From: Escherichia phage vB_EcoS_I14
DNA length: 64,000 nt
Sequence record: PP892525.1
Strand: one strand, 5' to 3'
Made by a program: the position numbers and the translations under genes. Positions within the stretch are counted from its first letter, which is position 1; every line of letters starts with the position of its first letter. The notes under the pieces were generated by a model, which had not been told where the DNA came from, searched no databases, and saw nothing but the letters and a program-made list of their open reading frames with translations. Positions 1-64,000 of this stretch are shown here, piece after piece.

Positions 1-34
1 ACCGTAAGACATAACGTTACTAAATTTTAGTGTC

Positions 35-1012
35 TTAATTGTAATCTTTGACATATTTCGCAGCTCTAGCCAAGATTCTATCAATGTCGCCTTGAGACAG
101 CTTCTCGACTTCACGGAAGTAAAGTTCAAGTTCACCTAACATATCAAGATCAACAAGATTTAACTTAGCGTCTTTAGTAACTCGATGGTTAATCTTCTTA
201 TCTAATAAATCAGAGTCTTTGATAGACTTTAATTGAACAACGTCACCAGTAACTTCATAGACTACACGATCATAATCACTAGGTTCCATCTCTTCACCGG
301 CTCCGATTGTTTTACGAATCAGTTGTGGTAAATCACCTAGTTCAATCCATTCTACTTTTAATGTGTCGGTATCGACGATAAAGCAACCATTTGTACCTTT
401 TGTGCGTTCTCTATGGAACGATGTAGTTAATGGAGACCCTGGGTAGAGAAGTCTAGTAGATCCGATAGTCTGGCTATTAGTATAAGAATGTAAATCTCCA
501 GCAATTACAGTATCATAACAGTTGTACTTAGTTAGATCAATTTCTGGTTTTACATGTGGAGGGATTTCACCACGAACATGCGTGAAACATAGTTTTGATT
601 CAGACGGTTTCCACTTAGACTTATGGATCTCATCATACGGAACAATATCAAATTCAGGGGAACGATATGGTTTGGTAATTACTTCCCACTTTCCACTAGT
701 TACTTTATTAATAACCCCCGCATAATGATACAGACATGAAATGGTTTTAGTTAACATTTCATGATTTCCAGTAAAGATTTTGCCTGGATGGTCGAGTCTT
801 GACATGAACTGTTCAAGCAGTTCTATTTCTTCTGACGACGGGTCGGCAACATCAAGTATATCACCACCAGCAATATGAAGATCACAGTTATGATTATGGA
901 ATATATCATTTAACCGTTCTCCTAGCATCAGGAAGCGACGCTTCTGCCATTCCTTTGGAACTTTATCTTGTCCTAGTTTGATATGATGATCAGCACTAAA
1001 TAATATTCTCAT
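35..1012 (-). CDS. SbcD/Mre11-like metallophosphoesterase nuclease (T5 D12-like)
   Basis: 325 aa; N-terminal DHH, GD and GNHE calcineurin-like motifs; sits downstream of the D10-like helicase and D11-like ORF as in T5. Confidence 0.8.
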   Translation of the reverse strand: MRILFSADHHIKLGQDKVPKEWQKRRFLMLGERLNDIFHNHNCDLHIAGGDILDVADPSSEEIELLEQFMSRLDHPGKIFTGNHEMLTKTISCLYHYAGVINKVTSGKWEVITKPYRSPEFDIVPYDEIHKSKWKPSESKLCFTHVRGEIPPHVKPEIDLTKYNCYDTVIAGDLHSYTNSQTIGSTRLLYPGSPLTTSFHRERTKGTNGCFIVDTDTLKVEWIELGDLPQLIRKTIGAGEEMEPSDYDRVVYEVTGDVVQLKSIKDSDLLDKKINHRVTKDAKLNLVDLDMLGELELYFREVEKLSQGDIDRILARAAKYVKDYN

Positions 1013-1017
1013 TGGTT

Positions 1018-1041
1018 AAAAAGAAAGGGGCCGAAGCCCCT
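1018..1041 (-). terminator. intrinsic terminator-like hairpin between D11-like and SbcD-like genes
   Basis: GGGGC-CGAA-GCCCC hairpin followed by a U-run on the minus strand; palindromic; no promoter after it, so likely partial. Confidence 0.55.
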
Positions 1042-1048
1042 CTATTTA

Positions 1049-1822
1049 TTAGTCGTCCAGATCGCTTGCAGCTTCTGTGTCAATACCTTTCTGGGAGCCT
1101 GCATTGCTATTACCAGATTTGGCATCATCATCTTTATTCTCGCGACCCTCCATGAAGGCTAGAATTGCTTCTCTCTGCTCTTCATAAGTAGGAACCGGAT
1201 AGGTTTGTTCCAGAGAAGGAACTTTTTCGAACTTAATGATGTCGCCATCTTCATCACACATAGCTTCACCGATCAGATCGACATCCGCAGCATATTGCTT
1301 AGATTCCGCACTGTTAGGATCTTGCAGCTTAATCTGGAACTGCATAGCAGCAATCTGCTGTACATCATACTCAGTATCGAAACCTTTACCTTTTTTCTCG
1401 ATAGAAATATCAATATCAAACGGAGTTGCCAGGCTCAGCTGCTTCATGATAGACTGGATGCCTTTCAGAATAGTGGCCTTAACTTCCATTACTTTCAGTT
1501 TGTTATCAGAACGGTCAATAACAAAAGCGATATAGTTTTTCTTCGGTTTCAGCGGAACACGATTACCATCTTTATCCAGCTCTTTCTCGAAGAAGCCCAT
1601 CTCATGAACTGGATCAGCTTTACCACGAACAAAACTCTCTTTGTCACGGTTAAAACGGAGACATTCGAAAGGAGCTACGTTACCCTCTTTATTAGTCAGC
1701 CAATAGACATAACGTGGAAGAACACCAGAAACGATACGAACACGAGTGATACCGTTGTTGAACTTCAGGAATTCGATTTTATCGTTAGAACCGCCAGTAG
1801 TTTCGCCCCAAGACTTAGCCAT
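1049..1822 (-). CDS. hypothetical protein with acidic C-terminal tail (T5 D11 position)
   Basis: 257 aa ORF ending in DTEAASDLDD; function not assignable from sequence. Confidence 0.55.
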   Translation of the reverse strand: MAKSWGETTGGSNDKIEFLKFNNGITRVRIVSGVLPRYVYWLTNKEGNVAPFECLRFNRDKESFVRGKADPVHEMGFFEKELDKDGNRVPLKPKKNYIAFVIDRSDNKLKVMEVKATILKGIQSIMKQLSLATPFDIDISIEKKGKGFDTEYDVQQIAAMQFQIKLQDPNSAESKQYAADVDLIGEAMCDEDGDIIKFEKVPSLEQTYPVPTYEEQREAILAFMEGRENKDDDAKSGNSNAGSQKGIDTEAASDLDD

Positions 1823-2099
1823 ATTTTATTTCCTCTTTAAAGATTAATTTTGATTTGTTAATTGCGATTAGTGGGTTAGTGTCGATTACTAAACGTGGTA
1901 TCCATACTGGAACATATTGCATGTCCAAACTAGGATCGTTTGTAAACTTGTATTCGGCATAATTTCGTAGACTTAAAATTCCTAGATATTCTGCCAGTTG
2001 TCTAATAGACAACTTATTTGGATTATCAACTATTGTTGATTCATTCAAAATGAATGAGGAACCGACCAATAATTGGTGAGCATCAGGCTCTGTAAGCAT
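1815..2099 (-). CDS. hypothetical protein
   Basis: 94 aa ORF downstream of promoter-like elements at 2207-2236. Confidence 0.35.
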   Translation of the reverse strand: MLTEPDAHQLLVGSSFILNESTIVDNPNKLSIRQLAEYLGILSLRNYAEYKFTNDPSLDMQYVPVWIPRLVIDTNPLIAINKSKLIFKEEIKYG

Positions 2100-2206
2100 T
2101 CTTTTGAAGAGCTTAATAATTAGGTCGGAATTTCCTCTAGCTAGTAAGTATAGCTTTTCATAATCGAAGAATTTAATTTTTGTTTTCTCCTCGAATTTAT
2201 GTATAT

Positions 2207-2236
2207 ATTATACTAGATTTCAAGAGAATTTAGCAA
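2207..2236 (-). promoter_or_regulatory. sigma70-type promoter (minus strand)
   Basis: Minus strand reads TTGCTA-18bp-TATAAT. Confidence 0.6.
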
Positions 2237-2307
2237 CTAAAATTTTTATTTTTCTGCTTCGGACTTTCTTATCAATCCGAAACTTTCTCTCTCAAATTTA
2301 TGTATAT

Positions 2308-2336
2308 ATTATACATCATTTATGAGCTGTTGCCAA
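2308..2336 (-). promoter_or_regulatory. sigma70-type promoter inside the 3' end of the D10-like helicase gene (minus strand)
   Basis: Minus strand reads TTGGCA-17bp-TATAAT. Confidence 0.55.
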
Positions 2337-3672
2337 ATGCAATTTTAGCTAATTGAACTGCTTTCTCCGGAGTCATGGTAATAGTTTTCCACCCGTTGTT
2401 ACGATATACTGACATACGTCCAGAAGCCTGTCTTAGTCCAGTGCCTCCTTTCATAATTAGATCTACAACAATAGGGTCGAGTTTACCTTCAACAATACGT
2501 TGAACACGACCTGCAAGCTGTTCAATGAGAGACTCATTATTAATAAGACTTCCCATTATTAAACAAGATAGCTCATTAAGGGAGATACCTTCAGAGAAGA
2601 TACTCTGAGCTGCTGCAAGTACACAAGGTCCACCTTTTGCTATATCTTCCTGGATTTTTAATCGGTCATCTAAGTGGGTTGCCCCTATAATTTCATATGT
2701 TGTAACACCACGCTGTGCAAGAGCTTCTAGTACTGTCTGGATTAACTCTGTTCTATCGCTTACAATGAGTACTTTATGCCCCATATTCACGTATAAATGT
2801 GCTAGATTTATAATAGTCTCTCGATATTCAGGATGATTATATACATCGTTAGCACGTAATGCCCATGGTACGTTTTGGTTCCCTGATAACTCAACAGGTA
2901 CGGAGTACCTATGGATTGTAGGTGCAACAGTATTATTAACCGGTGGGCTAAAGATCTTATATCCAAAGAAATCTTTGAACATAACTTGTAGACCATCTTT
3001 TCTTTTTAATGTACCAGATAGTCCAATCTTATAGCGAGCACATGATATTTCTAGGAAGTTAGTGAAAGTTGTAGCCACACAATGGTGAACTTCATCAACT
3101 ATAACAGTACCGAATACTTTAGAAAGATTATTCGCATGTTTATTCACTGTTTGAATATTACTGACCACAATTGGTGGATCAATATTGTATTTTCCAGAAC
3201 CTATGATACCTGGTTCAAACCCAAACCATCTACGAACTTCTGCCGCCCACATTTCACGAATAGATGTATTAGTACAAATTACCAAAGTTTTCTGGCCAAA
3301 TTTATATGCAAGTGCAAGGGCTAGGATAGTTTTACCAAATCCAGGCTTACCATTAATAATACAGGTATCATCGCACTCTTCATATATTGGGAGTTGGTCT
3401 TCTTCACGCAGCGTGAACTTAGGTTTTGGTATATCTACCGGAGCTAATGTACGTTTATCGACTAATTCGTATTTTACTCCTTTAGCATCTAGTAAATCCA
3501 GACGCGTGATAGGAATCCACTTAATCTCTTTGGCAACAACACCACTATTCTTATACATAATAGGGTATTTACTAGTCATTGTCTCTATGTGATAAGTGGT
3601 TTGCTTACTACAATAATCCCAAAGTTCATCATCGGGCTTGAAATAGGCTTTATTAGATATAACAACCTTCAT
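2320..3672 (-). CDS. SF2 DNA helicase (T5 D10-like)
   Basis: 450 aa; Walker A GKPGFGKT and DEVH box (IVDEVHH). Confidence 0.8.
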   Translation of the reverse strand: MKVVISNKAYFKPDDELWDYCSKQTTYHIETMTSKYPIMYKNSGVVAKEIKWIPITRLDLLDAKGVKYELVDKRTLAPVDIPKPKFTLREEDQLPIYEECDDTCIINGKPGFGKTILALALAYKFGQKTLVICTNTSIREMWAAEVRRWFGFEPGIIGSGKYNIDPPIVVSNIQTVNKHANNLSKVFGTVIVDEVHHCVATTFTNFLEISCARYKIGLSGTLKRKDGLQVMFKDFFGYKIFSPPVNNTVAPTIHRYSVPVELSGNQNVPWALRANDVYNHPEYRETIINLAHLYVNMGHKVLIVSDRTELIQTVLEALAQRGVTTYEIIGATHLDDRLKIQEDIAKGGPCVLAAAQSIFSEGISLNELSCLIMGSLINNESLIEQLAGRVQRIVEGKLDPIVVDLIMKGGTGLRQASGRMSVYRNNGWKTITMTPEKAVQLAKIAFGNSS

Positions 3673-4166
3673 AATTTTATTCTAAGTCTAGGAATTTCAG
3701 GCTCCTCTTGATGGACTTGGTAAATAACAGGGCTATTATTTACCAGAATATAGCTTATATAAGCTGGAACATAGGATAATACAAATGGATATGGAACTTT
3801 AGCTACATAGCATTGGTATTTTCCGTTATAAATTCTAGCTGAATGCAAAACTTTAGAGGTGACAACATCATAGAACGTAGTTTTCTTCCAGTTAATAAGA
3901 TTTCCATCAGAATCTATAAATTGGCTACGCTTTGACCCAACTAATTGAGACAACATTGATATTCTGCCTCTAATAGGGTAGAGCTTGTATGGTAATTCTT
4001 TCCGTTTCTCAAATAGAATAAGCCTACGTTGAGAAAACGTGCCAGGCAACTTCCTGTTATCTAGCACATATTTATTATATCTTGTTGTAATTACGGAATA
4101 ATCACCTTCTTGCTCAATTGATACAAACGCCCGTAAAGCATATACGGGCAATTTGAAATCAAGCAC
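3669..4166 (-). CDS. hypothetical protein
   Basis: 165 aa ORF, start overlaps polymerase stop. Confidence 0.5.
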   Translation of the reverse strand: MLDFKLPVYALRAFVSIEQEGDYSVITTRYNKYVLDNRKLPGTFSQRRLILFEKRKELPYKLYPIRGRISMLSQLVGSKRSQFIDSDGNLINWKKTTFYDVVTSKVLHSARIYNGKYQCYVAKVPYPFVLSYVPAYISYILVNNSPVIYQVHQEEPEIPRLRIKL

Positions 4167-6726
4167 CGAGAATCCTTCTCACGTTATCCAGATCTTTACA
4201 TACAGCAATAAACTTATCATCCTTGTATTTGCTGTGATCTGGATGCTCTTTATCCATTGCAGCTAGTTTCTTATACTCGAACTCTGCATCAAGTAATACA
4301 CCCTTGACATAACGAGTATATTCATCATCATCAATACAAGCGATTGATGGGTGCTGCTTCTTCATCTTACCACAAGAGTAGTCACGAGAACCTCCAGCTT
4401 CAGAATCAGAATCAATACCAATCGGACAACCAGGAATACTGATACCACGGTCTTTCTGAATATTACGAATCAGGATTTCATTGTATTGGTCGATCAAATC
4501 CTCACGAACAATAGCAACTACGGAGTCGTGAACCAGCATAACAATCTTCATCTCTTGTTCTAGGCCAAGAGAAATGATCTCATTATCTGCATCTACAGCA
4601 CCTAAAAGGAGGCTATCAGAAGAAGCAGACTGAATGATTGCGTTAAATCCAGAACGGATTTCTTCACCTTGAACACCACGGTCTTCGGAGTGGATATTAT
4701 GCAGACGACGTTTACGACCAAAGTGACTATAGATAAACCCATGATTCTTGATCTGATCATGGCACTTATCAATCCAACGCTTAAGCTGCGGGAACTGACC
4801 GAAGTATGTCTCAATGTACTCTTTAGCATCTGCAACCGTACACTCTACAAACGGTTCGCCTGTCTTAGCAGCCTGTTCCAGAAGAGCTTCGTTAACAGAA
4901 TGAGCTACTTTAGCCGGGCCGGAACCATACAGAATACCAAAGGTGATTGCTTTAGCTGCTTGACGCAGAGCTGGGAATAACTTTTTAACATCACGAGGTT
5001 CGCATTGAAGCTTAAATACCATGTGTGCGATGTTAGAGTGGAAGTCAGGGTATTTATCAGGCTCATTTCTCATGTTGATAAATACTTGTTGCATATTTCT
5101 ATCACCAGATAGAACAGCAGCATAATAAACTTCCGCAGTTGTTAAGTCCCATGCGATTACACGATACCCGGTAGGAGCTACTACACAACCCTTGATAATA
5201 GATTCATCACGAGGTAACTGTTGCAGGTTCAGTTTACCAGAAGAACTCAGACGACCAGAAGTGGTCATGTGTTCGTGGAAGCCAGTACGAATGCAACCAT
5301 CAGCATCAATACTCAGAAGAATCTTCTCAACATAAGTAGAGATCAGCTTAGTCAGCTTACGAATCTCTAGTAGAGTCTTAGCAATTGGATGCTGCGTAGA
5401 CAATTCGTTCAGAGCCTCTGCATCTGTAGAGTCTGCTCCAGTATCCGTCAATTTACCTGTTGGAGTTAACCCAACATAATCAAACAGAAGAACACGTAGC
5501 TGCTTAACAGAGTTTGGGTTAAACGCTTCGTTCTGGTCTTTCTCTAGCTGAACGACTTCTGGATAAGTATACAGCTTCTCACGAGCTTTATTCAGATTAT
5601 GAGTTAACTGGTACTGAGCTTCTTTTAAACGATCAATAGAAATAGGTACACCACGATCCTCAACACGCTGGAGAAATACACAACCAGGCATTAGAACATC
5701 ATAATACAGACTGCAAAGTTTTTCATTCTTCTCAATTTTTGGTAAGAAGAAGTTGTGCAAACGTATGGTGGCATCGGTATCTTTTGCAGCGTAAGGCCAC
5801 ATAATATCAAACGGAATTAAATCATAGGTGAAATCTTCTTTCTTGATTTTATGTGCTTTGCAGTAATCCTCCTTGAACTTATCTAGCTCAAAGTCATAGT
5901 CACCCATATCGGTATACTTCATTGCTAGAGATTTCAAGCCATGAGTACCACGACGCTCATCTAGAACATAATGCTGCAACATTGTATCATGGAGCCTGCG
6001 TTCTTTATGTGCTTTATCAAAAGTAAGTCCCAGATGGTACTTATAAAAGTGCATATCGAACTTCAAGTTGTGAAAAACAATAGTGTGGTTTTCACTATCC
6101 AGAATTTTCTGGAGATAATATACTGCAACCTCTGTGAGACAATCAGAATCGATATATACACCCTGATACTCTTGGTGAGACATAGAAACACCAAGCAGAT
6201 AACCATCTCGACAGTATAGTGCTGAGGTTTCGGAGTCGAATGCGACAGGTCCGATAACCATATTATACACCATCTTGATATATTCTTCCGCCTCGTCAGG
6301 GTCAGTAATAGGACGGTAATCACCAGCTTTTGCAATCTTCTCACGACCATTGATAATATCGTGGATATTCTCTACTGTTGCATCAAAAACTGGTTTCATT
6401 TCAGGCTTAAAGTGTAACTGGGCTGGGCTGATACTCGCAATCCAGTTAGCATATCCATTATACTCTACACGTTTACCAGTATAATCCCCAATGCCTTTCT
6501 TTCCTGCAAAGTATAGGAAAGGTTCAGCACCTACCAGTATAACAAAATCATAATCATTCGGGTCAAATGGGTTTTCTGGTGTTCCAATAGTAATATGCTT
6601 TTTAAGCAAACGACCAGATAACTTCTCGTTACACATATGGAATACATCAACTTCCTCGCCGTATAGCTGGAAATGTTTATCATAACGAGTGTTATTTAGA
6701 GCTTTATCAACTACTGCGATTTTCAA
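4159..6726 (-). CDS. DNA polymerase, family A, with 3'-5' exonuclease domain
   Basis: 855 aa; exo motif FDSETSALY; pol motifs DLTTAEVYYAAVLSGD, RQAAKAITFGILYGSG, LVHDSVV; apparent TTG start 7 nt after AGGAGA. Confidence 0.95.
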   Translation of the reverse strand: MKIAVVDKALNNTRYDKHFQLYGEEVDVFHMCNEKLSGRLLKKHITIGTPENPFDPNDYDFVILVGAEPFLYFAGKKGIGDYTGKRVEYNGYANWIASISPAQLHFKPEMKPVFDATVENIHDIINGREKIAKAGDYRPITDPDEAEEYIKMVYNMVIGPVAFDSETSALYCRDGYLLGVSMSHQEYQGVYIDSDCLTEVAVYYLQKILDSENHTIVFHNLKFDMHFYKYHLGLTFDKAHKERRLHDTMLQHYVLDERRGTHGLKSLAMKYTDMGDYDFELDKFKEDYCKAHKIKKEDFTYDLIPFDIMWPYAAKDTDATIRLHNFFLPKIEKNEKLCSLYYDVLMPGCVFLQRVEDRGVPISIDRLKEAQYQLTHNLNKAREKLYTYPEVVQLEKDQNEAFNPNSVKQLRVLLFDYVGLTPTGKLTDTGADSTDAEALNELSTQHPIAKTLLEIRKLTKLISTYVEKILLSIDADGCIRTGFHEHMTTSGRLSSSGKLNLQQLPRDESIIKGCVVAPTGYRVIAWDLTTAEVYYAAVLSGDRNMQQVFINMRNEPDKYPDFHSNIAHMVFKLQCEPRDVKKLFPALRQAAKAITFGILYGSGPAKVAHSVNEALLEQAAKTGEPFVECTVADAKEYIETYFGQFPQLKRWIDKCHDQIKNHGFIYSHFGRKRRLHNIHSEDRGVQGEEIRSGFNAIIQSASSDSLLLGAVDADNEIISLGLEQEMKIVMLVHDSVVAIVREDLIDQYNEILIRNIQKDRGISIPGCPIGIDSDSEAGGSRDYSCGKMKKQHPSIACIDDDEYTRYVKGVLLDAEFEYKKLAAMDKEHPDHSKYKDDKFIAVCKDLDNVRRILGA

Positions 6727-6787
6727 ATTTAATCTCCTCTTGGTAAGTAAGTATAACTTCAGTGTTTCTTCTCTAACTTACCAATAT

Positions 6788-6816
6788 ATTATATCAAAAT
6801 ATTGGGATAATAGCAA
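6788..6816 (-). promoter_or_regulatory. sigma70-type promoter upstream of DNA polymerase (minus strand)
   Basis: Minus strand reads TTGCTA-17bp-TATAAT. Confidence 0.65.
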
Positions 6817-6819
6817 ATA

Positions 6820-7149
6820 CTATTTATAGGTGTGTAGTAATTTACGCATTTCATTGCGCTGCTTTTCTAGCACTCGAAATTCTTCATCTATACACAGAAA
6901 AGCATCTAGCACTTTCATAGATTGCTCAGTATTTTCTACAACAGCCCAATCATATGTTAGGTACACCTCTTGACCTGTATCTTTTACTTTAAAGTAAATA
7001 TAAGATGCAGGCAATTTAGGATCACCAAATAAATGGAAATTCTTTCGTTTATTAATGGACTCCAGTGTTGTAAACCGCTCTAGTTTAACCTCTTTGTGTG
7101 TTATACTATCGTACACCGGAACATCCGCATAAATATATACATATTCCAT
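6820..7149 (-). CDS. hypothetical protein
   Basis: 109 aa ORF between primase and polymerase. Confidence 0.5.
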   Translation of the reverse strand: MEYVYIYADVPVYDSITHKEVKLERFTTLESINKRKNFHLFGDPKLPASYIYFKVKDTGQEVYLTYDWAVVENTEQSMKVLDAFLCIDEEFRVLEKQRNEMRKLLHTYK

Positions 7150-7175
7150 AGTAGCTCCTCAGTTATTTAGGACTA

Positions 7176-8066
7176 TTATACCAAATCTTTAAGCGACTCA
7201 GCAACTAAAATTTCAATACGTTTTGCTAACATATCAATTTCATCTTTGTTTAAATCACCCGGATCTTTGCCTTCTGGCAGAAGAAAGTTAGCAACTACAG
7301 GTGTTAAACGCGTTTTTGTACGAATTAGCTTGGCCAACGCTTGTGCAGCTTTGTTACCAGAAGCATCATTATCTAGTAAGATAACAACAACTTTTACACC
7401 AGCAATAATATAAGGACTGAACTTATCTGCAATGTTATCCGAAGTAAACTGATGTGTACCAAAGCAGCAAGAAGCATAGTCTATACCATTATCCTCTAGG
7501 TTAAGCATATCAAAGATACCTTCAACTAGAATAAGAACTGGAGTATTATATCGTACAGGGAAAATCGGTGGTGAAACTTGTTTTGGTTTTACTAAGTATT
7601 TAGGAGGGGCAGAACTGTTTATAGAACGACCCAAAAATAGGATATTGCGTCCAACAGCATCTGTGATTGGGAATACAATTCTGCCTTCCCAGTCTGCTTG
7701 GTGTTGGAAAGCAAAATATTTCTTCAAGGTTTTAGAACTTATACCTCGGAAATCACCTTCGAAAAGGTAAGCAGATTCAGGAATTGCAAGATTTGTAGAT
7801 CCATTCCTAATCTCTGAAATCTTTTTACGTACCTGCGATAGTCTTGGAGACTGTCGGTACTGAGTCTCGTTAAAATAATGGTAAATGCTCGGTATACCTT
7901 TACCGAAGCCACAACTCAAGCAGTGCATAATACCTGTTTCAGGATCAATACGCAAACTTGGGTGTTTATCGTCATGATCTGGATTGAGACAACAGATGAG
8001 GATGTCCCCACCTGTGTCTTTATATTCAATGCCTTTCAGATCAAGTAGTTCTGTTATTCTACTCAT
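7176..8066 (-). CDS. DNA primase (zinc finger + Toprim)
   Basis: 296 aa; CHC2-like zinc motif CLNPDHDDKHPS...HCLSCGFG; Toprim-like VVVILLDNDASGNKAA. Confidence 0.8.
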   Translation of the reverse strand: MSRITELLDLKGIEYKDTGGDILICCLNPDHDDKHPSLRIDPETGIMHCLSCGFGKGIPSIYHYFNETQYRQSPRLSQVRKKISEIRNGSTNLAIPESAYLFEGDFRGISSKTLKKYFAFQHQADWEGRIVFPITDAVGRNILFLGRSINSSAPPKYLVKPKQVSPPIFPVRYNTPVLILVEGIFDMLNLEDNGIDYASCCFGTHQFTSDNIADKFSPYIIAGVKVVVILLDNDASGNKAAQALAKLIRTKTRLTPVVANFLLPEGKDPGDLNKDEIDMLAKRIEILVAESLKDLV

Positions 8067-9535
8067 ATATCGCTGGCCTGTTCACCTGTTGAATTTTCAG
8101 TTTTGTCTTTCTTAGCACGTTTAGGTTGAGCCGGCTTATCCTTCTCAATAGGGATAACGAACTCAGCTTCCATTTGAGATATATCTTCCATTGCTAGGTT
8201 GGTAGTGTTATCCATTCGCAGAGTTTCCCAATTCATTTTAGGCATAAACTTCACGCTATCAGAAGAACGAGTCTTAACGAAGTCAAACATAATAGCACCT
8301 TGACCATTATCAGCTTTAGCAGCATTAAGATTAGCAGCCATGTCTGCGGAATCAAGAATCCCCTTTGACATACGTGTTCTACCATCTTGATCGATCTGGT
8401 AGGGAGCTACGCCAGCCACGTTATGTTTCTGGCAGATGGATTTGAAAGACGAGCTAACAACCATCTGTTCCTTCCAGTCATACATATCAATGGTTTTAGA
8501 ATCTGGAAGTCGGGTTTGGTTAATATAGTCCAGTAAAGCTACTGTAACTTTATCACCATATCTAGCAACTAATTTATTTAATTCTACGTCAACTGTTGTA
8601 ATGGACAGTTCAGGGTCATAAACGATAATCATAGGAGTATGTAGTTCATACCCTTCTATTAGCTTACTCTCCATATCGTAGAAATCACTCATCTTAGCCA
8701 TTGTATACTGTTTAACGAAGTTATCGAAAAGCTCTTCACCCCCGTTGAACATTCTAGCTCTAGTTCTGGCTAATCTCAATAGAGCTGCACCTTCTAGAGT
8801 ATTATTACGCATTGCTAGTGCTGATACCCCGGCTAACATGGCTAGATTACGTCTAAATACTTCATGTTCTTTCATCTCAATTGAGAAGTATGGAGCAATA
8901 TCTCCATTCAAATATTGCTGAACCTGTATGTTTGAACAGATAATGGATTTACCAGTACCACGCCAACCACCAAGCAGTAACGTTTCTGTGCGAGCTAAAC
9001 CAATTTGAGCGTCGAACTCATTACAAATACCAAGAGCGATTAAGTTCAGTTTGGTATCTTCTTCTCTCTGGAAAATACGCATGTTATCTGCGTTGAATAC
9101 TTTTCCAGTATTCGTTACTTTCTCTTCTAATTTTAAGTGAAGGGAGGCAACTCGGTTGAGAATTTCTCCCTGATCCAGCATTGTTAAATCTTGAAGCACG
9201 TCTGTTTCTAGAAGCTTCAGGAATAAATCCTGTGTATATTCAGCCTCTAGGACTTCAAGTGCCTGTTCCATGCTCACTTCTGGAATTTGAGTGTTAGCTA
9301 AGACGACTAGAGCTTGAGAAAGGCGGGCGTTCCTATTAGCTTCAAGCATAAGTGCGTCAATGGACGGCATTGTGTTATATTTTTTATAATAATTCTGGAC
9401 GGCTTGGTAAATTGAGGAGAAAGCGTCATTAAAATGATCTTTATGCAGTTTTGAGAATGTTTCCAATGCTATTTGCTTCTGTTCGGAAGCTAGAAGCATC
9501 TTTAACACTACAGCTTGCACGTTAAACAAGGTCAT
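8063..9535 (-). CDS. DnaB-like replicative helicase (RecA-fold ATPase)
   Basis: P-loop GGWRGTGKS; start chosen at ATG 9535 preceded by AAGGAG; the track ORF extends to 9586. Confidence 0.7.
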   Translation of the reverse strand: MTLFNVQAVVLKMLLASEQKQIALETFSKLHKDHFNDAFSSIYQAVQNYYKKYNTMPSIDALMLEANRNARLSQALVVLANTQIPEVSMEQALEVLEAEYTQDLFLKLLETDVLQDLTMLDQGEILNRVASLHLKLEEKVTNTGKVFNADNMRIFQREEDTKLNLIALGICNEFDAQIGLARTETLLLGGWRGTGKSIICSNIQVQQYLNGDIAPYFSIEMKEHEVFRRNLAMLAGVSALAMRNNTLEGAALLRLARTRARMFNGGEELFDNFVKQYTMAKMSDFYDMESKLIEGYELHTPMIIVYDPELSITTVDVELNKLVARYGDKVTVALLDYINQTRLPDSKTIDMYDWKEQMVVSSSFKSICQKHNVAGVAPYQIDQDGRTRMSKGILDSADMAANLNAAKADNGQGAIMFDFVKTRSSDSVKFMPKMNWETLRMDNTTNLAMEDISQMEAEFVIPIEKDKPAQPKRAKKDKTENSTGEQASDI

Positions 9536-9568
9536 TCTCCTTTGCACGCTTTCGTGCCTTCTAAATGC

Positions 9569-9598
9569 AAAAAGGGGAAGGAGCATAGCCCCCTCCCC
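9569..9598 (-). terminator. intrinsic terminator-like hairpin
   Basis: GC-rich hairpin followed by UUUUU on the minus strand, between the 255-aa gene and the helicase. Confidence 0.55.
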
Positions 9599-9617
9599 TT
9601 AGGTTTAATTTACCAGA

Positions 9618-10385
9618 TTATTCAGCAGCCGCAGCTTTTGCATCCAGTTTAGCACGCTTAGCGGCACCATCATAGTCCTTAGCAACCAGACCACGACGAG
9701 ACAGCATAGATTTAACACCGCGCTCAGACTTACCAGTTTTCTCAGCGATCTCAGCAACAGTCATGTTAACCAGATCCAGACCTTCTAACAAATCTTCACG
9801 AGTTTTAGCACTTGAAGTTTCCTGTACCGGCATAGCAGCGATACGACCTTCACGAAGCAGGCTCAGAGCTTTACCACGGATCTGCTTGATATTACGACCG
9901 AAGTGAGCAGCAATAGCTTCAATAGTAGCACCAGCAACAACCTGATTAACAAAATCAGTTTCTTCATCCGGAGTGAAGGAACGAACAGCGGCAGCTTTTT
10001 CAGTTGGTTTAACAGAAGCGGTCATTTCCAGACTCAGGATCTTACCCTGTACCTGCTTAGCACCGAACTGACCACCAGCTACAGCAGCAGCGATTTCAGC
10101 ATAGGTATACTGACCAGCATGAGCGTTCAGGAAATCAACCAGTTCAGCTTCCTGCTCGGGAGTCCACGGGGATTTCTGTACTTCGTTAGCTTTCTGTACT
10201 TCAAAACCTTCTTTACGCAGTTTAGAGCCAACAGAGCGAGCAGTAACATCTTTGCCAGTTTCAGCAGCCAGTTCAGCAGCGATAGCAGCTACTTGTTCTT
10301 GAGAGATTACAGCAACACCCAGAGCAGTGGCTTTTGCTTTCAGAGACTCGGTTACACCTTCTACGTTCCAGTTCAGTTTAGACAT
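9618..10385 (-). CDS. Ala-rich protein with four tandem HTH-like repeats, putative DNA-binding (possibly T5 D5-like)
   Basis: 255 aa; four repeats of the pattern (S/T)xxEIAxxxGxxxxxxxxKxxxLxxxG. Confidence 0.5.
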   Translation of the reverse strand: MSKLNWNVEGVTESLKAKATALGVAVISQEQVAAIAAELAAETGKDVTARSVGSKLRKEGFEVQKANEVQKSPWTPEQEAELVDFLNAHAGQYTYAEIAAAVAGGQFGAKQVQGKILSLEMTASVKPTEKAAAVRSFTPDEETDFVNQVVAGATIEAIAAHFGRNIKQIRGKALSLLREGRIAAMPVQETSSAKTREDLLEGLDLVNMTVAEIAEKTGKSERGVKSMLSRRGLVAKDYDGAAKRAKLDAKAAAAE

Positions 10386-11160
10386 TATTATTTTTCTCCA
10401 ATAGTTCTTTAATCGACAGGATTTCTATCCCATTCGTTTCGGCTTTCTTATAAGATGAGGAAGAACGTTTTGATTCATCCTCACAGATTAGGTATTTGAC
10501 GTCTTTAGTAACGGATTTCTTAACCGTATACCCTAGACTTTCTAAATAGTTTGTTGCATCCGTTCTATTTGCAAAATCTTGCAAAGATCCGGTAATACAT
10601 ACCGCGATTCCATTTGGCTGGGCAACTAATTCATCTGTAATGATGATATTAGCTTTAGTGCCCCTAATACCAGTTGAAAATTTCCACGGTAGTTCGATAA
10701 CATCTTTGCCTTGTGGGGAATTTAGCCAGGCTTTATAATTTTCTCCAGCCTTGCCGTCAGCCTTCACATCGTGGAAGCTAGTGCAATTTTGGGATAATTT
10801 CTTTGCTGCAACCTCTCCAATTAGAGGGATTCCTAAAGAACCGAGAACTGAACCAAAGTCAATGTCTCCGCGAACTTTAGTATTTAATTCGCTAATTAAC
10901 TTAGCGGCAACCTTGCTACCCACGGCTCTAACCAAATCTTCTTCGGTTAGGTAAAATAGTTCTGAAATCTTCGTCAGCTCCAGCTTCTCAATAGTTTTTG
11001 GGCCAAAGCCCTTTAACTTCATTTTTGTACAGAAGTTCTCAATTAACTTACTTGATTGTGCTGGACAGTTGGACTTATTACGACAGAATAATTGTCCGTT
11101 GACAAGATCTAGCTTAGAACCACAAGAGGGACATTGTGTTGGAATTTCGATTTTCATCAA
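10378..11160 (-). CDS. NAD-dependent DNA ligase, C-terminal part (Zn finger, HhH, BRCT)
   Basis: 260 aa; zinc finger CPSCGSKLD...CRNKSNC; BRCT-like C-terminus; own promoter and ATG. Confidence 0.8.
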   Translation of the reverse strand: MMKIEIPTQCPSCGSKLDLVNGQLFCRNKSNCPAQSSKLIENFCTKMKLKGFGPKTIEKLELTKISELFYLTEEDLVRAVGSKVAAKLISELNTKVRGDIDFGSVLGSLGIPLIGEVAAKKLSQNCTSFHDVKADGKAGENYKAWLNSPQGKDVIELPWKFSTGIRGTKANIIITDELVAQPNGIAVCITGSLQDFANRTDATNYLESLGYTVKKSVTKDVKYLICEDESKRSSSSYKKAETNGIEILSIKELLEKNNNV

Positions 11161-11187
11161 ATTTCTTCCTTATCAATTTATATAAAT

Positions 11188-11216
11188 ATTATAGCAAGTA
11201 TTTAAGCATTTAGCAA
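11188..11216 (-). promoter_or_regulatory. sigma70-type promoter upstream of the ligase C-terminal ORF (minus strand)
   Basis: Minus strand reads TTGCTA-17bp-TATAAT, then TATAAATTGATAAGGAAG and ATG at 11160. Confidence 0.7.
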
Positions 11217-11359
11217 CTACAATTTTAACTAACTTTGCTTACCCTCGCCATAACTTTCTATCCCTCAACTGAATGATAATAGTATATACCTAAGCGGCGA
11301 AAATGTCAATAACCACTTTATAATTCCGATATGGTAGATGGGTAGCAAAGGGTTATGTA

Positions 11360-12331
11360 TTAATCGTATACTCGCTCTACTATGCACGGGATTACACCAC
11401 CAGCACGAATCACTCGAATCTGGCAACCGATCTCTAGATCAAGAGAGTTAATATAATCAACGTTATTAAGAGTCGCTTTAACAATTGTAGCGTCATCAAT
11501 AATTACCGGTTCGAAATAACCAACTGGAGTTACTTTACCAGAAGCCCCTACCTGCCATTCAACTTTAGTAAGAGTTGTAATCTCGCCTTCTTCATCCTCT
11601 TTAATAGCGAATGCCCCACGAGGGAATTTATTAGTCCAGCCTTCACGGAAGAATTTGTTGTTGTCATTAATACGAACAACTTTACCGTCCGTCGGAATCC
11701 ATTTAAAGAAGGAACGCACATTAACAACTGTTAAGAAATCTTCATTCTCTAGCCAGAGCATATCTTTTAAATATGATTCTGTAATACCTACAGATTCAGC
11801 AGAACACTGGATACCGTATGCAACAAAGATTAAACCACCTTCCCCGATACGTTGTACGAAATCATCGCTATCTTTGAGGTTAATAGCGCCAGAGGCAAAG
11901 TTACGTTTATTTTCTACTTCTTTTGTAATTAGAACTTCACCAGTAATTTGAGTAGGTACTTTTTGGGAAATCTTTTTAGGGATGTTCAGCAATCTTACGT
12001 TGCTTGTGACATCATTCCCTAGAATGCCATTACCGCGAGTTAGTGCTTGAACAAATTCGCCATTAATATATAACAGAGAAATCGCACAACCATCTAACTT
12101 ATCAGTTTCTACCTGACCTAATGGGTTAAACGGAGGTTTATCCCCACGATTATAATAAACTTTCTGTAAAGAATACATACGATACAGATGTGGAATATCT
12201 CCCTTAGGCCCAATCTCTTCCTCTAGTGGGAATCTTTTAATCAGACGATCATATTCTTCGTCAGAGATTAAAGACATTCCCTGGTAATACGCTTCTTGGC
12301 AACGTTTAATAAAGTCTTTTACATTAGTCAT
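11360..12331 (-). CDS. NAD-dependent DNA ligase, N-terminal part (adenylation + OB domains)
   Basis: 323 aa; KxDG adenylation motif TDKLDGCAIS; OB-like C-terminus. Confidence 0.85.
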   Translation of the reverse strand: MTNVKDFIKRCQEAYYQGMSLISDEEYDRLIKRFPLEEEIGPKGDIPHLYRMYSLQKVYYNRGDKPPFNPLGQVETDKLDGCAISLLYINGEFVQALTRGNGILGNDVTSNVRLLNIPKKISQKVPTQITGEVLITKEVENKRNFASGAINLKDSDDFVQRIGEGGLIFVAYGIQCSAESVGITESYLKDMLWLENEDFLTVVNVRSFFKWIPTDGKVVRINDNNKFFREGWTNKFPRGAFAIKEDEEGEITTLTKVEWQVGASGKVTPVGYFEPVIIDDATIVKATLNNVDYINSLDLEIGCQIRVIRAGGVIPCIVERVYD

Positions 12332-12362
12332 TTATTTGTATCTCTCATTAATTTATATAAAT

Positions 12363-12391
12363 ATTATATAACAAAACTGAGTTGAAAGCAA
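12363..12391 (-). promoter_or_regulatory. sigma70-type promoter upstream of the ligase N-terminal ORF (minus strand)
   Basis: Minus strand reads TTGCTT-17bp-TATAAT, then TATAAATTAATGAGAG. Confidence 0.7.
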
Positions 12392-12401
12392 ATACATTTA
12401 T

Positions 12402-12435
12402 AAAGAAAAAGCCAAGAACTAGGCATTCTTGGCTT
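12402..12435 (-). terminator. intrinsic terminator
   Basis: Hairpin GCCAAGAA...TTCTTGGC followed by a U-run on the minus strand, just upstream of promoter 12363-12391. Confidence 0.6.
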
Positions 12436-12727
12436 TGAGTTCTTCAGCTCGTTTCTGTACTTCATGTAAAACCTCAGATTCGCTAAGAATCTGGGTAAAC
12501 GCATAGAAAAGCTGTGATGTTGTTTCTAGGGTGTAAGGAAAAGAGAAGCCAGATTTCGTTGGAAACCATTCATCATTAATATCAAGAAGCCAGTAACGAA
12601 TACCCATGTATAGATTCCCACGAAATTCAGATACTGTTAATCTTACTTGTTCTCCCTCCTTCTCCCAGAGTATGATGGACTGGTCATCAACGTGTCCTTC
12701 ATAGTTTTGATTTACCTGTTCGCTCAT
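12419..12727 (-). CDS. hypothetical protein
   Basis: 102 aa ORF with upstream promoter and downstream hairpin. Confidence 0.5.
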   Translation of the reverse strand: MSEQVNQNYEGHVDDQSIILWEKEGEQVRLTVSEFRGNLYMGIRYWLLDINDEWFPTKSGFSFPYTLETTSQLFYAFTQILSESEVLHEVQKRAEELKAKNA

Positions 12728-12745
12728 TTACATATCCCAAATACA

Positions 12746-12767
12746 CAAAAAGCCCCATATAGGGGCT
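12746..12767 (-). terminator. intrinsic terminator-like hairpin
   Basis: AGCCCC-ATAT-AGGGGCT hairpin followed by UUUUU on the minus strand. Confidence 0.55.
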
Positions 12768-12777
12768 AATTGGTTTC

Positions 12778-13074
12778 TTATCGGCCTACTGGAGAAGCAC
12801 GATCTAACTCTGATTGGAGGCTAGTCACACGACGGACTTTCTCGACAGGAATAAAACGGAAGCTATCATTAGTACGAGAGAAGACAAGGATCTCATCATC
12901 TTTCGCTTTACGAATACGTTCACGTTTAATACGCTCAGCCAGATATTTATCTTGGGCTGGATCAAATTCCATCGTACCCTGAAGGTACGTGGTTCCTTTC
13001 TGACGAAGTTTCTCGTAATGAAGATAAAACTCACCAAATTTTTCACATTGTGCGATAATTTCAGCTTTGGTCAT
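12778..13074 (-). CDS. hypothetical protein
   Basis: 98 aa ORF. Confidence 0.5.
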   Translation of the reverse strand: MTKAEIIAQCEKFGEFYLHYEKLRQKGTTYLQGTMEFDPAQDKYLAERIKRERIRKAKDDEILVFSRTNDSFRFIPVEKVRRVTSLQSELDRASPVGR

Positions 13075-13110
13075 AACTGTGTTCCTTTTGTTGGTGGATT
13101 TATCTAAAAA

Positions 13111-13521
13111 TTACTTAGTGATAGCTCGGATTGCTTCTGCCAGATGAGCAGCCGCTTTACCGGTCAGTTTGTCGATAATTGCATCATCCAGAAAATCTGG
13201 TGCTAGGCCAGCATCAGAGAATGCTGAACGAAGGTCGGCATGAGCTTGGGCTTTGGAAGTACGAGAACCACCAGAAGCTTTTTCTCCAGTAGATGCGCTA
13301 GATTTAGAAGCAGAGCCAGCAGCTTTCTTGATATACAAACCTGCTTTAGTCAGCTTCATACGAAAACCGTTCGGAGTTACACCATTTTCCTGGGCAATTT
13401 CGCTAACAATTTCCATGCTAACACCTGGACGTTCATCCTCTGGGAATTGCTCCATACGAGCAACGTATTCGGAAGACATTTTTTCGAACAGTTCATCAGT
13501 CCACTGAGTTGGAGTAGTCAT
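13111..13521 (-). CDS. hypothetical protein with HTH-like repeat related to 9618-10385
   Basis: 136 aa; motif EIAQENGVTPNGFRMKLTKAGL resembles the repeats in the 255-aa protein. Confidence 0.5.
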   Translation of the reverse strand: MTTPTQWTDELFEKMSSEYVARMEQFPEDERPGVSMEIVSEIAQENGVTPNGFRMKLTKAGLYIKKAAGSASKSSASTGEKASGGSRTSKAQAHADLRSAFSDAGLAPDFLDDAIIDKLTGKAAAHLAEAIRAITK

Positions 13522-13578
13522 ATTTTATATTTCCTTAATTAAGAATTAAACAGAATAGTTCTTTCAAACTATGAGAAT

Positions 13579-13607
13579 ATTATATCAAGAATTATAGGAT
13601 TAAGCAA
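13579..13607 (-). promoter_or_regulatory. sigma70-type promoter (minus strand)
   Basis: Minus strand reads TTGCTT-17bp-TATAAT. Confidence 0.65.
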
Positions 13608-13627
13608 CTGAAATTTTTCTGTAATTG

Positions 13628-13915
13628 CTACACATCTAGCTCAACGATCTCCCAATCATCCGCCAGAGCTTCTTCTAGGGTTAGGGAGGAGGTTTTCCAT
13701 GTTGCGTCTTTTATATCGAACTTGGTATACCCATCTTCATTGGGCCACCAGGTAAACTCGACAATATCATTATTATCAACATCTACTTTTATAATAGTAG
13801 AGTAATAAGTACGAGAGTCCCAATTACCCCAGCTATCCCGCTGGAGATATTTTACATCTCCATCTTTGAGCAAATCTGTTAGCTTACTCACGGCGTTTTC
13901 CTTTTTCTTTATCAA
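13628..13915 (-). CDS. hypothetical protein
   Basis: 95 aa ORF. Confidence 0.5.
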   Translation of the reverse strand: MIKKKENAVSKLTDLLKDGDVKYLQRDSWGNWDSRTYYSTIIKVDVDNNDIVEFTWWPNEDGYTKFDIKDATWKTSSLTLEEALADDWEIVELDV

Positions 13916-14588
13916 GCTTCAGGGCGGCCTTAACAGCTTCGTTAATCAACGTAATAATTTCTTCACGAGTCCACTTGTACCCTAGAGATTTTACGTCAAC
14001 CCCTAGTTTTTCCAGATGTTTAACAGAAGCCAGCTCGTAATTCATATAATGAACGTTCTGTTGTTTGCCTTCCGATAGAAGCCATACACGGTAACAACCA
14101 ACAGGATTATCCATTGCTTTTTTGATTTCACCGATACACTGGTATCCAGGAACCCAAACAAGCTCACCAACTGCAAATTCTTCTGCTACAGCATCATCAG
14201 GAATAATCGGAGGATTCAATGGATCTACAATATCGTTCAAACGAAGTAGAGCACCATAGCGTTCCAGAACAGATTTAACCATTGCTACAGAGCGGTAATT
14301 ACGATCGGCAATTTCTTCAAAAGAATCACCAGATAAATACTGCTCAATAACGTTAGCTAACTCGATGCCTTCAATAAGTGTGCCACGTTTCTTTTTCTTC
14401 ATTTCGGCAACTTGAATTTGGCGATCTTGCCACTCTTCAATCATCCTTTCCATAGTTGGATTGGATGATACGCCGAGCATTTCACATGCTGCTTTCTTAG
14501 TACCACCGTTCTCCAGATGCTCTATAACCTTTTTAAAGACTTCATCAGGGATTTCATGGATATGTTTCTTTCTACGAGAACCAGCCAT
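13884..14588 (-). CDS. hypothetical protein, possible HTH DNA-binding
   Basis: 234 aa; basic N-terminus and HTH-like segment TKKAACEMLGVSSNPTMERM. Confidence 0.5.
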   Translation of the reverse strand: MAGSRRKKHIHEIPDEVFKKVIEHLENGGTKKAACEMLGVSSNPTMERMIEEWQDRQIQVAEMKKKKRGTLIEGIELANVIEQYLSGDSFEEIADRNYRSVAMVKSVLERYGALLRLNDIVDPLNPPIIPDDAVAEEFAVGELVWVPGYQCIGEIKKAMDNPVGCYRVWLLSEGKQQNVHYMNYELASVKHLEKLGVDVKSLGYKWTREEIITLINEAVKAALKLDKEKGKRRE

Positions 14589-14619
14589 ATTTAAACTCCT
14601 CTCTCAAATTTATAAATCT

Positions 14620-14649
14620 ATTATACAGAAATTTTTTGCACTATGCAAA
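14620..14649 (-). promoter_or_regulatory. sigma70-type early promoter resembling T5 P-N25 (minus strand)
   Basis: Minus strand reads AAAAATTTATTTGCAT...TCTGTATAATAGATTTATAAATTTGAGAGAGGAG, recalled from memory as near-identical to P-N25. Confidence 0.7.
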
Positions 14650-14656
14650 TAAATTT

Positions 14657-14899
14657 TTACGATTCCTTGAGCAAAGAAGCAAGTTCAGCATAGACTTTAT
14701 CTAACTCAAAGCCGATGCGAAGAGACACGTTAGTTTTCCGTTGTTTAAGTAACCACTCGGATATGTTAGGGATGCCAGCTAATCTATGTGGTACCACCCT
14801 ACATAGCTTTTCCGAAGTGTCGTAAACAGGAACTTTACGTTCTTTTACTGGGAACTTCCTTGTTTCCCATTTTTTATTCTTCACTGTCATTTCTAGCAC
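14657..14899 (-). CDS. hypothetical protein
   Basis: 80 aa ORF overlapping the stop of the upstream helicase gene. Confidence 0.4.
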   Translation of the reverse strand: MLEMTVKNKKWETRKFPVKERKVPVYDTSEKLCRVVPHRLAGIPNISEWLLKQRKTNVSLRIGFELDKVYAELASLLKES

Positions 14900-17663
14900 C
14901 TAGCTCTGCCATTGCTTCATCATGCATATGTTTCTCCTCATCAGTCATAAACTTATACGGGATTGGCATACATTCGATTTTACAATAGGTTCTGTACCAG
15001 TCTACAATATTCTCCGTGTTCATATCCTTACCAATACCCATCATACCAAGATACATTCTGGCATATTTTGGGTTAGCACTCTGACCTGTTTTAAGGAAGA
15101 AATCTTTCTTCTTACCTTTCAGAGCTTCTATGAATGGTTTGATAGTGACATTTGAGCACTTCTTAATATCTTCCCAGAACATCTCGTGCATTTTATGGAA
15201 GAATGCCGCTCGATCATTCGGTTTATCCTTGATATACTGCTCAACATGCTCAACTGTTACATCTTTAATAGACTCAAGATGATAATAGCGAACAAGAAGT
15301 AGTTTAGCTTCATACGCATCTGCATGACGTGGAGCACAATAATCAGGAGTTGAATACAAAATAGCTTTGATTCGCTCTTCCGTATATTCTTTTCCTGCAC
15401 CTTCGATAGTTCCCCAGCTTTCACTGAAAATATCAATAGTTGCACCCTGATCAAGCAAGTAATAACGTAAAGTACTAGTATAGTTCCTAGATTCCAGCTC
15501 CCTACGACGTGCGTATAATTGCTGTGCTAACTCCAGCCAACCTTCATCAATGTTATACTGTTCAGAACCTGCGGAGAATCCACTCGTAGATTTATCAATA
15601 AAATAATAAATGTTCTGGGCACCACGGTCGCGCCTGATTGCTTGGAAACGCATGTTTGGCGCTTGGTTGCTAGTTCTAGTAATAACGAATACGTTATCAA
15701 AATAGTTGAAGTCAACACCACTCGTTACGGATGGACTACATAATAAGCAATCAATTTGTTGGTCAATTAACTCATTAGTTGTGTAATCCAGAATACGTCG
15801 AATATCTACATCAGACGTAGAGTTTGAGTGGATTTCCTTAACTAACGCACCCGTATTACGACGCAACGCCATGCCCTTCTCATTCAGTTCATCCGGCCCA
15901 CAGTCAGATACTAGGATAGATTTCTCCCCCATCTCTAGAGATGTCTGAAGCGCAACCCAAATACTGGATTCATCAGGGAACTCATAAGCATGAGCTTTTG
16001 ACAGCATTTTTCGGTGATGATTATAAAATGCAACCGGTTTATCAAACTCAATCAAGGAACCATATGCTTCAATTGTTTCTGCACTAATATCACCATCAGA
16101 TAATATAATGATTTTTGCAGTTGCAAGAATATCCCGAAGAACCTGAATGCATTCACGACGTTGTTTAACAACCGGGGCGAATAGTAGGTCATTCATTACA
16201 GCATCACATTCATCGATAAAGATTGCATCAATTTGACCAATAAAACTCTTGAACTTATGCAAAGAGTGAATAGTTGTGGACATACGGTCAATAGCACCAC
16301 GCTTAAAATTAAGCATATCTACAGACTTATCATATTGTCCTGCACTAAATTTCTTAGCATTTGAAGACACCAGTGCTCTAGTATTGGTAATTGCTAAGAA
16401 ATTACCTTTAATAACTCCCGAATCTAACCAACGCACAACCGCCGTGGTTTTACCTGTACCTAGACTTGCTTTTACAAAAGTCATATAACCTTCTGGTGGC
16501 ACAGTATTTAATTTCAAGAAGTTATCAGTTTCTAGGGAGTTAGTTTCTAGCTTTTTAAGTGGAATACCTTTTAAAACATCAGGTATATCGCGTTTAGAAT
16601 TATTAACAAACGCTTTCAGAGCCTGTTTACGACCGTTATTAAAGTAATCTTGAATATTACGACTATTATCTTTAGTTGCAATATATTCTGATAAGGCTGG
16701 GCGGATTTCTTTTTCTAGCCATGCAAAATCAACACCATCCTCTAAAGCCCTGTGATAGAGTTTAGGAATAATACGTAGATACACTCCATCCTCAGCTTCT
16801 TCTAGTTCGCTGATAGTTTCTTCTACTTTATCAGAGGCAGCTTTTTTACCCTTAATTTGGTCGAGTAAAGAGTAAAACTCCTCCTTAAACTCACCTCTAG
16901 TTGTTTCATAGTCAACCAGATTATTTGGTAAATTTACTTTAGAACCTTTAACAAATACCAGACGTGAAGCACCCTCCGCCTTAAACGGATCTACTATACC
17001 ATCGGTAAATAACGGATCTGCAAAATAATGGAGCTGTACGGAAGAGTAATAAGCTAAGTCGGCAATATCAAAGCCATACTTTTGTCTACTACTTTCGTTG
17101 ATAGATGTAAATAAGAATTTGATTTGACCCTGAGTTACTTTAACATTAGATTCTAGTATTAAGTGCATTCGGATACCTGGTTTTAGCCCAGCCGAAGATG
17201 ATGCATGAGCGATAAACCCTGCATCAAGAGGAAACATATCCTCACTAATACTATTTAACATTCTAATAATATGTCGAGCCATACCAACAAGATCAAACTT
17301 GTTACAACCACCTGTATCTACAATACCATCCACGTCCATTGCAATTATATGACTTGGGTTAGATACATTAAAGTTGCCCTTCTTACGTCGCACATTATTT
17401 TTAGGTGCAAGACATCGACCTCGTACCGCAACGATATGAGGGTCAGACGTTAAACGCCTCATAAGAGGGAGCATTTCTACTAGGGTTTGAGGATCAACTT
17501 CATCAATTACATCAAACTTGAAGGGCATTGAAGCTGGTTTACCTTCAGGATGCTTTGAGGAAAATCTTTTAGCAAAAAGATAGTCTTCTGCTTTAACTTC
17601 TCGCCAAATGCCTGTGGCTAAGTCGCGATGAAATCCTGCATGACCTTGTAGGATTGAGAACAC
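14874..17663 (-). CDS. large replication protein with P-loop helicase domain (origin-binding/initiator helicase-like)
   Basis: Walker A KASLGTGKTT and Walker B IFIDECD; proposed GTG start at 17663 after ACAGGAG; the track ORF runs to 17741. Confidence 0.7.
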   Translation of the reverse strand: MFSILQGHAGFHRDLATGIWREVKAEDYLFAKRFSSKHPEGKPASMPFKFDVIDEVDPQTLVEMLPLMRRLTSDPHIVAVRGRCLAPKNNVRRKKGNFNVSNPSHIIAMDVDGIVDTGGCNKFDLVGMARHIIRMLNSISEDMFPLDAGFIAHASSSAGLKPGIRMHLILESNVKVTQGQIKFLFTSINESSRQKYGFDIADLAYYSSVQLHYFADPLFTDGIVDPFKAEGASRLVFVKGSKVNLPNNLVDYETTRGEFKEEFYSLLDQIKGKKAASDKVEETISELEEAEDGVYLRIIPKLYHRALEDGVDFAWLEKEIRPALSEYIATKDNSRNIQDYFNNGRKQALKAFVNNSKRDIPDVLKGIPLKKLETNSLETDNFLKLNTVPPEGYMTFVKASLGTGKTTAVVRWLDSGVIKGNFLAITNTRALVSSNAKKFSAGQYDKSVDMLNFKRGAIDRMSTTIHSLHKFKSFIGQIDAIFIDECDAVMNDLLFAPVVKQRRECIQVLRDILATAKIIILSDGDISAETIEAYGSLIEFDKPVAFYNHHRKMLSKAHAYEFPDESSIWVALQTSLEMGEKSILVSDCGPDELNEKGMALRRNTGALVKEIHSNSTSDVDIRRILDYTTNELIDQQIDCLLCSPSVTSGVDFNYFDNVFVITRTSNQAPNMRFQAIRRDRGAQNIYYFIDKSTSGFSAGSEQYNIDEGWLELAQQLYARRRELESRNYTSTLRYYLLDQGATIDIFSESWGTIEGAGKEYTEERIKAILYSTPDYCAPRHADAYEAKLLLVRYYHLESIKDVTVEHVEQYIKDKPNDRAAFFHKMHEMFWEDIKKCSNVTIKPFIEALKGKKKDFFLKTGQSANPKYARMYLGMMGIGKDMNTENIVDWYRTYCKIECMPIPYKFMTDEEKHMHDEAMAELGARNDSEE

Positions 17664-18162
17664 AACAATACTCCTGTGTTGGAAATGAAATAAGTTTTCT
17701 TTAGGACTATTCAGAAAGAATAGAACAACTGTTACTGTCAATTTCTCAACAAATTAATTGCAAATACTGAAGTGGGGTGGCAACTTCCACTTTCACGCTA
17801 CACTGCCGCTTCACTATACCGCACAAATCCTTGAGGATGGCCGCTAAGCCAGATTTGCTCACCTAATGCTTCATGTACTAGCTCATACTAGATGTAGTAT
17901 ACCTTACGTCATCACTTCTCAGAGTTTTTCACTCTTCCCGTCTCACTTCACAACCACCTCACACTAGGTTGCTTCGAGGCCTTACCAGGGTTCCTACGGG
18001 ATGTAGATCGCTAAGTATTCTATTAATTATTTGTTTAAAAACTAACACGTAACAGTTAAAACAACCCTTAATGGGGCAGCCTAACTGTTCCGTATCGCGG
18101 ATTGTAAACAAGAAAAATTAGCAAAATCAATTTTTACTAATGTCTCTCAATTCAATATAAAT

Positions 18163-18191
18163 ATTATATCAAGATTTTGGGCATCCTGCAA
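18163..18191 (-). promoter_or_regulatory. sigma70-type promoter preceding a long ORF-free leader (minus strand)
   Basis: Minus strand reads TTGCAG-17bp-TATAAT; about 500 nt without ORFs before the helicase start. Confidence 0.55.
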
Positions 18192-18282
18192 GTAAAATTT
18201 TCCGGACGGTGCTATCATTGGTCTTGAGTACGGATAAAACCGAGCCAAAATGACTCGGTAATCAGAGTTCAGCTAGTAAAAA

Positions 18283-18675
18283 TCATTCATCATTTAGGCC
18301 TGGAACATAGATCCCAACACGGTTTAATTGTTCTTTAGCTTCTTTGAGAATATCTGGAGTGTACTCCCAAATATCATCTTCCACCTGTAAAAGATGGGGC
18401 GAACAACCGTCATCCGGCACACGACATATGGCCAAACCACGTGGATGGAACAAAGAGAAATTTAGGGCAACAATTAAACCCATAGCAGACAATTCATTCC
18501 AATCCAATTCCCATTCCCCCGCGTAGCCGGATAGGAAAACACCAACACAGGGATCATCTATTTGCTGCTCCGGAAAAGTGAGGGAGGCTTGTCTTACCCC
18601 CAACCAACGTTGTAGCAGCTTCTCCGCACGTTTCACCAAACTAGGGTCAATCTGACGCCAATATACTTGTTCCAT
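18283..18675 (-). CDS. hypothetical protein, tandem paralog A
   Basis: 130 aa; shares MGLxxALN(F/Y)xLF and VPGL motifs with the adjacent ORF. Confidence 0.5.
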   Translation of the reverse strand: MEQVYWRQIDPSLVKRAEKLLQRWLGVRQASLTFPEQQIDDPCVGVFLSGYAGEWELDWNELSAMGLIVALNFSLFHPRGLAICRVPDDGCSPHLLQVEDDIWEYTPDILKEAKEQLNRVGIYVPGLNDE

Positions 18676-18684
18676 TCTGCCTCC

Positions 18685-19113
18685 TTAAGCAGTTAAACCT
18701 GGGATCATATACCCGAAACGGCGAAGTTTTTGAATCCCCTCATTTACTTCTTCCGGTGAGTAAGACCAACCATAACGTTCATTAATCTGAAAACCAGGAG
18801 ATTCACTAGTTTTATAGTTAACAACGAGGCGGTGCTTAGCAGGCATAAACAGCTTATAATTTAACGCAAAAACTAAGCCCATTTCGTCTAACTCTTTCCA
18901 GCCCACAATCTCTTCAAGACCATCCTCTACCTGAACAATTAAACCAATACAGGGAGCCTCATCAATATCATCTTTAAAAGCAAAGGAGATTTCGTTATTC
19001 TCACACCATATTTTCAAAGAGTTAATAGCCTCATTATACAGGCTAGCTGGGAGGGTACGCCAAAAGTTAACCAAAATTGGGTTAGCCTCTTTAGAGAAGA
19101 CATTATTAAACAT
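18685..19113 (-). CDS. hypothetical protein, tandem paralog B
   Basis: 142 aa; paralogous to 18283-18675. Confidence 0.5.
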   Translation of the reverse strand: MFNNVFSKEANPILVNFWRTLPASLYNEAINSLKIWCENNEISFAFKDDIDEAPCIGLIVQVEDGLEEIVGWKELDEMGLVFALNYKLFMPAKHRLVVNYKTSESPGFQINERYGWSYSPEEVNEGIQKLRRFGYMIPGLTA

Positions 19114-19115
19114 AT

Positions 19116-19622
19116 TTACACCTTAAATTGTTGTAGGGCTTTACACATTTCAAGATCTGGACTAAATTCTAACATATAGCTAACAGCTTTTAAATCTTGA
19201 AGATTTATTCCAGTCCTACCGTTGACTATAACCGTTGGATACTGATACATCATAGCACCCGCATCATCAAGCACACACCAATGTTTGAGCTTATGCTTTT
19301 CAACGAAGCGAAGAACAGAATTGCCCCTAGATAATCCACCCCCAGTAAAATCCGTTGTACCAAGAAAACGATCGATAAGGCCTAATCCGGTCATAATCTG
19401 AACGTTCTCCATCTCATTTCTGACAGAGAACCAAGATGATACTCCAACAATCATTATCGGAGAAGGACGAATAAAGTCCTGAAAAGCCTTGAGAAGCGGT
19501 TTGAAAACCCAGTCACTTCCAAAGAAAATCTTTTCATTATCAGGTGCATGATGGTGGGAGATGCTCGAATTGAGCACCCCATCAATATCTAGAAAAATAA
19601 TTGGAGTATTACTTATTTCCAT
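19116..19622 (-). CDS. HAD-superfamily phosphatase-like protein (possible nucleotidase)
   Basis: 168 aa; HAD motif I IIFLDIDGVLN near the N-terminus and later VLDD. Confidence 0.6.
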   Translation of the reverse strand: MEISNTPIIFLDIDGVLNSSISHHHAPDNEKIFFGSDWVFKPLLKAFQDFIRPSPIMIVGVSSWFSVRNEMENVQIMTGLGLIDRFLGTTDFTGGGLSRGNSVLRFVEKHKLKHWCVLDDAGAMMYQYPTVIVNGRTGINLQDLKAVSYMLEFSPDLEMCKALQQFKV

Positions 19623-19818
19623 TTTTGTTCCTTTCTAAGAACGTATCATACTCAACCGTATCAACATATATAACACCATAGTCATCGGATTTATAGTCCA
19701 TTTCCCACAGCTCACAGCGATAGCACCAACTACCATCTGCCCATACAAATATATCATCGGGATGTGTATAAACAGATTTAACTATGGACATATCTGTTTC
19801 CCTTGCTTCTCGACACAT
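19609..19818 (-). CDS. hypothetical small protein
   Basis: 69 aa ORF; true start may be the internal Met. Confidence 0.35.
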   Translation of the reverse strand: MCREARETDMSIVKSVYTHPDDIFVWADGSWCYRCELWEMDYKSDDYGVIYVDTVEYDTFLERNKNGNK

Positions 19819-20614
19819 AAGGTCTACCCTCTAAATGAGCTTCTACACGAGCAATAAAATCAGGGTCACTAAAAGCATCTACCGCACCTTTACTCCAGTA
19901 AGGGATACCGCGTTCTTCCAACTGGTACATCTCACTACGAGTCATACCTTGATAGCCCGGTTCTGCTGCGAGGGCACTATCATAGTAGTTAACAACCATA
20001 AGTTTCGCAGCAGTCAAATTAAGAACAGGAAATAATTCCCAGTAGAAGTTAATTACTTGGTTAGAGCAACCAACCACAATGATCATATCTTGACTGGTAA
20101 TACCATCAAAAACATTATACATTTCTGCGTATGCAGGAGCATGTTCTCCAAAGAAGATTACATTAGGTTTAACCCATTTATAATCATCTGGATCAATAGA
20201 ATTATACCCTACATCAATAATCCGTTTATTGCTACTATTGTAGCTATCAGCTACAACAACCTCTTTTAAATATCCGTGAATGTGCAGAATGTCACTATGT
20301 GGAACGCCAGCACGCTCAATAAGGTCATCAACGTTGGTAGTCAAGTTTACTACTTGACCTGGATATTGTTTATACCATTCACCAATACGCAAATGTGCAA
20401 GATTGGGTTCAACAGTTTTTAGCTCTTCACGACGTTTGTTGTAAAACATATGGGTTTTATGGTAAAAATTACCACGAAAGGCATGAATATTACATACTTC
20501 TTCTAGATCATAATCATCCCACAATGCTTTACCACTAGCAGTATCAGTACGAAAAGCTCGTACACCACTTTCAACACTCAAACCTGCACCGCTAATAATA
20601 ATTACCCTACGCAT
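19778..20614 (-). CDS. SIR2-family (sirtuin-like) NAD-binding protein lacking the zinc ribbon
   Basis: 278 aa; sirtuin motifs GAGLSVESGVRAFR, TTNVDDLIERAG, HIHGY, PNVIFFGE, VVGCSN; no CxxC pairs. Confidence 0.65.
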   Translation of the reverse strand: MRRVIIISGAGLSVESGVRAFRTDTASGKALWDDYDLEEVCNIHAFRGNFYHKTHMFYNKRREELKTVEPNLAHLRIGEWYKQYPGQVVNLTTNVDDLIERAGVPHSDILHIHGYLKEVVVADSYNSSNKRIIDVGYNSIDPDDYKWVKPNVIFFGEHAPAYAEMYNVFDGITSQDMIIVVGCSNQVINFYWELFPVLNLTAAKLMVVNYYDSALAAEPGYQGMTRSEMYQLEERGIPYWSKGAVDAFSDPDFIARVEAHLEGRPYVSRSKGNRYVHS

Positions 20615-20828
20615 TTTTCACCTGTTCTCTGAAGTTTTGCCCAATACTGTCTAATAGCTCAGCTAATTCTTTATTGCCTTTCTCCATTAAGGTATTAGCA
20701 ATAACTTCTAGCATAGTAGCACAGGATTCAACACCATCCTTATAGCCAGTTTCCCAGTGCTGCATTAATGCGTTTTCCAAAGCGGAGTTTAAACCCTTAT
20801 CTGGCAGCATCGGCTTCGAGAATGCCAT
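20607..20828 (-). CDS. hypothetical protein
   Basis: 73 aa ORF. Confidence 0.4.
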   Translation of the reverse strand: MAFSKPMLPDKGLNSALENALMQHWETGYKDGVESCATMLEVIANTLMEKGNKELAELLDSIGQNFREQVKNA

Positions 20829-21000
20829 AAAGTTTCTCCTCTAGTTCCATAACACGATTTTCATAAGAGGCACGCAACTTTTCAATTGCTAGCGCACGCA
20901 CTGTAACCTCATTAGAATTAATAGCTAATTGGGCCAGATCTTCTGTTTCCATACGTCCGTTGTAAATTAAGCGATATTTAAGATGTTTTACGTTTTTCAT
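20797..21000 (-). CDS. hypothetical protein
   Basis: 67 aa ORF. Confidence 0.4.
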   Translation of the reverse strand: MKNVKHLKYRLIYNGRMETEDLAQLAINSNEVTVRALAIEKLRASYENRVMELEEKLYGILEADAAR

Positions 21001-21009
21001 TCTTGTTCC

Positions 21010-21291
21010 TTAGTTCTGTACTGTAAATTCATTCTTATCACAGTGAGCATAATAATACCCGTACATACGATAAATTTTCACAGCCTTAGTAGACCCCTTC
21101 GATTCTTCATAATCGATCCAGAGCCACTTGTCTTTACCTACATAGTGTACCCGAAACTTCTTAACCTTCTTATCATTCCATGTTGCAACAACACGACGAT
21201 AATCAAATCCACCCAACCAATCTAGAGCCTTACGTTCTTCACTAGGCTCTCCAAGATGGGAGACATCTACTTTAGGAAGCAACTCGCTCAT
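21010..21291 (-). CDS. hypothetical protein
   Basis: 93 aa ORF downstream of promoter 21320-21348. Confidence 0.45.
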   Translation of the reverse strand: MSELLPKVDVSHLGEPSEERKALDWLGGFDYRRVVATWNDKKVKKFRVHYVGKDKWLWIDYEESKGSTKAVKIYRMYGYYYAHCDKNEFTVQN

Positions 21292-21319
21292 AGCTTTCTC
21301 CTATCAAATTTATAAATCT

Positions 21320-21348
21320 ATTATATATAAATTTTTGGCTGAAAGCAA
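21320..21348 (-). promoter_or_regulatory. sigma70-type early promoter resembling T5 P-N25 (minus strand)
   Basis: Minus strand reads TTTATTTGCTTTCAG...TATAATAGATTTATAAATTTGATAGGAG. Confidence 0.7.
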
Positions 21349-21390
21349 ATAAAATAAAAGCCAGGTCGACTAGCAACCCGGCTGATTAGC

Positions 21391-23265
21391 TTATTTAGCT
21401 CGAATATCCTGATGTTTCACCCTGCCCATAACCTCATGCTGTTTGCCTGGGTTAAATGGACGAGCACCTGGATTTCCAAGATACCCACAAACTCGACGAG
21501 TTACTTCAAGAGTTTCAGGGTCATGATTACCACAGATAGGGCACTTAAACCCATCTTCGGATGCTATTGTTTCACCTAAGAATCCACATTTACCACAAGA
21601 ATCCACTGGAGTATTAATACCGAAGTAATGAACCTTACTAGCAGCATAATTAATAACCCATTCCAGTGCATCTGGGAATCGTTTCATATCCGGTAGTTCT
21701 ACATAGGAAATACACCCACCAGAAGCAATCGGAGTAAAGTTAGATTCATAATCAAATTTGACGTTAGGAGCAACTTTACGTTCCACATCAAGGTGGTGCG
21801 AGTTAGTGTAGTATCCTTTAGACAGAATATCTTCATGCTCTGGGAAATATTCACGGTCTAGACGACAAAAACGATCACATAGGGATTCTGATGGTGTAGC
21901 ATACAGGCTATAACCTAACTTAGTTTCTTCCTTCTTCTGATCGACTCTATCCCGCATGTACTGCAATACACGCTGAACAAACTTGATGCAGGTCTCGGAC
22001 ATTGTGTCTACATCTTTGCCAAACATGAACTGTAGCATTTCATGGCAACCAATATACCCTAGAGATACAGAAGCACGGTTATAGAAATGATCGAATACAT
22101 ATTCATCAGGCTCCAAGCGTAAACCAAAGGCTCCTGACATATAGAGGATAGGTGCAGCTTTAGCTTGGATGTATTTTAAGCGATCAACTCTCCACTCCAA
22201 TGCTTTTAACGCTGTATCCACACGTAGCTCAAGCAAATCAAAGAATAGATCAATATTTCCTTCAGCTTCGATAGCAATTCTAGGCAAGTTTACAGAAACA
22301 ACACCTAAGTTATTACGACCGGCAGTTTCACCATCTTCTGTAGCAGCTAAGAATGAACGACAGCCCATAGAAACTTTATAGTCTCCAGTAACTTCCACAA
22401 CCTTATCATAGCTGATATAATCTGGATACATACGTTCAGCAGTACATTTCATAGCTAACTTCTTGATGTCATAATTAACATCCCCTGGTTTCATATTTAC
22501 GCCATCACGAAGTACAAATACCAGTTTCGGGAAGATAGCTGTACGTTTATTGATACCTAAACCATCCATGCGTACTTTGAGTATTGCTTTCTGTACTAGA
22601 CGTGCTTCCCAAGAAGTTCCCAGACCAAAGCCAAAGGTAATAAATGGACTCTGACCATTAGAGTTGAACATGGTATTGATTTCATATTCTAGACCCTGAC
22701 AGGCATCATAAACTTCTTTTTCAGTCATCTCCGTAGCCATTACTGATGCTTTGGCCTCATCCTTAGTCCAACGTTTTGCAAACGCATGATTTTTGTCATA
22801 GGATTTACGAACATAAGGAGCTAATACTTCATCAAGGCGATCCACGGAAGTACCACCATACTGATGGGAACTAACCTGTGTGATAATCTGAGCTGTAATA
22901 GCCGCCGCAGTAGTGATAGAGTTTGGAGTGCTAATTTCAGCATTACCAACCTTCATACCATTCTTCAACATATCTTCCAGAGCTACCAGACAACAGTTAG
23001 TCATGCCTAATGCAGCATAATCAGCATCATGGAAATGAATATCCCCAATCATATGAGCATTTCGAATCTGAATTGGCATTTCTTCTAGAATCAGATACTT
23101 ACTCAATTCACCTGCAAGCATATCCCTTTGTGTAGGGAAACGTTCTGAGGGTTTATTGGCATTATTAAACAGCAGTTCTTCATCTGCTGACCCTTCGATA
23201 ATCTCTTTGCAGTTTCTAATTAACGCCTGCATTCCTTTATACTTTAGTTCTTCATTGCGATTCAT
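21391..23265 (-). CDS. nrdD: anaerobic ribonucleoside-triphosphate reductase (class III)
   Basis: 624 aa; C-terminal glycyl-radical motif RVCGYLG; zinc ribbon CGKCG...CPICG. Confidence 0.95.
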   Translation of the reverse strand: MNRNEELKYKGMQALIRNCKEIIEGSADEELLFNNANKPSERFPTQRDMLAGELSKYLILEEMPIQIRNAHMIGDIHFHDADYAALGMTNCCLVALEDMLKNGMKVGNAEISTPNSITTAAAITAQIITQVSSHQYGGTSVDRLDEVLAPYVRKSYDKNHAFAKRWTKDEAKASVMATEMTEKEVYDACQGLEYEINTMFNSNGQSPFITFGFGLGTSWEARLVQKAILKVRMDGLGINKRTAIFPKLVFVLRDGVNMKPGDVNYDIKKLAMKCTAERMYPDYISYDKVVEVTGDYKVSMGCRSFLAATEDGETAGRNNLGVVSVNLPRIAIEAEGNIDLFFDLLELRVDTALKALEWRVDRLKYIQAKAAPILYMSGAFGLRLEPDEYVFDHFYNRASVSLGYIGCHEMLQFMFGKDVDTMSETCIKFVQRVLQYMRDRVDQKKEETKLGYSLYATPSESLCDRFCRLDREYFPEHEDILSKGYYTNSHHLDVERKVAPNVKFDYESNFTPIASGGCISYVELPDMKRFPDALEWVINYAASKVHYFGINTPVDSCGKCGFLGETIASEDGFKCPICGNHDPETLEVTRRVCGYLGNPGARPFNPGKQHEVMGRVKHQDIRAK

Positions 23266-23294
23266 TATACCCTCCTTCTCTAACTAAGACTACT

Positions 23295-23323
23295 ATTATA
23301 ACTCATTCGAAGGCGGATGTCAA
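23295..23323 (-). promoter_or_regulatory. consensus sigma70 promoter upstream of nrdD (minus strand)
   Basis: Minus strand reads TTGACA-17bp-TATAAT (perfect consensus hexamers). Confidence 0.7.
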
Positions 23324-23374
23324 CAATATTTTACTATAAAGTTCTATAACATGATCTGAGTCAAAAAATTTTAT

Positions 23375-23403
23375 TTGCCAACCTCTACTAAAAATAGTAT
23401 AAT
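23375..23403 (+). promoter_or_regulatory. sigma70-type promoter (distal, divergent region)
   Basis: TTGCCA-17bp-TATAAT with A/T-rich upstream. Confidence 0.6.
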
Positions 23404-23515
23404 CACGCACCCGTGTACGCGATATAAAATGATTATCTAGTACCATACATCTCCCAATAAAAGCAAGCAAATTTTTTATTTAAATGCAATATCATAGGCT
23501 TATTTAAAATTGTAG

Positions 23516-23544
23516 TTGCTTTCTCCCGTATATATTGGTATAAT
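23516..23544 (+). promoter_or_regulatory. sigma70-type early promoter upstream of phoH
   Basis: TTGCTT-17bp-TATAAT with AAAATT upstream tract. Confidence 0.7.
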
Positions 23545-23617
23545 ATATTTGTAAGTTGATAAACAAGATCTTTTTGTTGATCCTCTGTTAGCGAAGTACA
23601 CTATAGGAGTGTTATTT

Positions 23618-24370
23618 ATGGGAAAAGCACGTCAAAAAAGAGAGAACCGCAATGGTTCAAGAAAGCGTGGCAACAAGTACGAGAGTAACGTAATTCAAGC
23701 AGATTTCTCTGGTGATTACGCCAATCCAGTTGCTAAATCCCTAGTTGGTAAAAACCGTGAGCAAAAATCATATATCAATATGATCAAGAACAACACAGTG
23801 ACTGTGGGTATCGGTGAACCAGGTACTGGTAAAACCTTTATCCCGTCCGTTCTTGCAGCTCAGGAACTCGTAGACATTCACTCAGATATTGAGCAAGTGA
23901 TCCTCGTGCGTCCGAACGAACCTCTAGGTAAATCTCTTGGTATGCTCCCAGGTGATCTAGCAGAAAAGCTAGAGCCTTGGTTGGAACCAATAGCCGATGG
24001 CATGAAATGGGCAATCGGTGATCACGCCTATAAAGGATATGTCGAACGTCAGAAAATCAAATTCCTGGCTATCGAACATGCCCGTGGCCGAACTTTCAAC
24101 AACTCCTATGTAATTGTCGATGAAGCTCAGAATATTTCCGTTGAGGCAATGATTTGTCTTCTAACTCGTGTAGGGCAAGACTGCCGTTTAATTATCTGCG
24201 GAGATATAGCTCAGAAAGACATTAAAGGTGACTCAGGTCTAGCACTCCTTATGGAAGTCTATGAGAAATACGAAAATGCCCCATTCTCAATGATCGAATT
24301 GATTGATAACGTTCGTTCTGTTGAGTCTAAAGCATTCTATGACATCTTTAAAGACATGGGGAAGGTGTAA
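23618..24370 (+). CDS. phoH: PhoH-like ATPase
   Basis: Walker A GEPGTGKTF; HARGRT; DEAQN; ATG 23618 after AGGAG. Confidence 0.85.
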   Translation: MGKARQKRENRNGSRKRGNKYESNVIQADFSGDYANPVAKSLVGKNREQKSYINMIKNNTVTVGIGEPGTGKTFIPSVLAAQELVDIHSDIEQVILVRPNEPLGKSLGMLPGDLAEKLEPWLEPIADGMKWAIGDHAYKGYVERQKIKFLAIEHARGRTFNNSYVIVDEAQNISVEAMICLLTRVGQDCRLIICGDIAQKDIKGDSGLALLMEVYEKYENAPFSMIELIDNVRSVESKAFYDIFKDMGKV

Positions 24371-24371
24371 T

Positions 24372-24593
24372 ATGGGAAACGTCGTTCATCTGAGCCGTAA
24401 AACTAAAATACATCGTACTTCACTGAGTGCTGCTAATATAATTACACGTAAGGAAGGGGAAGAAAGTCCTAAGACAACCCTAGCGTGGAAAATTGTAACC
24501 TCAAATCCAAATAAACCATTCAATTATAATGAGCTGAGCACCTCCATAGATATTCTATTAAAAGAAGTGGCTAGAGCTAAAATAATTGAATAA
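24372..24593 (+). CDS. hypothetical protein
   Basis: 73 aa from ATG 24372; the track ORF starts at 24303 in overlap with phoH. Confidence 0.4.
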   Translation: MGNVVHLSRKTKIHRTSLSAANIITRKEGEESPKTTLAWKIVTSNPNKPFNYNELSTSIDILLKEVARAKIIE

Positions 24594-24735
24594 ACTAAAA
24601 AGCTAGACTGGTAATATACAGGGCCTGGGTATGAAAATACTCGGGCCTTTTCTATCAGAAAATTTTATTTGCCTAATGACCGATAATAAAGTAGAATATT
24701 CCTTAAATCCTGATAACTATAAAAAGGAAAGCCAA

Positions 24736-27066
24736 ATGAGCCATCGCATTGAAAAAGTAATTAAACGTGACGGTACTGTAGAAGACTTTGCTCCTGAAAA
24801 AATCAATGGTTGGGCAGAGTATGGGTGCAAAACAGTTGATGTAAGTTGGTCAGCCATTACTATGGCTGCTCAAAAAACTCTGCCTAAAGGGGTTGTAGAT
24901 TCCGACACTCTGATGGATGCATTAATTAAAGCTGCTGAAAGTCTTATTAAAGATAATCCAGCATATGATGTGCCAGCAAAGGAATTACGTCTTGCGCAAA
25001 TGCGTAAACGCCTTTATGACTCTTTCGAACCACCTTCTCTACGCTTCTTCCATGACCATATGGTTAGCGTAGGTGCATGGGAAGACATGAGTGCATGGAT
25101 TACCGATGAGCAATTTGAAGCTCTGAATCAGGTTATCGACCATGACCGTGACCGTCTTTTTACTAGTGGTGGGCTGAAGCAGTTCTTTGATAAGTATTCC
25201 CGTCGTAACATAGCCACTGGTGAAATTTACGAAACCCCGCAGTTTGCCTACATGGGTATGGCAATGGCGATGCTTTCTCAACCTAACTGGACAATTCTAG
25301 ATGCAATCGACCTCTACAACGCAATGTCACTCCACAAAATCAACGTTCCTACGCCGCCACTGGTTGGTCTGCGCTCTAGTGACCGTGGATTTGCTAGTTG
25401 CTGCCTCGTGGATTCCACTGACACGTTGGATTCAATCGACACCGCCGAGCACATCGTCTTCAAAATGGTCGCAGCCAGAGCGGGAATCGGGTATCATCTT
25501 GAAAGCCGATCAATTGCTGATCCGGTGCGAAATGGGGCATTCCCGCATTCCGGAAAACTGCCATATTATCGACACATTGACCGCTCAGTAAAGGCCAATA
25601 CTCAGCAAACTCGTGGTGGTTCTGCTACAGTGTCTTATCCGTACTTCGACCCTGAAATCATTCAATTGATGCAGGTTAAGCAACAACGTGCTACAGATGA
25701 GAATAAAATTGATAAGATGGATTATTCTCTAAGCTTTAACAATCTTTTGTTAAAACGTTATCTTAAAAACGAAGATATTACGCTAATGTCATACTTCTAT
25801 GCTCCAGAAGTTCATGAAGCGTTTTATAGTGATGACGAGGCTAAATTTGAAGAAATCTACGTGGCAGCGGAGAAACGTGTGGCATCTCTTACAAAGATCG
25901 ACCACGAAGGAAAAACAGTTCCAGCAGCTCCTAAAGTCTCTGCAAAAGAAATCCTAGATACTTGGCTACGTATCCGAATGGAAACAGGACGTATGTATGC
26001 TCATCACATTGGGGAATCTAATCGTCACGGTAACTTCCTTGATCCGATCCGTATGACAAACCTTTGTGTTGAAATTACTCAGCCTACACGCCCGTTCCAT
26101 CACATTACAGAGCTGTACAAGACAAAAGAGCAGCTTAATCAGATGAAGCCGGAGGATATTGGTGAAGTATCCCTGTGTAACTTAGGTGGTGTTGTACTTG
26201 GACGCATGGAATCTCTGGCTGAGTGGGAAAAAACTTGCTACATCCTTCTGAAGTTTGTTGATACAATTATTGAAATTCAGGATTACCCGTTCCCAACTAT
26301 GGAATATACGGCTAAGAAACGTCGTAATGTTGGTATTGGCCTGATGAACGCAGCAGGTGCAATGGCAGCAGAAGGTCTGGCTTACGAAGGTATTGAAGCT
26401 CGTAACTGGATCCACCGTGAGGCTGAAAAACTGTCTTACTTCCTGCATAAAGCCTCTGTACGCCTGGCTAAGGAACAGGGTGCATGTGAGTGGTTTGATC
26501 GTACTAAACCATCTAAAGGAATTCTGGTAATCGACACGTACAAGAAAACTGTTGATGAGTTGGTATCCGTAGGTCTAGAAATGGACTGGGAGTCTCTGCG
26601 TGCAGATATTCTGAAATACGGTATGCGTAACTCTGTTCTGACTGCTCAGATGCCAGGAGAAAGTTCTTCTGTTCTGTTAGGTGTTACTAACTCTATTGAA
26701 CCGCCTCGTAAGATTGTATCTATCAAGGGTAGTGCAGTGAATAAAGTAATTGCAATTGCCCCGGGTGCAACCGATTGGGAAACGTTAATGAGCTATAAAC
26801 TGGCTTATGATGTAGATCGTATAGAGTGGATCAAATGGGTAGCAACTATGCAGAAATTCTTCAGTCAGTCTATCAGTACGAATATGTACTATGACTACAC
26901 CAAGTTTGAGAATGAAATCATTCCTGGCCCAGTAGTAGTTCGTGATTTCATGACTGCTGTTAAATACGGGTGGAAAACTTGGTATTATGCTAACTTCAAC
27001 ACCGCAAATGGTGGTGGTGCTGGAGAAGAAGCAGCCGGTTGTGCATCAGGCGGTTGTACTATTTAA
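24736..27066 (+). CDS. nrdA: ribonucleotide reductase class Ia large subunit
   Basis: ATP-cone N-terminus then RNR catalytic core; start at ATG 24736 after AGGAAA; the track ORF starts at 24631. Confidence 0.95.
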   Translation: MSHRIEKVIKRDGTVEDFAPEKINGWAEYGCKTVDVSWSAITMAAQKTLPKGVVDSDTLMDALIKAAESLIKDNPAYDVPAKELRLAQMRKRLYDSFEPPSLRFFHDHMVSVGAWEDMSAWITDEQFEALNQVIDHDRDRLFTSGGLKQFFDKYSRRNIATGEIYETPQFAYMGMAMAMLSQPNWTILDAIDLYNAMSLHKINVPTPPLVGLRSSDRGFASCCLVDSTDTLDSIDTAEHIVFKMVAARAGIGYHLESRSIADPVRNGAFPHSGKLPYYRHIDRSVKANTQQTRGGSATVSYPYFDPEIIQLMQVKQQRATDENKIDKMDYSLSFNNLLLKRYLKNEDITLMSYFYAPEVHEAFYSDDEAKFEEIYVAAEKRVASLTKIDHEGKTVPAAPKVSAKEILDTWLRIRMETGRMYAHHIGESNRHGNFLDPIRMTNLCVEITQPTRPFHHITELYKTKEQLNQMKPEDIGEVSLCNLGGVVLGRMESLAEWEKTCYILLKFVDTIIEIQDYPFPTMEYTAKKRRNVGIGLMNAAGAMAAEGLAYEGIEARNWIHREAEKLSYFLHKASVRLAKEQGACEWFDRTKPSKGILVIDTYKKTVDELVSVGLEMDWESLRADILKYGMRNSVLTAQMPGESSSVLLGVTNSIEPPRKIVSIKGSAVNKVIAIAPGATDWETLMSYKLAYDVDRIEWIKWVATMQKFFSQSISTNMYYDYTKFENEIIPGPVVVRDFMTAVKYGWKTWYYANFNTANGGGAGEEAAGCASGGCTI

Positions 27067-27074
27067 TAAAAACA

Positions 27075-27100
27075 AGGGGATCTTCGGGTCTCCTTTTTCT
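27075..27100 (+). terminator. terminator-like hairpin after nrdA
   Basis: Imperfect GGGGA...TCTCC hairpin followed by TTTTTCTTT. Confidence 0.45.
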
Positions 27101-27112
27101 TTGAAATTTTAC

Positions 27113-27141
27113 TTGCTAATCGCTACCAGATTTGCTATAAT
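27113..27141 (+). promoter_or_regulatory. sigma70-type early promoter upstream of nrdB
   Basis: TTGCTA-17bp-TATAAT. Confidence 0.7.
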
Positions 27142-27172
27142 ATTCCTGAAATAGTGAGAAAGAGGAAAATCA

Positions 27173-28318
27173 ATGACTACTTTACTAAACCTGAACTGGG
27201 ATCATACTAACGCTGACCTTTTCCTGGGAGATTCTCTCGGTATCGCAGATTATGTACGTGTAGCACATCCAGAACTAGAACGTCTGGCACTACTGCAACG
27301 CTCTCAATTTTGGACTGAAACTGAAATCAGTCTGGAAGCAGATAAGAAACAATGGCCTAATCTCCCACGTGAAATTCAGGAAATTACACTCCTGAACTTA
27401 GCATGGCAAACCCAAACCGACTCCTTTATCAGTCGTGCCCCTGAAGCAGCTATTATGCCGCTTGTAAGTCGTCCAGAATTGGAAGGTATGCTCAAGCAGT
27501 GGAGCTACTTCGAAGATCTGCATAGTCGTGCTTATAGTAATATTATTCGTAATGTGCTGACTGATCCAGCAGAATTTATTGATTCTGTAACCAAAAATCA
27601 AGAAGCATTCGCACGAATCGCTGATTCTGTTGAGCTATTTGATGAGCTATATCAGTTAGGCCAGTATTTCATCGCAGTACGCGATCATCGTGGTGACAAT
27701 ACATATCCAGAAACTGAGTTCCCTGAAGTTAAACGTGAAACTCAGGCTAAACTATTAGACGCTTACTTTGCGATCTATGGTCTGGAAGCAATGCAGTTTT
27801 ACGCATCCTTTGCATGTACTTTTGCATTAGCAGAGAATGATATTCTGCAAGGTATTGCTAAAAATCTGCAATTAATCGCTAAAGATGAAGCTCTGCACAC
27901 TCAGATGTCCAAAGCAATCATCCAGATTATGTTCCAGCAGTTTGACAAAGATCTGGTGGATGAAGCAGTGGCTAAAGCACCAGCACAGCTCCTGAAAACT
28001 CTGAAAACTGAAATTGAATGGGGTCATTTCATTTTCAAAGGTCGTAGTCTGATTGGCTTGAATGCAGAACTTCTAGAAGAATATCTGTACTTTGTGGGGC
28101 GTAATGCATTTATGCACATCGGTGTAGAATGGCCTAGTCATTTACCAGTAATCACCAAGAACCCCATTCCGTGGATCATGAACTGGCTGGATACCACTTC
28201 TTTACAGCCTGCTCCACAAGAAATCCAGATTGGTGCAGCATATCGTGTAGGTCAAGTCACCGAAACCTCTACTGATACTCTGAAAGATCTGGGTAATGAA
28301 TTTGGAGATTTCTTATGA
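27173..28318 (+). CDS. nrdB: ribonucleotide reductase class Ia small subunit
   Basis: 381 aa ferritin-like ORF directly after nrdA with its own promoter. Confidence 0.9.
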   Translation: MTTLLNLNWDHTNADLFLGDSLGIADYVRVAHPELERLALLQRSQFWTETEISLEADKKQWPNLPREIQEITLLNLAWQTQTDSFISRAPEAAIMPLVSRPELEGMLKQWSYFEDLHSRAYSNIIRNVLTDPAEFIDSVTKNQEAFARIADSVELFDELYQLGQYFIAVRDHRGDNTYPETEFPEVKRETQAKLLDAYFAIYGLEAMQFYASFACTFALAENDILQGIAKNLQLIAKDEALHTQMSKAIIQIMFQQFDKDLVDEAVAKAPAQLLKTLKTEIEWGHFIFKGRSLIGLNAELLEEYLYFVGRNAFMHIGVEWPSHLPVITKNPIPWIMNWLDTTSLQPAPQEIQIGAAYRVGQVTETSTDTLKDLGNEFGDFL

Positions 28319-28848
28319 TTACAGCAATGTATGCAGTTGGGCCGAATGGGGAGTTCGGCCTCCACGGTAAACTTCCGTGGGGTTCCTTCAAAGAAGAACT
28401 AGATGCTTTCTATTCTCAACTGGACGTGTTGAATCCAGATAACATCATCATTGGTGCTGGTACTTATTTAGCTCTTCCATACGCCGTTAGGGAACGTATG
28501 ATTGGAGCTTCTGATCTATTTATTCGTGCTGATCGTCCACTGCCAGACGATATTACACATGGTATTTACACCCCAATTTCTAAGATTGGGGATACATTGC
28601 CTACGTTCTTAAAAGATCAACAGACAGTGGTTTTAGGTGGCGCAACATTACTGTACGAAATGTATATTCACGGTCATATTGAAAGTGCTTTCGTATCCAC
28701 AATCTTTAGTGATCAAAAACTAGAGGCAGATGTACATCTGGATAATACGATTCTAGATTACAACTATGAATCTACTCGTTTAGTTTACGCAACTGGCGCA
28801 AACAGTGATAACAGCCTGCGATTTGTACAGGAATTGGTTACTTATTAA
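28315..28848 (+). CDS. dihydrofolate reductase
   Basis: 177 aa; DHFR-like N-terminus; between nrdB and thyA. Confidence 0.7.
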   Translation: MITAMYAVGPNGEFGLHGKLPWGSFKEELDAFYSQLDVLNPDNIIIGAGTYLALPYAVRERMIGASDLFIRADRPLPDDITHGIYTPISKIGDTLPTFLKDQQTVVLGGATLLYEMYIHGHIESAFVSTIFSDQKLEADVHLDNTILDYNYESTRLVYATGANSDNSLRFVQELVTY

Positions 28849-29687
28849 TGCAACAATATTTAAAAATTCTAACAGATGTAATTTTACTGGGTGAACCACG
28901 TAACGATCGTACAGGAACAGGCACAGTTTCAATTTTCGATTCCTATGCTAAGTTCGACCTACGTGAAGGATTCCCTGCCGTAACTACTAAACGTCTAGCT
29001 TGGAAATCGGTAGTTGGGGAACTCTTATGGTTCCTATCTGGATCTACAAATCTCCATGATCTGCGTGTATTCACGTTTGGGCGTGACCAAGGACAGTGGA
29101 CTATCTGGACCCCAAATTATGAAGACCAAGCTATAAGCATGGGTTATGACAATGGTAATCTAGGACCAGTATACGGTAAACAATGGCGCAACTTTGGCGG
29201 ACGAGATCAGATTTTAGAACTCATTGAGGGACTCAATAATAATCCACATAGTCGTAGACACCTAGTATCTGCATGGAACGTTGCTGAACTGGATAAGATG
29301 GCACTACCACCATGTCATTATGGTTTTCAGTGTTACGTAAGTAATGATGGATACCTAGATCTTAAATGGACACAACGTTCTGTAGACTGTTTTCTAGGCC
29401 TACCTTTCAATATTGCTAGTTATGCTTTATTAACACATATACTAGCAAAACTGACTGGACTAAAACCTCGTTATCTCATCTTTAGTGGTGGAGATACACA
29501 TATTTACAGTGATCATATAGAGCAAGTAGAGGAGCAAATGAAACGTAAACCACGTCCTCTGCCAACTCTAGTAATGCCAGAATTTGTAGATCTCTATGAT
29601 TTATTAGAGAATAATACTGCGGCTTGGTCCTTCCAGCTTGAAGGATATGATCCGCATCCAGCTCTTAAAGCTAAAATGTCTTCTTAA
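28848..29687 (+). CDS. thyA: thymidylate synthase
   Basis: 279 aa; catalytic LPPCHYGFQCYV motif. Confidence 0.95.
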   Translation: MQQYLKILTDVILLGEPRNDRTGTGTVSIFDSYAKFDLREGFPAVTTKRLAWKSVVGELLWFLSGSTNLHDLRVFTFGRDQGQWTIWTPNYEDQAISMGYDNGNLGPVYGKQWRNFGGRDQILELIEGLNNNPHSRRHLVSAWNVAELDKMALPPCHYGFQCYVSNDGYLDLKWTQRSVDCFLGLPFNIASYALLTHILAKLTGLKPRYLIFSGGDTHIYSDHIEQVEEQMKRKPRPLPTLVMPEFVDLYDLLENNTAAWSFQLEGYDPHPALKAKMSS

Positions 29688-29692
29688 TTTAA

Positions 29693-29717
29693 ATAGCCCT
29701 TCGGGGCTATTATATTT
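29693..29717 (+). terminator. intrinsic terminator after thyA
   Basis: ATAGCCC-TTCG-GGGCTAT hairpin followed by a T-rich tract. Confidence 0.7.
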
Positions 29718-29726
29718 AAATTTCAT

Positions 29727-29755
29727 TTGCTTATTTAGTGAAATTTAAATATAAT
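29727..29755 (+). promoter_or_regulatory. sigma70-type early promoter
   Basis: TTGCTT-17bp-TATAAT, then ATAAATTGGAGG box. Confidence 0.7.
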
Positions 29756-29780
29756 ATATTTTATAAATTGGAGGTATATA

Positions 29781-30062
29781 ATGATTTCAGCCAAAGAAGC
29801 TCAAGAACTTGCAGGATTAACAGAAGTACCCGCATTTCTAAAGTTTATAGAAGAAAAGATTGTAGAAGCTGCTAAGTCTGGAAATACAGAAGTAATTATT
29901 CGAGATAATCCTTACGCTAGGTGGCTATATAATCCTAGAGAAATGCCAGGAGCCGCTAAATCGGTACTAAAAACCTTATCGGATAAGGGGTATCATCTCT
30001 CACAATACTACCGAGAAGCCGCCTTTGTAGACATGGGTCTTAAAATTAGTTGGGAGGTATAA
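29781..30062 (+). CDS. hypothetical protein
   Basis: 93 aa ORF with promoter and RBS. Confidence 0.5.
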   Translation: MISAKEAQELAGLTEVPAFLKFIEEKIVEAAKSGNTEVIIRDNPYARWLYNPREMPGAAKSVLKTLSDKGYHLSQYYREAAFVDMGLKISWEV

Positions 30063-30538
30063 TGTCGGTTTTCCACATTTACACAGATGGTGCTTGTAAG
30101 TCTAACCCAGGTCCGGGTGCTTGGGGTTTTATTGTCTATGATGGTAACGACGATCGTTTAGGTTCTAAATCTGGTTATAATCCTAAAACCACAAATAATG
30201 AGATGGAACTCACAGCTATCGTAGAAGCCCTACGTTGGTCTGTTAAAAAAGATAATAGACCAATTGCTATCTATACTGACTCTGCTTATTGCAAAAATGG
30301 CATGGAAAGTTGGATGTTTTCTTGGCAAAGGAAAGGCTGGAAGAAAGCAGATGGTGAAGTCCCTCTTAATCTAGAACTTTGGCAGGAAGCATTTAAATTA
30401 ACACAGCAGTATATCAACTTTCATAATACTAACCCTACCTTTATTAAGGTTAAAGGACATTCTGGTATTAGTGGTAATGAAGCTGTAGATGCATTGTGTA
30501 ACACAGTTATTACTGAAGCTGAAATGGCTGAGATGTGA
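30062..30538 (+). CDS. rnhA: ribonuclease H
   Basis: YTDGA, NEMEL, YTDS and GHSG...NE.VD motifs; ATG 30062. Confidence 0.85.
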   Translation: MSVFHIYTDGACKSNPGPGAWGFIVYDGNDDRLGSKSGYNPKTTNNEMELTAIVEALRWSVKKDNRPIAIYTDSAYCKNGMESWMFSWQRKGWKKADGEVPLNLELWQEAFKLTQQYINFHNTNPTFIKVKGHSGISGNEAVDALCNTVITEAEMAEM

Positions 30539-30558
30539 TAAATAAATTAAAAATTTTC

Positions 30559-30587
30559 TTGCTTAAAGCCCTCTAATTTAGTATAAT
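30559..30587 (+). promoter_or_regulatory. sigma70-type early promoter
   Basis: TTGCTT-17bp-TATAAT. Confidence 0.7.
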
Positions 30588-30614
30588 ATTCTTATTGAAA
30601 GTGAGGAGGGCTTT

Positions 30615-30893
30615 ATGCGAATTTATAACTCAAATTCACTAGGATTTAAACCATTGAGAAAACGTGCACAATCACCTCGTCAAATAAGAAAGGCTAATAT
30701 TGGTGAGCCAGAAACACGTCTTCCACCTCCTCCAGAGCAACGTTTAGTTTATCTGGATGAAGAATTAGCTGAACGCGAAAGAAAAGCTCAGGAAGAGATT
30801 GAGCGTAAGAAAATGTGTACTGCTCCGGCGTATAATAAAGGAGCGTATCAATATGTCTCAGATGCTGAACAAGCTAAGATGGTTGGTAGATAA
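30615..30893 (+). CDS. hypothetical protein
   Basis: 92 aa ORF. Confidence 0.5.
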   Translation: MRIYNSNSLGFKPLRKRAQSPRQIRKANIGEPETRLPPPPEQRLVYLDEELAERERKAQEEIERKKMCTAPAYNKGAYQYVSDAEQAKMVGR

Positions 30894-30911
30894 TTTTTAA
30901 AAAAAATTCAT

Positions 30912-30940
30912 TTGCTAAACGCTTCAAATTCTCGTATAAT
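30912..30940 (+). promoter_or_regulatory. sigma70-type early promoter
   Basis: TTGCTA-17bp-TATAAT, then CATAAATTGATAAAC. Confidence 0.7.
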
Positions 30941-30978
30941 ATACTTCATAAATTGATAAACAAAAAGGAAAATAAATA

Positions 30979-31494
30979 ATGGCTAAGCAGAAAAACGCAA
31001 AAACTCAAGCAGCTCCGGCAGTTAAAACTTTCCCACAGACCGAGGCTAATCGCAAAGCTCGTCTGGAACGCCACCTGCGTAAGCATCCTACCGATGCTCA
31101 GGCTGCGCAAGCACTGAATAGTCCGGCTCCGATTCGTCAGAAGCCTAAAGCTAAAAATGCCACCCGTAAATCCTACAAAATGGTTATGTATGTAGAAAAT
31201 TACGGCCACAAATCTGTCTCAGTTTCCCTGAGCTTTAACGCTGGGGCTGAATTGTTCTCTCGTAATGGTATGTCCATGAAAGACTATGAGAAAGCAGTTA
31301 ACCAGAAGCGTAAACCAACAGCAGATGTATTACGTGATACTCGTGGACAGTTTGGTTCTGTTAAGCCAAATATCTTTGGCGTAGAGTATAGTAAAGATAA
31401 TGTTCGTGCTCTGTGTTACGGTGTAGGCATTAAGTTCACTGGTGATTCTGCTCGTAAATCTGCTAAACCAGCTCGCAAGCGTAAAGCGAAGTAA
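30979..31494 (+). CDS. hypothetical basic protein
   Basis: 171 aa, Lys/Arg-rich. Confidence 0.5.
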   Translation: MAKQKNAKTQAAPAVKTFPQTEANRKARLERHLRKHPTDAQAAQALNSPAPIRQKPKAKNATRKSYKMVMYVENYGHKSVSVSLSFNAGAELFSRNGMSMKDYEKAVNQKRKPTADVLRDTRGQFGSVKPNIFGVEYSKDNVRALCYGVGIKFTGDSARKSAKPARKRKAK

Positions 31495-31558
31495 TAGATA
31501 AATAGGGGCAGAAGCCCCTACAATCTACTAATTCTCTAACTAATCAAGGATATTTTTT

Positions 31559-31774
31559 ATGTTCTCTAAGAAACCACGTTCTGTTACTGAAATCGTTGCT
31601 TCCTTTACCACTATCACTGATGAGCTTCAAGCTCGTATTGAGGCTGATCAAAAAATTGCTGCGGATATTCAGAAACAGCAGGAAGAACTCGCTTTAAAGT
31701 TGGCTGAAACCAACAAGAGTGAAAAATCTGCCCAAACTATTATGGAAAATATCTTTAAACTGCTGGGCAAGTGA
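31559..31774 (+). CDS. hypothetical protein
   Basis: 71 aa ORF flanked by hairpins. Confidence 0.45.
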   Translation: MFSKKPRSVTEIVASFTTITDELQARIEADQKIAADIQKQQEELALKLAETNKSEKSAQTIMENIFKLLGK

Positions 31775-31783
31775 TTTAAATCA

Positions 31784-31808
31784 GGGGGCGAAAGCCCCTC
31801 TTATTTGG
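31784..31808 (+). terminator. intrinsic terminator
   Basis: AGGGGC-GAAA-GCCCCT hairpin followed by CTTATTT. Confidence 0.6.
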
Positions 31809-31815
31809 AGAAACT

Positions 31816-32052
31816 ATGCGTAATTTTGTAGCAAAGAATGATTTTAACCGTGCTAGCACTCATAAGTCCGCTAGAGATTATACACGACTTTCTAGTCATG
31901 AGGTAATGGATACCTGTTATGAAGAGCTGGAAGGTAGCTGGAATGAATGGCCCGGCCTCTCTATGGAAGAGAACTGGGATGTCAGTGAGGATATGCTTCC
32001 TGGTTTTAAAGACCCCAAGAAGTGGGAGTCTATTAAAGAGACAGCTCTTTAA
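31816..32052 (+). CDS. hypothetical protein
   Basis: 78 aa ORF. Confidence 0.4.
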   Translation: MRNFVAKNDFNRASTHKSARDYTRLSSHEVMDTCYEELEGSWNEWPGLSMEENWDVSEDMLPGFKDPKKWESIKETAL

Positions 32053-32080
32053 TAGTTTTCTACACAATAAAGGATAAGTT

Positions 32081-32782
32081 ATGAAAGTAAAACCATTTGG
32101 TATGCTAGATATTGAATCTCTAGGAACTCCAGGAGATTGTGGTACTACTCATATCGCAATGCCTTCTTTCGCTTTTGTGGCTATGCATGGAATTGATAAA
32201 GACCCTGATCTAGTATTTGTTACCTTAGATGTACAAGATCAACTTAATTCTGGTGCCAAAGTTACAGCATCTACTCTAGCATTCTGGATGGATCAGGCTA
32301 AACATAGCCCGTCTGCTATCCACATTATGGAAGCTATGAATGAGCGTAATCCAAAACTGATTGCCTTCCAAAATGGTAAACATCATTGCACTAATAAACT
32401 TGGCTCTAACCATGCTGCCTTCTCTATGGCTCAAAATATTATGGAGTTGGCTCTAGGTGAAAATGCTTTGTACTATGGCAATGGCCCAGAGTTTGATATG
32501 ACTATCTACTCTGCAAACACTTTCCATGCTGGAACCAATGAAGAAATAGTTCCGTGGAAATTCTGGAACTTGGGTAATGTTAGATCTCTTCGTAATCTCT
32601 GGATGCAAACTGGCTATAGTTATAAAGCTCTAGAAACCGAAGGTATTAGCTGGGCAATAGCTAAAATGGAGAAGATGGACACCATTCGTTATGGGATCTA
32701 TCCGGTTAAGCACGACCCAGCATTCGATGCCCTAGTTGAGAGCTATTGTGTTGCAGCTATGATCGAAAAAATGAAAATTTGA
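32081..32782 (+). CDS. DEDDh-type 3'-5' exonuclease (DnaQ/RNase T-like)
   Basis: 233 aa; Exo I MLDIESLG, Exo II YGNGPEFDM, Exo III HDPAFDA. Confidence 0.6.
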   Translation: MKVKPFGMLDIESLGTPGDCGTTHIAMPSFAFVAMHGIDKDPDLVFVTLDVQDQLNSGAKVTASTLAFWMDQAKHSPSAIHIMEAMNERNPKLIAFQNGKHHCTNKLGSNHAAFSMAQNIMELALGENALYYGNGPEFDMTIYSANTFHAGTNEEIVPWKFWNLGNVRSLRNLWMQTGYSYKALETEGISWAIAKMEKMDTIRYGIYPVKHDPAFDALVESYCVAAMIEKMKI

Positions 32783-32783
32783 T

Positions 32784-32812
32784 TTGCTTCCGGCTCCAAA
32801 ATTCTGTATAAT
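32784..32812 (+). promoter_or_regulatory. sigma70-type early promoter
   Basis: TTGCTT-17bp-TATAAT; -35 region overlaps the 3' end of CDS 32081-32782. Confidence 0.7.
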
Positions 32813-32852
32813 ATATTCATAAATTTGAGAAAACAATAAAAGGAAAACAAAT

Positions 32853-33035
32853 ATGCCAGTATCTAAAAATGTTCGTAAAAATGGTAAGAAAGCTACTCGT
32901 AATCTGGGTATCCGTCGTATGGCTGAACGTCAATCAGGTATCCAGAAAATCTTTGATCTGCTAAATCGTGCTAATCCTAAAATTGATAACAGTAACGATA
33001 CTGTTCTGCGCACCCTGCTGGCAATTGGTCTGTAA
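32853..33035 (+). CDS. hypothetical small basic protein
   Basis: 60 aa ORF. Confidence 0.4.
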   Translation: MPVSKNVRKNGKKATRNLGIRRMAERQSGIQKIFDLLNRANPKIDNSNDTVLRTLLAIGL

Positions 33036-33088
33036 TAGACCAAATTTAAACAAATTCAAATCTCAAACTTCATATAAGGAAGCAAATA

Positions 33089-33727
33089 ATGACTACTCGT
33101 ATCTCTAAAACTCGCGCTCTGGCAACTATCAAATCTCTGGAAGCTAAAATCCGTAAAGCTACTGAACAACAGCTTCTGATCGCTGTTGGTGAAGGTAAGG
33201 ATAAAAACCAGGTTGTAGTTGGCGCTGCAATCGAAGTAGATGCCCTGTCTACTCGTATTAAAACTGATTTCCAATCTCTGCTGGATATGATGTCTCAGCG
33301 TGATCGTATTAAATCTGCTCTGATTAAGAGCAATGCAGAAACAATCGTTGAGATTGGTTCTCGTAAGATGACTGTTGCGGAAGCAATTGAAGCTAAGCGT
33401 TCTATGGAGCTTAAAGCTCAGCTGCTGGCTAACATGCGTAAGCAGTTCCATGCCGCTACGGTTAAGTTTAATACGCAGAAAGCACAGTTTGATGCTAAAT
33501 ATGAGCGTTTGCAGGATAGCATGGCTACCCGCGATAAGAAAACTTCCGAAGATGAAGTTAAAATGCAGCTCAATCTGCTGGAACTCAAGAATACTCCATT
33601 CTTGATTGATCCGCTGGAACTGGAGAAGCTGATTAAGCAGCATGACGAGGAATACCAGGACTTTGCAACAAATGTTGACTTTGTTCTATCCGAGTCTAAC
33701 GCCTCTACCTTCATTGAAGTAGAGTAA
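33089..33727 (+). CDS. hypothetical protein, predicted coiled coil
   Basis: 212 aa ORF. Confidence 0.5.
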   Translation: MTTRISKTRALATIKSLEAKIRKATEQQLLIAVGEGKDKNQVVVGAAIEVDALSTRIKTDFQSLLDMMSQRDRIKSALIKSNAETIVEIGSRKMTVAEAIEAKRSMELKAQLLANMRKQFHAATVKFNTQKAQFDAKYERLQDSMATRDKKTSEDEVKMQLNLLELKNTPFLIDPLELEKLIKQHDEEYQDFATNVDFVLSESNASTFIEVE

Positions 33728-34110
33728 TAATTTAAAAGCTAGTAAATCGGTAGACGAAAGCCCAAGCATCTTACCTCGCAGCAGCGGTTGAAATACGAGG
33801 TTAAATAAGACCGCTGACCATACTATAAAGTATAATCTATTGGAGATTATGTTTATTACACCAGCCTTTTAAGCTGACACGTAAGAACAAAGCGTCGTTG
33901 ATATTACCGACACAACTTCAAAGATCAACATTTAAGTATGAAAGCTGAAAAGTTTAAAGAACTCAAACTTCTAAACTTCTAAAGCTAAAAGATGCAAAGT
34001 ATTCGTTGATGATTCAAACCCTAGATCAAAGGTACATGGCTCATAAGATATGGCCTGTGGCGCCTCTAGGCTGTTTATCGGTTTACTAGTTTCACAATTT
34101 AAAAATGTAT

Positions 34111-34139
34111 TTGCTAATTTACTAAGTTATCTGTATAAT
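34111..34139 (+). promoter_or_regulatory. sigma70-type early promoter
   Basis: TTGCTA-17bp-TATAAT, then TTAAATTGATGAAACGAGG. Confidence 0.7.
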
Positions 34140-34169
34140 ATATTTTTAAATTGATGAAACGAGGCTATT

Positions 34170-34487
34170 ATGACTTTTCATATTTTGATTGATGATGTGC
34201 GTAATCTTCACGGAATGGACATTATCATTCGAACCCCAGAAGCCGCTGTAGAGTTTCTGAATAAAACTGATACCACCGGCCATTTCGTTTATATGGATAA
34301 TGACTTGGCTGTAGATGGTATGGAAGGTTATCAAATTCTTCGTTTACTCTTAGAATTTGGGCAGAGACCAAAGAAAGTGGTACTAGTAACCTCGAACCCA
34401 GTAGCTAAGCAAAATATGCGTAATGATTTGCTTGACTTAGGGTATAAAGAAAATCCCAATCGTGTTGAATATGATTGGCAGGAGTAA
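34170..34487 (+). CDS. receiver (REC/CheY-like) domain protein, stand-alone
   Basis: 105 aa; ILIDD, FVYMDNDL, VVLVTSN and PVAK fit the DD-D-T-K receiver pattern. Confidence 0.45.
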   Translation: MTFHILIDDVRNLHGMDIIIRTPEAAVEFLNKTDTTGHFVYMDNDLAVDGMEGYQILRLLLEFGQRPKKVVLVTSNPVAKQNMRNDLLDLGYKENPNRVEYDWQE

Positions 34488-34492
34488 AAAGA

Positions 34493-34942
34493 ATGAAGGC
34501 AGCTTTGCTTTTAGTAGCTGCCCTTACCTTCAGCTTTAGTAGTCAGGCATCGCACGATGCAAAAGAAATAGATTGCATTGCTAAAAATATCTATTTCGAG
34601 AGTCGTGGTGAGGGCATAAAGGGAATGACGGCAATTGCACATGTTACTAAAAACCGTGTAAACTCCGGTAAATTCCCAGATTCCTACTGTAAAGTAGTAT
34701 ATCAGTCTAACCAGTTCTCTTGGGTATCTAAGAGACCAAAAGTTGATAAAACTGATGAGGCTTGGCAAACCGCTAAGAATTTAGCTAGAGTGATATACTA
34801 CGTTGATTTACCACAAGATCCTACACATGGAGCACTATACTTCCATAGTGGTAAAGATAAACCTTACTGGACAAAGAAATTTAAGAAAACAACTAAGATT
34901 AAGGGACATACGTTTTATAAACCTGTTGTCACTAAAACTTAA
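34493..34942 (+). CDS. secreted cell-wall hydrolase (SleB/Hydrolase_2-like)
   Basis: Signal peptide MKAALLLVAALTFSFSSQA; motifs IYFESRGE, AIAHVTKNRV, CKVVYQSNQFSW; the track ORF starts at 34475. Confidence 0.65.
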   Translation: MKAALLLVAALTFSFSSQASHDAKEIDCIAKNIYFESRGEGIKGMTAIAHVTKNRVNSGKFPDSYCKVVYQSNQFSWVSKRPKVDKTDEAWQTAKNLARVIYYVDLPQDPTHGALYFHSGKDKPYWTKKFKKTTKIKGHTFYKPVVTKT

Positions 34943-34950
34943 AAATTTAC

Positions 34951-34979
34951 TTGCTTAAATACTTAAATTTCTGTATAAT
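34951..34979 (+). promoter_or_regulatory. sigma70-type early promoter
   Basis: TTGCTT-17bp-TATAAT, then CATAAATTAATGAGAGG. Confidence 0.7.
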
Positions 34980-35010
34980 ACTTCCATAAATTAATGAGAG
35001 GAAGCGAAAT

Positions 35011-35181
35011 ATGAAATCAGTTGTAATTATTGGTGTTAACACTCGCGGTATTCGTACTACGAAAACTGTTAAAACTTCTAACGTTGCTGAGATCACTACG
35101 AACCCTAAAAAGTTTGATTTCGCCAAAGTCTCAGCAGTTATGACAGAACAATCTTTTAACCAAGCATTGGGGATGAAATAA
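35011..35181 (+). CDS. hypothetical small protein
   Basis: 56 codons from ATG 35011; not in the ORF track. Confidence 0.35.
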   Translation: MKSVVIIGVNTRGIRTTKTVKTSNVAEITTNPKKFDFAKVSAVMTEQSFNQALGMK

Positions 35182-35615
35182 TGGGTACGAATATGATTCG
35201 TGTGCTGCGAGAATTAATTGAAAAAGCTCGCAAACACGGTGATACTGTGTCAGTCAAGCACCTTAGTACGATTTTAGGTGACTTACAACGAATTGATAAA
35301 GATTGCGTATCTAGACTAGAGTTTACTAACTGGATTAAATCACAGTTCAAAGCAATTGAGAGTACAATGACTTCTGCTGCAAAAGCAAATATCGAGTATA
35401 CTCCAGATGCTGAATATCTCGACTTGTTAGCAGGTCTAGAGTATGAATATGCTCTAGAGCAGTTAACTGAAGTTCAGATTCGTGAGTATTTTGCAGAACT
35501 GGTTAAATTAAACCCAGGTATTACCAAAGCTCTATTAATGAAAACTATTAAGGCAGAATTTCCTGGACGTTATGACGGTAAAACAACTGCTTTGATTGCT
35601 AGTGAATTTTTCTAA
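35181..35615 (+). CDS. hypothetical protein
   Basis: 144 aa ORF. Confidence 0.5.
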   Translation: MGTNMIRVLRELIEKARKHGDTVSVKHLSTILGDLQRIDKDCVSRLEFTNWIKSQFKAIESTMTSAAKANIEYTPDAEYLDLLAGLEYEYALEQLTEVQIREYFAELVKLNPGITKALLMKTIKAEFPGRYDGKTTALIASEFF

Positions 35616-35623
35616 AAATTCAC

Positions 35624-35652
35624 TTGCTAAATGCTTATAAATTCTGTATAAT
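35624..35652 (+). promoter_or_regulatory. sigma70-type promoter at the start of the tRNA/ncRNA region
   Basis: TTGCTA-17bp-TATAAT; no ORF follows for about 750 bp. Confidence 0.7.
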
Positions 35653-35718
35653 ATATTCATAAATTAGAGAGTAATTTCTATCTAATTTATAAATAGTGGG
35701 GTGTGGAAATCACTTATG

Positions 35719-35790
35719 TAGTAACACTGCCGTCCTAGTATAATTGGTATTATCAAGCCGTAACTGGTGGAAGATGTAGGTTCGAATCCT
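35719..35790 (+). tRNA. tRNA-like element, anticodon arm not foldable
   Basis: T-arm GTAGG-TTCGAAT-CCTAC and acceptor GCCGTCC/GGTCGGT with one mismatch; no convincing D or anticodon stem; no CCA. Confidence 0.3.
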
Positions 35791-36293
35791 ACGGTCGGTA
35801 AGAACTGGATAACTGATGCTTTTAACGTAAAAGCTTCCGAGGTTAGTTGCGCACTGCCTAAACCACGCGGTAGTTGGTTCCAGACTAACCAACCAGTCTG
35901 CTGAATAGTTTTATTACGATTTAACTATGTCCAGGCTAAAGAAGAACTTTAGAAGGTATTTCTAGGATAGTGAAGTTCTTTCTCCATATCGGAGTAGTTT
36001 TTCAAGCTATCCACAAAGTGGGAAATGCTGACATGAGAGATGTCACTAATGGTGCACAATAGCACAGGTAATTCGCGATAACTCCTGTTGAGTAGCAGCA
36101 AAAGGCGGGAAGTCATGACCCCAAGCCTAACCGAGTCCTCAATATACCGCAGGACATAACCACTAAGTCACCCTGACTTAAACTGGAAAATAATAGACGT
36201 TACTGTATTTTGTCTTGAAATACTTAATGAGTGAGACTTATGATTCTCCCGGTATCGTCTGTATTTTTAAGAGTTTTTACGAGAGTTCTTAAA

Positions 36294-36368
36294 AATACTT
36301 AAACGGGGTGTAGTCTAATGGAGAGGCAGGAGTCTTCTAAATTCCTTTATGCAGGTTCGAATCCTGTC
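36294..36368 (+). tRNA. tRNA-Arg(TCT), tentative
   Basis: Acceptor CGGGGTG/CACCTCG; anticodon stem GGAGT/ATTCC, loop CTTCTAA; T-arm GCAGG-TTCGAAT-CCTGT; CCA encoded; short D-arm. Confidence 0.55.
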
Positions 36369-36412
36369 ACCTCGGCCAATTTTATTAACTGTAACTAAAA
36401 CAAAGGAAACAT

Positions 36413-37360
36413 ATGTTTAATACTAAAAATATGAAAGAATTGACTTCTGAGCAGAAAGTAATTCGTACTATTAAACGTTGGGGTATTGGTGCTATAGTTG
36501 GTTTAGCAGGTTTAATCCTAGCTTTTAATTCGTATACCATTGTTTCTGATGGTACGGTTAAAACCCAAACATTCCTGGGTAAAGTAGACCCTAATCCAGT
36601 ATTACCTGGTTTCCATCTTGTAAACCCGTTTGCATCTTTCGATACTTTTAGTACAAAAGATATTGCTGTAAAATTAGATAAACTTCAGGTTCCTAGCCAG
36701 GATAAGTTTAAATCCACTGTTGACCTGACTGTTATGTTGCAGTTTGATGGTTCTAAGGCACCAATTAACCGTATTAACGCAGGTACTCAGGATCAAGCGT
36801 TAGACAAGTATGTAACTGAAAAATTACTGTCTACTATTCGTGAGTTTGGTAAGTCTGTACCTAAAGCACAAGATTTGTTTGATGCTAAAATTCAGGCTCA
36901 ATTGCAAACCGCAATTCAACAAGAAGTTGAAGAGTATGCACGCCCATATGGTTACACAGTTAAGCAGGTATTCCTTCAGGATATTACTCTACCACCAGTA
37001 ATCATGGAACAGGTACAGAATACCAAAGTTCGTGAAGAGCAAGTTAATGCTGCGAAAGCTGAATTGGCTCGTGTTGAACAGGAAGCACAGCAAAAAGTTA
37101 AACAAGCAGAAGCAGATCGTGAAGCTCGCAACAACCAAGCTATTGCTAATGAACGTGACGCAGATGCTAAACTGTACGCAGCTAAGAAAGAAGCTGAAGC
37201 TAACGCCGCACTGCAACGTACCATTACTCCTGAGATGATTCGTTGGAAACAACTGGAAGTTGAGATGATTCGTGCTCAGAAATATCAAGGTGGTGTACCG
37301 CAGACTGTGGTTGGCACTGGCTATGATGGCCAAATGATTATGGATATGCGTAATAAATAA
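36413..37360 (+). CDS. SPFH/band-7 (prohibitin/HflKC-like) membrane protein
   Basis: 315 aa; N-terminal TM segment, SPFH-like core, Ala/Glu/Gln-rich coiled coil. Confidence 0.7.
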   Translation: MFNTKNMKELTSEQKVIRTIKRWGIGAIVGLAGLILAFNSYTIVSDGTVKTQTFLGKVDPNPVLPGFHLVNPFASFDTFSTKDIAVKLDKLQVPSQDKFKSTVDLTVMLQFDGSKAPINRINAGTQDQALDKYVTEKLLSTIREFGKSVPKAQDLFDAKIQAQLQTAIQQEVEEYARPYGYTVKQVFLQDITLPPVIMEQVQNTKVREEQVNAAKAELARVEQEAQQKVKQAEADREARNNQAIANERDADAKLYAAKKEAEANAALQRTITPEMIRWKQLEVEMIRAQKYQGGVPQTVVGTGYDGQMIMDMRNK

Positions 37361-37383
37361 TACCCGCACGTAACATCTGAAGT

Positions 37384-37419
37384 GAGCCCTGCGTTCCCTG
37401 GAGAGCGCAGGGCTTTTCT
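37384..37419 (+). terminator. intrinsic terminator after the SPFH gene
   Basis: GAGCCCTGCG...CGCAGGGCT hairpin followed by TTTT. Confidence 0.7.
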
Positions 37420-37456
37420 ATATAATGTATTTGTAAATCTAACTAGGAGATCAAAT

Positions 37457-37975
37457 ATGAATGTTGATGAGCTAATACAGCACCTCTTATCTAGGGGATT
37501 TGATACAGATAAATATCATTGCTGGTTAAGTCCGGAAGGATGGCTAACAGTCCCGTTGTATGACTTCTCTGGGATGTTGAGAGGCTATCAGACTTATAAT
37601 CCTTCTGCTCCCAAAAGGCAGGGTAAGTGCCCATTTGAAGCTAAATATTTTACCCATTCTACTACACAGTGTGTATGGGGGCTAGAAACTCTCAATGGAG
37701 ATGAAAAAGTAGTATTGATTGCTGAATCTGTATTTAAGGCAGTTGCGTTACATAACGCTGGTTATCCCGCCCTAGCAATGTTGGGTTCTTCTCCGGGAAA
37801 AGCATTATTAAAGCAACTGAAATTACTACCTTTTAAATTGATAGCTATTGGTGACAATGATCCCGATGGTGAAAAATTTGCTAGAAAATTAAACGGCTTT
37901 GTTTCTCCCGTAGATGTGGATGAGATGTCTACCGAAAACTTGAAAAATTTTCTTGCTATGAAGCTAAATTTCTAA
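37457..37975 (+). CDS. hypothetical protein with Toprim-like motifs
   Basis: ATG 37457 after AGGAGA; VVLIAESVF and IAIGDNDPDGEKFA; the track ORF starts at 37382 inside the terminator. Confidence 0.45.
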   Translation: MNVDELIQHLLSRGFDTDKYHCWLSPEGWLTVPLYDFSGMLRGYQTYNPSAPKRQGKCPFEAKYFTHSTTQCVWGLETLNGDEKVVLIAESVFKAVALHNAGYPALAMLGSSPGKALLKQLKLLPFKLIAIGDNDPDGEKFARKLNGFVSPVDVDEMSTENLKNFLAMKLNF

Positions 37976-37981
37976 TATAAT
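37953..37981 (+). promoter_or_regulatory. sigma70-type promoter upstream of tRNA-Ser
   Basis: TTGCTA-17bp-TATAAT; -35 lies in the 3' end of CDS 37457-37975. Confidence 0.65.
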
Positions 37982-37994
37982 ATATCTTATAAAT

Positions 37995-38085
37995 TCGGAA
38001 GAATAGCATAACGGTATTGCAGCAGATTGCTAATCTGTCGGTTTGAAATATAGCCTTGTGGGTTCGATTCCCACTTCTTCCGCCA
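37995..38085 (+). tRNA. tRNA-Ser(GCT), type II
   Basis: Acceptor GGAAGAA/TTCTTCC; anticodon loop TTGCTAA; long variable arm; T-loop GTTCGATTC; CCA encoded. Confidence 0.7.
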
Positions 38086-38091
38086 GATTTT

Positions 38092-38169
38092 GGTTCTCAA
38101 GCTCATATGGTATGAGCACCCGGCTCATAACCGGAAGGTACGTAGGTTCGAATCCTCGGGGAGCCACCA
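38092..38169 (+). tRNA. tRNA with CAT anticodon (Met or Ile2), tentative
   Basis: Acceptor GGTTCTC/GGGAGCC; D-stem GCTC/GAGC; anticodon loop CTCATAA; T-stem has two mismatches; CCA encoded. Confidence 0.5.
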
Positions 38170-38385
38170 ATTAAATAGAGGTCACAAATGGATCTATATA
38201 TATAGTTTATGTTGTGTTTATCCAAGATAGAGAATACCCGGATGAATATAAAAAAGGATATAGGTTAGCCAGAGCTACTTCTGAAGCCCAAGCTATGGAT
38301 AAAGTGGCAGATTATATGATTACAGTAGAAAACGTACACTATATCGACTACCTTGAAGCCTCAAAAGTAATTGACTAAACTACAT

Positions 38386-38462
38386 GGGGGTGTAATCGAA
38401 TTGGCATAGGTACTGGACTTAAAATTCAGGTTTTGTGGGTTCGAATCCCACCACCCCTACCA
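38386..38462 (+). tRNA. tRNA, anticodon tentatively TAA (Leu)
   Basis: Acceptor GGGGGTG/CACCCCT; T-arm GTGGG-TTCGAAT-CCCAC; CCA encoded; D-arm unclear. Confidence 0.5.
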
Positions 38463-38477
38463 AATTAAGGAAATAAG

Positions 38478-38645
38478 ATGTATAGACATCCACCTCCGCC
38501 AACACGTCGTTCTAGAGAAGTTATCCTCATGGAATTAACTAAAAACTTCAAGGCAACTCTTGAAGATAGAGATCTAGGCACGGATGAAGACATTGATTTT
38601 ATTTGTAGACTACTAAAGATGAAACTGGAGAAACAACATGGCTAA
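38478..38645 (+). CDS. hypothetical small protein
   Basis: 55 codons from ATG 38478; not in the ORF track. Confidence 0.3.
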   Translation: MYRHPPPPTRRSREVILMELTKNFKATLEDRDLGTDEDIDFICRLLKMKLEKQHG

Positions 38646-38844
38646 TCCTGAAATTACCGCACAACGTTTCATGCTTAAAGGCATGATTGCTGAAGCAGGT
38701 ATGACTCAAGAGGTTGCAGACTTTCATAAGCAAATTCTTGATATTATAACTCTAGCTAAAGAGACTGGAGAAAAAGAGCACGCAGCAGCAATTATGGCTA
38801 TATCTCTTATTAGTCTAGACTTGGCTGAAGAATCTGGAGTTTAG
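38638..38844 (+). CDS. hypothetical protein
   Basis: 68 aa ORF. Confidence 0.4.
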   Translation: MANPEITAQRFMLKGMIAEAGMTQEVADFHKQILDIITLAKETGEKEHAAAIMAISLISLDLAEESGV

Positions 38845-38874
38845 CTCCTCCAAACAGAATTTTTAAAAATGTAC

Positions 38875-38904
38875 TTGCCTTTTGCTTTAAATTTCTGATA
38901 TAAT
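38875..38904 (+). promoter_or_regulatory. sigma70-type early promoter
   Basis: TTGCCT-18bp-TATAAT, then TATAAATTGATGAAGGAG. Confidence 0.65.
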
Positions 38905-38934
38905 AGTTATATAAATTGATGAAGGAGTTAACGA

Positions 38935-39210
38935 ATGCAAAATCGTGTTGTAGCAGCTGGTATTGAAAGTGCAATCTGTAAATCCTGGGAAGGCTGGGAA
39001 GGTGAGATTGAATGGCTTTATTTCTACGATGTAGAACTTCTTCCAGAAGTTAAAGCTAAATGTGTTGAAGCTGGCATGGCTCCAGATGCAAAAGCTGATA
39101 TTGATATTTCAATGTCTGAACTTAAAGGTCGTGTAATTACTGTTGGTGATGAGGGCGAAGAAGTTTTCGAACTTCCGTTCTCCTTAACTGTCACTCCTAA
39201 GTTCGACTAA
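38935..39210 (+). CDS. hypothetical protein
   Basis: 91 aa ORF. Confidence 0.5.
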   Translation: MQNRVVAAGIESAICKSWEGWEGEIEWLYFYDVELLPEVKAKCVEAGMAPDAKADIDISMSELKGRVITVGDEGEEVFELPFSLTVTPKFD

Positions 39211-39246
39211 CTAATACAGCACTGAGCAAGTTCTTTAAAATTTGAC

Positions 39247-39275
39247 TTGCTCAGTGCCTTAAAACTTGGTATAAT
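39247..39275 (+). promoter_or_regulatory. sigma70-type promoter upstream of tRNA-Tyr, overlapped by a 12-bp inverted repeat
   Basis: TTGCTC-17bp-TATAAT; perfect inverted repeat GCACTGAGCAAG/CTTGCTCAGTGC (39220-39257) spans the -35. Confidence 0.6.
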
Positions 39276-39338
39276 AGTTATCTAATTTGGAAACATATTT
39301 AAAAGTGTTTAAACTAATATTTGAATACTTTTAAATAT

Positions 39339-39426
39339 GGGCGTTTATTCCGTAAGTGGTAGCGGAGGGGATTGTAAATCCCTGGTCATTGCGACTCGAG
39401 TGGTTCGACTCCATTAACGCCCACCA
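39339..39426 (+). tRNA. tRNA-Tyr(GTA), type II
   Basis: Acceptor GGGCGTT/AACGCCC; anticodon stem GGGGA/TCCCT, loop TTGTAAA; long variable arm; CCA encoded. Confidence 0.7.
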
Positions 39427-39443
39427 AATTAAAGGTAAAGGAT

Positions 39444-39935
39444 ATGTATATTGATAGGATAATTCAAGAAGCTGCAAATAGGGGTATTATACAGTTAGGT
39501 TCACCCGCTGATATAAACAAAGATCTAATATTAGAGAGCCTCACATTTGGTACAGCTAACTTTGGTCGCGATAGTAATCGTCGGTATAGTTTGAAGTTAT
39601 CTGCTCTATCTTTTATCAAGTATAACAAAAGTATTGGAGAAAAATCCAGCTGTGGTTTTATTTATGCAATAACTAACCCAGCTTGGGATAACTATGTAAA
39701 AATTGGTATGTCTTCTGATCCTAAAACAAGATTAGGAAATTACCAGACTTACTCTCCTTTACGTGATTATAAGTTAATACATTGGTCATTTTGGTTTAAT
39801 GCTAGAGAAGCTGAGAAAATGCTTCATAATAGCTTTCCCGAACGGCTTAATGAATGGGTAGTATTAGATAGAAGTGTAGATGAAATACTTTCTGAGTTTA
39901 ATAATCTATCCAATAAACAATTTAAGTCCTGTTAG
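39444..39935 (+). CDS. T5orf172/GIY-YIG-like domain protein (homing-endonuclease-like)
   Basis: 163 aa; motif GFIYAITNPAWDNYVKIGMSSDPKTRLGNYQT; lies between tRNA genes. Confidence 0.55.
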   Translation: MYIDRIIQEAANRGIIQLGSPADINKDLILESLTFGTANFGRDSNRRYSLKLSALSFIKYNKSIGEKSSCGFIYAITNPAWDNYVKIGMSSDPKTRLGNYQTYSPLRDYKLIHWSFWFNAREAEKMLHNSFPERLNEWVVLDRSVDEILSEFNNLSNKQFKSC

Positions 39936-40002
39936 ACAAACTGGTAAAGTCACTACCCTTTCAAGGTAGGGTTTGTGGGTTCGATCCCCGCACAGGACGC
40001 CA
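39926..40002 (+). tRNA. tRNA-Glu(TTC)
   Basis: Acceptor GTCCTGT/ACAGGAC; anticodon stem CTACC/GGTAG, loop CTTTCAA; CCA encoded; 5' end overlaps the stop of CDS 39444-39935. Confidence 0.65.
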
Positions 40003-40010
40003 ATTTCTGC

Positions 40011-40087
40011 ATTCCTAGAGTGTTACTGGACAGCATGTCGGTCTCCAAAACCGTACGGTCTAGGTTCGAGTCCTAGTAGGTTTGCCA
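40011..40087 (+). tRNA. tRNA-Trp(CCA), tentative
   Basis: Anticodon loop CTCCAAA; T-arm CTAGG-TTCGAGT-CCTAG; CCA encoded; acceptor has two U-U mismatches. Confidence 0.45.
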
Positions 40088-40093
40088 AAATTT

Positions 40094-40168
40094 GCACCTT
40101 TAGCTGAGATGGATTAGCGCTTGCCTGAAGAGCTTGAGAGGTTCGTTCGATACGAACAGGGTGCACCA
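40094..40168 (+). tRNA. tRNA-Phe(GAA), tentative
   Basis: Acceptor GCACCTT/AGGGTGC; D-stem GCTG/TAGC; anticodon loop CTGAAGA with weak stem; T-arm GTTCG-TTCGATA-CGAAC; CCA encoded. Confidence 0.55.
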
Positions 40169-40185
40169 AATTGAAGGAGCTGCTG

Positions 40186-40458
40186 ATGCATCCTGAAAAC
40201 TTCTTTATTTACTGCGCTGATAAGTCGCTAAAACGTAGAATTAACAAAGTCTATCATTATCGTGCTAGTCAACAGCCTTATGTATATGCTTTTGACGGTG
40301 ATCACATTCCACTAGAACAATTATCTTGTGATTACATGATATTGAAGAACTTTGACGAGACGAAGATCTCAAGCGTTCACAATCGACAGAATCCATTAAC
40401 GTGGAAATATAAGAAGAAAAAGAAAGGAATCAAATTCTTAAAAAATGTAGTTGCTTAG
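40186..40458 (+). CDS. hypothetical protein
   Basis: ATG 40186 after AAGGAG; the track ORF begins at TTG 40171. Confidence 0.4.
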   Translation: MHPENFFIYCADKSLKRRINKVYHYRASQQPYVYAFDGDHIPLEQLSCDYMILKNFDETKISSVHNRQNPLTWKYKKKKKGIKFLKNVVA

Positions 40459-40479
40459 TTTCCAAAAGTTCTGTATAAT
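40451..40479 (+). promoter_or_regulatory. sigma70-type early promoter
   Basis: TTGCTT-17bp-TATAAT. Confidence 0.7.
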
Positions 40480-40508
40480 AATTACATAAATTGAACTGGA
40501 GAAGCAAC

Positions 40509-40733
40509 ATGACAGAACAAGAATTGAATGAACGTAAGCTGGTAATGCTTCGCTTACTAAATATTTTCTCTGGTATGGACGGTGGAATTGACTTTGTTCA
40601 TCTACGTTCTTTCGTAGAAGAAGCCGAAGGCGAATCTATCACTAAAATCCTTAAACACATGGGATTACTTTTAGATGCTGCTAATGTGGCTACTGAATAT
40701 AAACTAGAAGATCTACCGGAGCGTGTTAAATGA
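40509..40733 (+). CDS. hypothetical protein
   Basis: ATG 40509 after GGAGAAG, downstream of promoter 40451-40479. Confidence 0.45.
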   Translation: MTEQELNERKLVMLRLLNIFSGMDGGIDFVHLRSFVEEAEGESITKILKHMGLLLDAANVATEYKLEDLPERVK

Positions 40734-40921
40734 AACGATTAGTTAGATTTAAGTGTTGTGGTTCTGAACATATTTTCACACATCTTCGTGAATTTAAAAT
40801 GTGTGATTGTGGTAAATCAGGCTATGACTCAGGAGATGGGTTCTACGCCCGTACTCTAGGGAACTTCAATGATCTAGAATTTGAAGATCTCGAAAAGCAA
40901 GATAAATCGACCGTTGGCTGA
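40730..40921 (+). CDS. hypothetical Cys-rich small protein
   Basis: 63 aa; CCGSEH...CDCG; 3' end overlaps tRNA-Cys. Confidence 0.4.
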   Translation: MKRLVRFKCCGSEHIFTHLREFKMCDCGKSGYDSGDGFYARTLGNFNDLEFEDLEKQDKSTVG

Positions 40922-40983
40922 ATGGCTTAGGCGAAGGATTGCAAATCCTTTTTATGTGAGTTCAAATCTCATGCGGTCGTCCA
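40908..40983 (+). tRNA. tRNA-Cys(GCA)
   Basis: Acceptor CGACCGT/GCGGTCG; anticodon stem AAGGA/TCCTT, loop TTGCAAA; T-loop TTCAAAT; CCA encoded; overlaps the 3' end of CDS 40730-40921. Confidence 0.7.
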
Positions 40984-40990
40984 AATTTTA

Positions 40991-41073
40991 GGGTCGTTAG
41001 CCAAGCGGTTTGGCGGCGGATTGTTAATCCGTGTCGAAAGACAACGTAGGTTCGAATCCTACACGGCCCGCCA
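40991..41073 (+). tRNA. tRNA-Asn(GTT) with extended variable region, tentative
   Basis: Acceptor GGGTCGT/ACGGCCC; D-stem GCCA/TGGC; anticodon stem GCGGA/TCCGT, loop TTGTTAA; CCA encoded. Confidence 0.6.
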
Positions 41074-41175
41074 AATTCTGTGTAGAGTTAAGTAAACCGG
41101 TAGCCAACCAGCTATCATTGCTGACATCGAATTCAGCCACAGATACCATTTTCATTAATAACTGAGGAAACAAGC

Positions 41176-41361
41176 ATGTCCAAGAATGTAATTGCACAGT
41201 TAGAAGTTCATCGTGATAACACAGCTAATAACATTAAGTGCCGACAAAAAGATATTGAAGCTCGAAAGGCTGATCTTTTAATGAGTATTCGAGAGCTTAA
41301 TGTACGAAAAGAGTTTCTTAAAGAACTTAATGCAGCTATTGAAAAACTCAAAGCTGAGTAA
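41176..41361 (+). CDS. hypothetical protein
   Basis: 61 aa ORF. Confidence 0.4.
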   Translation: MSKNVIAQLEVHRDNTANNIKCRQKDIEARKADLLMSIRELNVRKEFLKELNAAIEKLKAE

Positions 41362-41370
41362 ATGAATTAT

Positions 41371-41447
41371 GCGACCGGGGCTGGCTTGGTAATGGTACTC
41401 CCCTGTCACGGGAGGGAATGTGGGTTCAAATCCCATCGGTCGCGCCA
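41371..41447 (+). tRNA. tRNA-Asp(GTC)
   Basis: Perfect acceptor GCGACCG/CGGTCGC; anticodon stem CTCCC/GGGAG, loop CTGTCAC; T-loop TTCAAAT; CCA encoded. Confidence 0.75.
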
Positions 41448-41473
41448 AACTAAACTAGCACGAGAAATATGAT

Positions 41474-41821
41474 ATGGTTAATGCTAAAGAAGAATTGTTA
41501 CTTGCCCTAAAGAATACTAATTCTGAAGTTAAGTGTATTAAGATAGAATTCGGTTATTATGGGGACAAAGAAGTTTGGGTATTACCCATAGGTTATACAG
41601 AAAAAGATATTGAAGATTTTCTAAATAATCTAGACTTTAAATATGATTCTGGTTTCGGTGGACAATTGCTTTATGGTAACGTATGGTTTACTGATGGAAC
41701 TTGGTTAGAACGTGGTGAATACGACGGTTCTGAATGGTGGGAATATAAGGCTACACCAGCAATCCCAGAAGAATGCCGAACAATTAATGGTGAAGTAGAT
41801 CGTACTTTACTATTAAATTAA
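41474..41821 (+). CDS. hypothetical protein
   Basis: 115 aa ORF. Confidence 0.5.
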   Translation: MVNAKEELLLALKNTNSEVKCIKIEFGYYGDKEVWVLPIGYTEKDIEDFLNNLDFKYDSGFGGQLLYGNVWFTDGTWLERGEYDGSEWWEYKATPAIPEECRTINGEVDRTLLLN

Positions 41822-42213
41822 CAAAATTTCAGTGCAGAACACGGAGCTAGCAATTCGGAAGTGCTGACTCATGATAAGCTGCCTATGTACTTGCGAAGCG
41901 GTCGTGTCCAAGACTCGGACTCTTGCACTGAAAACAATCAAACATTCTAGCGTGGTTGATGGGGAAACCAGCTTGGCTAGGGCAGAAGCTCGTTCGATTC
42001 GAGTGAAAGAATGGTTCTCGTAAGTCCGCACAAGTGATAGCAGGTTCGAGTCCTGTCTAGAATGACACTATAAAGTTTACTTATTATGTAGGTTCCGATA
42101 GATCGGCGGGTCTATTCTGGCATTTAAGAGAAGTCTCGCAAACTTTTTTGTCAGCCGTGGGGTTGGTAGCCTCCAGGTGGCCTACACAATAAGTAAATTT
42201 ATTAAAAATTCAT

Positions 42214-42242
42214 TTGCTATTCTGCTTTATTATCTGTATAAT
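42214..42242 (+). promoter_or_regulatory. sigma70-type early promoter
   Basis: TTGCTA-17bp-TATAAT, then TATAAAGTGAAGAGAAGG. Confidence 0.7.
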
Positions 42243-42274
42243 ATATTTTATAAAGTGAAGAGAAGGAAAGCAAA

Positions 42275-42433
42275 ATGAAACACAAGATAGCTCAAGTCTT
42301 TATGGCATTATGGTGTATGCCAATAGCTATAACAGCATTTAATCTAGATACTTTTACTATAGAAGAAAAATATATCGGATTAGTTAGCGGCTTTAGTATG
42401 CTGGGCTTATCTTTGCTGTGGTTAAAGAAATAA
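42275..42433 (+). CDS. hypothetical small membrane protein
   Basis: 52 codons after promoter 42214-42242; hydrophobic; not in the ORF track. Confidence 0.35.
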   Translation: MKHKIAQVFMALWCMPIAITAFNLDTFTIEEKYIGLVSGFSMLGLSLLWLKK

Positions 42434-42437
42434 TATT

Positions 42438-42515
42438 CTCCGTGTAGCTCAGTTTGGCCAGAGCGTTTCGTCTGGAGCGATAGGGTCGGGGGTTCAAATC
42501 CTCCCACGGAGACCA
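42438..42515 (+). tRNA. tRNA-Pro(TGG), tentative
   Basis: Acceptor CTCCGTG/CACGGAG; D-stem GCTC/GAGC; anticodon loop TCTGGAG; T-arm GGGGG-TTCAAAT-CCTCC; CCA encoded. Confidence 0.55.
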
Positions 42516-42521
42516 AATAAT

Positions 42522-42599
42522 TGCGGGTTAGATCTCTGGTAGAGATCGCTAGTCTCATAAGCTAGAAAGAGGTAGGTTCGATTCCTGCACCCGCTTCCA
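42522..42599 (+). tRNA. tRNA with CAT anticodon and unpaired 1-72 (initiator-like Met), tentative
   Basis: Acceptor TGCGGGT/ACCCGCT with U-U at position 1-72; D-stem GATC/GATC; anticodon stem CTAGT/GCTAG, loop CTCATAA; CCA encoded. Confidence 0.55.
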
Positions 42600-42619
42600 T
42601 TTTAATAGAGGATTTCGAA

Positions 42620-42787
42620 ATGAAAGTATTTCGATTAGTAGTAAGTGACAAACGCTTAGGTAAGAATACATCAAAATCCTTACTTGCTCATTATGGTAGA
42701 AATTGGGATGAAGTAATGGCAGAGTTTAGTACTAATCACCCTTACTTGAAAGTTCACTCTATTAAAGAAGTATACAATGGTTACTAA
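42620..42787 (+). CDS. hypothetical small protein
   Basis: 55 codons between tRNA genes; not in the ORF track. Confidence 0.3.
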   Translation: MKVFRLVVSDKRLGKNTSKSLLAHYGRNWDEVMAEFSTNHPYLKVHSIKEVYNGY

Positions 42788-42788
42788 T

Positions 42789-42867
42789 AGATCGCTAGCT
42801 CAATAGGTTTAGTAGCATCCGACTTTTAATCGGAAGGTTCTGGGTTCGAGTCCCAGGCGATCTACCA
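42789..42867 (+). tRNA. tRNA-Lys(TTT)
   Basis: Perfect acceptor AGATCGC/GCGATCT; anticodon stem TCCGA/TCGGA, loop CTTTTAA; T-arm CTGGG-TTCGAGT-CCCAG; CCA encoded. Confidence 0.75.
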
Positions 42868-42871
42868 AATT

Positions 42872-42945
42872 GCTCGGTTAGTTTAATGGGAGAACCCCGT
42901 CTTTACACGGCGGTTGCGATAGTTCGATTCTATCACCGAGTACCA
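42872..42945 (+). tRNA. tRNA-Val(TAC)
   Basis: Acceptor GCTCGGT/ACCGAGT; anticodon stem CCGTC/GGCGG, loop TTTACAC; T-arm GATAG-TTCGATT-CTATC; CCA encoded. Confidence 0.7.
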
Positions 42946-42964
42946 ATTAACTCAAAATAAGGAA

Positions 42965-43324
42965 TTGCAAATGCAATTATCAAGCAAGGTTCAAGGCTAT
43001 TTCGGTCATGTAACAATGGAGTTCGCTATCTCTAAAGGTTGGGACTTCGAACAAGATTTAGCTGAGTTCTACAAAGATATTGATCTGAACGTACCATATA
43101 TGGGACTTTCTACTGGTCAGGAGATCACAGAAGCCGATGTATTCAAGGCAAGTCAAGGTGAGGTAACACCTAGTTTTGCCGAGTTCTGGTTAGGCATTAC
43201 GTTAAAAGAAGATGCACCAGATAGTGGTGTACTAATGTCTAGTTTGCACTCTGGAAGTTCCGATTACCTTTTCATTAGCGATGTTAAGGAAATACAAGAA
43301 GTCTGCAAAAATGTACTTGCTTGA
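42965..43324 (+). CDS. hypothetical protein
   Basis: 119 aa ORF. Confidence 0.5.
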   Translation: MQMQLSSKVQGYFGHVTMEFAISKGWDFEQDLAEFYKDIDLNVPYMGLSTGQEITEADVFKASQGEVTPSFAEFWLGITLKEDAPDSGVLMSSLHSGSSDYLFISDVKEIQEVCKNVLA

Positions 43325-43345
43325 TGCTTAATTTCTTGTTATAAT
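43317..43345 (+). promoter_or_regulatory. sigma70-type promoter preceding an ORF-free segment and tRNA-Ala
   Basis: TTGCTT-17bp-TATAAT; -35 overlaps the end of CDS 42965-43324. Confidence 0.7.
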
Positions 43346-43583
43346 ATTTATATAAATTGATGAGGATTTCTCCTCATCATAGTTCACTAAGGTATTAGCT
43401 CGACCTAGGACTGGCTGCCAAAAAGCACGATCCCTACGATTCGGGAGAAGTTCTAGATTAGTCCACTAGATTCAGCGGCAACTGAATAGTGTATTGGGTT
43501 TGCGAGATGACGCGGTTCCTTCCGCTCGAAGCGAAGGTGCTGTAGTTACGCCGAGCTAATAGCCTTAGTAAACTAAAGAATTT

Positions 43584-43657
43584 GGGGATATAGTTTAATG
43601 GTAGAACATCTGCTTTGCACGCAGAAGACGAGGGTTCAACTCCCTCTTTCTCCACCA
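43584..43657 (+). tRNA. tRNA-Ala(TGC)
   Basis: Acceptor GGGGATA/TTTCTCC with G3-U70; anticodon stem TCTGC/GCAGA, loop TTTGCAC; T-arm GAGGG-TTCAACT-CCCTC; CCA encoded. Confidence 0.7.
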
Positions 43658-43663
43658 AAATTC

Positions 43664-43748
43664 GGGGCTATGCTGGAACTGGTAGACAATACGGCCTTAG
43701 ATTCCGTAGCTTAAATGCGTGGGAGTTCGAGTCTCCCTAGCCCCACCA
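43664..43748 (+). tRNA. tRNA-Leu(TAG), type II
   Basis: Perfect acceptor GGGGCTA/TAGCCCC; anticodon loop CTTAGAT; long variable arm; T-loop GTTCGAGTC; CCA encoded. Confidence 0.7.
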
Positions 43749-43764
43749 ACTTATAGGGTAATGT

Positions 43765-44349
43765 ATGCAGTTTGTACCAATAAAAGATGCACCAGGGTAT
43801 TTAGTAAATGAAACAGGGGATGTGTTATCTACATTTACTAATAAAATTTTATCAAGATATATAGTTGATGGATACCCTGCTGTAAAATTACAGATAAATG
43901 GTAAGCAAACTTCGGTACTTATACACCGAATTATTTCTCATGTATTTGGGGACTTATATAATCTATTTGACCCTGAATTAGAAGTAGATCACAAGGATAG
44001 AGATAGGCTGAATCTATCTAAAGATAATCTTCAAGTTTTATCAAAAATAGAACATCAGAAGAAAACTAATAAAGATAATGGATGGTCTGATAGTAGAGTA
44101 CCTTGCCCCTTATGTGGAAATCTAATGCTTCAGAGATCAGTAACATGTACAAATTGTAAGCCAAAACCTACAGGAAAGTTAATAAAACCAGAGTTGTCCT
44201 TAGAAGACATAACTGAAAAGGTTTTATTAATGGGGTGGGTTAAGGCAGCTAAAGATCTAGAAGTATCAGAGTCCACTTTACGTAGACGATATACTAAACT
44301 AACCGGATTAAGCCCAAAAGTATTAACAGAACAACGGAAAAGCAAATAG
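43765..44349 (+). CDS. HNH homing endonuclease
   Basis: 194 aa; HNH motif VDHKDRDRLNLSKDNLQVL; C-terminal HTH-like tail; within tRNA cluster. Confidence 0.75.
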   Translation: MQFVPIKDAPGYLVNETGDVLSTFTNKILSRYIVDGYPAVKLQINGKQTSVLIHRIISHVFGDLYNLFDPELEVDHKDRDRLNLSKDNLQVLSKIEHQKKTNKDNGWSDSRVPCPLCGNLMLQRSVTCTNCKPKPTGKLIKPELSLEDITEKVLLMGWVKAAKDLEVSESTLRRRYTKLTGLSPKVLTEQRKSK

Positions 44350-44429
44350 ACTGGTGACTAAACCCGATTGGAAATCGGTTGAGTGGTAGCAATACCGCCT
44401 TATGGGTTCAACTCCCATCTTTTCCGCCA
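44336..44429 (+). tRNA. tRNA-Ser(GGA), type II
   Basis: Perfect acceptor GGAAAAG/CTTTTCC; anticodon loop TTGGAAA; long variable arm; CCA encoded; 5' end overlaps the stop of the HNH gene. Confidence 0.65.
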
Positions 44430-44441
44430 AACAATTTATAT

Positions 44442-44536
44442 GGTAGGTCAATCCAACGGCTGGCGCTGGACTCCGACTTGAAATCGGTTGATCGTAGTGA
44501 TACGGTGTAAGGGTTCGATCCCCTTACCTACCTCCA
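44442..44536 (+). tRNA. tRNA-Ser(TGA), type II
   Basis: Perfect acceptor GGTAGGT/ACCTACC; anticodon loop CTTGAAA; T-arm AAGGG-TTCGATC-CCCTT; CCA encoded; unusually long (95 nt). Confidence 0.6.
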
Positions 44537-44902
44537 AATCTTGAAGTATGCCGGAATCGGTAGACGGGGCTGCCTAAAAGGTTTATAGGGAACATCCACT
44601 CCCTGCAACATACCTCATAAAGCGGCTGAGATAAATGGTCTATCTCGTGAAGGTTCAAGTCCTTCTGCTTCTTGATACATCTATGGCTCAAAGTGTAACG
44701 GTGCTATTTGATGCTCTTGGTAAGACTTCCCCGACATGCGTTCGGGAGTAAGCTGCTAAGGCTAGGGTAGAAGAGTTTCTGAGAGCCGCCACAATTGAAA
44801 ATTCGTACTCGTCTTGAGCTGCGTGCAATAGGAGATAACTTGATTAGTATTCTAGAACATGCTAATTGAGGAAGGTTTCGCTAACCCTGCGAGTTTTCAA
44901 TT

Positions 44903-44979
44903 GTGGCTATATCATAATTGGTTAATGATCCTGATTGTGAATCAGGCCTATGTGGATTCGAATTCCACTAGCCACCCCA
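44903..44979 (+). tRNA. tRNA-His(GTG)
   Basis: Perfect acceptor GTGGCTA/TAGCCAC; anticodon stem CCTGA/TCAGG, loop TTGTGAA; T-arm GTGGA-TTCGAAT-TCCAC; CCA encoded. Confidence 0.75.
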
Positions 44980-45003
44980 AATTAACTTAAATAGGAAATA
45001 AAT

Positions 45004-45198
45004 ATGGCTGATTTCTGCAAACAATGCTCCATTGATATGTGGGGCAGAGATACTGGTGATCTTTCTGGTTTGATTACAGAAGCTGAAGTTAAAGAAGGCT
45101 ACGGTGCTGTTGTGGTTTGCGAAGGATGCGGAGTTATTCGAGTAGATCATGAAGGCAAACGTTTGGAAGAATCTGAGCCAACAACGATTTTTCCGTAG
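45004..45198 (+). CDS. hypothetical zinc-ribbon-like small protein
   Basis: 64 aa; CKQC...CEGCG. Confidence 0.45.
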   Translation: MADFCKQCSIDMWGRDTGDLSGLITEAEVKEGYGAVVVCEGCGVIRVDHEGKRLEESEPTTIFP

Positions 45199-45214
45199 AA
45201 TAAGATGAAATTAT

Positions 45215-45290
45215 TGGGATGTAGATCAATTGGCAGATCGTCGGTTTCTGACATCGAAGGTTCCACGTTCGATCCGTGGCATCCCAGCCA
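45215..45290 (+). tRNA. tRNA-Gln(CTG)
   Basis: Acceptor TGGGATG/CATCCCA (U1-A72); D-stem GATC/GATC; anticodon loop TTCTGAC; T-arm CCACG-TTCGATC-CGTGG; CCA encoded. Confidence 0.75.
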
Positions 45291-45296
45291 AACAAT

Positions 45297-45371
45297 TGGA
45301 AAGTAGTGTAATGGTTAGCACTGGAGATTTTGAATCTCTTAGTTAGGGTTCGAATCCCTACTTTCCTGCCA
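45297..45371 (+). tRNA. tRNA-Gln(TTG), tentative
   Basis: Acceptor TGGAAAG/CTTTCCT with 1-72 mismatch; anticodon stem GGAGA/TCTCT, loop TTTTGAA; T-arm TAGGG-TTCGAAT-CCCTA; CCA encoded. Confidence 0.6.
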
Positions 45372-45377
45372 ATTTAC

Positions 45378-45452
45378 GCGTGATTAGTTCAGTGGCTAGA
45401 ATAACTGGCTTCCAACCAGTAGACACGAGTTCGACTCTCGTATCCCGCACCA
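45378..45452 (+). tRNA. tRNA-Gly(TCC)
   Basis: Acceptor GCGTGAT/ATCCCGC (one mismatch); anticodon stem ACTGG/CCAGT, loop CTTCCAA; T-arm ACGAG-TTCGACT-CTCGT; CCA encoded. Confidence 0.65.
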
Positions 45453-45469
45453 ATTTTTAAGGAAACGTT

Positions 45470-45691
45470 ATGCACGTTTTTGAATTTCGTAATAAAAGTA
45501 CCGATAAACGAGTTATTGTTATTGGAGAAACATACCGAGCATACGAACAAACTGACGGCTCTGTTATCTTGAATGACGAGAAAGGAGGTTTTAGCTTTTA
45601 TCCCAAAGAAACTTACGAAGAATTTCGTACAAAGTTTCTTCTACCAGACTGGCTAGAAGTAGCGCAGCAACGAGAACCCGAAGATGGCTGA
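45470..45691 (+). CDS. hypothetical protein
   Basis: 73 aa ORF. Confidence 0.45.
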   Translation: MHVFEFRNKSTDKRVIVIGETYRAYEQTDGSVILNDEKGGFSFYPKETYEEFRTKFLLPDWLEVAQQREPEDG

Positions 45692-45848
45692 TAACCTAAA
45701 AGTCAAGATCGATAAACAAAAGAAACGTGTAGAAGTAGAGATTGGTGAAGAACGTGTAGCCTTCACCTTTGAATTTCTACAACAAATGGCAATGACAGTT
45801 ATGACTGATAAGTCTCCTGTTATTGAAAAAGAAATCCCGTTAAAATAA
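45684..45848 (+). CDS. hypothetical small protein
   Basis: 54 codons; ATGGCTGA overlap with upstream stop; not in the ORF track. Confidence 0.3.
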   Translation: MADNLKVKIDKQKKRVEVEIGEERVAFTFEFLQQMAMTVMTDKSPVIEKEIPLK

Positions 45849-45856
45849 CGGGATCT

Positions 45857-45943
45857 GCTGGGTTGGCAGAATGGTTGAATGCACCTGATTTGTAATCAGG
45901 AGGAGTAATCCCGTTGCAGGTTCGAATCCTGTGCCCAGCACCA
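45857..45943 (+). tRNA. tRNA with TGT anticodon (Thr) and long variable region, tentative
   Basis: Acceptor GCTGGGT/GCCCAGC; anticodon stem CCTGA/TCAGG, loop TTTGTAA; T-arm GCAGG-TTCGAAT-CCTGT; CCA encoded; 87 nt. Confidence 0.55.
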
Positions 45944-45957
45944 ACTTAAGGACTAGT

Positions 45958-46125
45958 ATGTTTAAACTGTTAGTAGTTATCTGGTATAGTCAATCAAATA
46001 GAGCGAATACCTCCCACGTTATAGACTTTAATACTAAAAATGAAGCTGAAAAAGCATACGCTAATTTAATAGAACGTAATAAAGAATCTCGTAGTATAGT
46101 TTATGAAGTGACTAAACTTTATTAA
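45958..46125 (+). CDS. hypothetical small protein
   Basis: ATG 45958 after AAGGA; the track ORF starts at 45931 inside a tRNA. Confidence 0.35.
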   Translation: MFKLLVVIWYSQSNRANTSHVIDFNTKNEAEKAYANLIERNKESRSIVYEVTKLY

Positions 46126-46133
46126 AAATTCAT

Positions 46134-46162
46134 TTGCCTTCTCTCTTATTTCTTGTTATAAT
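46134..46162 (+). promoter_or_regulatory. sigma70-type early promoter
   Basis: TTGCCT-17bp-TATAAT, then TATAAATTAATGAGAGGG. Confidence 0.7.
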
Positions 46163-46192
46163 ATTTATATAAATTAATGAGAGGGAAACCAA

Positions 46193-46486
46193 ATGAAACG
46201 TTATATTTCTGTTATGTTCCAAACTGGTGGTCAACGCTATACATATGAATTTCCATCTTCTTGGAAAATCAAAGAAGGTGATCAAGTAGTTGTACTAACA
46301 CCTCGTGATGGGTACAAGGTAGTAACGGTTAAGCAAGTCTTCCCAAAAGATTATACGCCATCTAAGTCTATTAATTATAAAATGATTCATGGTGTAGTTC
46401 GTCAAGTACCACGAGCGGAAGTCGAAATCAAAGTAGATAAAGATGGTAAACTTAAATATACCTCTTGCTTAGAAGAGTTGCTATAA
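46193..46486 (+). CDS. hypothetical protein
   Basis: 97 aa ORF after promoter 46134-46162. Confidence 0.5.
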   Translation: MKRYISVMFQTGGQRYTYEFPSSWKIKEGDQVVVLTPRDGYKVVTVKQVFPKDYTPSKSINYKMIHGVVRQVPRAEVEIKVDKDGKLKYTSCLEELL

Positions 46487-46692
46487 TGAGGATTACTTTT
46501 ACAGAAAAGATCATGAGTAATGGTGTTATGATCATTACTGCATGGGATGGTAATCAGTGGTGTAGTGTCTCAGGTATTAAGCCTGAAGAACAAACACTAG
46601 ATAATATCTCAAAGATTAAGCGAAGAATGACAGAACGTGCACGACTTCCAGGTGCACCTAGAAATGGCAAACGTTCTGCTGCAAAATGTTAA
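46486..46692 (+). CDS. hypothetical protein
   Basis: ATG 46486; the track ORF starts at TTG 46465. Confidence 0.4.
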   Translation: MRITFTEKIMSNGVMIITAWDGNQWCSVSGIKPEEQTLDNISKIKRRMTERARLPGAPRNGKRSAAKC

Positions 46693-46693
46693 T

Positions 46694-46770
46694 GCTTCGG
46701 TAGCTTAGCGATCTAAAGCACTCGGCTGATAACCGAGAGATCGGGGGTTTAAATCCCTCCCGGAGTACCA
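46694..46770 (+). tRNA. tRNA-Ile(GAT)
   Basis: Acceptor GCTTCGG/CCGGAGT; D-stem GCTT/AAGC; anticodon stem CTCGG/CCGAG, loop CTGATAA; CCA encoded. Confidence 0.7.
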
Positions 46771-46866
46771 AATTTAGGAATTAAGACTATGCGTCCAGGA
46801 AAGTTTAAAAAAGCTAATTGGTCTAAAGAGTATAAAGAATACTTACTTAGTCTAGTAAAACATAAT

Positions 46867-46942
46867 AGTTAGTTGGCAGAGTGGTTATGCACCTCCTTCA
46901 TACGGAGCGACTACAGTGGTTCAAATCCACTACTAACTACCA
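46867..46942 (+). tRNA. tRNA with CAT anticodon (Met or Ile2), tentative
   Basis: Perfect acceptor AGTTAGT/ACTAACT; anticodon loop TTCATAC; T-arm AGTGG-TTCAAAT-CCACT; CCA encoded. Confidence 0.6.
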
Positions 46943-46979
46943 TTAAAAGAGCTAGAGATAGCTAACTTTAGGAGCAGCT

Positions 46980-47174
46980 ATGTTAACAATTAAAATAATG
47001 TCAGCCAAGAATGGGGAACAGATTCATACAGGCAAAAGTGTAAGCTTTAATCCTAGAAATAAAAGACTGGCTATAGTTGGAGTAGACCAAGCCATCTTTT
47101 TAAAAGAAGATGAAGTAGCATATGTCATGAACCAAACTGGTAAGACAGTTTCCGTATACTATGGAAAAGTATAA
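46980..47174 (+). CDS. hypothetical protein
   Basis: 64 aa ORF. Confidence 0.4.
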   Translation: MLTIKIMSAKNGEQIHTGKSVSFNPRNKRLAIVGVDQAIFLKEDEVAYVMNQTGKTVSVYYGKV

Positions 47175-47216
47175 AGAATAAATAGCTGAGCCAAATTCTA
47201 ACATCGGGGAGATCTA

Positions 47217-47585
47217 ATGAAAGCATATCAAAACCTTAAATCTGGCGTAATTAATATTGTTCATAATAATCAGATCATTCAGCTATACTCCGACAACGGT
47301 GAACTTAAACAGAAAGTTCTAGTTGAAGATCTAGAAGGTATCACACCACAATTCGATCCTGAAGCCTTCCGTGAAGTTAAGGTGGAAGTCGCCCCTCAAA
47401 TCGAAGGTGGTCAGCACCTAAATGTCAATGTGTTAAGCCGTGATCAGCTTTTGGATGCGCAGAAACACCCTGAAAAATATCCTCAGTTGACCATCCGTGT
47501 CTCTGGCTACGCTGTTCGATTTAATGCACTGACTCGTGAACAACAGAACGACGTTATTAGTCGTACATTTACTCAGGCGATGTAA
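47217..47585 (+). CDS. hypothetical protein
   Basis: 122 aa ORF. Confidence 0.5.
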
Positions 47586-47666
47586 TGGGGTTTGGATACG
47601 ATTTCTCCCAGCTACGCAAGGTAGTCGAGCAAACTCCGTTTATCTCCCAAGTTTTAGGAGAAATGT

Positions 47667-47972
47667 GTGGATCGAGCATTAAGACGTCATCACAGGCAAC
47701 GTGTAAAGAACAACCGCAAGAAGTACTGGACAGTCTTTCCACATGAAGAAAGCCCTAAGCGGTTAGGTATTATCACTACTACTCCTTGCATCTGTTCTTG
47801 TTGGATGTGTGGGAACCCTCGCAAGTACTATAAGAATAGTAAAGCAGGCATGAAAACCTCGGAGATCAGGAAAATGGAAGCGATGATTGCGGGCATCACC
47901 TATACTGGTGGTATTTCAAATGATGAATTTGATGGCTTTGTGTCGTTCGAAGATGAACGCCCCGATCTGTAA
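47667..47972 (+). CDS. hypothetical basic Cys-containing protein
   Basis: 101 aa ORF followed by a terminator hairpin. Confidence 0.45.
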   Translation: MDRALRRHHRQRVKNNRKKYWTVFPHEESPKRLGIITTTPCICSCWMCGNPRKYYKNSKAGMKTSEIRKMEAMIAGITYTGGISNDEFDGFVSFEDERPDL

Positions 47973-47980
47973 TTAATAAC

Positions 47981-48018
47981 AAACCCCAGCTATTGAATAA
48001 GTAGTCTGGGGTTTTTCT
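47981..48018 (+). terminator. intrinsic terminator
   Basis: AAACCCCAG...CTGGGGTTT hairpin followed by TTTT. Confidence 0.6.
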
Positions 48019-48093
48019 GTATAAAGGTACATAATATATGTATAATAAAATTCATCCACATTAGGTTAATTTAAAAGACTTAATGGAGGTAAT

Positions 48094-48441
48094 ATGAGCC
48101 GTACTTATCGTAAACAATCTGGTGATCAGTGGTGGAAGTCTAAAGAACACTTCTCTCAAGAATATTCTTTCTTCAAAGAAAATGGCTACTGGATTCGTGT
48201 TATTTATCCCAAATCCTGGGACGACATCAAAAAAGAAATGAAGGAAGCAACCATTCGTAATGAGAAAAAGGATGGTTATAACTGGAATTCCATTAGTAAG
48301 AATGTTAAGTGGCACTCTAATAAAATGGTTCGTCAAGGGAATCGTCAAGAACTTCACCGCGTGATGAAAGATCCAGAAAATTACGACTATAATCGCGATC
48401 ATGACATGCGTAAGCGTGGGTTATGGTGGTGCTATGACTAA
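48094..48441 (+). CDS. hypothetical protein
   Basis: 115 aa Trp-rich ORF. Confidence 0.5.
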   Translation: MSRTYRKQSGDQWWKSKEHFSQEYSFFKENGYWIRVIYPKSWDDIKKEMKEATIRNEKKDGYNWNSISKNVKWHSNKMVRQGNRQELHRVMKDPENYDYNRDHDMRKRGLWWCYD

Positions 48442-48458
48442 ATTCTGAAATAATTCAT

Positions 48459-48487
48459 TTGCTAAACCTCTCTTTTCTTGCTATAAT
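48459..48487 (+). promoter_or_regulatory. sigma70-type early promoter
   Basis: TTGCTA-17bp-TATAAT, then TATAAATTGATGAGAGAGG. Confidence 0.7.
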
Positions 48488-48517
48488 ATGTTTATAAATT
48501 GATGAGAGAGGTTTGAA

Positions 48518-48799
48518 ATGAAAACTCGTCTAGACTGTGCTGTTCATGTTCTTGAGCATGATGTTGCTGGAACCTGTATGTCTTACCACGAAGCAGGTCG
48601 TTTAATTAAAGAACGTGTGGCAGATGTGTGTGGATTGAAGATTACTGCTGAGGAAGCTGATGATCTTTTAGGTCAAGCACTGGAGAAAACTGAAATGTTC
48701 CTCTGCGATTCTTGTTCTTGGTGGGGTGAAGCTCACGAACGTTCTTTCAACGATTATGATGTATGTCGTGATTGTAGTGGGGAGGATGAAGATGAATAA
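48518..48799 (+). CDS. hypothetical Cys-rich acidic protein
   Basis: 93 aa ORF after promoter 48459-48487. Confidence 0.5.
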   Translation: MKTRLDCAVHVLEHDVAGTCMSYHEAGRLIKERVADVCGLKITAEEADDLLGQALEKTEMFLCDSCSWWGEAHERSFNDYDVCRDCSGEDEDE

Positions 48800-49091
48800 G
48801 TTTATTATTGCACTGATGATCTCCGCAGTTAGTTTCGGTTCTCTGGCGTCTACCAAAGTTTCTATGAAAAATGGTAATGTTAAAGTTCAACAGAACGGCA
48901 TTATTACCGAGTATGGTAAAGTTCGTGATGTTAAGGAACGTAATGGTAAAGTAGAAATATATACTAATAAAAACTTCTCTACTCCAGCCGTTACTATTAG
49001 CAAACGCGGTGAAATAACCACTCAACGTACTAATAGCTCCAGTTCTTTTACTTGTCGTTATGATTGCGACTTTGAAGGTGAAGATGAATAA
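48792..49091 (+). CDS. hypothetical secreted protein
   Basis: Signal-peptide-like MNKFIIALMISAVSFGSLAS from ATG 48792; the track ORF starts at 48726. Confidence 0.5.
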   Translation: MNKFIIALMISAVSFGSLASTKVSMKNGNVKVQQNGIITEYGKVRDVKERNGKVEIYTNKNFSTPAVTISKRGEITTQRTNSSSSFTCRYDCDFEGEDE

Positions 49092-49479
49092 TTTAGACCC
49101 TAGAATTAAATTTGCAATTACAGAAATCCAAGATCAAATTGATGAGGACTTCACCGTTTGGTCAAGGTCTGGTAATGGAGAATATTGCCAGCTTTATAGC
49201 ATGAAAATGGGTATCTCAATTGAGCTTAATATCAACTCTGAAGGTAGAGTAGAAGCCCAACCCATGTTCAGTGTTCCAGGCTTCTCTGGATTTGTTGCAG
49301 GTATAAAATTGTGTCTACCAAATAACCATCTTCATCGAGTTATTTGTCAGCTAGAGACTATTAAGCATTTCTTGCCAGAAGATAACATTAATGACTACTA
49401 CCACGAAGTTGTAGCAGCTCATATGATGAAAGAATCTAAACGTCGGAGAGAAGAACGTGAAAAGACTAAACATCAATAG
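49084..49479 (+). CDS. hypothetical protein
   Basis: ATG 49084 in the same GAAGATGAATAA junction as the previous gene; the track ORF starts at 49060. Confidence 0.45.
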   Translation: MNNLDPRIKFAITEIQDQIDEDFTVWSRSGNGEYCQLYSMKMGISIELNINSEGRVEAQPMFSVPGFSGFVAGIKLCLPNNHLHRVICQLETIKHFLPEDNINDYYHEVVAAHMMKESKRRREEREKTKHQ

Positions 49480-49753
49480 CACGGTGCAGATTCCAGCAAC
49501 TAAGGATGTTTTAACATTCCTACGAAGTGAAAACGCTCAGTTTTGGCATGATCATGTTGTAAAGAACGGTAGTACTCCAGATGTAGTTGCCTTTGCCAAA
49601 AAACGTATCGAGGAGTATAAAGATCCAGAGATTAAAGATGGTACGATAACTATGCAGTTATGGGTAGCCATGCAAACCTTTGGCCCCACAATGCGTTTAG
49701 GAAATATCCCATTATTTACAAATATTTTAATTAATGAAAAGGATCTGAAATGA
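49457..49753 (+). CDS. hypothetical protein
   Basis: 98 aa ORF. Confidence 0.45.
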   Translation: MKRLNINSTVQIPATKDVLTFLRSENAQFWHDHVVKNGSTPDVVAFAKKRIEEYKDPEIKDGTITMQLWVAMQTFGPTMRLGNIPLFTNILINEKDLK

Positions 49754-50034
49754 TTATCTCTCCATTTGCTCTTTGGTTCGTCATTGGATCTATAGTAGCT
49801 ATTTACAGCTTGGTTGATGATCTGTATATTTCTAAGAATAAAGATGTAATATTATACGTTATACATAAAACTCGACCGTTAGATCTGCCTCCTCTTGATG
49901 ATAAAACATTACTCAGATGTGCTAGATCTATGATATTTATTGTAGATATTCTTCTAGGCCCAACATCTGTGTTTTTCTTTTATAGAAAGACTCGTAATAT
50001 GAAAAAATTTAAAGCTGAAATGCAGAATACCTAA
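49750..50034 (+). CDS. hypothetical membrane protein
   Basis: 94 aa with hydrophobic segments. Confidence 0.45.
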   Translation: MIISPFALWFVIGSIVAIYSLVDDLYISKNKDVILYVIHKTRPLDLPPLDDKTLLRCARSMIFIVDILLGPTSVFFFYRKTRNMKKFKAEMQNT

Positions 50035-50143
50035 AGAACTCGCGTAGGACCGAGTTGCGTCACCTGCAACTGTTACGGATAAGGGAGTCGTGCCCCTTAG
50101 TGCGGTAAGTGGTGAGGTGGCTGCTAGCCCTAACTGGAGATAA

Positions 50144-50489
50144 TATGACTACATTACTAATTCTTGTTACAACTTGGTTTTTAATCGGTGCTGGATATGC
50201 GATAGCTATTATTAGACATCTGGACGAATATTCTGCTGAATGGTTTGTTAAGTATCTACGTATTGATGATCAAGAACAGAAGTTTAAAGATGAAAAGCAG
50301 AAAAAAGCAGTAAATAATATGACAGCCAAAGAATGCTTGTTCTACATGCGTATTGTAGGGTTCTTTGGACTATTAGTTGCTGGCCCAATTGGTTCTACCA
50401 TTGCCCCATATAAAGAAACAGTTGCTGACATCAAATTGTGGAGAAATGCAGGGGTACTACGCAAAGCTAGAGAAACTAATATTACATAA
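50144..50489 (+). CDS. hypothetical membrane protein
   Basis: ATG 50144 after GGAGATAAT; the track ORF starts at 50109. Confidence 0.45.
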
Positions 50490-50533
50490 GATTGATACTA
50501 AATCAACTTACTAGCAAAAGCAAATAATGACAA

Positions 50534-50570
50534 AGCCCAGCCTGCACTTTTGCGACTGGGCTATTTTTAT
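50534..50570 (+). terminator. terminator-like hairpin
   Basis: AGCCCAG...CTGGGCT stem with a long loop, followed by ATTTTTAT. Confidence 0.5.
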
Positions 50571-50583
50571 AATAAAATTTTAG

Positions 50584-50612
50584 TTGCTTAGATGCCCAAA
50601 TTTTTGTATAAT
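50584..50612 (+). promoter_or_regulatory. sigma70-type early promoter
   Basis: TTGCTT-17bp-TATAAT. Confidence 0.7.
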
Positions 50613-50643
50613 ATGTTTATAGATTGAGGCAAGAGGATTAAAT

Positions 50644-51342
50644 ATGAGGATCATTTCTAAATTCGCCGATGTATATGATTTGCAGAACAGTTTATTTGAT
50701 GCAGATCGTGTTTGGGAGCGTAAAACTGAAGAGCTACTGGTTAAAGTAACCGATGATGCAGAAAAGAACATTGTGCATACTCGCCAGGTATTTCGTGATG
50801 GCTCACTATCCTTTCGTGGTGATTTCGAATATTTTGTAAACCCACTATTTGTTGCAGGTGAAGTTTACTGGTTGCACGAGCTGTACTGCTGGCATCCAGC
50901 ATTTAGCTTCAAAACGTTTAATCTCGACACTATGTTCGATAAAATGGAAGAGATGGGATTACATGCTCGCTCTTACTTAATGGATAAGAGTCGCGGAGAT
51001 GTTCGTGAAACAATGCGTGATTTGCTCGCTGAAGCAAAACCTAAAGCAGAACGTATCTTATCCGAACTGCGTGTACCGATTGCATATGTGAAAGGTATTA
51101 AGAAGAACGATAACGATGATGTTCGTAACTTCGTGATTCAGACTAATATTCGTTTCCATCAGTCAGGTATTCCGTGGCAGGAAATTGAAAGTAACTTATA
51201 CCGTTTACACCAAGTTCTCGAACAGTATATCTTCGGTGTACTAGGAACTGGTGAGCCTGATATGATTAAAGTATCAGATAAAGACAGGTTAGCAGCGCAT
51301 GGATTTGATACAAAAACTTCTTTCAGGAATATGGCACGGTAA
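50644..51342 (+). CDS. hypothetical protein
   Basis: 232 aa ORF after promoter 50584-50612. Confidence 0.5.
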   Translation: MRIISKFADVYDLQNSLFDADRVWERKTEELLVKVTDDAEKNIVHTRQVFRDGSLSFRGDFEYFVNPLFVAGEVYWLHELYCWHPAFSFKTFNLDTMFDKMEEMGLHARSYLMDKSRGDVRETMRDLLAEAKPKAERILSELRVPIAYVKGIKKNDNDDVRNFVIQTNIRFHQSGIPWQEIESNLYRLHQVLEQYIFGVLGTGEPDMIKVSDKDRLAAHGFDTKTSFRNMAR

Positions 51343-51748
51343 GTGGTATATCCTGGGAGCAGGTCTAGCGATAGGCATCGGGTTCGGTGCGTATCACTTA
51401 GTAAATAAAGTGGAGACTTTAGCGGGAGATCTTGCGGTAGCTACTAAAAAGATTTCCTCTCTAGAGACTTCCCTTAATAAGGTGAAAGCTGAAAGTGAAC
51501 TTCGTGAGACTAGAATGAATCAGTATTTCACAGTGAATAATATTTCGCAAGCAGATCTAGACAAAAAGATTAAGCAGTTAGATAAAGCTCTTAGTCGACA
51601 AGATATTATAGCTGCAAAGCCTGGATTGGTAACATTAATTGCTAAAAAGCAGAGTAAAGAGTTCGAGGAAAGATTAGCGTGTTTAACTGGAAACTTGGAA
51701 TACTGCTCGCAGCCGCAATCACAATCACAGGCTGTGCAGAAGAAATAA
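51299..51748 (+). CDS. membrane-anchored coiled-coil protein (candidate i-spanin-like)
   Basis: 149 aa; N-terminal TM WYILGAGLAIGIGFGAYHLV then coiled coil; 3' end overlaps the lipoprotein ORF. Confidence 0.4.
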   Translation: MDLIQKLLSGIWHGKWYILGAGLAIGIGFGAYHLVNKVETLAGDLAVATKKISSLETSLNKVKAESELRETRMNQYFTVNNISQADLDKKIKQLDKALSRQDIIAAKPGLVTLIAKKQSKEFEERLACLTGNLEYCSQPQSQSQAVQKK

Positions 51749-52032
51749 AACCAGAGCCATCTCATGAGTTAAAGCAAGCTCATGTAGACTGGCCTAAAGG
51801 ACTTCAACCTTGTAGCTTTGACTTTAAGTTTGAAAAGAAATTAGCTACAAATGGAGAAGATGGCGTAGTAGTTGTTGTACCATACAAAGATTGGAATGCA
51901 AAAGCAAAATGTGAGGAAGCAGTTTACTCTTACATTTCACGACTGACTGGTATGGTTTGCTTCTATCGCCAAGATTTACAAGAAAAACGTTGCTTAGTTT
52001 ACTATCCACCAATTAACAATAGGAAAGATTAA
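51679..52032 (+). CDS. lipoprotein (candidate o-spanin-like)
   Basis: 117 aa; signal peptide with lipobox ITGC; start embedded in the 3' end of 51299-51748. Confidence 0.45.
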   Translation: MFNWKLGILLAAAITITGCAEEIKPEPSHELKQAHVDWPKGLQPCSFDFKFEKKLATNGEDGVVVVVPYKDWNAKAKCEEAVYSYISRLTGMVCFYRQDLQEKRCLVYYPPINNRKD

Positions 52033-52784
52033 TGTCAGTATTAGTCGGTTTACATGGTGAAGCTGGTTCGGGAAAAGATACCGTTGCAAAATTAATTATC
52101 GATTGGTGTAATGACACGTATCCAACATGTTTATCACGTCGTTATAGTTTTGCTAAGCCCGTTTATGAACTTGCATCCGTAATCCTCGGTGTAACTCCGG
52201 AGTTTCTAGGAGAGCGCAGGGGAAAAGAGATTGACCAATGGTTTACTGTCACACAATCTCAATTGGAGCGAGCCAGAGATGTGTGGTTTAAGTACGGTAT
52301 CGATAAGTTTGAAGACTTCTCGTACATTTGGCCTATTTTTGAGGAAAAGTATCTTAATCCTCAACAACTTATCTCAGAGAATAAAGAAGACGGACTTTAT
52401 AGTTTATTTATTTCTCCGAGAAAAATGTTACAGCTCGTAGGGACAGAGCTAGGAAGGCAGCTGGTGCATGAACGCATTTGGCTCATAATTCTGGAGCAAT
52501 CCATCGCTAAAGACGACCCAGATGTCGCCGTAATAACAGATGTTAGATTCCCCAATGAAGGAGAGTTACTCAGAGAAACAAACCATTTAGATATGGATTC
52601 TTTGATAGTAAATGTAGTACCCGCTGAGCAGAAGTTCACTATTAAATCAGATCATCCATCTGAAAGTGGTATTCCTGCAAAATATATTACGCACGAATTA
52701 GTTAATAAATTCGATGGTATCAATAACCTTAAACTAGAAGTTTATAACTTCTGTGACTTAGAGCTAGAACCACTAGTTGGATAA
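52032..52784 (+). CDS. dnk: deoxynucleoside monophosphate kinase
   Basis: 250 aa; P-loop GEAGSGKDT; size matches T5 dNMP kinase. Confidence 0.75.
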   Translation: MSVLVGLHGEAGSGKDTVAKLIIDWCNDTYPTCLSRRYSFAKPVYELASVILGVTPEFLGERRGKEIDQWFTVTQSQLERARDVWFKYGIDKFEDFSYIWPIFEEKYLNPQQLISENKEDGLYSLFISPRKMLQLVGTELGRQLVHERIWLIILEQSIAKDDPDVAVITDVRFPNEGELLRETNHLDMDSLIVNVVPAEQKFTIKSDHPSESGIPAKYITHELVNKFDGINNLKLEVYNFCDLELEPLVG

Positions 52785-52796
52785 TCAAGGATCGCT

Positions 52797-53396
52797 ATGA
52801 CTAATAAAAAAGAAGAAAAGACTAACCTGTTTCACTCCATTCGCCAATCTAATGAGTATACCTTTTTCTTTGATGAAGAATTAGGTCCACCTGATGAATA
52901 CCGTGATTTATCAATGGTACTTATGCAGGCAAATGAGGACGACGAAATTAATCTGATGATTAATGGCCCGGGTGGTTATGTTGATACTGCTGCACAGTTA
53001 TCTAACTTAATTGCTAATTGCCGTGGAACAGTTATAGGACATCTGGTTGGTCCTAGTGCTTCTGCTTACTGCACAATTTTTCTATCCTGTCATGGATGGG
53101 TAGTACACCCACATGCTACGCTAATGGGCCACACGTTCTCTGGTGGGTTCTGTGAGAAAGGTCAGGAAATCAAGAAAGCCTATGAATCTTACAACAAGTT
53201 TGTAGAAGATATGATGCTAGATGTCTACTATCCCTTTTTCTCAATAGATGAAATCGACGAGATGGTAAAAGACAACAAAAATATCTATCTAGATAGCAAG
53301 GAAATCCATAAGCGTATTGAAATCTTGGCGAAATATCGATCTGAGCAATATAATAAAGCCCAGTTACCTCAATCCGAGGAGCACAACGAAGAGTAA
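52797..53396 (+). CDS. ClpP-like serine peptidase family protein
   Basis: 199 aa; INGPGGYVDTAAQL resembles the ClpP INSPGG motif; candidate Ser in GPSASAY. Confidence 0.5.
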   Translation: MTNKKEEKTNLFHSIRQSNEYTFFFDEELGPPDEYRDLSMVLMQANEDDEINLMINGPGGYVDTAAQLSNLIANCRGTVIGHLVGPSASAYCTIFLSCHGWVVHPHATLMGHTFSGGFCEKGQEIKKAYESYNKFVEDMMLDVYYPFFSIDEIDEMVKDNKNIYLDSKEIHKRIEILAKYRSEQYNKAQLPQSEEHNEE

Positions 53397-53405
53397 GTAA
53401 TTTTA

Positions 53406-53437
53406 AGCCAGGGTTTAACGACCCTGGCTTTTCTTTT
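53406..53437 (+). terminator. intrinsic terminator after the ClpP-like gene
   Basis: AGCCAGGG-TTTAACGA-CCCTGGCT hairpin followed by TTTTCTTTT. Confidence 0.75.
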
Positions 53438-53499
53438 ATCTAAAATTCTTCTTGACAACGACAAAATTTTGTGCTCCAAAGAAAATCTTTAAAAACACA

Positions 53500-53528
53500 T
53501 TGTAATTTTCCTCCAAAATTAGTATAAT
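53500..53528 (+). promoter_or_regulatory. sigma70-type promoter upstream of holin
   Basis: TTGTAA-17bp-TATAAT; a TTGACA hexamer also lies at 53452-53457. Confidence 0.55.
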
Positions 53529-53552
53529 GGTACTGGTTAGAGGAGGTTACAA

Positions 53553-54209
53553 TTGGAAAAGTTCTTACAATTATTAACGGTACTGCTCCAAGAAGCGAAA
53601 GATCCAGCATCGCTTCTTAAACGTCTGCTAACTATCTTAGTTGCTGTCATTATTTTCTTATTTGTTAGTAATACTAGCGAGGTGATGTCATTCTTAAAGA
53701 CTTTCTCCACGTCTGCGGTTCTACAGGATGTTCAAACTCAAAGGATAGATAACTTTCCTAATGTAGCTAGAGAAAAGAGCATGGTACTCTTTTCTCAAAC
53801 GGGTGCGGATGCTGTTTTTGTAGTCAAGTATAAACCCGATGCCATTAATGATTATTCTAACATTATTGCATGGGAAAGCAATGCGCAATTAGATAGGGCT
53901 GACTTGGCCGATAAAGCAGTAAATAAAACGTCTGAGCTATACAGACGTCACTTAGAGGGCTTTAACTACGCATCGGATTTAAGTGTAAGAGTAAATAAAT
54001 ATACGGGGTTAAATATACCTGCGTTTAAGAACGTTACTTTTAATTACATATACACTTGTCCATATTTCAATCTAAACAATATCTATGCTGGATATATTGG
54101 TATTGCTTGGAAAGATAATCCTGTAGATGCAGCCGATTCTGAGAAATTTAAGGAATATTTAACAAAGCTCTGTTCTCCACAACAGAGATCTTTAGGTAGA
54201 TCAATATGA
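53553..54209 (+). CDS. holin-like membrane protein
   Basis: 218 aa; TM segment LLTILVAVIIFLFV; immediately upstream of endolysin; apparent TTG start after AGGAGG. Confidence 0.6.
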   Translation: MEKFLQLLTVLLQEAKDPASLLKRLLTILVAVIIFLFVSNTSEVMSFLKTFSTSAVLQDVQTQRIDNFPNVAREKSMVLFSQTGADAVFVVKYKPDAINDYSNIIAWESNAQLDRADLADKAVNKTSELYRRHLEGFNYASDLSVRVNKYTGLNIPAFKNVTFNYIYTCPYFNLNNIYAGYIGIAWKDNPVDAADSEKFKEYLTKLCSPQQRSLGRSI

Positions 54210-54619
54210 GTTTTAAATTTGGTAAAAATAGCGAAAAACAATTAGCTACCGTTAAGCCAGAGCTACAAAAAGTAGCTCGTAGAGCTTTAGAATTATCTCC
54301 ATATGATTTCACGATCGTACAGGGTATTCGTACAGTAGCACAAAGTGCCCAGAATATTGCTAATGGTACTTCATTTTTAAAAGATCCTAGTAAAAGCAAG
54401 CATATTACTGGGGATGCTCTTGATTTTGCTCCATACATTAATGGCAAGATTGATTGGAATGACTTAGAAGCATTTTGGGCAGTTAAAAAGGCTTTTGAAC
54501 AAGCAGGTAAAGAACTAGGCATTAAACTTCGTTTTGGTGCTGATTGGAATGCTTCGGGAGATTATCACGATGAAATAAAACGTGGTACCTATGATGGCGG
54601 TCATGTCGAACTAGTTTAA
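54206..54619 (+). CDS. endolysin, L-alanyl-D-glutamate peptidase type
   Basis: 137 aa, the size of T5 endolysin; His/Asp-rich C-terminus; followed by a strong terminator. Confidence 0.8.
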   Translation: MSFKFGKNSEKQLATVKPELQKVARRALELSPYDFTIVQGIRTVAQSAQNIANGTSFLKDPSKSKHITGDALDFAPYINGKIDWNDLEAFWAVKKAFEQAGKELGIKLRFGADWNASGDYHDEIKRGTYDGGHVELV

Positions 54620-54628
54620 TTAATAACT

Positions 54629-54653
54629 GAGGCGGGAATATTCCCGCCTTTTT
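54629..54653 (+). terminator. intrinsic terminator after endolysin
   Basis: GGCGGGA-ATAT-TCCCGCC hairpin followed by TTTTT. Confidence 0.8.
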
Positions 54654-54696
54654 AGGCAAAGGGGGCTTTAATAATTTTTGAAGATAGGAGAAAGCC

Positions 54697-55113
54697 ATGT
54701 TTGCAGAACTATTCACTATGATGCTGCTAGGTATCTGGAAAATAAGTCTAGTAGTATTCGTTTTAATGATAGTCTTTACTATCCTTGCATTAACTACCCG
54801 AAATAGCTTGTTAATAAAGGTTATTCACGGACTAGAGTATATAATTATGGGTTCATTCGGCGTTTGTAAATGCAATTGCCATAGAGATACGAAATATTGT
54901 TGGTTATGGATGGAACTAGAGAATCCTATATCCATAGCTTTGGCTGTTTCATTCGGCATGATTCTTATGGCCCTTACTCTAGCATTAATACCTTTGATGT
55001 TAGCTGGGGGAGTTACAGCGTATTTCACCCTTTTCTCCCCGATACTTATGTACTCAATTTACCCAATAACTATGTATCTAGTTAGGAAAAGATTTATACA
55101 CGCAGAAGATTAA
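54697..55113 (+). CDS. hypothetical multi-pass membrane protein
   Basis: 138 aa with several hydrophobic segments. Confidence 0.5.
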   Translation: MFAELFTMMLLGIWKISLVVFVLMIVFTILALTTRNSLLIKVIHGLEYIIMGSFGVCKCNCHRDTKYCWLWMELENPISIALAVSFGMILMALTLALIPLMLAGGVTAYFTLFSPILMYSIYPITMYLVRKRFIHAED

Positions 55114-55126
55114 GATAAAAAAGTAT

Positions 55127-55155
55127 TTGACTTTTAGCCCTAGTTATTATATAAT
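55127..55155 (+). promoter_or_regulatory. sigma70-type early promoter
   Basis: TTGACT-17bp-TATAAT, then CATAAATTAGTTAAGAGAGG. Confidence 0.7.
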
Positions 55156-55188
55156 ATATACATAAATTAGTTAAGAGAGGTATATATT

Positions 55189-55620
55189 ATGTCTGATCGT
55201 TTCTATACTCAAATGGCGGAACATTTTCGTATACCACATTACGAGCTAAACATTGCACTCCGTGATCATGACTCTCCTGAGTACAAAAAGCTCGAAAAGA
55301 AAGCGGAAAAATCTATTGATACAAAGGTAGGTGCATCTATGTCTAAGGGCAAAAAGTTAACTCGTCTTGATCTTAATAAAATTTTAACTGAACTTTTGGG
55401 TACTGATATTGAAGGTGCTAAATTACCACTTCTTGTACTAGAGACTATGATTAAAAAGGTCAAAAATAAAGAGTATAAAAAGGTAGAAGTCCCAGAAGGC
55501 AGATTAAAGGCTCCTTATCAGGAAGCATTAACCGAGTGTTTGGGTGTAAATCTTGATCTGAGCACCGCAACCGTAAAAACTATGAAAAACTTCTTAGAGG
55601 CCATTAATAACTATGAGTAA
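55189..55620 (+). CDS. hypothetical protein
   Basis: 143 aa ORF after promoter 55127-55155. Confidence 0.5.
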   Translation: MSDRFYTQMAEHFRIPHYELNIALRDHDSPEYKKLEKKAEKSIDTKVGASMSKGKKLTRLDLNKILTELLGTDIEGAKLPLLVLETMIKKVKNKEYKKVEVPEGRLKAPYQEALTECLGVNLDLSTATVKTMKNFLEAINNYE

Positions 55621-55903
55621 ATTAGTATATTTATTAAAAGGTTCCACTTGCAATCCTTGCAAACTTTTCGAGCCAGTGTTTGATAAAGTAGTCAGTGACT
55701 ATAATTTGGAAATCCATAAAGAGACTGATAATACAGAATTAATGCAGAAATTTGGTGTGCGCCAAGTTCCTGTAGTAGTTCTGGCGGATCGTTTACCTAA
55801 TGGTCGAGTAGAAGCTAATCATATTTTGATTGGACGTCAGCTTCGTAAAGAAACTATGCACGAAGCTATTAAAAATTTCCTGGAGGATAATCCAGAGGAC
55901 TAA
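55613..55903 (+). CDS. thioredoxin/glutaredoxin-like protein
   Basis: 96 aa; CNPC redox motif near the N-terminus. Confidence 0.6.
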   Translation: MSKLVYLLKGSTCNPCKLFEPVFDKVVSDYNLEIHKETDNTELMQKFGVRQVPVVVLADRLPNGRVEANHILIGRQLRKETMHEAIKNFLEDNPED

Positions 55904-55909
55904 TAAACA

Positions 55910-55940
55910 AAGCCTGATCTTAGCTGATCAGGCTTTTATT
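55910..55940 (+). terminator. intrinsic terminator after the thioredoxin-like gene
   Basis: AAGCCTGATC-TTAGC-TGATCAGGCTT hairpin followed by TTTATTTT. Confidence 0.75.
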
Positions 55941-55944
55941 TTAC

Positions 55945-55973
55945 TTGCTTTTTGCTAAAAATCTTGGTATAAT
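55945..55973 (+). promoter_or_regulatory. sigma70-type early promoter
   Basis: TTGCTT-17bp-TATAAT, then TATAAATTGATAGGAG. Confidence 0.7.
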
Positions 55974-56001
55974 ACTTATATAAATTGATAGGAGTATTAC
56001 G

Positions 56002-56379
56002 ATGAACTATGCATATCTAATTATTAATAACAATGTAGTTTGTGGTACTCGCGCCGTTGAGATGGGTATTACAGAAGAAAAGTATAAGTCACTCCCAGGA
56101 AAGGAACAACAATATTATGTTGAAGAAGCTGCTTGGGAATATGCTGATGTTTATCCCGAACAACGTGAAGATCGCGTTACTATTGTTGTTTCTTTGGGGC
56201 TGGTTGGCTGTGATACCGAAATTGATACAGACCTAGAGACTTTAGAAGAGTGGGAAGAATTAGACATTTCAGCTAAAAACTCTTTAATCCGTGAGGCTTT
56301 TTGGGAAGCAGTTGACTGCCATGTTGTCTTTGAACCTAACGATGAGGAAGCTGAGAAGCATACTAACCAATGGAGATAA
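56002..56379 (+). CDS. hypothetical acidic protein
   Basis: 125 aa ORF. Confidence 0.5.
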   Translation: MNYAYLIINNNVVCGTRAVEMGITEEKYKSLPGKEQQYYVEEAAWEYADVYPEQREDRVTIVVSLGLVGCDTEIDTDLETLEEWEELDISAKNSLIREAFWEAVDCHVVFEPNDEEAEKHTNQWR

Positions 56380-56383
56380 TTAA

Positions 56384-56629
56384 ATGTTAGCGGAACAAGC
56401 AAAACGTTTAGCCAGGATAAATAGAGCTGTACTCCTTAAGAGCAAGAAGAAAACGTATAAGTATGTTAAAAAGAGAATAGTTTCTTCCGTAGGTATTGGA
56501 GGTTCTTTTGTACAGTTTAATCGTGATGAAATTAGTTATGAAGCTATAAAAGCCCTCTATAAAGAGGGGTATACTCTCCAACTATCTAATGATTATGGCA
56601 CAACTATTTTAACTGTTATTTGGGAATAA
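56384..56629 (+). CDS. hypothetical protein
   Basis: 81 aa ORF. Confidence 0.45.
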   Translation: MLAEQAKRLARINRAVLLKSKKKTYKYVKKRIVSSVGIGGSFVQFNRDEISYEAIKALYKEGYTLQLSNDYGTTILTVIWE

Positions 56630-57495
56630 TTATGAAAAAAGAATTTAATGTACATAAAACTCTAGTAGTGCCGGATGATGCCAACTTGTTTTTCGTTGGT
56701 GATATTCATGGATGCAATGATTTGCTAGAAGATGCGTTGAAATTAGCTGGGTATAATAGCAAAAAAGATTGCGTAGTATGTGTTGGTGACTTAATTGACC
56801 GAGGCACACAAAACTTACAAGTTTTAGCCAAATTCTTGTATAATCCACGTTTTATCAGTGTCCGTGGTAATCATGACCAATTTATGATTGCAGGAGATTG
56901 GGCTAATTGGATGTATAATGGTGGTATGTGGGCTATGAATGAGCTGGATGCAGATACAATTAAAAATATTGCCGAAGATATGGCTGAAAAAATGCCAGTA
57001 TTCCTAACTGTCAGACATCGTGGTAATAAATTTGGTGTTGTTCACGGTGGTGTACCTTTTACGTACAAAGAATGTGGTAATGAGGTAGAAACCCCAGTAT
57101 GGAATAATCTTATTGCACAAGTAGAAGCAGCTAAAGAAGACCCGCATGACCATCCTGAATACCATATTGAGCCATATTTATGGGACCGAGATGTAATCCA
57201 AGAAATAGGCTTCCACTTGTCCAAAAAGGGTGAGGAACACCCATATTTCCAGCGTTATGCAGGATTTAAGGAAAAATACATGGTAGAAGTGCCAGAGGTT
57301 AAAGGGGTAGATTTCGTATTTCACGGACATACTGGGGTTCCTTACCCACTTCTTTATAAAAACCGTGTTTATCTTGATACTGGCGGTGTTTTCAACGGGC
57401 AGTTGACGGTTGCGCAAGTTAACGATGAAACAGGTAAAATCACCACATTTACCACAGACAAAAATAATAGCTGCGGTGTACAGAGGGTTCTTTAA
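56620..57495 (+). CDS. Ser/Thr protein phosphatase (PPP family)
   Basis: GDIHG, GDLIDRG and RGNHD motifs; start may be ATG 56632. Confidence 0.85.
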   Translation: MGIIMKKEFNVHKTLVVPDDANLFFVGDIHGCNDLLEDALKLAGYNSKKDCVVCVGDLIDRGTQNLQVLAKFLYNPRFISVRGNHDQFMIAGDWANWMYNGGMWAMNELDADTIKNIAEDMAEKMPVFLTVRHRGNKFGVVHGGVPFTYKECGNEVETPVWNNLIAQVEAAKEDPHDHPEYHIEPYLWDRDVIQEIGFHLSKKGEEHPYFQRYAGFKEKYMVEVPEVKGVDFVFHGHTGVPYPLLYKNRVYLDTGGVFNGQLTVAQVNDETGKITTFTTDKNNSCGVQRVL

Positions 57496-57794
57496 TGAAT
57501 GATAGCACAAAAGATACACAAGAACAGCTAGAATCAATGCATATTGATGCCCTTCGTTGGAGGGCATTAGTTAATGCTTTCGTCAAAGGAGATACCGGAG
57601 TAATATATTCTGGAATAGCAGTCAATTTTTGTTTTAATTCTCCTGCTGAAATAGAGATAGAAACAAGGCTTACTACCTACCTTAATGAGGTAGATCTTAA
57701 GGAAGGAGAGACTCCCGAGGAGTTTAAAACCAAAGTGTTAACCTCTTGGGCTAATAGTTTAATACGGAATAAGGAAAAGAATAATGAAAGTTAA
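57495..57794 (+). CDS. hypothetical protein
   Basis: 99 aa ORF. Confidence 0.45.
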   Translation: MNDSTKDTQEQLESMHIDALRWRALVNAFVKGDTGVIYSGIAVNFCFNSPAEIEIETRLTTYLNEVDLKEGETPEEFKTKVLTSWANSLIRNKEKNNES

Positions 57795-58374
57795 ATTCTG
57801 GTCAGACTTGCACCTAGACCACCCTGGAGCGTTACGTTTCCGTCCGTGGTTTAAGAACATGAAAGAGCACGATGAGTATATTCTAGATACTTTGTCCAAG
57901 CATATTGGTAAACGAACAAAACTTATTTTGCTAGGAGATATTGCAGTAGGTCGTGAAGGTCTAGCTAAATTAAAGTCGGTTATCCACAATGTTCCTAATC
58001 AACTGATTATGGGTAATCATGATGCGGAGCGTCAAGGACTGAGTATTAGGGACTTAGCGGAAGTTTATGATGATATTCAGGCTCTAGGTAAACAGACTGG
58101 AGGTGGCAAAAAGTTTTGGTTATCTCACTGCCCTTTGCACCCCAATGAACTTCGTGGCAAACTAAATATTCATGGACACGTACATACTACTTCTCTACGT
58201 GATCCACGTTATATCAATGTTTCATTTGAAATGAGTAAAACTCCAATTTCATTAGAGGATATTGTGTCTGGTAAGTTTACTAGTTACGATAGAATAGTTA
58301 ACTGTACTACCGGCGAGGTATTACAAATAGGGGAAGACGTAGCTGCTGTATTGCGTGGTGATATAAATGTATAA
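57784..58374 (+). CDS. calcineurin-like metallophosphoesterase
   Basis: 196 aa; SDLHLDH, LLGDIA, GNHD and GHVH motifs. Confidence 0.65.
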   Translation: MKVKFWSDLHLDHPGALRFRPWFKNMKEHDEYILDTLSKHIGKRTKLILLGDIAVGREGLAKLKSVIHNVPNQLIMGNHDAERQGLSIRDLAEVYDDIQALGKQTGGGKKFWLSHCPLHPNELRGKLNIHGHVHTTSLRDPRYINVSFEMSKTPISLEDIVSGKFTSYDRIVNCTTGEVLQIGEDVAAVLRGDINV

Positions 58375-58482
58375 GTATATAGCTGAGGCTATTATTAAAC
58401 GAATCATACAAGCGATAGCAATACTTATAATCATTTGTATTGCTATTGGCACAGGACTAGGCATTTTAATTAAAAGTTTTAT

Positions 58483-58511
58483 TTGCTAAAATGCTTAAGT
58501 TTCTGTATAAT
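58483..58511 (+). promoter_or_regulatory. sigma70-type early promoter
   Basis: TTGCTA-17bp-TATAAT, then TATAAATTGATGAGAAGG. Confidence 0.7.
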
Positions 58512-58541
58512 TACTTTATAAATTGATGAGAAGGAATCAAA

Positions 58542-58973
58542 ATGAACAAAGTTGATAAAGCTCTAGTTTTCGCAGCAGCAGATAAGTTTGAACAAGTTAA
58601 GGCAACTTTCCGAACCTTGTTCCAGTCTTACGTTCAGGATAAGTCTAATCCTATCTCTGAACGTTTGATGGTCTGGGAATGTCATGCTTGCAATGCCCTA
58701 TTAATTGCGGATTATCGTAGCGATATGGATAAAGATCTGTGCGAAATTCTTATCGCTGAGGAGGCAGAACGTTATCAGTTAATCTCTTTCCAAGATTTGG
58801 CGGAGCATATCATTCCTGATGATCTTTGGGATAAATACTACGGTGATCCTGAAGATGAGGGAATGACTCCAGAAGCCTGTATTGAGCTGATCTGCAAAGA
58901 TCATCCTGAAATTGCAGAGAAATTTGAAAAAGTTTTTGCTTCTGAGTTCTCCGGCGTTGTTAACGATTGGTAA
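58542..58973 (+). CDS. hypothetical protein
   Basis: 143 aa ORF. Confidence 0.5.
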   Translation: MNKVDKALVFAAADKFEQVKATFRTLFQSYVQDKSNPISERLMVWECHACNALLIADYRSDMDKDLCEILIAEEAERYQLISFQDLAEHIIPDDLWDKYYGDPEDEGMTPEACIELICKDHPEIAEKFEKVFASEFSGVVNDW

Positions 58974-58990
58974 GTAATTAAAAAATTCAG

Positions 58991-59019
58991 TTGCTTTAAG
59001 CCTTAAAATTCTGTATAAT
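58991..59019 (+). promoter_or_regulatory. sigma70-type early promoter
   Basis: TTGCTT-17bp-TATAAT, then TATAAATTAATGAGAGAGG. Confidence 0.7.
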
Positions 59020-59051
59020 AAGTTTATAAATTAATGAGAGAGGAAATTCTA

Positions 59052-59303
59052 ATGGAAAACATGACTAAAAATGAAATGGCTAACGTTCTGGCAATTCTCC
59101 TCGACATGCAGGGTTTTGAAGGCCAGCTCATGAAGATGTCTATTCCGGCAATGAAAAAGATGTATGATTCCCTGAATAAGAATGCTATGGCGTTCAACCT
59201 TGCAAAACAGGAAGCACGTTTTGCGAAAGAACATCAGGCAACTGCCGAACGTCGTGCAGCATCTTTTGAGCGTGAAGTTAAGCAACTGAAAGGTAAGAAA
59301 TAA
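59052..59303 (+). CDS. hypothetical protein
   Basis: ATG 59052 after GAGAGAGGA; the track start 59034 lies in the promoter-proximal box. Confidence 0.45.
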   Translation: MENMTKNEMANVLAILLDMQGFEGQLMKMSIPAMKKMYDSLNKNAMAFNLAKQEARFAKEHQATAERRAASFEREVKQLKGKK

Positions 59304-59464
59304 TGGAGAATAAACTAGCATTAGTAGCAATAATGGTAGTTTTCCAAGCGATATTTTTGGGACTTATCCACAATAAAGTTTCTAAACTAGAAAACTCAGC
59401 AAAAGAACTGAAAGTAGAAATGTGTAAATTAGTCCCGGATAACGAAAAATGTAGGGGTATTTAA
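59303..59464 (+). CDS. hypothetical small membrane protein
   Basis: 53 codons, hydrophobic N-terminus; not in the ORF track. Confidence 0.3.
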   Translation: MENKLALVAIMVVFQAIFLGLIHNKVSKLENSAKELKVEMCKLVPDNEKCRGI

Positions 59465-59745
59465 TGTTAATTGAAATTCTCATTGGATTGCTAGTGCTTA
59501 TGACACTAGTAGCTATAGGTGGGATTATTGGTATTGTAAGCATGCGAAAAAATATAGAGAGTATGCTTACTACTAATAGTGGACTTCACTGCCGCTTAAT
59601 AGAACAAGAACAAGATATTGAACTAGCACAGAGACGCTCAGATATTCTAAAAGAAAAACTAAACAATATTGAAACAATTGCTGGGAATACAAAACTACCT
59701 AATAAAGTAATGCGTGCTCAGATAATTACGGAGATTAAAAAATGA
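59464..59745 (+). CDS. hypothetical membrane protein
   Basis: 93 aa with N-terminal TM. Confidence 0.45.
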   Translation: MLIEILIGLLVLMTLVAIGGIIGIVSMRKNIESMLTTNSGLHCRLIEQEQDIELAQRRSDILKEKLNNIETIAGNTKLPNKVMRAQIITEIKK

Positions 59746-59987
59746 TGATGTTTATTCTAGCGTTTTATCTAATTGTGGTTGGTGTACTGGTTACTAAGTA
59801 TCACACATGGACACCAAAGAATGTAGCTAAGGTAGCTTTATTTGTTATTCCAGTCCCACTTATTATCTTTTCTATGCTAATGGTGATGTTAGTTGGTAAA
59901 GTAACAAAAACAGATATTAAACGAATTGCGGAGGAATTGCAACAGTCTTGCGATATGGTAGAGGATATTCTTAAAGATGAAGCTTAA
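59742..59987 (+). CDS. hypothetical membrane protein
   Basis: 81 aa with two hydrophobic segments. Confidence 0.45.
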   Translation: MMMFILAFYLIVVGVLVTKYHTWTPKNVAKVALFVIPVPLIIFSMLMVMLVGKVTKTDIKRIAEELQQSCDMVEDILKDEA

Positions 59988-60303
59988 TTTTAATGAATTA
60001 AATACCTTACATGAGATATTACAGTTTGTGAATAACAATATTAGTATTCCAGATGATACACTAGAAGTTCTCATGTTAATAGAGAAAAAGGTAGGAATTG
60101 AAATTGAGGACTCTTGGAAACCACTTTCTGTATTAACACCACTTAATATGAAAGTGATAGTTAAAAATATTGATACTGGTGAAGAGTGTGAAATGATTCG
60201 TAAAGAACTAGCTGATAGCTATTCACCAAAGTCTGTAGTAATGTACCATGATGATACCGCTAAGACTCTACAGACAGCTAATTACGTATGGCGTCTCCCA
60301 TGA
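59977..60303 (+). CDS. hypothetical protein
   Basis: 108 aa ORF. Confidence 0.45.
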   Translation: MKLNFNELNTLHEILQFVNNNISIPDDTLEVLMLIEKKVGIEIEDSWKPLSVLTPLNMKVIVKNIDTGEECEMIRKELADSYSPKSVVMYHDDTAKTLQTANYVWRLP

Positions 60304-60402
60304 TTGATTTAGTACCAATTACTGCGGGGCTAATAGCGCTATTAGTGCTTGCAGTTTTTATTATTGTGGAGCAGGCCAAAGTAATAAGGAGACTTAAAAA
60401 CA

Positions 60403-60603
60403 ATGATAAAACGTCTTGTTTATCAGGCACCAAAGATTGTAACTGAGTATTTTGTATTACTGCCTCAGATTGTATTTCTAACAGCATTATTTAATATACT
60501 TTTTCGACATCTAGGAATAACGGAAAATATCTTCTACACTTCTGAACTACTTCCTTTTATGTACGAAGGCATCATCGTGGCAATTAATGGAGTTCGTAAA
60601 TGA
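60403..60603 (+). CDS. hypothetical protein
   Basis: 66 aa ORF. Confidence 0.4.
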   Translation: MIKRLVYQAPKIVTEYFVLLPQIVFLTALFNILFRHLGITENIFYTSELLPFMYEGIIVAINGVRK

Positions 60604-61061
60604 CAGCACTACAACAACTACAGAATTACTGGTTTGATAACCAATTTAACGATCTCTTCATCCAGTTGTTTGTCGAAACGAACGGACGCTTCAACTACCG
60701 ATTCTTTAATAAGTTTCACGAAACAAAATTCTCTCATACAGAAATTAATGCAGCGATCCAAGACCTAACCGGTTCTAAAGTAATTCAGTATCGTGAAGTA
60801 GACTTTACACCTGATTGTTTTGGGTTTGAGCTGTTTAAGAAAGCGTATAAATTTGGTAAGTTTGAGGATGCTCGTCAATGGGTTCATGATTTCTGGTACA
60901 ACACTGATATTGTTCCTAGTCGTGTACTGATTCTTAACTGGATTGCTAAACAACATCCACCTAAAGCTCAATCGTCCTTCTTACCAACTGACACAGGAAA
61001 CCTTTACCATGACAGAAAAGAAAAATCCATTGCTGGAGCAGATGAAGGAATGGGAGAGTAA
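60600..61061 (+). CDS. hypothetical protein
   Basis: 153 aa ORF. Confidence 0.5.
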   Translation: MTALQQLQNYWFDNQFNDLFIQLFVETNGRFNYRFFNKFHETKFSHTEINAAIQDLTGSKVIQYREVDFTPDCFGFELFKKAYKFGKFEDARQWVHDFWYNTDIVPSRVLILNWIAKQHPPKAQSSFLPTDTGNLYHDRKEKSIAGADEGMGE

Positions 61062-61380
61062 TATTGAATCTGGTCTAGTAGACGGAGAAGATATTGTTAA
61101 CTCTATGCTAGAAGTAACAATAGATAATATTAACCCTATTTTGGCCAGTGAAACCTCAGATCTTATAGGACTTTCTAGTACTTTCGATTCTTTAGCTAAA
61201 TTAGCTTTAGATAATGAAGAGATAACCAAAGAAGATCTCGCCTCAGCTATGAATATGGCTATTAACGCTTACATTGGCAAACGTACCGATGAACTCGACA
61301 AACAAATCAAAAAGCGGGATACAACGTTAAATCTTATGGAAACGGCCACTATTTTAAGAAGTGGTAAACAACTTCATTAA
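61009..61380 (+). CDS. hypothetical protein
   Basis: Internal Met of track ORF 60943-61380; overlaps the upstream gene. Confidence 0.4.
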   Translation: MTEKKNPLLEQMKEWESNIESGLVDGEDIVNSMLEVTIDNINPILASETSDLIGLSSTFDSLAKLALDNEEITKEDLASAMNMAINAYIGKRTDELDKQIKKRDTTLNLMETATILRSGKQLH

Positions 61381-61387
61381 TTCTAGA

Positions 61388-61416
61388 GGCCAGGACTTAA
61401 TTGTTCTGGCCTTTTG
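61388..61416 (+). terminator. intrinsic terminator
   Basis: GGCCAG...CTGGCC hairpin followed by TTTT. Confidence 0.65.
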
Positions 61417-61434
61417 TGTTTCAAGGAACTTAGT

Positions 61435-61632
61435 ATGAAAACATTAGATAACTACCTAAAGGCTAGATATAGCCCTACGGAAGATCAATCTGCTGTAACC
61501 TGTGAAATAAGCAAAAATAAAACAGTACGATTAGCTCAAAAAGGTGGAGGAACATCCCCCAATATTATTTGGCTATCCGAAGAACAAGCAAAAGACTTAT
61601 ACTGTAAACTAAATAAGTTATTTAATAAGTAA
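61435..61632 (+). CDS. hypothetical protein
   Basis: ATG 61435; the track ORF starts at 61414. Confidence 0.4.
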   Translation: MKTLDNYLKARYSPTEDQSAVTCEISKNKTVRLAQKGGGTSPNIIWLSEEQAKDLYCKLNKLFNK

Positions 61633-61633
61633 C

Positions 61634-62080
61634 ATGCGTGATAAAATAAATGAATTATTAATCGAGGAAGCGAACAACTTCCCAATAAATAGGTTTACCA
61701 AATCAGATGGGTCTATTAATAGAACTAAGATTAAGCAGCTACATCCCGACTTTCAACAGGAAGCGCTAAACCTTATCTTTATCAAGAAAGCTGTTGCAGT
61801 TCATGGAGCTTTCTTTGGATATGAACGTGTAAATTATAAAACAATGCAACAGCAAGTCGAGATCTATTGTCCAGATCATGATGGTTATTACTGGCAAACT
61901 GCTAGATCTCATTTAGAAGGGCATGGTTGTAGACTGTGTGCACACAAGGTTGTGCAGCGTGTCACGGATTATGGAACTTATACCGTACCAGCATGTTATC
62001 ATAAATTTGTAGTTGACGATAATCATATAGTTTGGTATAATAAGTTTTCAAAGTTAAGAATGGAGATAAATAGTGAGTAG
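61634..62080 (+). CDS. hypothetical Cys/His-rich protein
   Basis: 148 aa; CPDHDGYYW...GHGCRLCAHK. Confidence 0.5.
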   Translation: MRDKINELLIEEANNFPINRFTKSDGSINRTKIKQLHPDFQQEALNLIFIKKAVAVHGAFFGYERVNYKTMQQQVEIYCPDHDGYYWQTARSHLEGHGCRLCAHKVVQRVTDYGTYTVPACYHKFVVDDNHIVWYNKFSKLRMEINSE

Positions 62081-62363
62081 CTATATTATATGGTCAAATC
62101 CATTAGCAGCACTTAGTAACAAACTATTTAAAACAACGTGGGGCTATAATGAAATAGACTTAAGCAGTCGCCCAATATCAAATACATGCTCTCTAGTCCC
62201 AGATCTGTATAAAGTAGTAATAAATAACGTAGAATATTTGGTTGACGAATTTGACAGAAAGTATATACTAGAGTGCGTTTATGATAACAACACATCAATG
62301 AATGAACTGATAGATCATGCCCAAATGTGTGATAAAAGCTGGATGTTAATATGGAAATCATAG
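62073..62363 (+). CDS. hypothetical protein
   Basis: 96 aa ORF. Confidence 0.45.
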   Translation: MSSYIIWSNPLAALSNKLFKTTWGYNEIDLSSRPISNTCSLVPDLYKVVINNVEYLVDEFDRKYILECVYDNNTSMNELIDHAQMCDKSWMLIWKS

Positions 62364-62584
62364 CAATTATTTTAGTAGTTATGTTATTCATCGTAGTACT
62401 TGTATCTTTTGCTATTATGCGTAGAGCTAGAGAACTAGCAGAAGATCTGGTAAAATTACGGGGTGAGTTGGCTGCTCTTAAGTTACAACGTGAAGCTCTC
62501 AAGCTATTCGTAGCTCAAGGTAGCGTAGAGCATACAGCAGAAGACTTCATCGTATATCTTAAACGTTACATGGGAATCAAATAA
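62351..62584 (+). CDS. hypothetical membrane protein
   Basis: 77 aa, N-terminal TM then coiled coil. Confidence 0.4.
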   Translation: MEIIAIILVVMLFIVVLVSFAIMRRARELAEDLVKLRGELAALKLQREALKLFVAQGSVEHTAEDFIVYLKRYMGIK

Positions 62585-62769
62585 TGGAAACTCTTTTTCT
62601 TTTAATGCTCGTAGGTTCTCTGTTACTAATACTAGCACTTCTACTAATCTGCAACATTCTTAATAATAAGAATTTAGAGTTAAAGTGTGAGAACCAAATC
62701 CTTAATCGTGAACTTAAACAATATAACCTAGCAGCCCATAAACTGTTAGACAAACTGGAGAATAAATAA
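62584..62769 (+). CDS. hypothetical membrane protein
   Basis: 61 aa, N-terminal TM. Confidence 0.4.
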   Translation: METLFLLMLVGSLLLILALLLICNILNNKNLELKCENQILNRELKQYNLAAHKLLDKLENK

Positions 62770-63389
62770 TGACATTTAATGCACAACAACCTATTCAAGT
62801 AGTACCAGACCATGAACTGAATACGTGGGATTATAGCTTTAAAGATTTAACTGCTACTGTACAATTCAAATCTATGAAGCTAACATTTGCACACAATGAC
62901 CTTAGAGCATGTAAAGATCTTGAGGGTAAGCTCGAAGATGCTCGTAAGATTTTTGGTAAGGCTCGCATCCCAGCTGATAATCTAATTAACGCATTAATCG
63001 ATGCATGGTATAAACTTGTGAAGACTGAGGTAAATCGGCCCAGTACTCCAGTGACTATTAGAGATCCGTGGCAGTTAGGGACAATCTCAATGCTGAATAA
63101 CTCCGATAAAAGATTAATGTCGGATATGCACAATGTTCCTTGTGGGGGTGTGGGAAGTAGTACGCAGTCATATAAGTTAGGAGAAGATTACGGCCCTTCT
63201 GTACAGTTGAAACATACTCAAGAAGCTTTTGAATCTGATATGCGAAGCGTAGCACCTGCGGATGCTGGAGTTTCTAGGAGTTCTGTTTGTACTATTCATT
63301 TTAATAATCCTAGTAAACATGGAAGCTTAGAAGATGCTATTATGGGGGCGCTGGGAGCCTCTATTAATGAAGATAAAAGAGGTAATTAA
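62769..63389 (+). CDS. hypothetical protein
   Basis: 206 aa ORF. Confidence 0.5.
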   Translation: MTFNAQQPIQVVPDHELNTWDYSFKDLTATVQFKSMKLTFAHNDLRACKDLEGKLEDARKIFGKARIPADNLINALIDAWYKLVKTEVNRPSTPVTIRDPWQLGTISMLNNSDKRLMSDMHNVPCGGVGSSTQSYKLGEDYGPSVQLKHTQEAFESDMRSVAPADAGVSRSSVCTIHFNNPSKHGSLEDAIMGALGASINEDKRGN

Positions 63390-63877
63390 TGAAAGAAGCA
63401 CTTAAGTTTGCTAATATACTATTTGAACCGACGGAGGACTCGTCGGTTTACTTTCTACAAATAACTGATGGTGCAAATGTACGACGTTATCTAACTGTAT
63501 TAACTTTTGAAGCTATTACGCTTATTGAAGCTATTAGAAAAGTCTCTTATGACTCAGAAGATGTCCAAACTATTGGATTCCTGAATTTCTTGAAGGAACA
63601 GAAATGTGCAGTGATTCCTATGAAAGAACATATTCCTGTTGATAGTACGGGAATACTAGAGTCTTTCCCACTTACTAAATATACTCAATTACATTTGAAA
63701 GAGTATACTATATGTCTGGGAGAGGAAGAGTTTGAGGTTCCTAATCCTAGAGTCTTATTTGACCTAATAAAGAGAACAGCCAAAAATAAATCTGATGCAA
63801 AAGATATTATTAATGGTATCTTGAAACGTGAAAGAAGATTAGCAGCAACAGCTAGTGGACAGGCGGATGATATATGA
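63389..63877 (+). CDS. hypothetical protein
   Basis: 162 aa ORF. Confidence 0.5.
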   Translation: MKEALKFANILFEPTEDSSVYFLQITDGANVRRYLTVLTFEAITLIEAIRKVSYDSEDVQTIGFLNFLKEQKCAVIPMKEHIPVDSTGILESFPLTKYTQLHLKEYTICLGEEEFEVPNPRVLFDLIKRTAKNKSDAKDIINGILKRERRLAATASGQADDI

Positions 63878-64000
63878 GTATTAAAAAGAATTTAGCAGAG
63901 ATTATTAAATTAGCTAGAGCTTGTAATGGAAAATGTGTTTCTCAGCTTAATGAACTAGAGGCACATGCAGTAGCATTTTGTGCAGAGTTTTATCCTGCAT
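63874..64000 (+). CDS. hypothetical protein, 3'-truncated by window end
   Basis: ATG 63874 overlapping the previous stop; ORF runs off the window. Confidence 0.35.
   Translation, partial: MSIKKNLAEIIKLARACNGKCVSQLNELEAHAVAFCAEFYPA

What the first reader, a model, noticed from the sequence alone, without database searches (positions are those of the whole stretch)
43346..43583. Promoter followed by about 240 nt of ORF-free sequence beginning with a hairpin, upstream of tRNA-Ala and tRNA-Leu
Promoter 43317-43345 is followed immediately by the hairpin GATGAGGATTTCTCCTCATC (about 43359-43378) and a GC-richer ORF-free stretch (CGCGGTTCCTTCCGCTCGAAGCGAAGG near 43511-43537) before the tRNAs. This is consistent with a leader or small RNA processed away from the tRNAs.
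Basis: seen in the sequence. Interest (0 to 1): 0.5.

Follow-up and report, generated by a model that had tools for sequence, protein, structure and literature searches.

The report
Phage T5 stable RNA "RNA2H" gene
The ORF-free stretch is the gene for RNA2H, a 172-nt stable RNA of phage T5 that databases already list with unknown function; it sits between a strong promoter and two tRNA genes and has a conserved pseudoknotted fold found across T5-like phages.

Summary

**Identity.** Window 43393-43564 is 98.8% identical to T5 misc_RNA "rna2H, stable RNA with unknown functions". The promoter at 43317-43345 corresponds to T5/BF23 "promoter P13b".

**New here.**
- The RNA matches no Rfam family, yet it belongs to a family found in at least five Demerecviridae lineages: Tequintavirus/Epseptimavirus, phage Eos, Klebsiella Sugarlandvirus, Pectobacterium Hongcheonvirus and Aeromonas Shenzhenvirus.
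- It usually lies a few nucleotides upstream of a tRNA gene. Where a promoter could be read (T5 type, Klebsiella, Aeromonas), it lies just downstream of it.
- Covariation supports a 22-bp terminal stalk (P1), hairpins P3-P6 and a loop-to-strand pseudoknot. In all, 36 of 55 pairs show compensatory changes, and the pseudoknot occurs as five different complementary sequence pairs.
- The annotated T5/BF23 ends lie opposite each other in P1 with a 2-nt 3' overhang, which is the RNase III signature.

**Most likely mechanism.** P13b transcript, then RNase III cuts the stalk and RNase P frees the tRNAs, leaving a compact stable RNA. Its own function is untested; I favour a trans-acting accessory role. 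It is dispensable: phage H8 lacks it.

**Verdict.** A known gene with unknown function and a newly defined structure.

The parts
43317..43345 (+). Promoter, homolog of T5/BF23 promoter P13b: -35 TTGCTT 43317-22, extended -10 TGtTATAAT 43337-45. The inferred start site is near A43352.
   Evidence: Read directly. The promoter/leader module occurs 6 times in the window against 0 expected. It aligns to the annotated T5 P13b (annotations). The start site is inferred from spacing only.
43358..43379 (+). H1: a 5'-proximal hairpin of 9 bp with loop UUUC. It sequesters the Shine-Dalgarno-like GAGGA of the generic promoter leader. It is optional in the family.
   Evidence: Relatives have the same stem with a GAAA loop, so the window loop is its reverse complement. 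The apical part is replaced by a ~100-nt insert in 85 phages. H1 is absent in the Klebsiella and Aeromonas versions. A different hairpin occupies this place in the Pectobacterium phage.
43381..43402 (+). P1 5' strand of the 22-bp terminal stalk. The inferred RNase III cut lies between G43392 and U43393.
   Evidence: MFE fold. 12 of 21 P1 pairs show changes on both sides across lineages. The annotated T5/BF23 5' end maps here.
43393..43564 (+). Mature RNA2H equivalent (172 nt).
   Evidence: blastn of T5 rna2H gives 98.8% identity over 172/172 nt. CM R1 scores 237 bits on 43381-43574, E = 1.8e-66.
43408..43412 (+). Pseudoknot 5' strand, GGACU.
   Evidence: Complementary to the P4 loop in every lineage, with five different sequence pairs.
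43425..43428 (+). P2' 5' strand GCAC, a tentative 4-bp helix with GUGU at 43489-43492. It is preceded by the invariant CCAAAAA.
   Evidence: G.U becomes A-U in Klebsiella phages and C-G becomes U-A in Aeromonas phages. The evidence is thin.
43431..43446 (+). P3 hairpin: peripheral, replaced by non-homologous longer hairpins in other phages.
   Evidence: The basal pairs covary (C-G/U-A, C-G/G-C) and the interior is replaced outright.
43452..43470 (+). P4 hairpin (UCUAG/CUAGA). Its loop AUUAGUCCA carries the pseudoknot 3' strand AGUCC at 43460-43464.
   Evidence: Double compensatory change in SE3/SB13. All 6 pairs covary across lineages.
43471..43486 (+). P5 hairpin (UUCAG/CUGAA, loop CGGCAA).
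   Evidence: All 5 pairs covary across lineages, e.g. ACGC/GCGU, AAGG/CCUU, ACUCUG/CAGAGU.
43487..43501 (+). J5/6 joining strand with the conserved AGUGUA motif.
   Evidence: Conserved in all eight lineage representatives.
43502..43551 (+). P6 long hairpin.
   Evidence: 8 of 14 pairs have changes on both sides, and G.U pairs fix the + strand.
43552..43574 (+). P1 3' strand with a conserved bulged purine (G43562). The inferred RNase III cut lies between C43564 and U43565.
   Evidence: The annotated T5/BF23 3' end maps here and gives a 2-nt 3' overhang relative to the 5' end.
43575..43583 (+). 9-nt spacer between the stalk and tRNA-Ala. It would be removed by RNase P cleavage at 43583/43584.
   Evidence: RNase P cleavage is inferred from general tRNA biology.
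43584..43748 (+). tRNA-Ala(UGC) 43584-43657 and tRNA-Leu(UAG) 43664-43748, co-transcribed downstream.
   Evidence: ARAGORN and Rfam.

Best explanation
Window 43317-43583 is the gene for phage T5 'RNA2H' together with its promoter P13b. The proposed pathway has five steps.

1. Host sigma-70 RNA polymerase starts near 43352 at a strong T5-type early promoter.
2. The first ~230 nt of the transcript fold into an optional 5' hairpin (H1) and a 194-nt domain. In that domain the 5' and 3' ends pair into a 22-bp stalk (P1). The stalk encloses a multi-helix core (P2', P3, P4, P5, P6), and the P4 loop pairs back to the strand just after P1 to form a pseudoknot.
3. RNase III cuts both strands in the middle of P1, at the conserved AAGG / (bulged purine)CC-UU box. 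This releases a 172-nt RNA (43393-43564) closed by a 10-bp helix with a 2-nt 3' overhang.
4. RNase P cuts at the 5' end of tRNA-Ala and frees the tRNAs.
5. The compact, nuclease-resistant RNA accumulates. It most probably acts in trans as an accessory, non-essential factor that is recognised through its invariant unpaired nucleotides, for example by a host or phage protein of the RNA-processing, translation or tRNA-defence sphere.

Shown here: identity with T5 RNA2H, the promoter family, the secondary structure and pseudoknot (by covariation), the + strand assignment, the distribution and genomic position, and dispensability.

Inferred: the start site, the RNase III and RNase P steps, and accumulation (taken from database annotation). 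The trans-acting role is a reasoned guess.
For: **Identity**
- T5 rna2H aligns to 43393-43564 at 98.8% over 172 nt.
- T5 and BF23 records annotate promoter P13b, then RNA2H 'stable RNA', then tRNA-Ala and tRNA-Leu.

**Promoter**
- The module occurs 6 times in the window against 0 expected. The other five copies drive ORFs.

**Structure**
- MFE z-score is -6.1.
- On 28 T5-type sequences, 96.8% of cells are paired and 13 pairs have changes on both sides; slid controls give 26-40%.
- With Klebsiella and Eos homologs, 26 of 55 pairs covary.
- With Pectobacterium and Aeromonas homologs, 36 of 55 pairs covary and 95.6% are paired, against 31-38% when slid.
- Pseudoknot: the strand aligned at columns 28-32 finds a complement in the P4 loop in every lineage. 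The pairs are GGACU:AGUCC, GAGCC:GGCUC, GAGUC:GACUC, GAACC:GGUUC and GACG:CGUC. Loop-shuffle p is 0.008-0.03 for each.

**Strand**
- Many G.U pairs occur on the + strand.
- The reverse strand scores 30 bits against 237 bits for the + strand.

**Processing**
- The annotated ends of T5 and BF23 RNA2H fall at alignment columns 13 and 210. These are opposite each other in P1, leave a 2-nt 3' overhang, and have about 10-12 bp on each side.
- The AAGG/CCUU box and the bulged purine are conserved even in Aeromonas phages, where the rest of P1 differs.

**Selection on the core sequence**
- Core blocks are 100% identical where the neighbouring ORF is 91% identical at DNA level.
- The core is nearly identical where that protein is only 65% identical.
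- P3 and P6, by contrast, are swapped for non-homologous hairpins.

**Position**
- It lies directly upstream of a tRNA in T5 (9 nt), Klebsiella (about 3 nt), Pectobacterium (6 nt) and Aeromonas (4 nt, heading a 17-tRNA array).

**Accessory status**
- Phage H8 has only 6 tRNAs and no RNA2H in the 100 kb scanned.
Against: - No expression or end-mapping data could be examined here. I do not know whether the annotated 172-nt ends were measured or predicted, so the RNase III step rests on geometry.
- P1, P2', P5 and the pseudoknot are invariant within T5/Epseptimavirus phages. Their support comes from a few independent lineages.
- Alignments A4 and A5 were fitted to the model by Infernal, which biases the pair counts upward.
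- Nothing identifies a binding partner or target. The promoter-proximal, tRNA-proximal position in every lineage would also fit a purely cis-acting role.
- In some phages an ORF sits between the RNA and the tRNA (L007, L034).
- One Klebsiella phage record (vB_Kpn_3) has a disrupted P1.
- The RNA is absent from the Vibrio phage Achelous tRNA region, which shows that tRNA arrays do not need it.
Confidence: 0.7

Rival explanations
1. Purely cis-acting leader. The folded RNA serves only the downstream transcript. It could be a processing or insulation module: the RNase III stalk separates the tRNA precursor from the 5' end and from upstream read-through. Alternatively it could be a put-like or rrn-leader-like element that makes RNA polymerase resistant to Rho or intrinsic termination across the long, untranslated tRNA array. 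On this view the released 172-nt RNA is a stable by-product.
For: - It is always close to the 5' side of tRNA genes. It is promoter-proximal where a promoter could be read (T5 type, Klebsiella, Aeromonas; no convincing promoter in Pectobacterium).
- In the Aeromonas phage it heads a 17-tRNA array.
- There is one copy per genome.
- rRNA operons combine a leader element with RNase III leader-trailer helices (abstracts of PMC11404451 and PMC10250234, shown).
Against: - A processing stalk alone does not explain the invariant unpaired nucleotides and the covarying pseudoknot of the core.
- RNase III cutting of P1 would sever the RNA from the elongating polymerase. From my own knowledge of HK022 put RNA, that abolishes put-type action.
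- No boxA-like sequence is conserved across lineages.
- Some phages have an ORF, not a tRNA, directly downstream.
- The Vibrio phage tRNA array has no such leader.
Confidence: 0.22
2. Riboswitch-like sensor. The pseudoknotted core binds a small ligand or an uncharged tRNA and controls transcription of the downstream tRNAs.
For: A compact pseudoknotted fold with invariant unpaired nucleotides, located in a 5' leader.
Against: - There is no expression platform. No terminator-like hairpin with a U-tract follows P1, and there is no downstream ORF or SD to sequester.
- The alternative pairing seen in the T5 MFE fold (CUAGGACU with AGUUCUAG) is broken in SE3/SB13. By my reading of the Klebsiella and Eos sequences it is absent there too. 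No conserved switch is therefore visible.
- The downstream tRNA differs between lineages (Ala, Leu, Tyr), so there is no specifier logic.
- No Rfam riboswitch matches.
Confidence: 0.04
3. A DNA-level element (replication origin, recombination or homing-endonuclease site, cruciform) rather than an RNA.
For: - There are long inverted repeats, and the minus strand folds equally well by MFE (z = -7.5).
- The region lies among HNH homing-endonuclease genes.
Against: - Numerous G.U pairs exist only on the + strand. They would be C.A mismatches on the other strand or in DNA.
- The covariance model scores 237 bits on the + strand against 30 bits on the - strand.
- A loop-to-strand pseudoknot covaries.
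- The element sits directly behind a promoter, and T5/BF23 records list it as a stable RNA.
Confidence: 0.02

Closest known systems
Phage T5 / BF23 RNA2H (misc_RNA rna2H in GenBank AY543070.1 and AJ604530.1) with promoter P13b
   Same: It is the same gene: 98.8% identity over 172 nt and the same flanks (promoter P13b upstream, tRNA-Ala and tRNA-Leu downstream).
   Different: The gene itself does not differ. The window copy has an inverted H1 loop and an extra ORF (119 aa) upstream of the promoter. The database entries give only 'stable RNA with unknown functions'. No structure, family or distribution had been attached, it is in no Rfam family, and full-text searches found no paper on it.
RNase III processing stalks: rRNA leader-trailer helices and the T7 early-mRNA RNase III sites
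   Same: A helix of 20 bp or more, formed by sequences that flank a structured RNA, with staggered ends leaving a 2-nt 3' overhang in mid-helix.
   Different: Here the excised product is a 172-nt RNA of unknown function, and the stalk lies upstream of tRNAs rather than around an rRNA. Dependence on RNase III was not tested.
Phage T4 species 1 and species 2 RNAs (rnaC, rnaD)
   Same: Small stable RNAs of unknown function encoded within a virulent coliphage's tRNA cluster and matured from the tRNA transcripts (their processing is from my own knowledge).
   Different: There is no detectable sequence or structure similarity: CM R2 with filters off scores at most about 10 bits anywhere in the T4 region, which is noise. 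The T4 RNAs lie at the 3' end of the cluster, not behind a promoter.
Promoter-proximal antiterminator RNAs (HK022 putL/putR; Bacillus EAR; rrn boxA leader)
   Same: Structured, cis-encoded phage or bacterial RNAs placed just downstream of a promoter and ahead of a long operon.
   Different: put consists of two plain stem-loops of about 70 nt without a closing stalk or pseudoknot (my own knowledge). No Rfam antiterminator family matches, and no boxA is conserved. Cleavage of P1 would detach the RNA from the polymerase.
Bacterial and phage Y-RNA-like RNAs (YrlA) and other tRNA-like RNAs next to tRNA genes
   Same: A long stem formed by the 5' and 3' ends that encloses a multi-hairpin module, encoded next to tRNA genes.
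   Different: No match to Rfam Y RNA or tRNA-like models at E up to 10. No T-arm motif is present. The core is held by a loop-to-strand pseudoknot. From my own knowledge E. coli, a host of these phages, has no Ro protein.

Membership tests
T5/BF23 RNA2H | Sequence homology to T5 AY543070.1 31808-31979 | tested here: met
   98.8% identity, 172/172 nt, window 43393-43564. 95% identity to BF23 over the whole region.
T5/BF23 RNA2H | Position between promoter P13b and tRNA-Ala/tRNA-Leu | tested here: met
   Annotations; window layout.
T5/BF23 RNA2H | Accumulates as a stable RNA in infected cells | not testable with these tools
   Only the database note 'stable RNA' is available. No expression data could be consulted.
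RNase III-processed stalk | Double-stranded helix of about two turns (20 bp or more) | tested here: met
   P1 is 21-22 bp with one bulge. 12 of 21 pairs covary across lineages and 98.7% of cells are paired.
RNase III-processed stalk | Product ends staggered with a 2-nt 3' overhang | tested here: inconclusive
   The annotated ends fall at columns 13 and 210, and column 13 pairs with 207/208, which leaves CC-3' overhanging. It is unknown whether those ends were measured.
RNase III-processed stalk | Cleavage depends on the rnc gene product | not testable with these tools
   Needs an rnc mutant host or in vitro cleavage.
Any Rfam 15 family | Covariance-model match at or near the gathering score | tested here: not met
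   Only tRNA hits were found. Nothing credible overlaps the element, at E up to 10 for the window and the Pectobacterium version and up to 5 for the Eos, Klebsiella and Epseptimavirus versions.
Riboswitch | Expression platform (terminator or SD-sequestering helix) coupled to the aptamer | tested here: not met
   No + strand terminator-like site follows P1, no ORF follows, and the alternative pairing is not conserved.
put-type antiterminator RNA | Two stem-loops that act on the transcribing polymerase in cis | not tested
   The architecture differs (stalk, five helices and a pseudoknot). Activity on RNA polymerase cannot be tested here.
T4 rnaC / rnaD | Sequence or structure homology | tested here: not met
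   CM R2 with filters off on T4 69000-74000 gives no hit above about 10 bits.
tRNA-like / Y-RNA-like (YrlA) | T-arm/D-arm mimic or Ro-binding helix detectable by the family models | tested here: not met
   No such hit on the element. ARAGORN calls no tRNA or tmRNA in 43346-43583.

The most novel reading that the evidence does not exclude
RNA2H founds a previously undescribed class of pseudoknotted phage non-coding RNA that is conserved across Demerecviridae. Its fold would be recognised by a specific partner. Two versions fit the evidence: (a) a trans-acting decoy or inhibitor of a host RNA-processing enzyme or tRNA-targeting defence protein, co-expressed with the phage's counter-defence tRNAs; or (b) a protein-independent modifier of RNA polymerase for the tRNA array. 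Either would be a mechanism not covered by any current RNA family.
Probability: 0.35. Interest if true: 0.75.

Novelty: already known. Interest (0 to 1): 0.45.

Why it matters
T5 is a model phage, and its tRNA region has recently become important because phage tRNAs counter tRNA-cleaving defence systems. The stable RNAs embedded in that region are still listed with unknown functions in the T5 and BF23 records. They are absent from Rfam, they went unmentioned in the recent T5-like genome papers I checked, and many GenBank records annotate spurious 'hypothetical proteins' over them.

This work gives RNA2H three things it lacked:
- a covariation-supported architecture (stalk, five helices and a pseudoknot);
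- a processing model;
- a phylogenetic range of at least five lineages.

That allows correct annotation, and the function question can now be tested with designed stalk, pseudoknot and core mutants.

Tried and rejected
- **Rfam, gathering and E-value modes, on the window and on four divergent versions:** only tRNAs were found.
- **E. coli complete genomes, blastn:** no host or prophage homolog.
- **Single-sequence MFE and RNAalifold model:** this model pairs CUAGGACU with AGUUCUAG and CACUA with UAGUG. I rejected it. SE3/SB13 break those pairs but keep a local P4 hairpin through double compensatory changes, and the Klebsiella and Eos sequences cannot form them.
- **P2 mini-hairpin GCU/AGC:** rejected because it is not formable in Klebsiella phages.
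- **Exact-pattern scans of IMG/VR (three) and metagenomes (one):** only near-identical T5-like copies plus chance hits.
- **Neighbouring ORF119 as a synteny handle:** it reached only T5-like contigs, all with a near-identical RNA.
- **The ~100-nt insert that replaces the H1 apex in 85 phages:** no significant fold, z = -0.8.
- **T4 rnaC/rnaD and the Vibrio phage Achelous tRNA region:** no homolog with filters off.
- **Literature searches for RNA2H, T5 stable RNAs and T5 ncRNA:** nothing relevant in the open library. The Schlafen and BF23 papers mention only the tRNAs. One search failed on a term that was too short.
- **By-eye comparisons, not supported by any tool:** resemblance of AGAACCGGCU to the RNase P RNA CR-V region, of the P5 loop to a D-loop or a CCA-binding UGG, and of the H1 sequence to a hammerhead core. 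The P5 loop GG is itself variable.

Full report
**1. The observation**

The window is the early/tRNA region of a T5-like phage. It carries 24 tRNA genes, all on the + strand, between 36.3 and 46.9 kb.

- -35 TTGCTT at 43317-22, and an extended -10 TGtTATAAT at 43337-45;
- hairpin GATGAGGATTTCTCCTCATC at 43359-78, which is 9 bp when T43358/A43379 are included;
- the GC-richer stretch at 43511-37;
- tRNA-Ala at 43584 and tRNA-Leu at 43664.

No + strand ORF of 25 aa or more lies in 43346-43583.

The generic promoter scan missed this site because its -35 hexamer matches only 3 of 6. However, the 25-nt block made of the -10 and the initial transcribed sequence occurs six times in the window against none expected. 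In the other five copies it is followed by a Shine-Dalgarno sequence and an ATG. It is therefore a genuine, reused T5-type early promoter cassette. Here the SD-like GAGGA is instead locked into hairpin H1 and no start codon follows.

The 232-nt leader folds far better than shuffles: -85.8 against -58.8 +/- 4.4 kcal/mol, z = -6.1.

**2. What it is**

blastn against GenBank phages finds the stretch in 424 records at 80% coverage or more.

Two of these records were annotated by the laboratory that sequenced the T5/BF23 tRNA regions. They read: 'promoter P13b', then misc_RNA 'rna2H / RNA 2H, stable RNA with unknown functions' (172 nt), then tRNA-Ala and tRNA-Leu. The records are BF23 AJ604530.1 and T5 AY543070.1, 31808-31979.

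T5 rna2H aligns to window 43393-43564 at 98.8% identity over its full length. The feature is therefore an already catalogued gene.

It matches no Rfam 15 family, whether in the window or in divergent relatives. It has no counterpart in complete E. coli genomes. I found no paper on it in the searchable library, and the recent genome papers on T5-like phages that I checked discuss only the tRNAs. My recollection that T5/BF23 small RNAs were first resolved on 2-D gels in the 1970s is from memory and was not verified.

**3. Structure within T5-like phages**

I aligned 28 distinct copies (A3). They show a mosaic pattern.
- **Invariant blocks:** the two strands of the terminal stalk, CCUAGGACUGGCUGCCAAAAAGCAC, and the P4-P5-AGUGUAUYGGGUUUG block.
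- **Replaced hairpins:** P3 and P6 are swapped outright for non-homologous hairpins of different length, and recombinants between the types exist.

The basal pairs of P3 and P6 covary. P4 shows a double compensatory change in SE3/SB13 (UCUAG/CUAGA becomes UCUGAU/AUCAGA). That change contradicts the single-sequence MFE and RNAalifold pairing for the region.

On A3, 96.8% of cells are paired, against 26-40% when partners are slid, and 13 pairs show changes on both sides.

The invariant blocks stay 100% identical where the adjacent ORF is 91% identical at DNA level. They stay nearly identical where the encoded protein is only 65% identical. The core sequence, and not only its pairing, is therefore under strong constraint.

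**4. Distant homologs**

Exact-pattern scans of IMG/VR and metagenomes returned only close copies.

A covariance model built from A3 (R1) found a diverged copy in Klebsiella phage Roth37 (83.7 bits, E = 6e-23). It lies directly behind a T5-type promoter and 3 nt upstream of tRNA-Ala/tRNA-Leu, and it has no H1 hairpin. The same model found further Sugarlandvirus variants and a distinct version in phage Eos.

A second model (R2) then found two more:
- Pectobacterium phage DU_PP_V (Hongcheonvirus): 88.6 bits, 6 nt upstream of tRNA-Leu, preceded by a different 5' hairpin.
- Aeromonas phage AhSzq-1 (Shenzhenvirus): 48 bits, E = 2e-12, behind a TTGCCC...TGTTATAAT promoter and 4 nt upstream of the first of 17 tRNAs.

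Four more Aeromonas phages carry the same version, with the same pattern of conserved core and variable P3.

No copy was found in the tRNA regions of Vibrio phage Achelous or of T4, which holds rnaC/rnaD, even with filters off.

**5. The consensus fold**

Across 26 sequences from eight lineages (A5), 36 of 55 pairs have changes on both sides and 95.6% of cells are paired, against 31-38% when slid. By helix:

| Helix | Pairs with changes on both sides |
|---|---|
| P1 | 12 of 21 |
| P4 | 6 of 6 |
| P5 | 5 of 5 |
| P3 | 4 of 5 |
| P6 | 8 of 14 |

Caveat: A4 and A5 were aligned to the model, which favours the structure. The Roth37, Eos, Pectobacterium and Aeromonas sequences can nevertheless be read by eye and show the same pairings.

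*Pseudoknot.* The five nucleotides aligned just after P1 are complementary to the P4 loop in every lineage, and the sequences differ between lineages:
- GGACU:AGUCC in T5;
- GAGCC:GGCUC in Roth37;
- GAGUC:GACUC in phiKp_27;
- GAACC:GGUUC in Eos and the Pectobacterium phage;
- GACG:CGUC in Aeromonas phages.

Composition-preserving loop shuffles reach this complementarity in 0.8-3% of trials per lineage.

*P2'.* A further 4-bp helix (GCAC with GUGU of the invariant AGUGUA) would close P3-P5 into a four-way junction. Its only support is G.U to A-U in Klebsiella phages and one C-G to U-A change in Aeromonas phages. I regard it as tentative.

*Nucleotides conserved in all lineages:* AAGG/CCUU in P1, GG after the pseudoknot strand, CCAA(N)AAA..AC, and AGUNUA..G.

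*Strand.* G.U pairs on the + strand, and 237 bits on the + strand against 30 bits on the - strand, show that this is an RNA of the + strand rather than a DNA structure.

**6. How it most likely works**

*Shown here:* a strong promoter; a transcript whose first ~230 nt form an optional 5' hairpin followed by a 22-bp stalk around a pseudoknotted core; tRNAs immediately downstream.

*Inferred processing.* The ends annotated for T5 and BF23 RNA2H fall at alignment columns 13 and 210. These lie in the middle of P1, opposite each other, with a 2-nt 3' overhang and about 10-12 bp on either side. That is the geometry left by RNase III. The surrounding AAGG / (bulged purine)CC-UU box is the only part of P1 that is conserved even in Aeromonas phages. 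RNase P would cut at the tRNA 5' end, 4-9 nt beyond the stalk. I could not establish whether the annotated ends were measured.

*Function of the released RNA.* This is untested. I favour a trans-acting accessory role for two reasons. First, a processing stalk alone does not explain the invariant unpaired nucleotides and the covarying tertiary contact. Second, peripheral hairpins are freely exchanged while the core is frozen, as expected for a surface recognised by a partner.

A position between a promoter and a tRNA also gives an RNA defined ends without needing a terminator. That could explain the conserved location without any cis function.

The main rival is a cis role in processing, insulation or antitermination for the long untranslated tRNA array, which I put at about 0.2. 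A riboswitch is unlikely because there is no expression platform or conserved alternative pairing. A DNA element is excluded for practical purposes.

The RNA is not essential. The draft genome of Tequintavirus H8 has only six tRNAs and no RNA2H in the 100 kb scanned.

**7. Comparison with known systems**

- It is T5 RNA2H, so membership in that annotated gene is met.
- It resembles rRNA leader-trailer / RNase III stalks in how it is excised (abstracts shown).
- It resembles T4 species 1/2 RNAs in being an orphan stable RNA of a phage tRNA cluster, but it is not homologous to them.
- It shares only its promoter-proximal position with put-type or rrn-type antitermination RNAs.
- It is not a tRNA-like or Y-RNA-like molecule by any model available.

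**8. Verdict**

What is new is the family definition, the covariation-supported pseudoknotted architecture, the RNase III-type end geometry and the range across Demerecviridae.

Interest is moderate. This is an orphan structured RNA in a model phage, with a long-standing unknown function that can now be tested with designed mutants.

Noticed in passing
window 41076-41148, 41943-42067, 42086-42188, 44540-44684, 44685-44791, 44796-44901: The window holds homologs of the six other T5 'stable' or 'tRNA-like' RNAs of unknown function: RNA3, RNA2, RNAIV, RNA1, RNAI and RNAIII, at 85-100% identity. Single-sequence folds pair their 5' and 3' ends. RNAI and RNA3 end in CCA, like acceptor stems. None is in Rfam.
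   Followed up: partly
window 43367-43370: The H1 loop is UUUC here but GAAA (a GNRA tetraloop) in nearly all relatives. The apical GAGGA-loop-UCCUC segment is the exact reverse complement of theirs, which indicates a small hairpin-loop inversion.
   Followed up: partly
L021:884-1012, L008:1898-2026, L007:440-568 (the position of window 43364-43373): In 85 GenBank T5-like phages the apex of H1 is replaced by a ~100-nt insert, 95-100% identical and always one copy per genome. Its fold is not better than shuffles, z = -0.8. Its nature is unknown.
   Followed up: partly
L200:579-791 (Klebsiella phage vB_Kpn_3, MZ079855.1): This is a chimeric copy. The 5' strand of P1 is replaced by generic promoter-leader sequence and the 3' half is of Epseptimavirus type, so the stalk cannot form. 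The record is a partial genome with gaps, so this may be a recombinant or an assembly artefact.
   Followed up: no
L207/L208 (phage H8, AC171169.12, 1-100000): Only six tRNA genes and no RNA2H are present. This is a natural deletion of most of the tRNA region, so the whole block including RNA2H is dispensable. The last 4.4 kb of the record were not scanned.
   Followed up: partly
window 38092-38166 and 35729-35800: Rfam's tRNA model scores 40.3 and 35.5 bits here, but ARAGORN calls no gene. The first corresponds in position to the tRNA-Ile2 that follows tRNA-Ser in BF23.
   Followed up: no
L077:2309-2497(-), L006:420-563(-) and 637-741(-), L080:307-465(-); also Sugarland H132: Several GenBank records annotate minus-strand 'hypothetical protein' CDSs over this RNA. 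No ORF is conserved among lineages, so these are probably mis-annotations.
   Followed up: yes
window 43765-44349: A 194-aa ORF immediately after tRNA-Leu occupies the place of T5 hegC (H-N-H endonuclease TflI) and overlaps the start of tRNA-Ser at 44336. I did not align it to the T5 protein.
   Followed up: no
L070:3087-3210: A weak second hit of model R1 (13.4 bits, E = 0.011) lies about 1 kb downstream of the RNA2H copy on a Logan contig. It was not examined. Similar ~10-bit hits fall on RNAIV in the window and in T5.
   Followed up: no
L199:8655-8675 (Pectobacterium phage DU_PP_V): The hairpin preceding P1 in this phage is followed by UUUAUU and scores as an intrinsic-terminator-like site whose U-tract overlaps the P1 5' strand. 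No convincing promoter lies directly upstream. In this lineage the RNA may be made by read-through or from a more distant promoter.
   Followed up: no

What the first reader, a model, noticed from the sequence alone, without database searches (positions are those of the whole stretch)
44537..44902. 365-bp ORF-free segment with a 13-bp long-range inverted repeat abutting tRNA-His
Between tRNA-Ser(TGA) and tRNA-His there is no ORF. The segment contains a tRNA-like T-arm (GAAGG-TTCAAGT-CCTTC at 44649-44665) without a matching acceptor, a tRNA-Leu-like D-loop sequence (AATCGGTAGACGG), and a perfect 13-bp inverted repeat CCACAATTGAAAA (about 44788-44800) / TTTTCAATTGTGG (about 44895-44907) enclosing about 95 nt. 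The 3' arm overlaps the 5' acceptor of tRNA-His. This could be a structured ncRNA, a degenerate or permuted tRNA, or a processing element competing with tRNA-His folding.
Basis: seen in the sequence. Interest (0 to 1): 0.65.

Follow-up and report, generated by a model that had tools for sequence, protein, structure and literature searches.

The report
Known T5 stable RNAs beside tRNA-His
The ORF-free stretch holds three small stable RNAs already catalogued in phage T5 (RNA1, RNAI, RNAIII); the inverted repeat is the conserved closing helix of the third, which in the uncut transcript also ties up the start of tRNA-His, and what these RNAs do is still unknown.

Summary
The window is a T5-like phage (Tequintavirus). 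Segment 44537-44902 matches, base for base, three misc_RNA features of the T5 RefSeq record: RNA1 (tRNA-like, 44540-44684), RNAI (44685-44791) and RNAIII (44796-44901). All three are annotated "stable RNA with unknown functions". There is no real ORF. The inverted repeat is 14 bp perfect and 20 bp with two G-U pairs, and no shuffle reached it.

Twelve of its pairs show compensatory changes across 23 phage variants. Its anticodon loop is replaced by a 48-nt arm.

The repeat is the closing helix of RNAIII, extended through the CCA end of RNAI and the first five bases of tRNA-His. In related phages this slot carries at least five unrelated-looking cassettes. All keep a roughly 20-bp helix, with nine covarying pairs and wobbles only on the + strand.

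Folding predicts that the helix out-competes the tRNA-His acceptor stem by about 9.5 kcal/mol until it is cut.

Verdict: real, structured and conserved, but already known. The function is open, as for T4 RNAC and RNAD. The cassette polymorphism and the gating of tRNA-His are the only parts that may be new.

The parts
44442..44535 (+). tRNA-Ser(UGA), the upstream neighbour (context)
   Evidence: Rfam tRNA-Sec model, 38.3 bits, below the gathering score. ARAGORN does not call it. It occupies the slot of T5 tRNA-Ser1(UGA). Acceptor GGTAGGT/ACCTACC and the T-arm were read from the sequence.
44540..44684 (+). RNA1 homologue: a tRNA-Leu-like stable RNA. The cloverleaf core is 44542-44676.
   Evidence: 85% identical to T5 misc_RNA rna1, 'tRNA-like stable RNA with unknown functions'. 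RNAalifold predicts a cloverleaf. On my structure, 35 pairs are 97.4% paired and 12 carry compensatory changes, against 0-2 in the slid controls.
44543..44548 (+). RNA1 acceptor stem, 5' strand GAAGUA, pairing with 44666-44671 UGCUUC
   Evidence: Four of the six pairs change on both sides among relatives, for example GGAAUA/UGUUCC in T5.
44574..44621 (+). RNA1 expansion that replaces the 7-nt anticodon loop. It has a 4-bp helix, then hairpin 44586-44591/44600-44605 with the near-invariant loop ACAUCCAC at 44592-44599.
   Evidence: It is closed by the anticodon stem 44569-44573/44622-44626, where 2 pairs covary. In the inner hairpin 4 of 6 pairs covary. The loop is conserved in 22 of 23 variants (T5 itself has ACAUCCGC).
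44628..44646 (+). RNA1 long variable arm, GAGAUA-AAUGGUC-UAUCUC
   Evidence: 100% paired; A-U changes to U-A in 4 variants.
44649..44665 (+).
   Evidence: The stem is invariant in all 23 variants. It is followed directly by the 3' acceptor strand.
44685..44791 (+). RNAI homologue, 107 nt: a rod-like RNA with the 5-bp acceptor-like stem GGCUC/GAGCC, a discriminator G, and an encoded CCA
   Evidence: 92% identical to T5 misc_RNA rnaI. RNAalifold finds 22 pairs, 5 of them with compensatory changes. Two sequence types fold to the same rod shape. It has T at -1 and a CCA|CAATT trailer, like the tRNAs of the window.
44792..44795 (+). Spacer CAAU between the CCA of RNAI and the 5' end of RNAI
   Evidence: A gap between the T5 annotations; invariant in all relatives. 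The spacer lies between RNAI and RNAIII and forms part of the 5' arm of the long helix.
44796..44901 (+). RNAIII homologue, 106 nt: a 12-bp terminal helix, three arms, and a 2-nt 3' tail
   Evidence: 99% identical to T5 misc_RNA rnaIII. MFE -29.9 kcal/mol, z = -2.7. It is 98-100% identical among 23 Tequintavirus loci.
44788..44807 (+). 5' arm of the 20-bp precursor helix: GCCA of RNAI, the CAAU spacer, and the first 12 nt of RNAIII
   Evidence: Across 6 distinct arm sets from alternative cassettes, 97.5% of cells are paired and 9 pairs covary.
44888..44907 (+). 3' arm of the 20-bp precursor helix: the last 14 nt of RNAIII, U44902, and G1-C5 of tRNA-His
   Evidence: Same calls as the 5' arm. 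Pair probabilities are about 1.0 in the precursor, and the tRNA-His G1-C72 pair has probability 0.0.
44903..44979 (+). tRNA-His(GUG), whose 5' acceptor strand is shared with the helix
   Evidence: ARAGORN; Rfam tRNA, 59.9 bits. It is 100% identical in most Markadamsvirinae.

Best explanation
The segment is the T5-family block of three small stable non-coding RNAs. They are co-transcribed with the tRNA cluster and cut out by the host tRNA-processing machinery.

- RNA1 is a tRNA-Leu-derived cloverleaf. Its anticodon loop has been replaced by a long arm, and it cannot decode.
- RNAI is a rod-shaped RNA with an acceptor-like stem and an encoded CCA.
- RNAIII is a multi-arm RNA closed by a long terminal helix.

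In the primary transcript it continues outward for 8 more base pairs, pairing the GCCA end of RNAI plus the CAAU spacer with AUU plus GUGGC of tRNA-His. The result is a 20-bp duplex.

Shown here: the homology, the structures, the covariation, the conservation of the helix across interchangeable cassettes, and its predicted dominance over the tRNA-His acceptor stem.

Inferred:
1. RNase P makes the 5' ends. Each 5' end is flush with a helix and preceded by U.
2. 3' exonucleases trim the trailers.
3. The duplex must be cut or opened before tRNA-His can fold. The cut could be made by RNase III, or the duplex could be opened by breathing and RNase P. Either way the helix both closes a nuclease-resistant RNAIII and orders the maturation of RNAI, RNAIII and tRNA-His.

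The cellular role of the three mature RNAs is not established. My leading guess is that they act as tRNA-mimicking ligands or decoys for host tRNA-binding or tRNA-cleaving proteins.
For: - Identity: the T5 RefSeq record lists rna1, rnaI and rnaIII as stable RNAs between tRNA-Ser1 and tRNA-His. The window aligns to them at 85%, 92% and 99% identity with the same order and spacing.
- RNA1: RNAalifold finds a cloverleaf. Of 35 pairs, 97.4% are paired and 12 carry compensatory changes; 0/500 shuffles reach the observed covariation score and the slid controls give 0-2. The D-arm is closest to the phage's own tRNA-Leu(UAG).
- RNAI: an acceptor-like stem plus NCCA, with an inner hairpin that covaries.
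- Helix: 14 bp perfect, 20 bp with G-U. No shuffle of 200 reached 13 bp. Folding z = -5.6.
- Helix conservation: six distinct cassette arm sets are 97.5% paired, with 9 pairs carrying compensatory changes, against 0-3 in the slid controls. G-U pairs occur only on the + strand.
- A different genus: Klebsiella Sugarlandvirus has a different 19-bp helix that again pairs an upstream CCA with U-1 G1 G2 of tRNA-His.
- Competition with tRNA-His: the precursor with the helix folds at -65.8 kcal/mol, against -56.3 with the cloverleaf enforced (MFE).
- Processing signals: T at -1 and CCA|AATT trailers are the rule for the window's tRNAs, and also for RNAI and RNAIII.
- General pattern: all seven T5 stable RNAs fold with a 5'/3' terminal helix and a short 3' tail.
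- Precedents: E. coli RNase III takes part in T4 tRNA maturation (PMC4810235). Sequestering a 5' leader blocks RNase P (PMC7897497 abstract).
Against: - No expression or end-mapping data could be consulted. The mature ends come only from the GenBank annotation.
- The outer 8 bp of the helix never vary within Markadamsvirinae, so they carry no covariation. They could partly be a by-product of palindromic AATT-type inter-tRNA spacers plus the CCA/UGG coincidence.
- The E. coli in vivo RNase III preference for a G-C pair between the two cut sites is not met. The two pairs here would be A-U and U-A (PMC6212723).
- RNase P normally prefers an unpaired leader.
- Nearest-neighbour energies ignore tRNA tertiary structure.
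- The internal arms of RNAIII rest on thermodynamic prediction only, because the sequence is 98-100% conserved.
- The decoy function is a guess with no direct support.
Confidence: 0.72

Rival explanations
1. The 20-bp helix is specifically an RNase III site. A staggered double cut releases RNAIII with a 2-nt 3' overhang. It frees the RNAI 3' trailer for trimming to CCA. It also frees the 5' strand of tRNA-His, possibly leaving the extra 5' nucleotide (U-1) that histidine tRNAs need.
For: - The duplex is about two helical turns and uninterrupted.
- The T5 annotation puts the RNAIII 5' end at 44796 and its 3' end at 44901, and gives tRNA-His as 78 nt starting at U-1. On the helix these ends give exactly a 2-nt 3' overhang.
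- The helix out-competes the acceptor stem, so an endonucleolytic cut would be useful.
- RNase III acts on T4 tRNA precursors (PMC4810235).
- A double cut leaving 2-nt 3' overhangs is the in vivo rule (PMC6212723).
Against: - The two base pairs between the putative cuts are A-U and U-A. In vivo targets usually have at least one G-C there.
- A 2-nt tail is equally what 3' exonuclease trimming leaves after an RNase P cut at +1.
- U at -1 is the general leader convention of nearly all tRNAs in this phage and is not special to tRNA-His.
- The 78-nt annotation may be by analogy with E. coli rather than measured.
Confidence: 0.3
2. The repeat is a DNA-level feature: the terminal inverted repeats or target-site duplication of a small mobile or recombining cassette inserted in the RNAI/tRNA-His spacer. 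On this view the RNA helix has no function.
For: - At least five alternative cassettes occupy the same slot between invariant CAATTG copies. The Klebsiella phage has AAATTT on both sides.
- RNA1, RNAI and cassette types are reassorted among phages.
- Each alternative cassette is found in 15-65 phage records.
- Homing endonuclease genes lie nearby.
Against: - The inner 10 bp differ between cassettes yet stay complementary, with 9 covarying pairs.
- Mismatches are G-U on the + strand only. On the other strand, or in a DNA cruciform, these would be A-C.
- CAATTG is not over-represented in the window: 27 found against 23 expected.
- AATT-type spacers are the ordinary inter-tRNA spacers here.
- RNAIII is annotated as a stable RNA.
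- Cassette exchange by recombination is compatible with the best explanation and does not replace it.
Confidence: 0.1
3. The segment is decaying tRNA pseudogene debris, or it encodes small proteins, as several GenBank records annotate across RNAI and RNAIII.
For: - ARAGORN and Rfam find no tRNA in 44537-44902.
- Some records call 'hypothetical protein' CDSs here, for example bas26_0126, QFG07649 and GECvBN7_gp079c.
Against: - Compensatory substitutions are extensive.
- The segment matches 499 phage records.
- RNAIII is 98-100% identical across loci.
- The window has no ORF of 60 aa or more, and no ORF is conserved across the cassette types.
Confidence: 0.03

Closest known systems
Bacteriophage T5 stable RNAs rna1 (RNA1), rnaI (RNAI) and rnaIII (RNAIII): misc_RNA features T5s03, T5s02 and T5s01 of NC_005859
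   Same: Same genes. They sit in the same position between tRNA-Ser(UGA) and tRNA-His, in the same order and with the same lengths (145/144, 107/107, 106/106 nt). Identity is 85%, 92% and 99%. Phage DT571/2 carries the same annotation for rnaI and rnaIII.
   Different: The window's RNA1 is a different allele from T5's, with many paired substitutions in the acceptor stem and the expansion arm. T5 has an extra small ORF (T5.063) between tRNA-Ser and RNA1 that the window lacks.
Bacteriophage T4 RNAC and RNAD (species 1 and 2 RNAs) in the T4 tRNA cluster
   Same: These are small stable RNAs of 139 and 119 nt. They are encoded tandemly at the end of a phage tRNA cluster and abut a tRNA. They have tRNA-like pieces (rnaC has a CCGGG-UUCGAAU-CCCGG T-arm) and a CACC(A) end followed by an AAUUA spacer. 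Their roles are unknown (PMC3014915; PMC9697503).
   Different: There is no detectable sequence similarity to the window's RNAs; the best blastn-short matches are 11 nt. T4 is a different phage family. No equivalent of the helix bridging into a downstream tRNA was examined.
RNase III processing stems: rRNA operon stems, and T4 tRNA precursor processing
   Same: A long, nearly perfect intramolecular duplex formed by sequences flanking a stable RNA. The annotated ends are compatible with a 2-nt 3' overhang.
   Different: The preferred G-C pair between the cut sites is absent. Cleavage was not shown. The excised product has only 12 bp of the stem.
Class II tRNA-Leu
   Same: RNA1 has a 3-bp D-stem with a GGAAUCGGUAGAC-type D-loop, closest to the phage's own tRNA-Leu(UAG). 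It also has a long variable arm, a UUCAAGU T-loop, and a 7-position acceptor.
   Different: A 48-nt arm stands in place of the 7-nt anticodon loop. The 1:72 position is a U-U mismatch. There is no A73 and no CCA. tRNA detectors do not recognise it.
Non-tRNA RNase P substrates such as 4.5S RNA precursors (from general knowledge, not tested here)
   Same: RNAI is a rod-like hairpin whose 5' end is flush with the basal helix and whose 3' strand ends in RCCA.
   Different: There is no Rfam match to SRP or any other family. RNase P cleavage was not shown.

Membership tests
T5 stable RNAs RNA1 / RNAI / RNAIII | Sequence homology to the T5 misc_RNA loci | tested here: met
   blastn gives 84.8%, 91.6% and 99.1% identity over the full lengths; alignment A1.
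T5 stable RNAs RNA1 / RNAI / RNAIII | Synteny: tRNA-Ser(UGA), RNA1, RNAI, 4-nt spacer, RNAIII, tRNA-His, all on one strand | tested here: met
   The same layout holds in 30 related loci.
T5 stable RNAs RNA1 / RNAI / RNAIII | Accumulation as discrete stable RNAs in infected cells | not testable with these tools
   The only support is the RefSeq note 'stable RNA with unknown functions'. No paper on these RNAs was found in the library.
Canonical tRNA (applied to RNA1) | Cloverleaf with acceptor, D, anticodon and T stems | tested here: met
   7 helices, 97.4% paired, 12 covarying pairs.
Canonical tRNA (applied to RNA1) | A 7-nt anticodon loop with U33 and an anticodon | tested here: not met
   A 48-nt expansion lies between the strands of the anticodon stem. 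The bases next to the stem vary between types (CUAAAA, CUAAAG, CGAAUA, CCAAUA).
Canonical tRNA (applied to RNA1) | 3' NCCA end, encoded as in the other tRNAs of this phage | tested here: not met
   The acceptor 3' strand is followed by UUGAUACAUCUAU. All other tRNAs of the window, and RNAI, encode CCA.
Canonical tRNA (applied to RNA1) | Recognised by tRNA models | tested here: not met
   ARAGORN finds nothing. Rfam at E<=10 finds nothing in 44537-44902. The 3' half of a homologue scores only 24 bits.
RNase III double-cleavage substrate | An intramolecular duplex of about two helical turns | tested here: met
   A 20-bp helix, present in every cassette type.
RNase III double-cleavage substrate | Product ends offset to give 2-nt 3' overhangs | tested here: inconclusive
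   The annotated RNAIII ends (44796 and 44901) give a 2-nt overhang. But the ends are taken from annotation, and exonuclease trimming would give the same tail.
RNase III double-cleavage substrate | At least one G-C among the two pairs between the cut sites (in vivo preference, PMC6212723) | tested here: not met
   The pairs 44794:44901 and 44795:44900 are A-U and U-A.
RNase III double-cleavage substrate | Dependence of the ends on rnc | not testable with these tools
   This needs infection of an RNase III-deficient host.
T4 RNAC / RNAD | Sequence homology | tested here: not met
   blastn-short of T4 rnaC and rnaD against window 41001-45000 gives only chance matches of 11 nt or less.
Any Rfam family | A covariance-model match | tested here: not met
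   No hit at E<=10 in 44537-44902. No hit for the alternative cassettes at E<=0.5.

The most novel reading that the evidence does not exclude
The conserved 20-bp helix is a phage device that gates tRNA-His maturation. It captures the 5' acceptor strand as soon as that strand is transcribed, and only a double-strand cut releases it. That cut may fix an unusual 5' end (U-1) that substitutes for the G-1:C73-guided RNase P cut of the host. The apical position of the helix serves as a plug-in slot for interchangeable, individually highly conserved RNA cassettes (the RNAIII family and others). These cassettes would act as tRNA-like decoys against host tRNA-targeting defences.
Probability: 0.08. Interest if true: 0.65.

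Novelty: already known. Interest (0 to 1): 0.3.

Why it matters
These RNAs, like T4 RNAC and RNAD, are phage-encoded stable RNAs with no assigned function. T5 tRNAs have recently been shown to neutralise tRNA-cleaving defences: tRNA-Lys against PARIS (PMC11464382) and tRNA-Tyr against retron Eco7 (cited in PMC10644984). That makes a tRNA-Leu mimic without an anticodon loop, and its neighbours, obvious candidates for related roles.

This analysis adds three things to the bare annotation:
- covariation-backed structures for RNA1 and for the helix;
- the finding that the RNAIII slot holds interchangeable cassettes that all keep a 20-bp closing helix;
- the prediction that this helix blocks tRNA-His folding until it is cut.

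All three can be tested directly with standard RNase mutants and T5 deletion mutants. As a discovery of a new element, however, the finding is a rediscovery.

Tried and rejected
- Rfam found nothing. At E<=10 on 43500-46000 only the flanking tRNAs hit, and nothing hit inside the segment. The alternative cassettes also match nothing.
- Small tRNA intron in RNA1: rejected. The bases flanking the expansion are not conserved as an anticodon loop, U33 is replaced in the T5 type, and the segment is far too short for a group I intron.
- Intrinsic terminator at 44877-44893 (scanner hit): rejected. Its stem is a weak alternative to the covarying terminal helix. tRNA-His follows with no promoter, and the hit is one of 6 found against 2.0 expected.
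- Protein coding: rejected.
- T-loop motif in the 3' hairpin of RNAIII: rejected. The loops UUCGCUA and CUGAUCA lack the U54/A58 pattern. The hairpin, with a conserved A-C mismatch, is nevertheless shared by cassettes A, D, E and the Klebsiella one (read).
- Link between U-1 of tRNA-His and the helix: weakened. T at -1 is the rule for nearly all tRNAs here. Other Demerecviridae and a Seunavirus also have U-1, while two Erwinia phages have G-1.
- CAATTG as a special DNA site: no enrichment.
- Homology to T4 rnaC and rnaD: none.
- Two IMG/VR pattern scans returned essentially the same T5-like genomes and no wider diversity.
- Literature searches found no paper in the held library that studies these RNAs.
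- Pfam on the neighbouring 64-aa CxxC ORF found nothing.

Full report
**What the window is.** ARAGORN finds 24 tRNA genes on the + strand between 36.3 and 46.9 kb. blastn of 44300-45000 against GenBank phages hits 618 records, nearly all T5-like phages of Escherichia, Salmonella and Klebsiella, with the best at 99% identity. The window is therefore the tRNA region of a Tequintavirus (Demerecviridae).

**Checking the observation.**
- No ORF of 60 aa or more touches 44537-44902. The longest is a 55-aa TTG ORF on the minus strand.
- The repeat finder reports the inverted repeat as 18 nt, 17/18 complementary, at 44788-44805 and 44890-44907.
- The perfect core is 14 bp. With two G-U pairs the helix is 20 bp.
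- None of 200 dinucleotide shuffles of the surrounding 601 nt gave a perfect inverted repeat longer than 12.
- The 3' arm covers G1-C5 of tRNA-His.
- One sub-claim is wrong: the T-arm at 44649-44665 does have a matching acceptor stem (see RNA1 below).

**What it is.** The T5 RefSeq record NC_005859 annotates three misc_RNAs between tRNA-Ser1(UGA) and tRNA-His:
- rna1, "RNA1, tRNA-like stable RNA with unknown functions", 144 nt;
- rnaI, "RNAI, stable RNA with unknown functions", 107 nt;
- rnaIII, "RNAIII", 106 nt, after a 4-nt gap and directly abutting tRNA-His.

The window aligns to these at 85%, 92% and 99% identity. That gives RNA1 = 44540-44684, RNAI = 44685-44791, spacer CAAT = 44792-44795 and RNAIII = 44796-44901. 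DT571/2 carries the same annotation for rnaI and rnaIII. The 365-nt "segment" is therefore three known genes. The other four T5 stable RNAs (RNA3, RNA2, RNAIV, RNA2H) also have homologues in the window.

**RNA1.** I aligned 23 distinct variants from T5-like phages and two Klebsiella Sugarlandvirus phages.
- RNAalifold independently predicts a cloverleaf.
- On the tRNA-style structure, 35 pairs are 97.4% paired and 12 pairs change on both sides. Versions with one strand slid by 1-3 columns give 0-2 such pairs, and 0/500 shuffles reach the observed covariation score.
- The acceptor stem is GAAGUA/UGCUUC (GGAAUA/UGUUCC in T5).
- The D-arm is of the tRNA-Leu type and is closest to the phage's own tRNA-Leu(UAG).
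- There is a long variable arm and a standard T-arm.
- The anticodon stem is kept, with two covarying pairs. It closes a 48-nt arm instead of a 7-nt loop. That arm ends in a hairpin whose stem covaries at four of six pairs and whose 8-nt loop, ACAUCCAC, is the same in 22 of 23 variants (T5 itself has ACAUCCGC).
- No CCA is encoded, although every tRNA of the window and RNAI encode it.
- RNA1 is thus a selected, non-decoding tRNA-Leu derivative. It is neither debris nor a permuted tRNA.

**RNAI.** It starts GGCUC and ends GAGCC-G-CCA. Two sequence types exist with unrelated central parts. Both fold into a rod closed by the 5-bp acceptor-like stem. Five pairs of the consensus covary. It has T at -1 and a CCA|CAATT trailer, exactly like the tRNAs of the cluster.

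**RNAIII and the inverted repeat.**
- RNAIII folds into a 12-bp terminal helix plus three arms (z = -2.7).
- With flanks the helix grows to 20 bp (z = -5.6) by pairing GCCA-CAAU with AUU-GUGGC.
- The most informative result comes from aligning the Ser-to-His interval of 31 distinct loci. RNA1 and RNAI are retained, but the slot between ...GAGCCGCCA-CAATTG and CAATT-GTGGC holds at least five different inserts:
  - A, RNAIII itself;
  - B, a roughly 57-nt element;
  - C, a bare hairpin (L016);
  - D, about 126 nt;
  - E, about 130 nt.
- The full segment with type A is found in 268 GenBank records. Type B is in 65, type D in 55 and type E in 15.
- Each type is itself 90-100% conserved, and RNAIII is 98-100% identical in 23 loci.
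- All types keep a helix of about 20 bp. On the six distinct arm sets, 97.5% of cells pair and 9 of the 10 variable positions change on both sides, against 0-3 in the slid controls.
- The non-Watson-Crick pairs are G-U on the + strand, so selection acts on the + strand RNA.
- Klebsiella phage vB_Kpn_K7_rec14 has a different 19-bp helix (CCAAAUUUGAGCAUCAUCG / CGAUGGUGCUCAAAUUUGG). It again joins the CCA of an RNAI-like RNA to U-1 G1 G2 of tRNA-His.
- Cassettes A, D, E and the Klebsiella one share a 3' hairpin with a 7-nt loop and a conserved A-C mismatch just before the 3' strand of the helix (read). They are probably diverged homologues.
- RNA1, RNAI and cassette types occur in reassorted combinations. 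Modules therefore recombine.

**Consequence for tRNA-His.**
- In the MFE of 44685-44982 the 20-bp helix forms and the tRNA-His acceptor stem does not.
- For 44785-44979 the helix conformation is -65.8 kcal/mol, against -56.3 kcal/mol with the cloverleaf enforced. Helix pair probabilities are about 1.0 and the G1-C72 pair has probability 0.0.
- The helix is also completed before the 3' half of the tRNA is transcribed.
- The prediction is that tRNA-His cannot fold until the duplex is cut or opened.

**Which nuclease.** The annotated ends fit two schemes.
- RNase P plus exonucleases. All seven T5 stable RNAs have a 5' end flush with a terminal helix and a 2-5-nt 3' tail. RNAI and RNAIII are preceded by U, like almost every tRNA here.
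- RNase III. The ends 44796 and 44901 give a 2-nt 3' overhang on a two-turn duplex, which is the in vivo signature (PMC6212723). RNase III is known to take part in T4 tRNA maturation (PMC4810235). Against this, the two pairs between the putative cuts are A-U and U-A, whereas in vivo sites usually have a G-C there. A 2-nt tail is also what exonuclease trimming leaves.
- I rate RNase III involvement at about 0.3.

**Caveat on the outer 8 bp.** They never vary in Markadamsvirinae. CCA|AATT-type palindromic spacers are the norm between tRNAs in this phage, and CCA is inherently complementary to the UGG of tRNA-His. Part of the extension may therefore be a by-product of these conventions. CAATTG is not enriched in the window.

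**Comparison with known systems.**
- The element is a member of the T5 stable-RNA loci by homology and synteny.
- It works like, but is not homologous to, T4 RNAC and RNAD. Their roles are also unknown (PMC3014915; PMC9697503).
- No Rfam family matches.

**Function.** It is unknown. RNAIII and the RNA1 loop are constrained at the sequence level. RNA1 and RNAI have tRNA-like features. T5 tRNAs are known to counter tRNA-cleaving defences (PMC11464382; PMC10644984). Together these make a decoy or ligand role the most attractive guess, but nothing here tests it.

**Verdict.** The element is already known. The cassette polymorphism, the covariation-backed helix and the predicted gating of tRNA-His are possibly new details, and all are directly testable.

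Noticed in passing
window 44442-44535: ARAGORN misses tRNA-Ser(UGA), and Rfam scores it only 38.3 bits with the tRNA-Sec model, below the gathering score. It is a different allele from T5 tRNA-Ser1(UGA) but occupies the same slot. Its acceptor stem and T-arm look intact.
   Followed up: partly
window 41076-41148, 41943-42067, 42086-42188, 43393-43564: These are homologues of the four other T5 'stable RNAs' (RNA3, RNA2, RNAIV, RNA2H) at 97-100% identity. All fold with a 5'/3' terminal helix and a short 3' tail (UACCA, ACA, CA, GCC). RNA2 and RNA3 are tRNA-like.
   Followed up: partly
L034, L016, L033, L030, L012 (slot equivalent to window 44792-44902): At least five alternative RNA cassettes occupy the RNAIII slot in related phages. 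Each is highly conserved within its type, and each is closed by a helix of about 20 bp. None matches Rfam. RNA1, RNAI and cassette types are reassorted among genomes.
   Followed up: yes
L037 about 1340-1460 and L012 (between RNA1 and RNAI): Two Epseptimavirus-like phages carry an extra module of about 120 nt inserted between RNA1 and RNAI. It is absent from the window, and its nature was not examined.
   Followed up: no
window 44902; L031 193; L039 1493; L040 150: The base 5' of tRNA-His G1 is T, not the G-1 that E. coli encodes. This holds in T5-like, Sugarlandvirus, Novosibvirus and Seunavirus phages. Two Erwinia phages have G. T5 RefSeq annotates tRNA-His as 78 nt starting at this U. How these tRNAs obtain the extra 5' nucleotide that HisRS normally requires, or manage without it, is unclear. 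T at -1 is, however, the rule for nearly all tRNAs of the window.
   Followed up: partly
L031 194-270: The tRNA-His of the Klebsiella Sugarlandvirus has discriminator U73 instead of the C73 typical of bacterial tRNA-His.
   Followed up: no
window 45004-45198: A 64-aa ORF (T5.062 homologue, 88% DNA identity) between tRNA-His and tRNA-Gln has two CxxC pairs, so it resembles a zinc ribbon. It has no Pfam match.
   Followed up: partly
L029 1346-1525, L030 1346-1531, L034 1299-1505, L035 1297-1503: Several GenBank records annotate 'hypothetical protein' CDSs across the RNAI and RNAIII-slot region. Given the RNA covariation, these are probably mis-annotations.
   Followed up: partly
window 44536-44541, compared with L001 4652-4825: T5 has a 174-nt ORF (T5.063) between tRNA-Ser1 and RNA1. 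The window has only about 5 nt there. DT571/2 lacks RNA1 altogether.
   Followed up: no
L039 1360-1431: Proteus phage 2 has an unannotated tRNA-like gene (Rfam tRNA, 40.5 bits) ending in ACCA. Two hairpins follow it, and the second abuts tRNA-His and includes G1.
   Followed up: no
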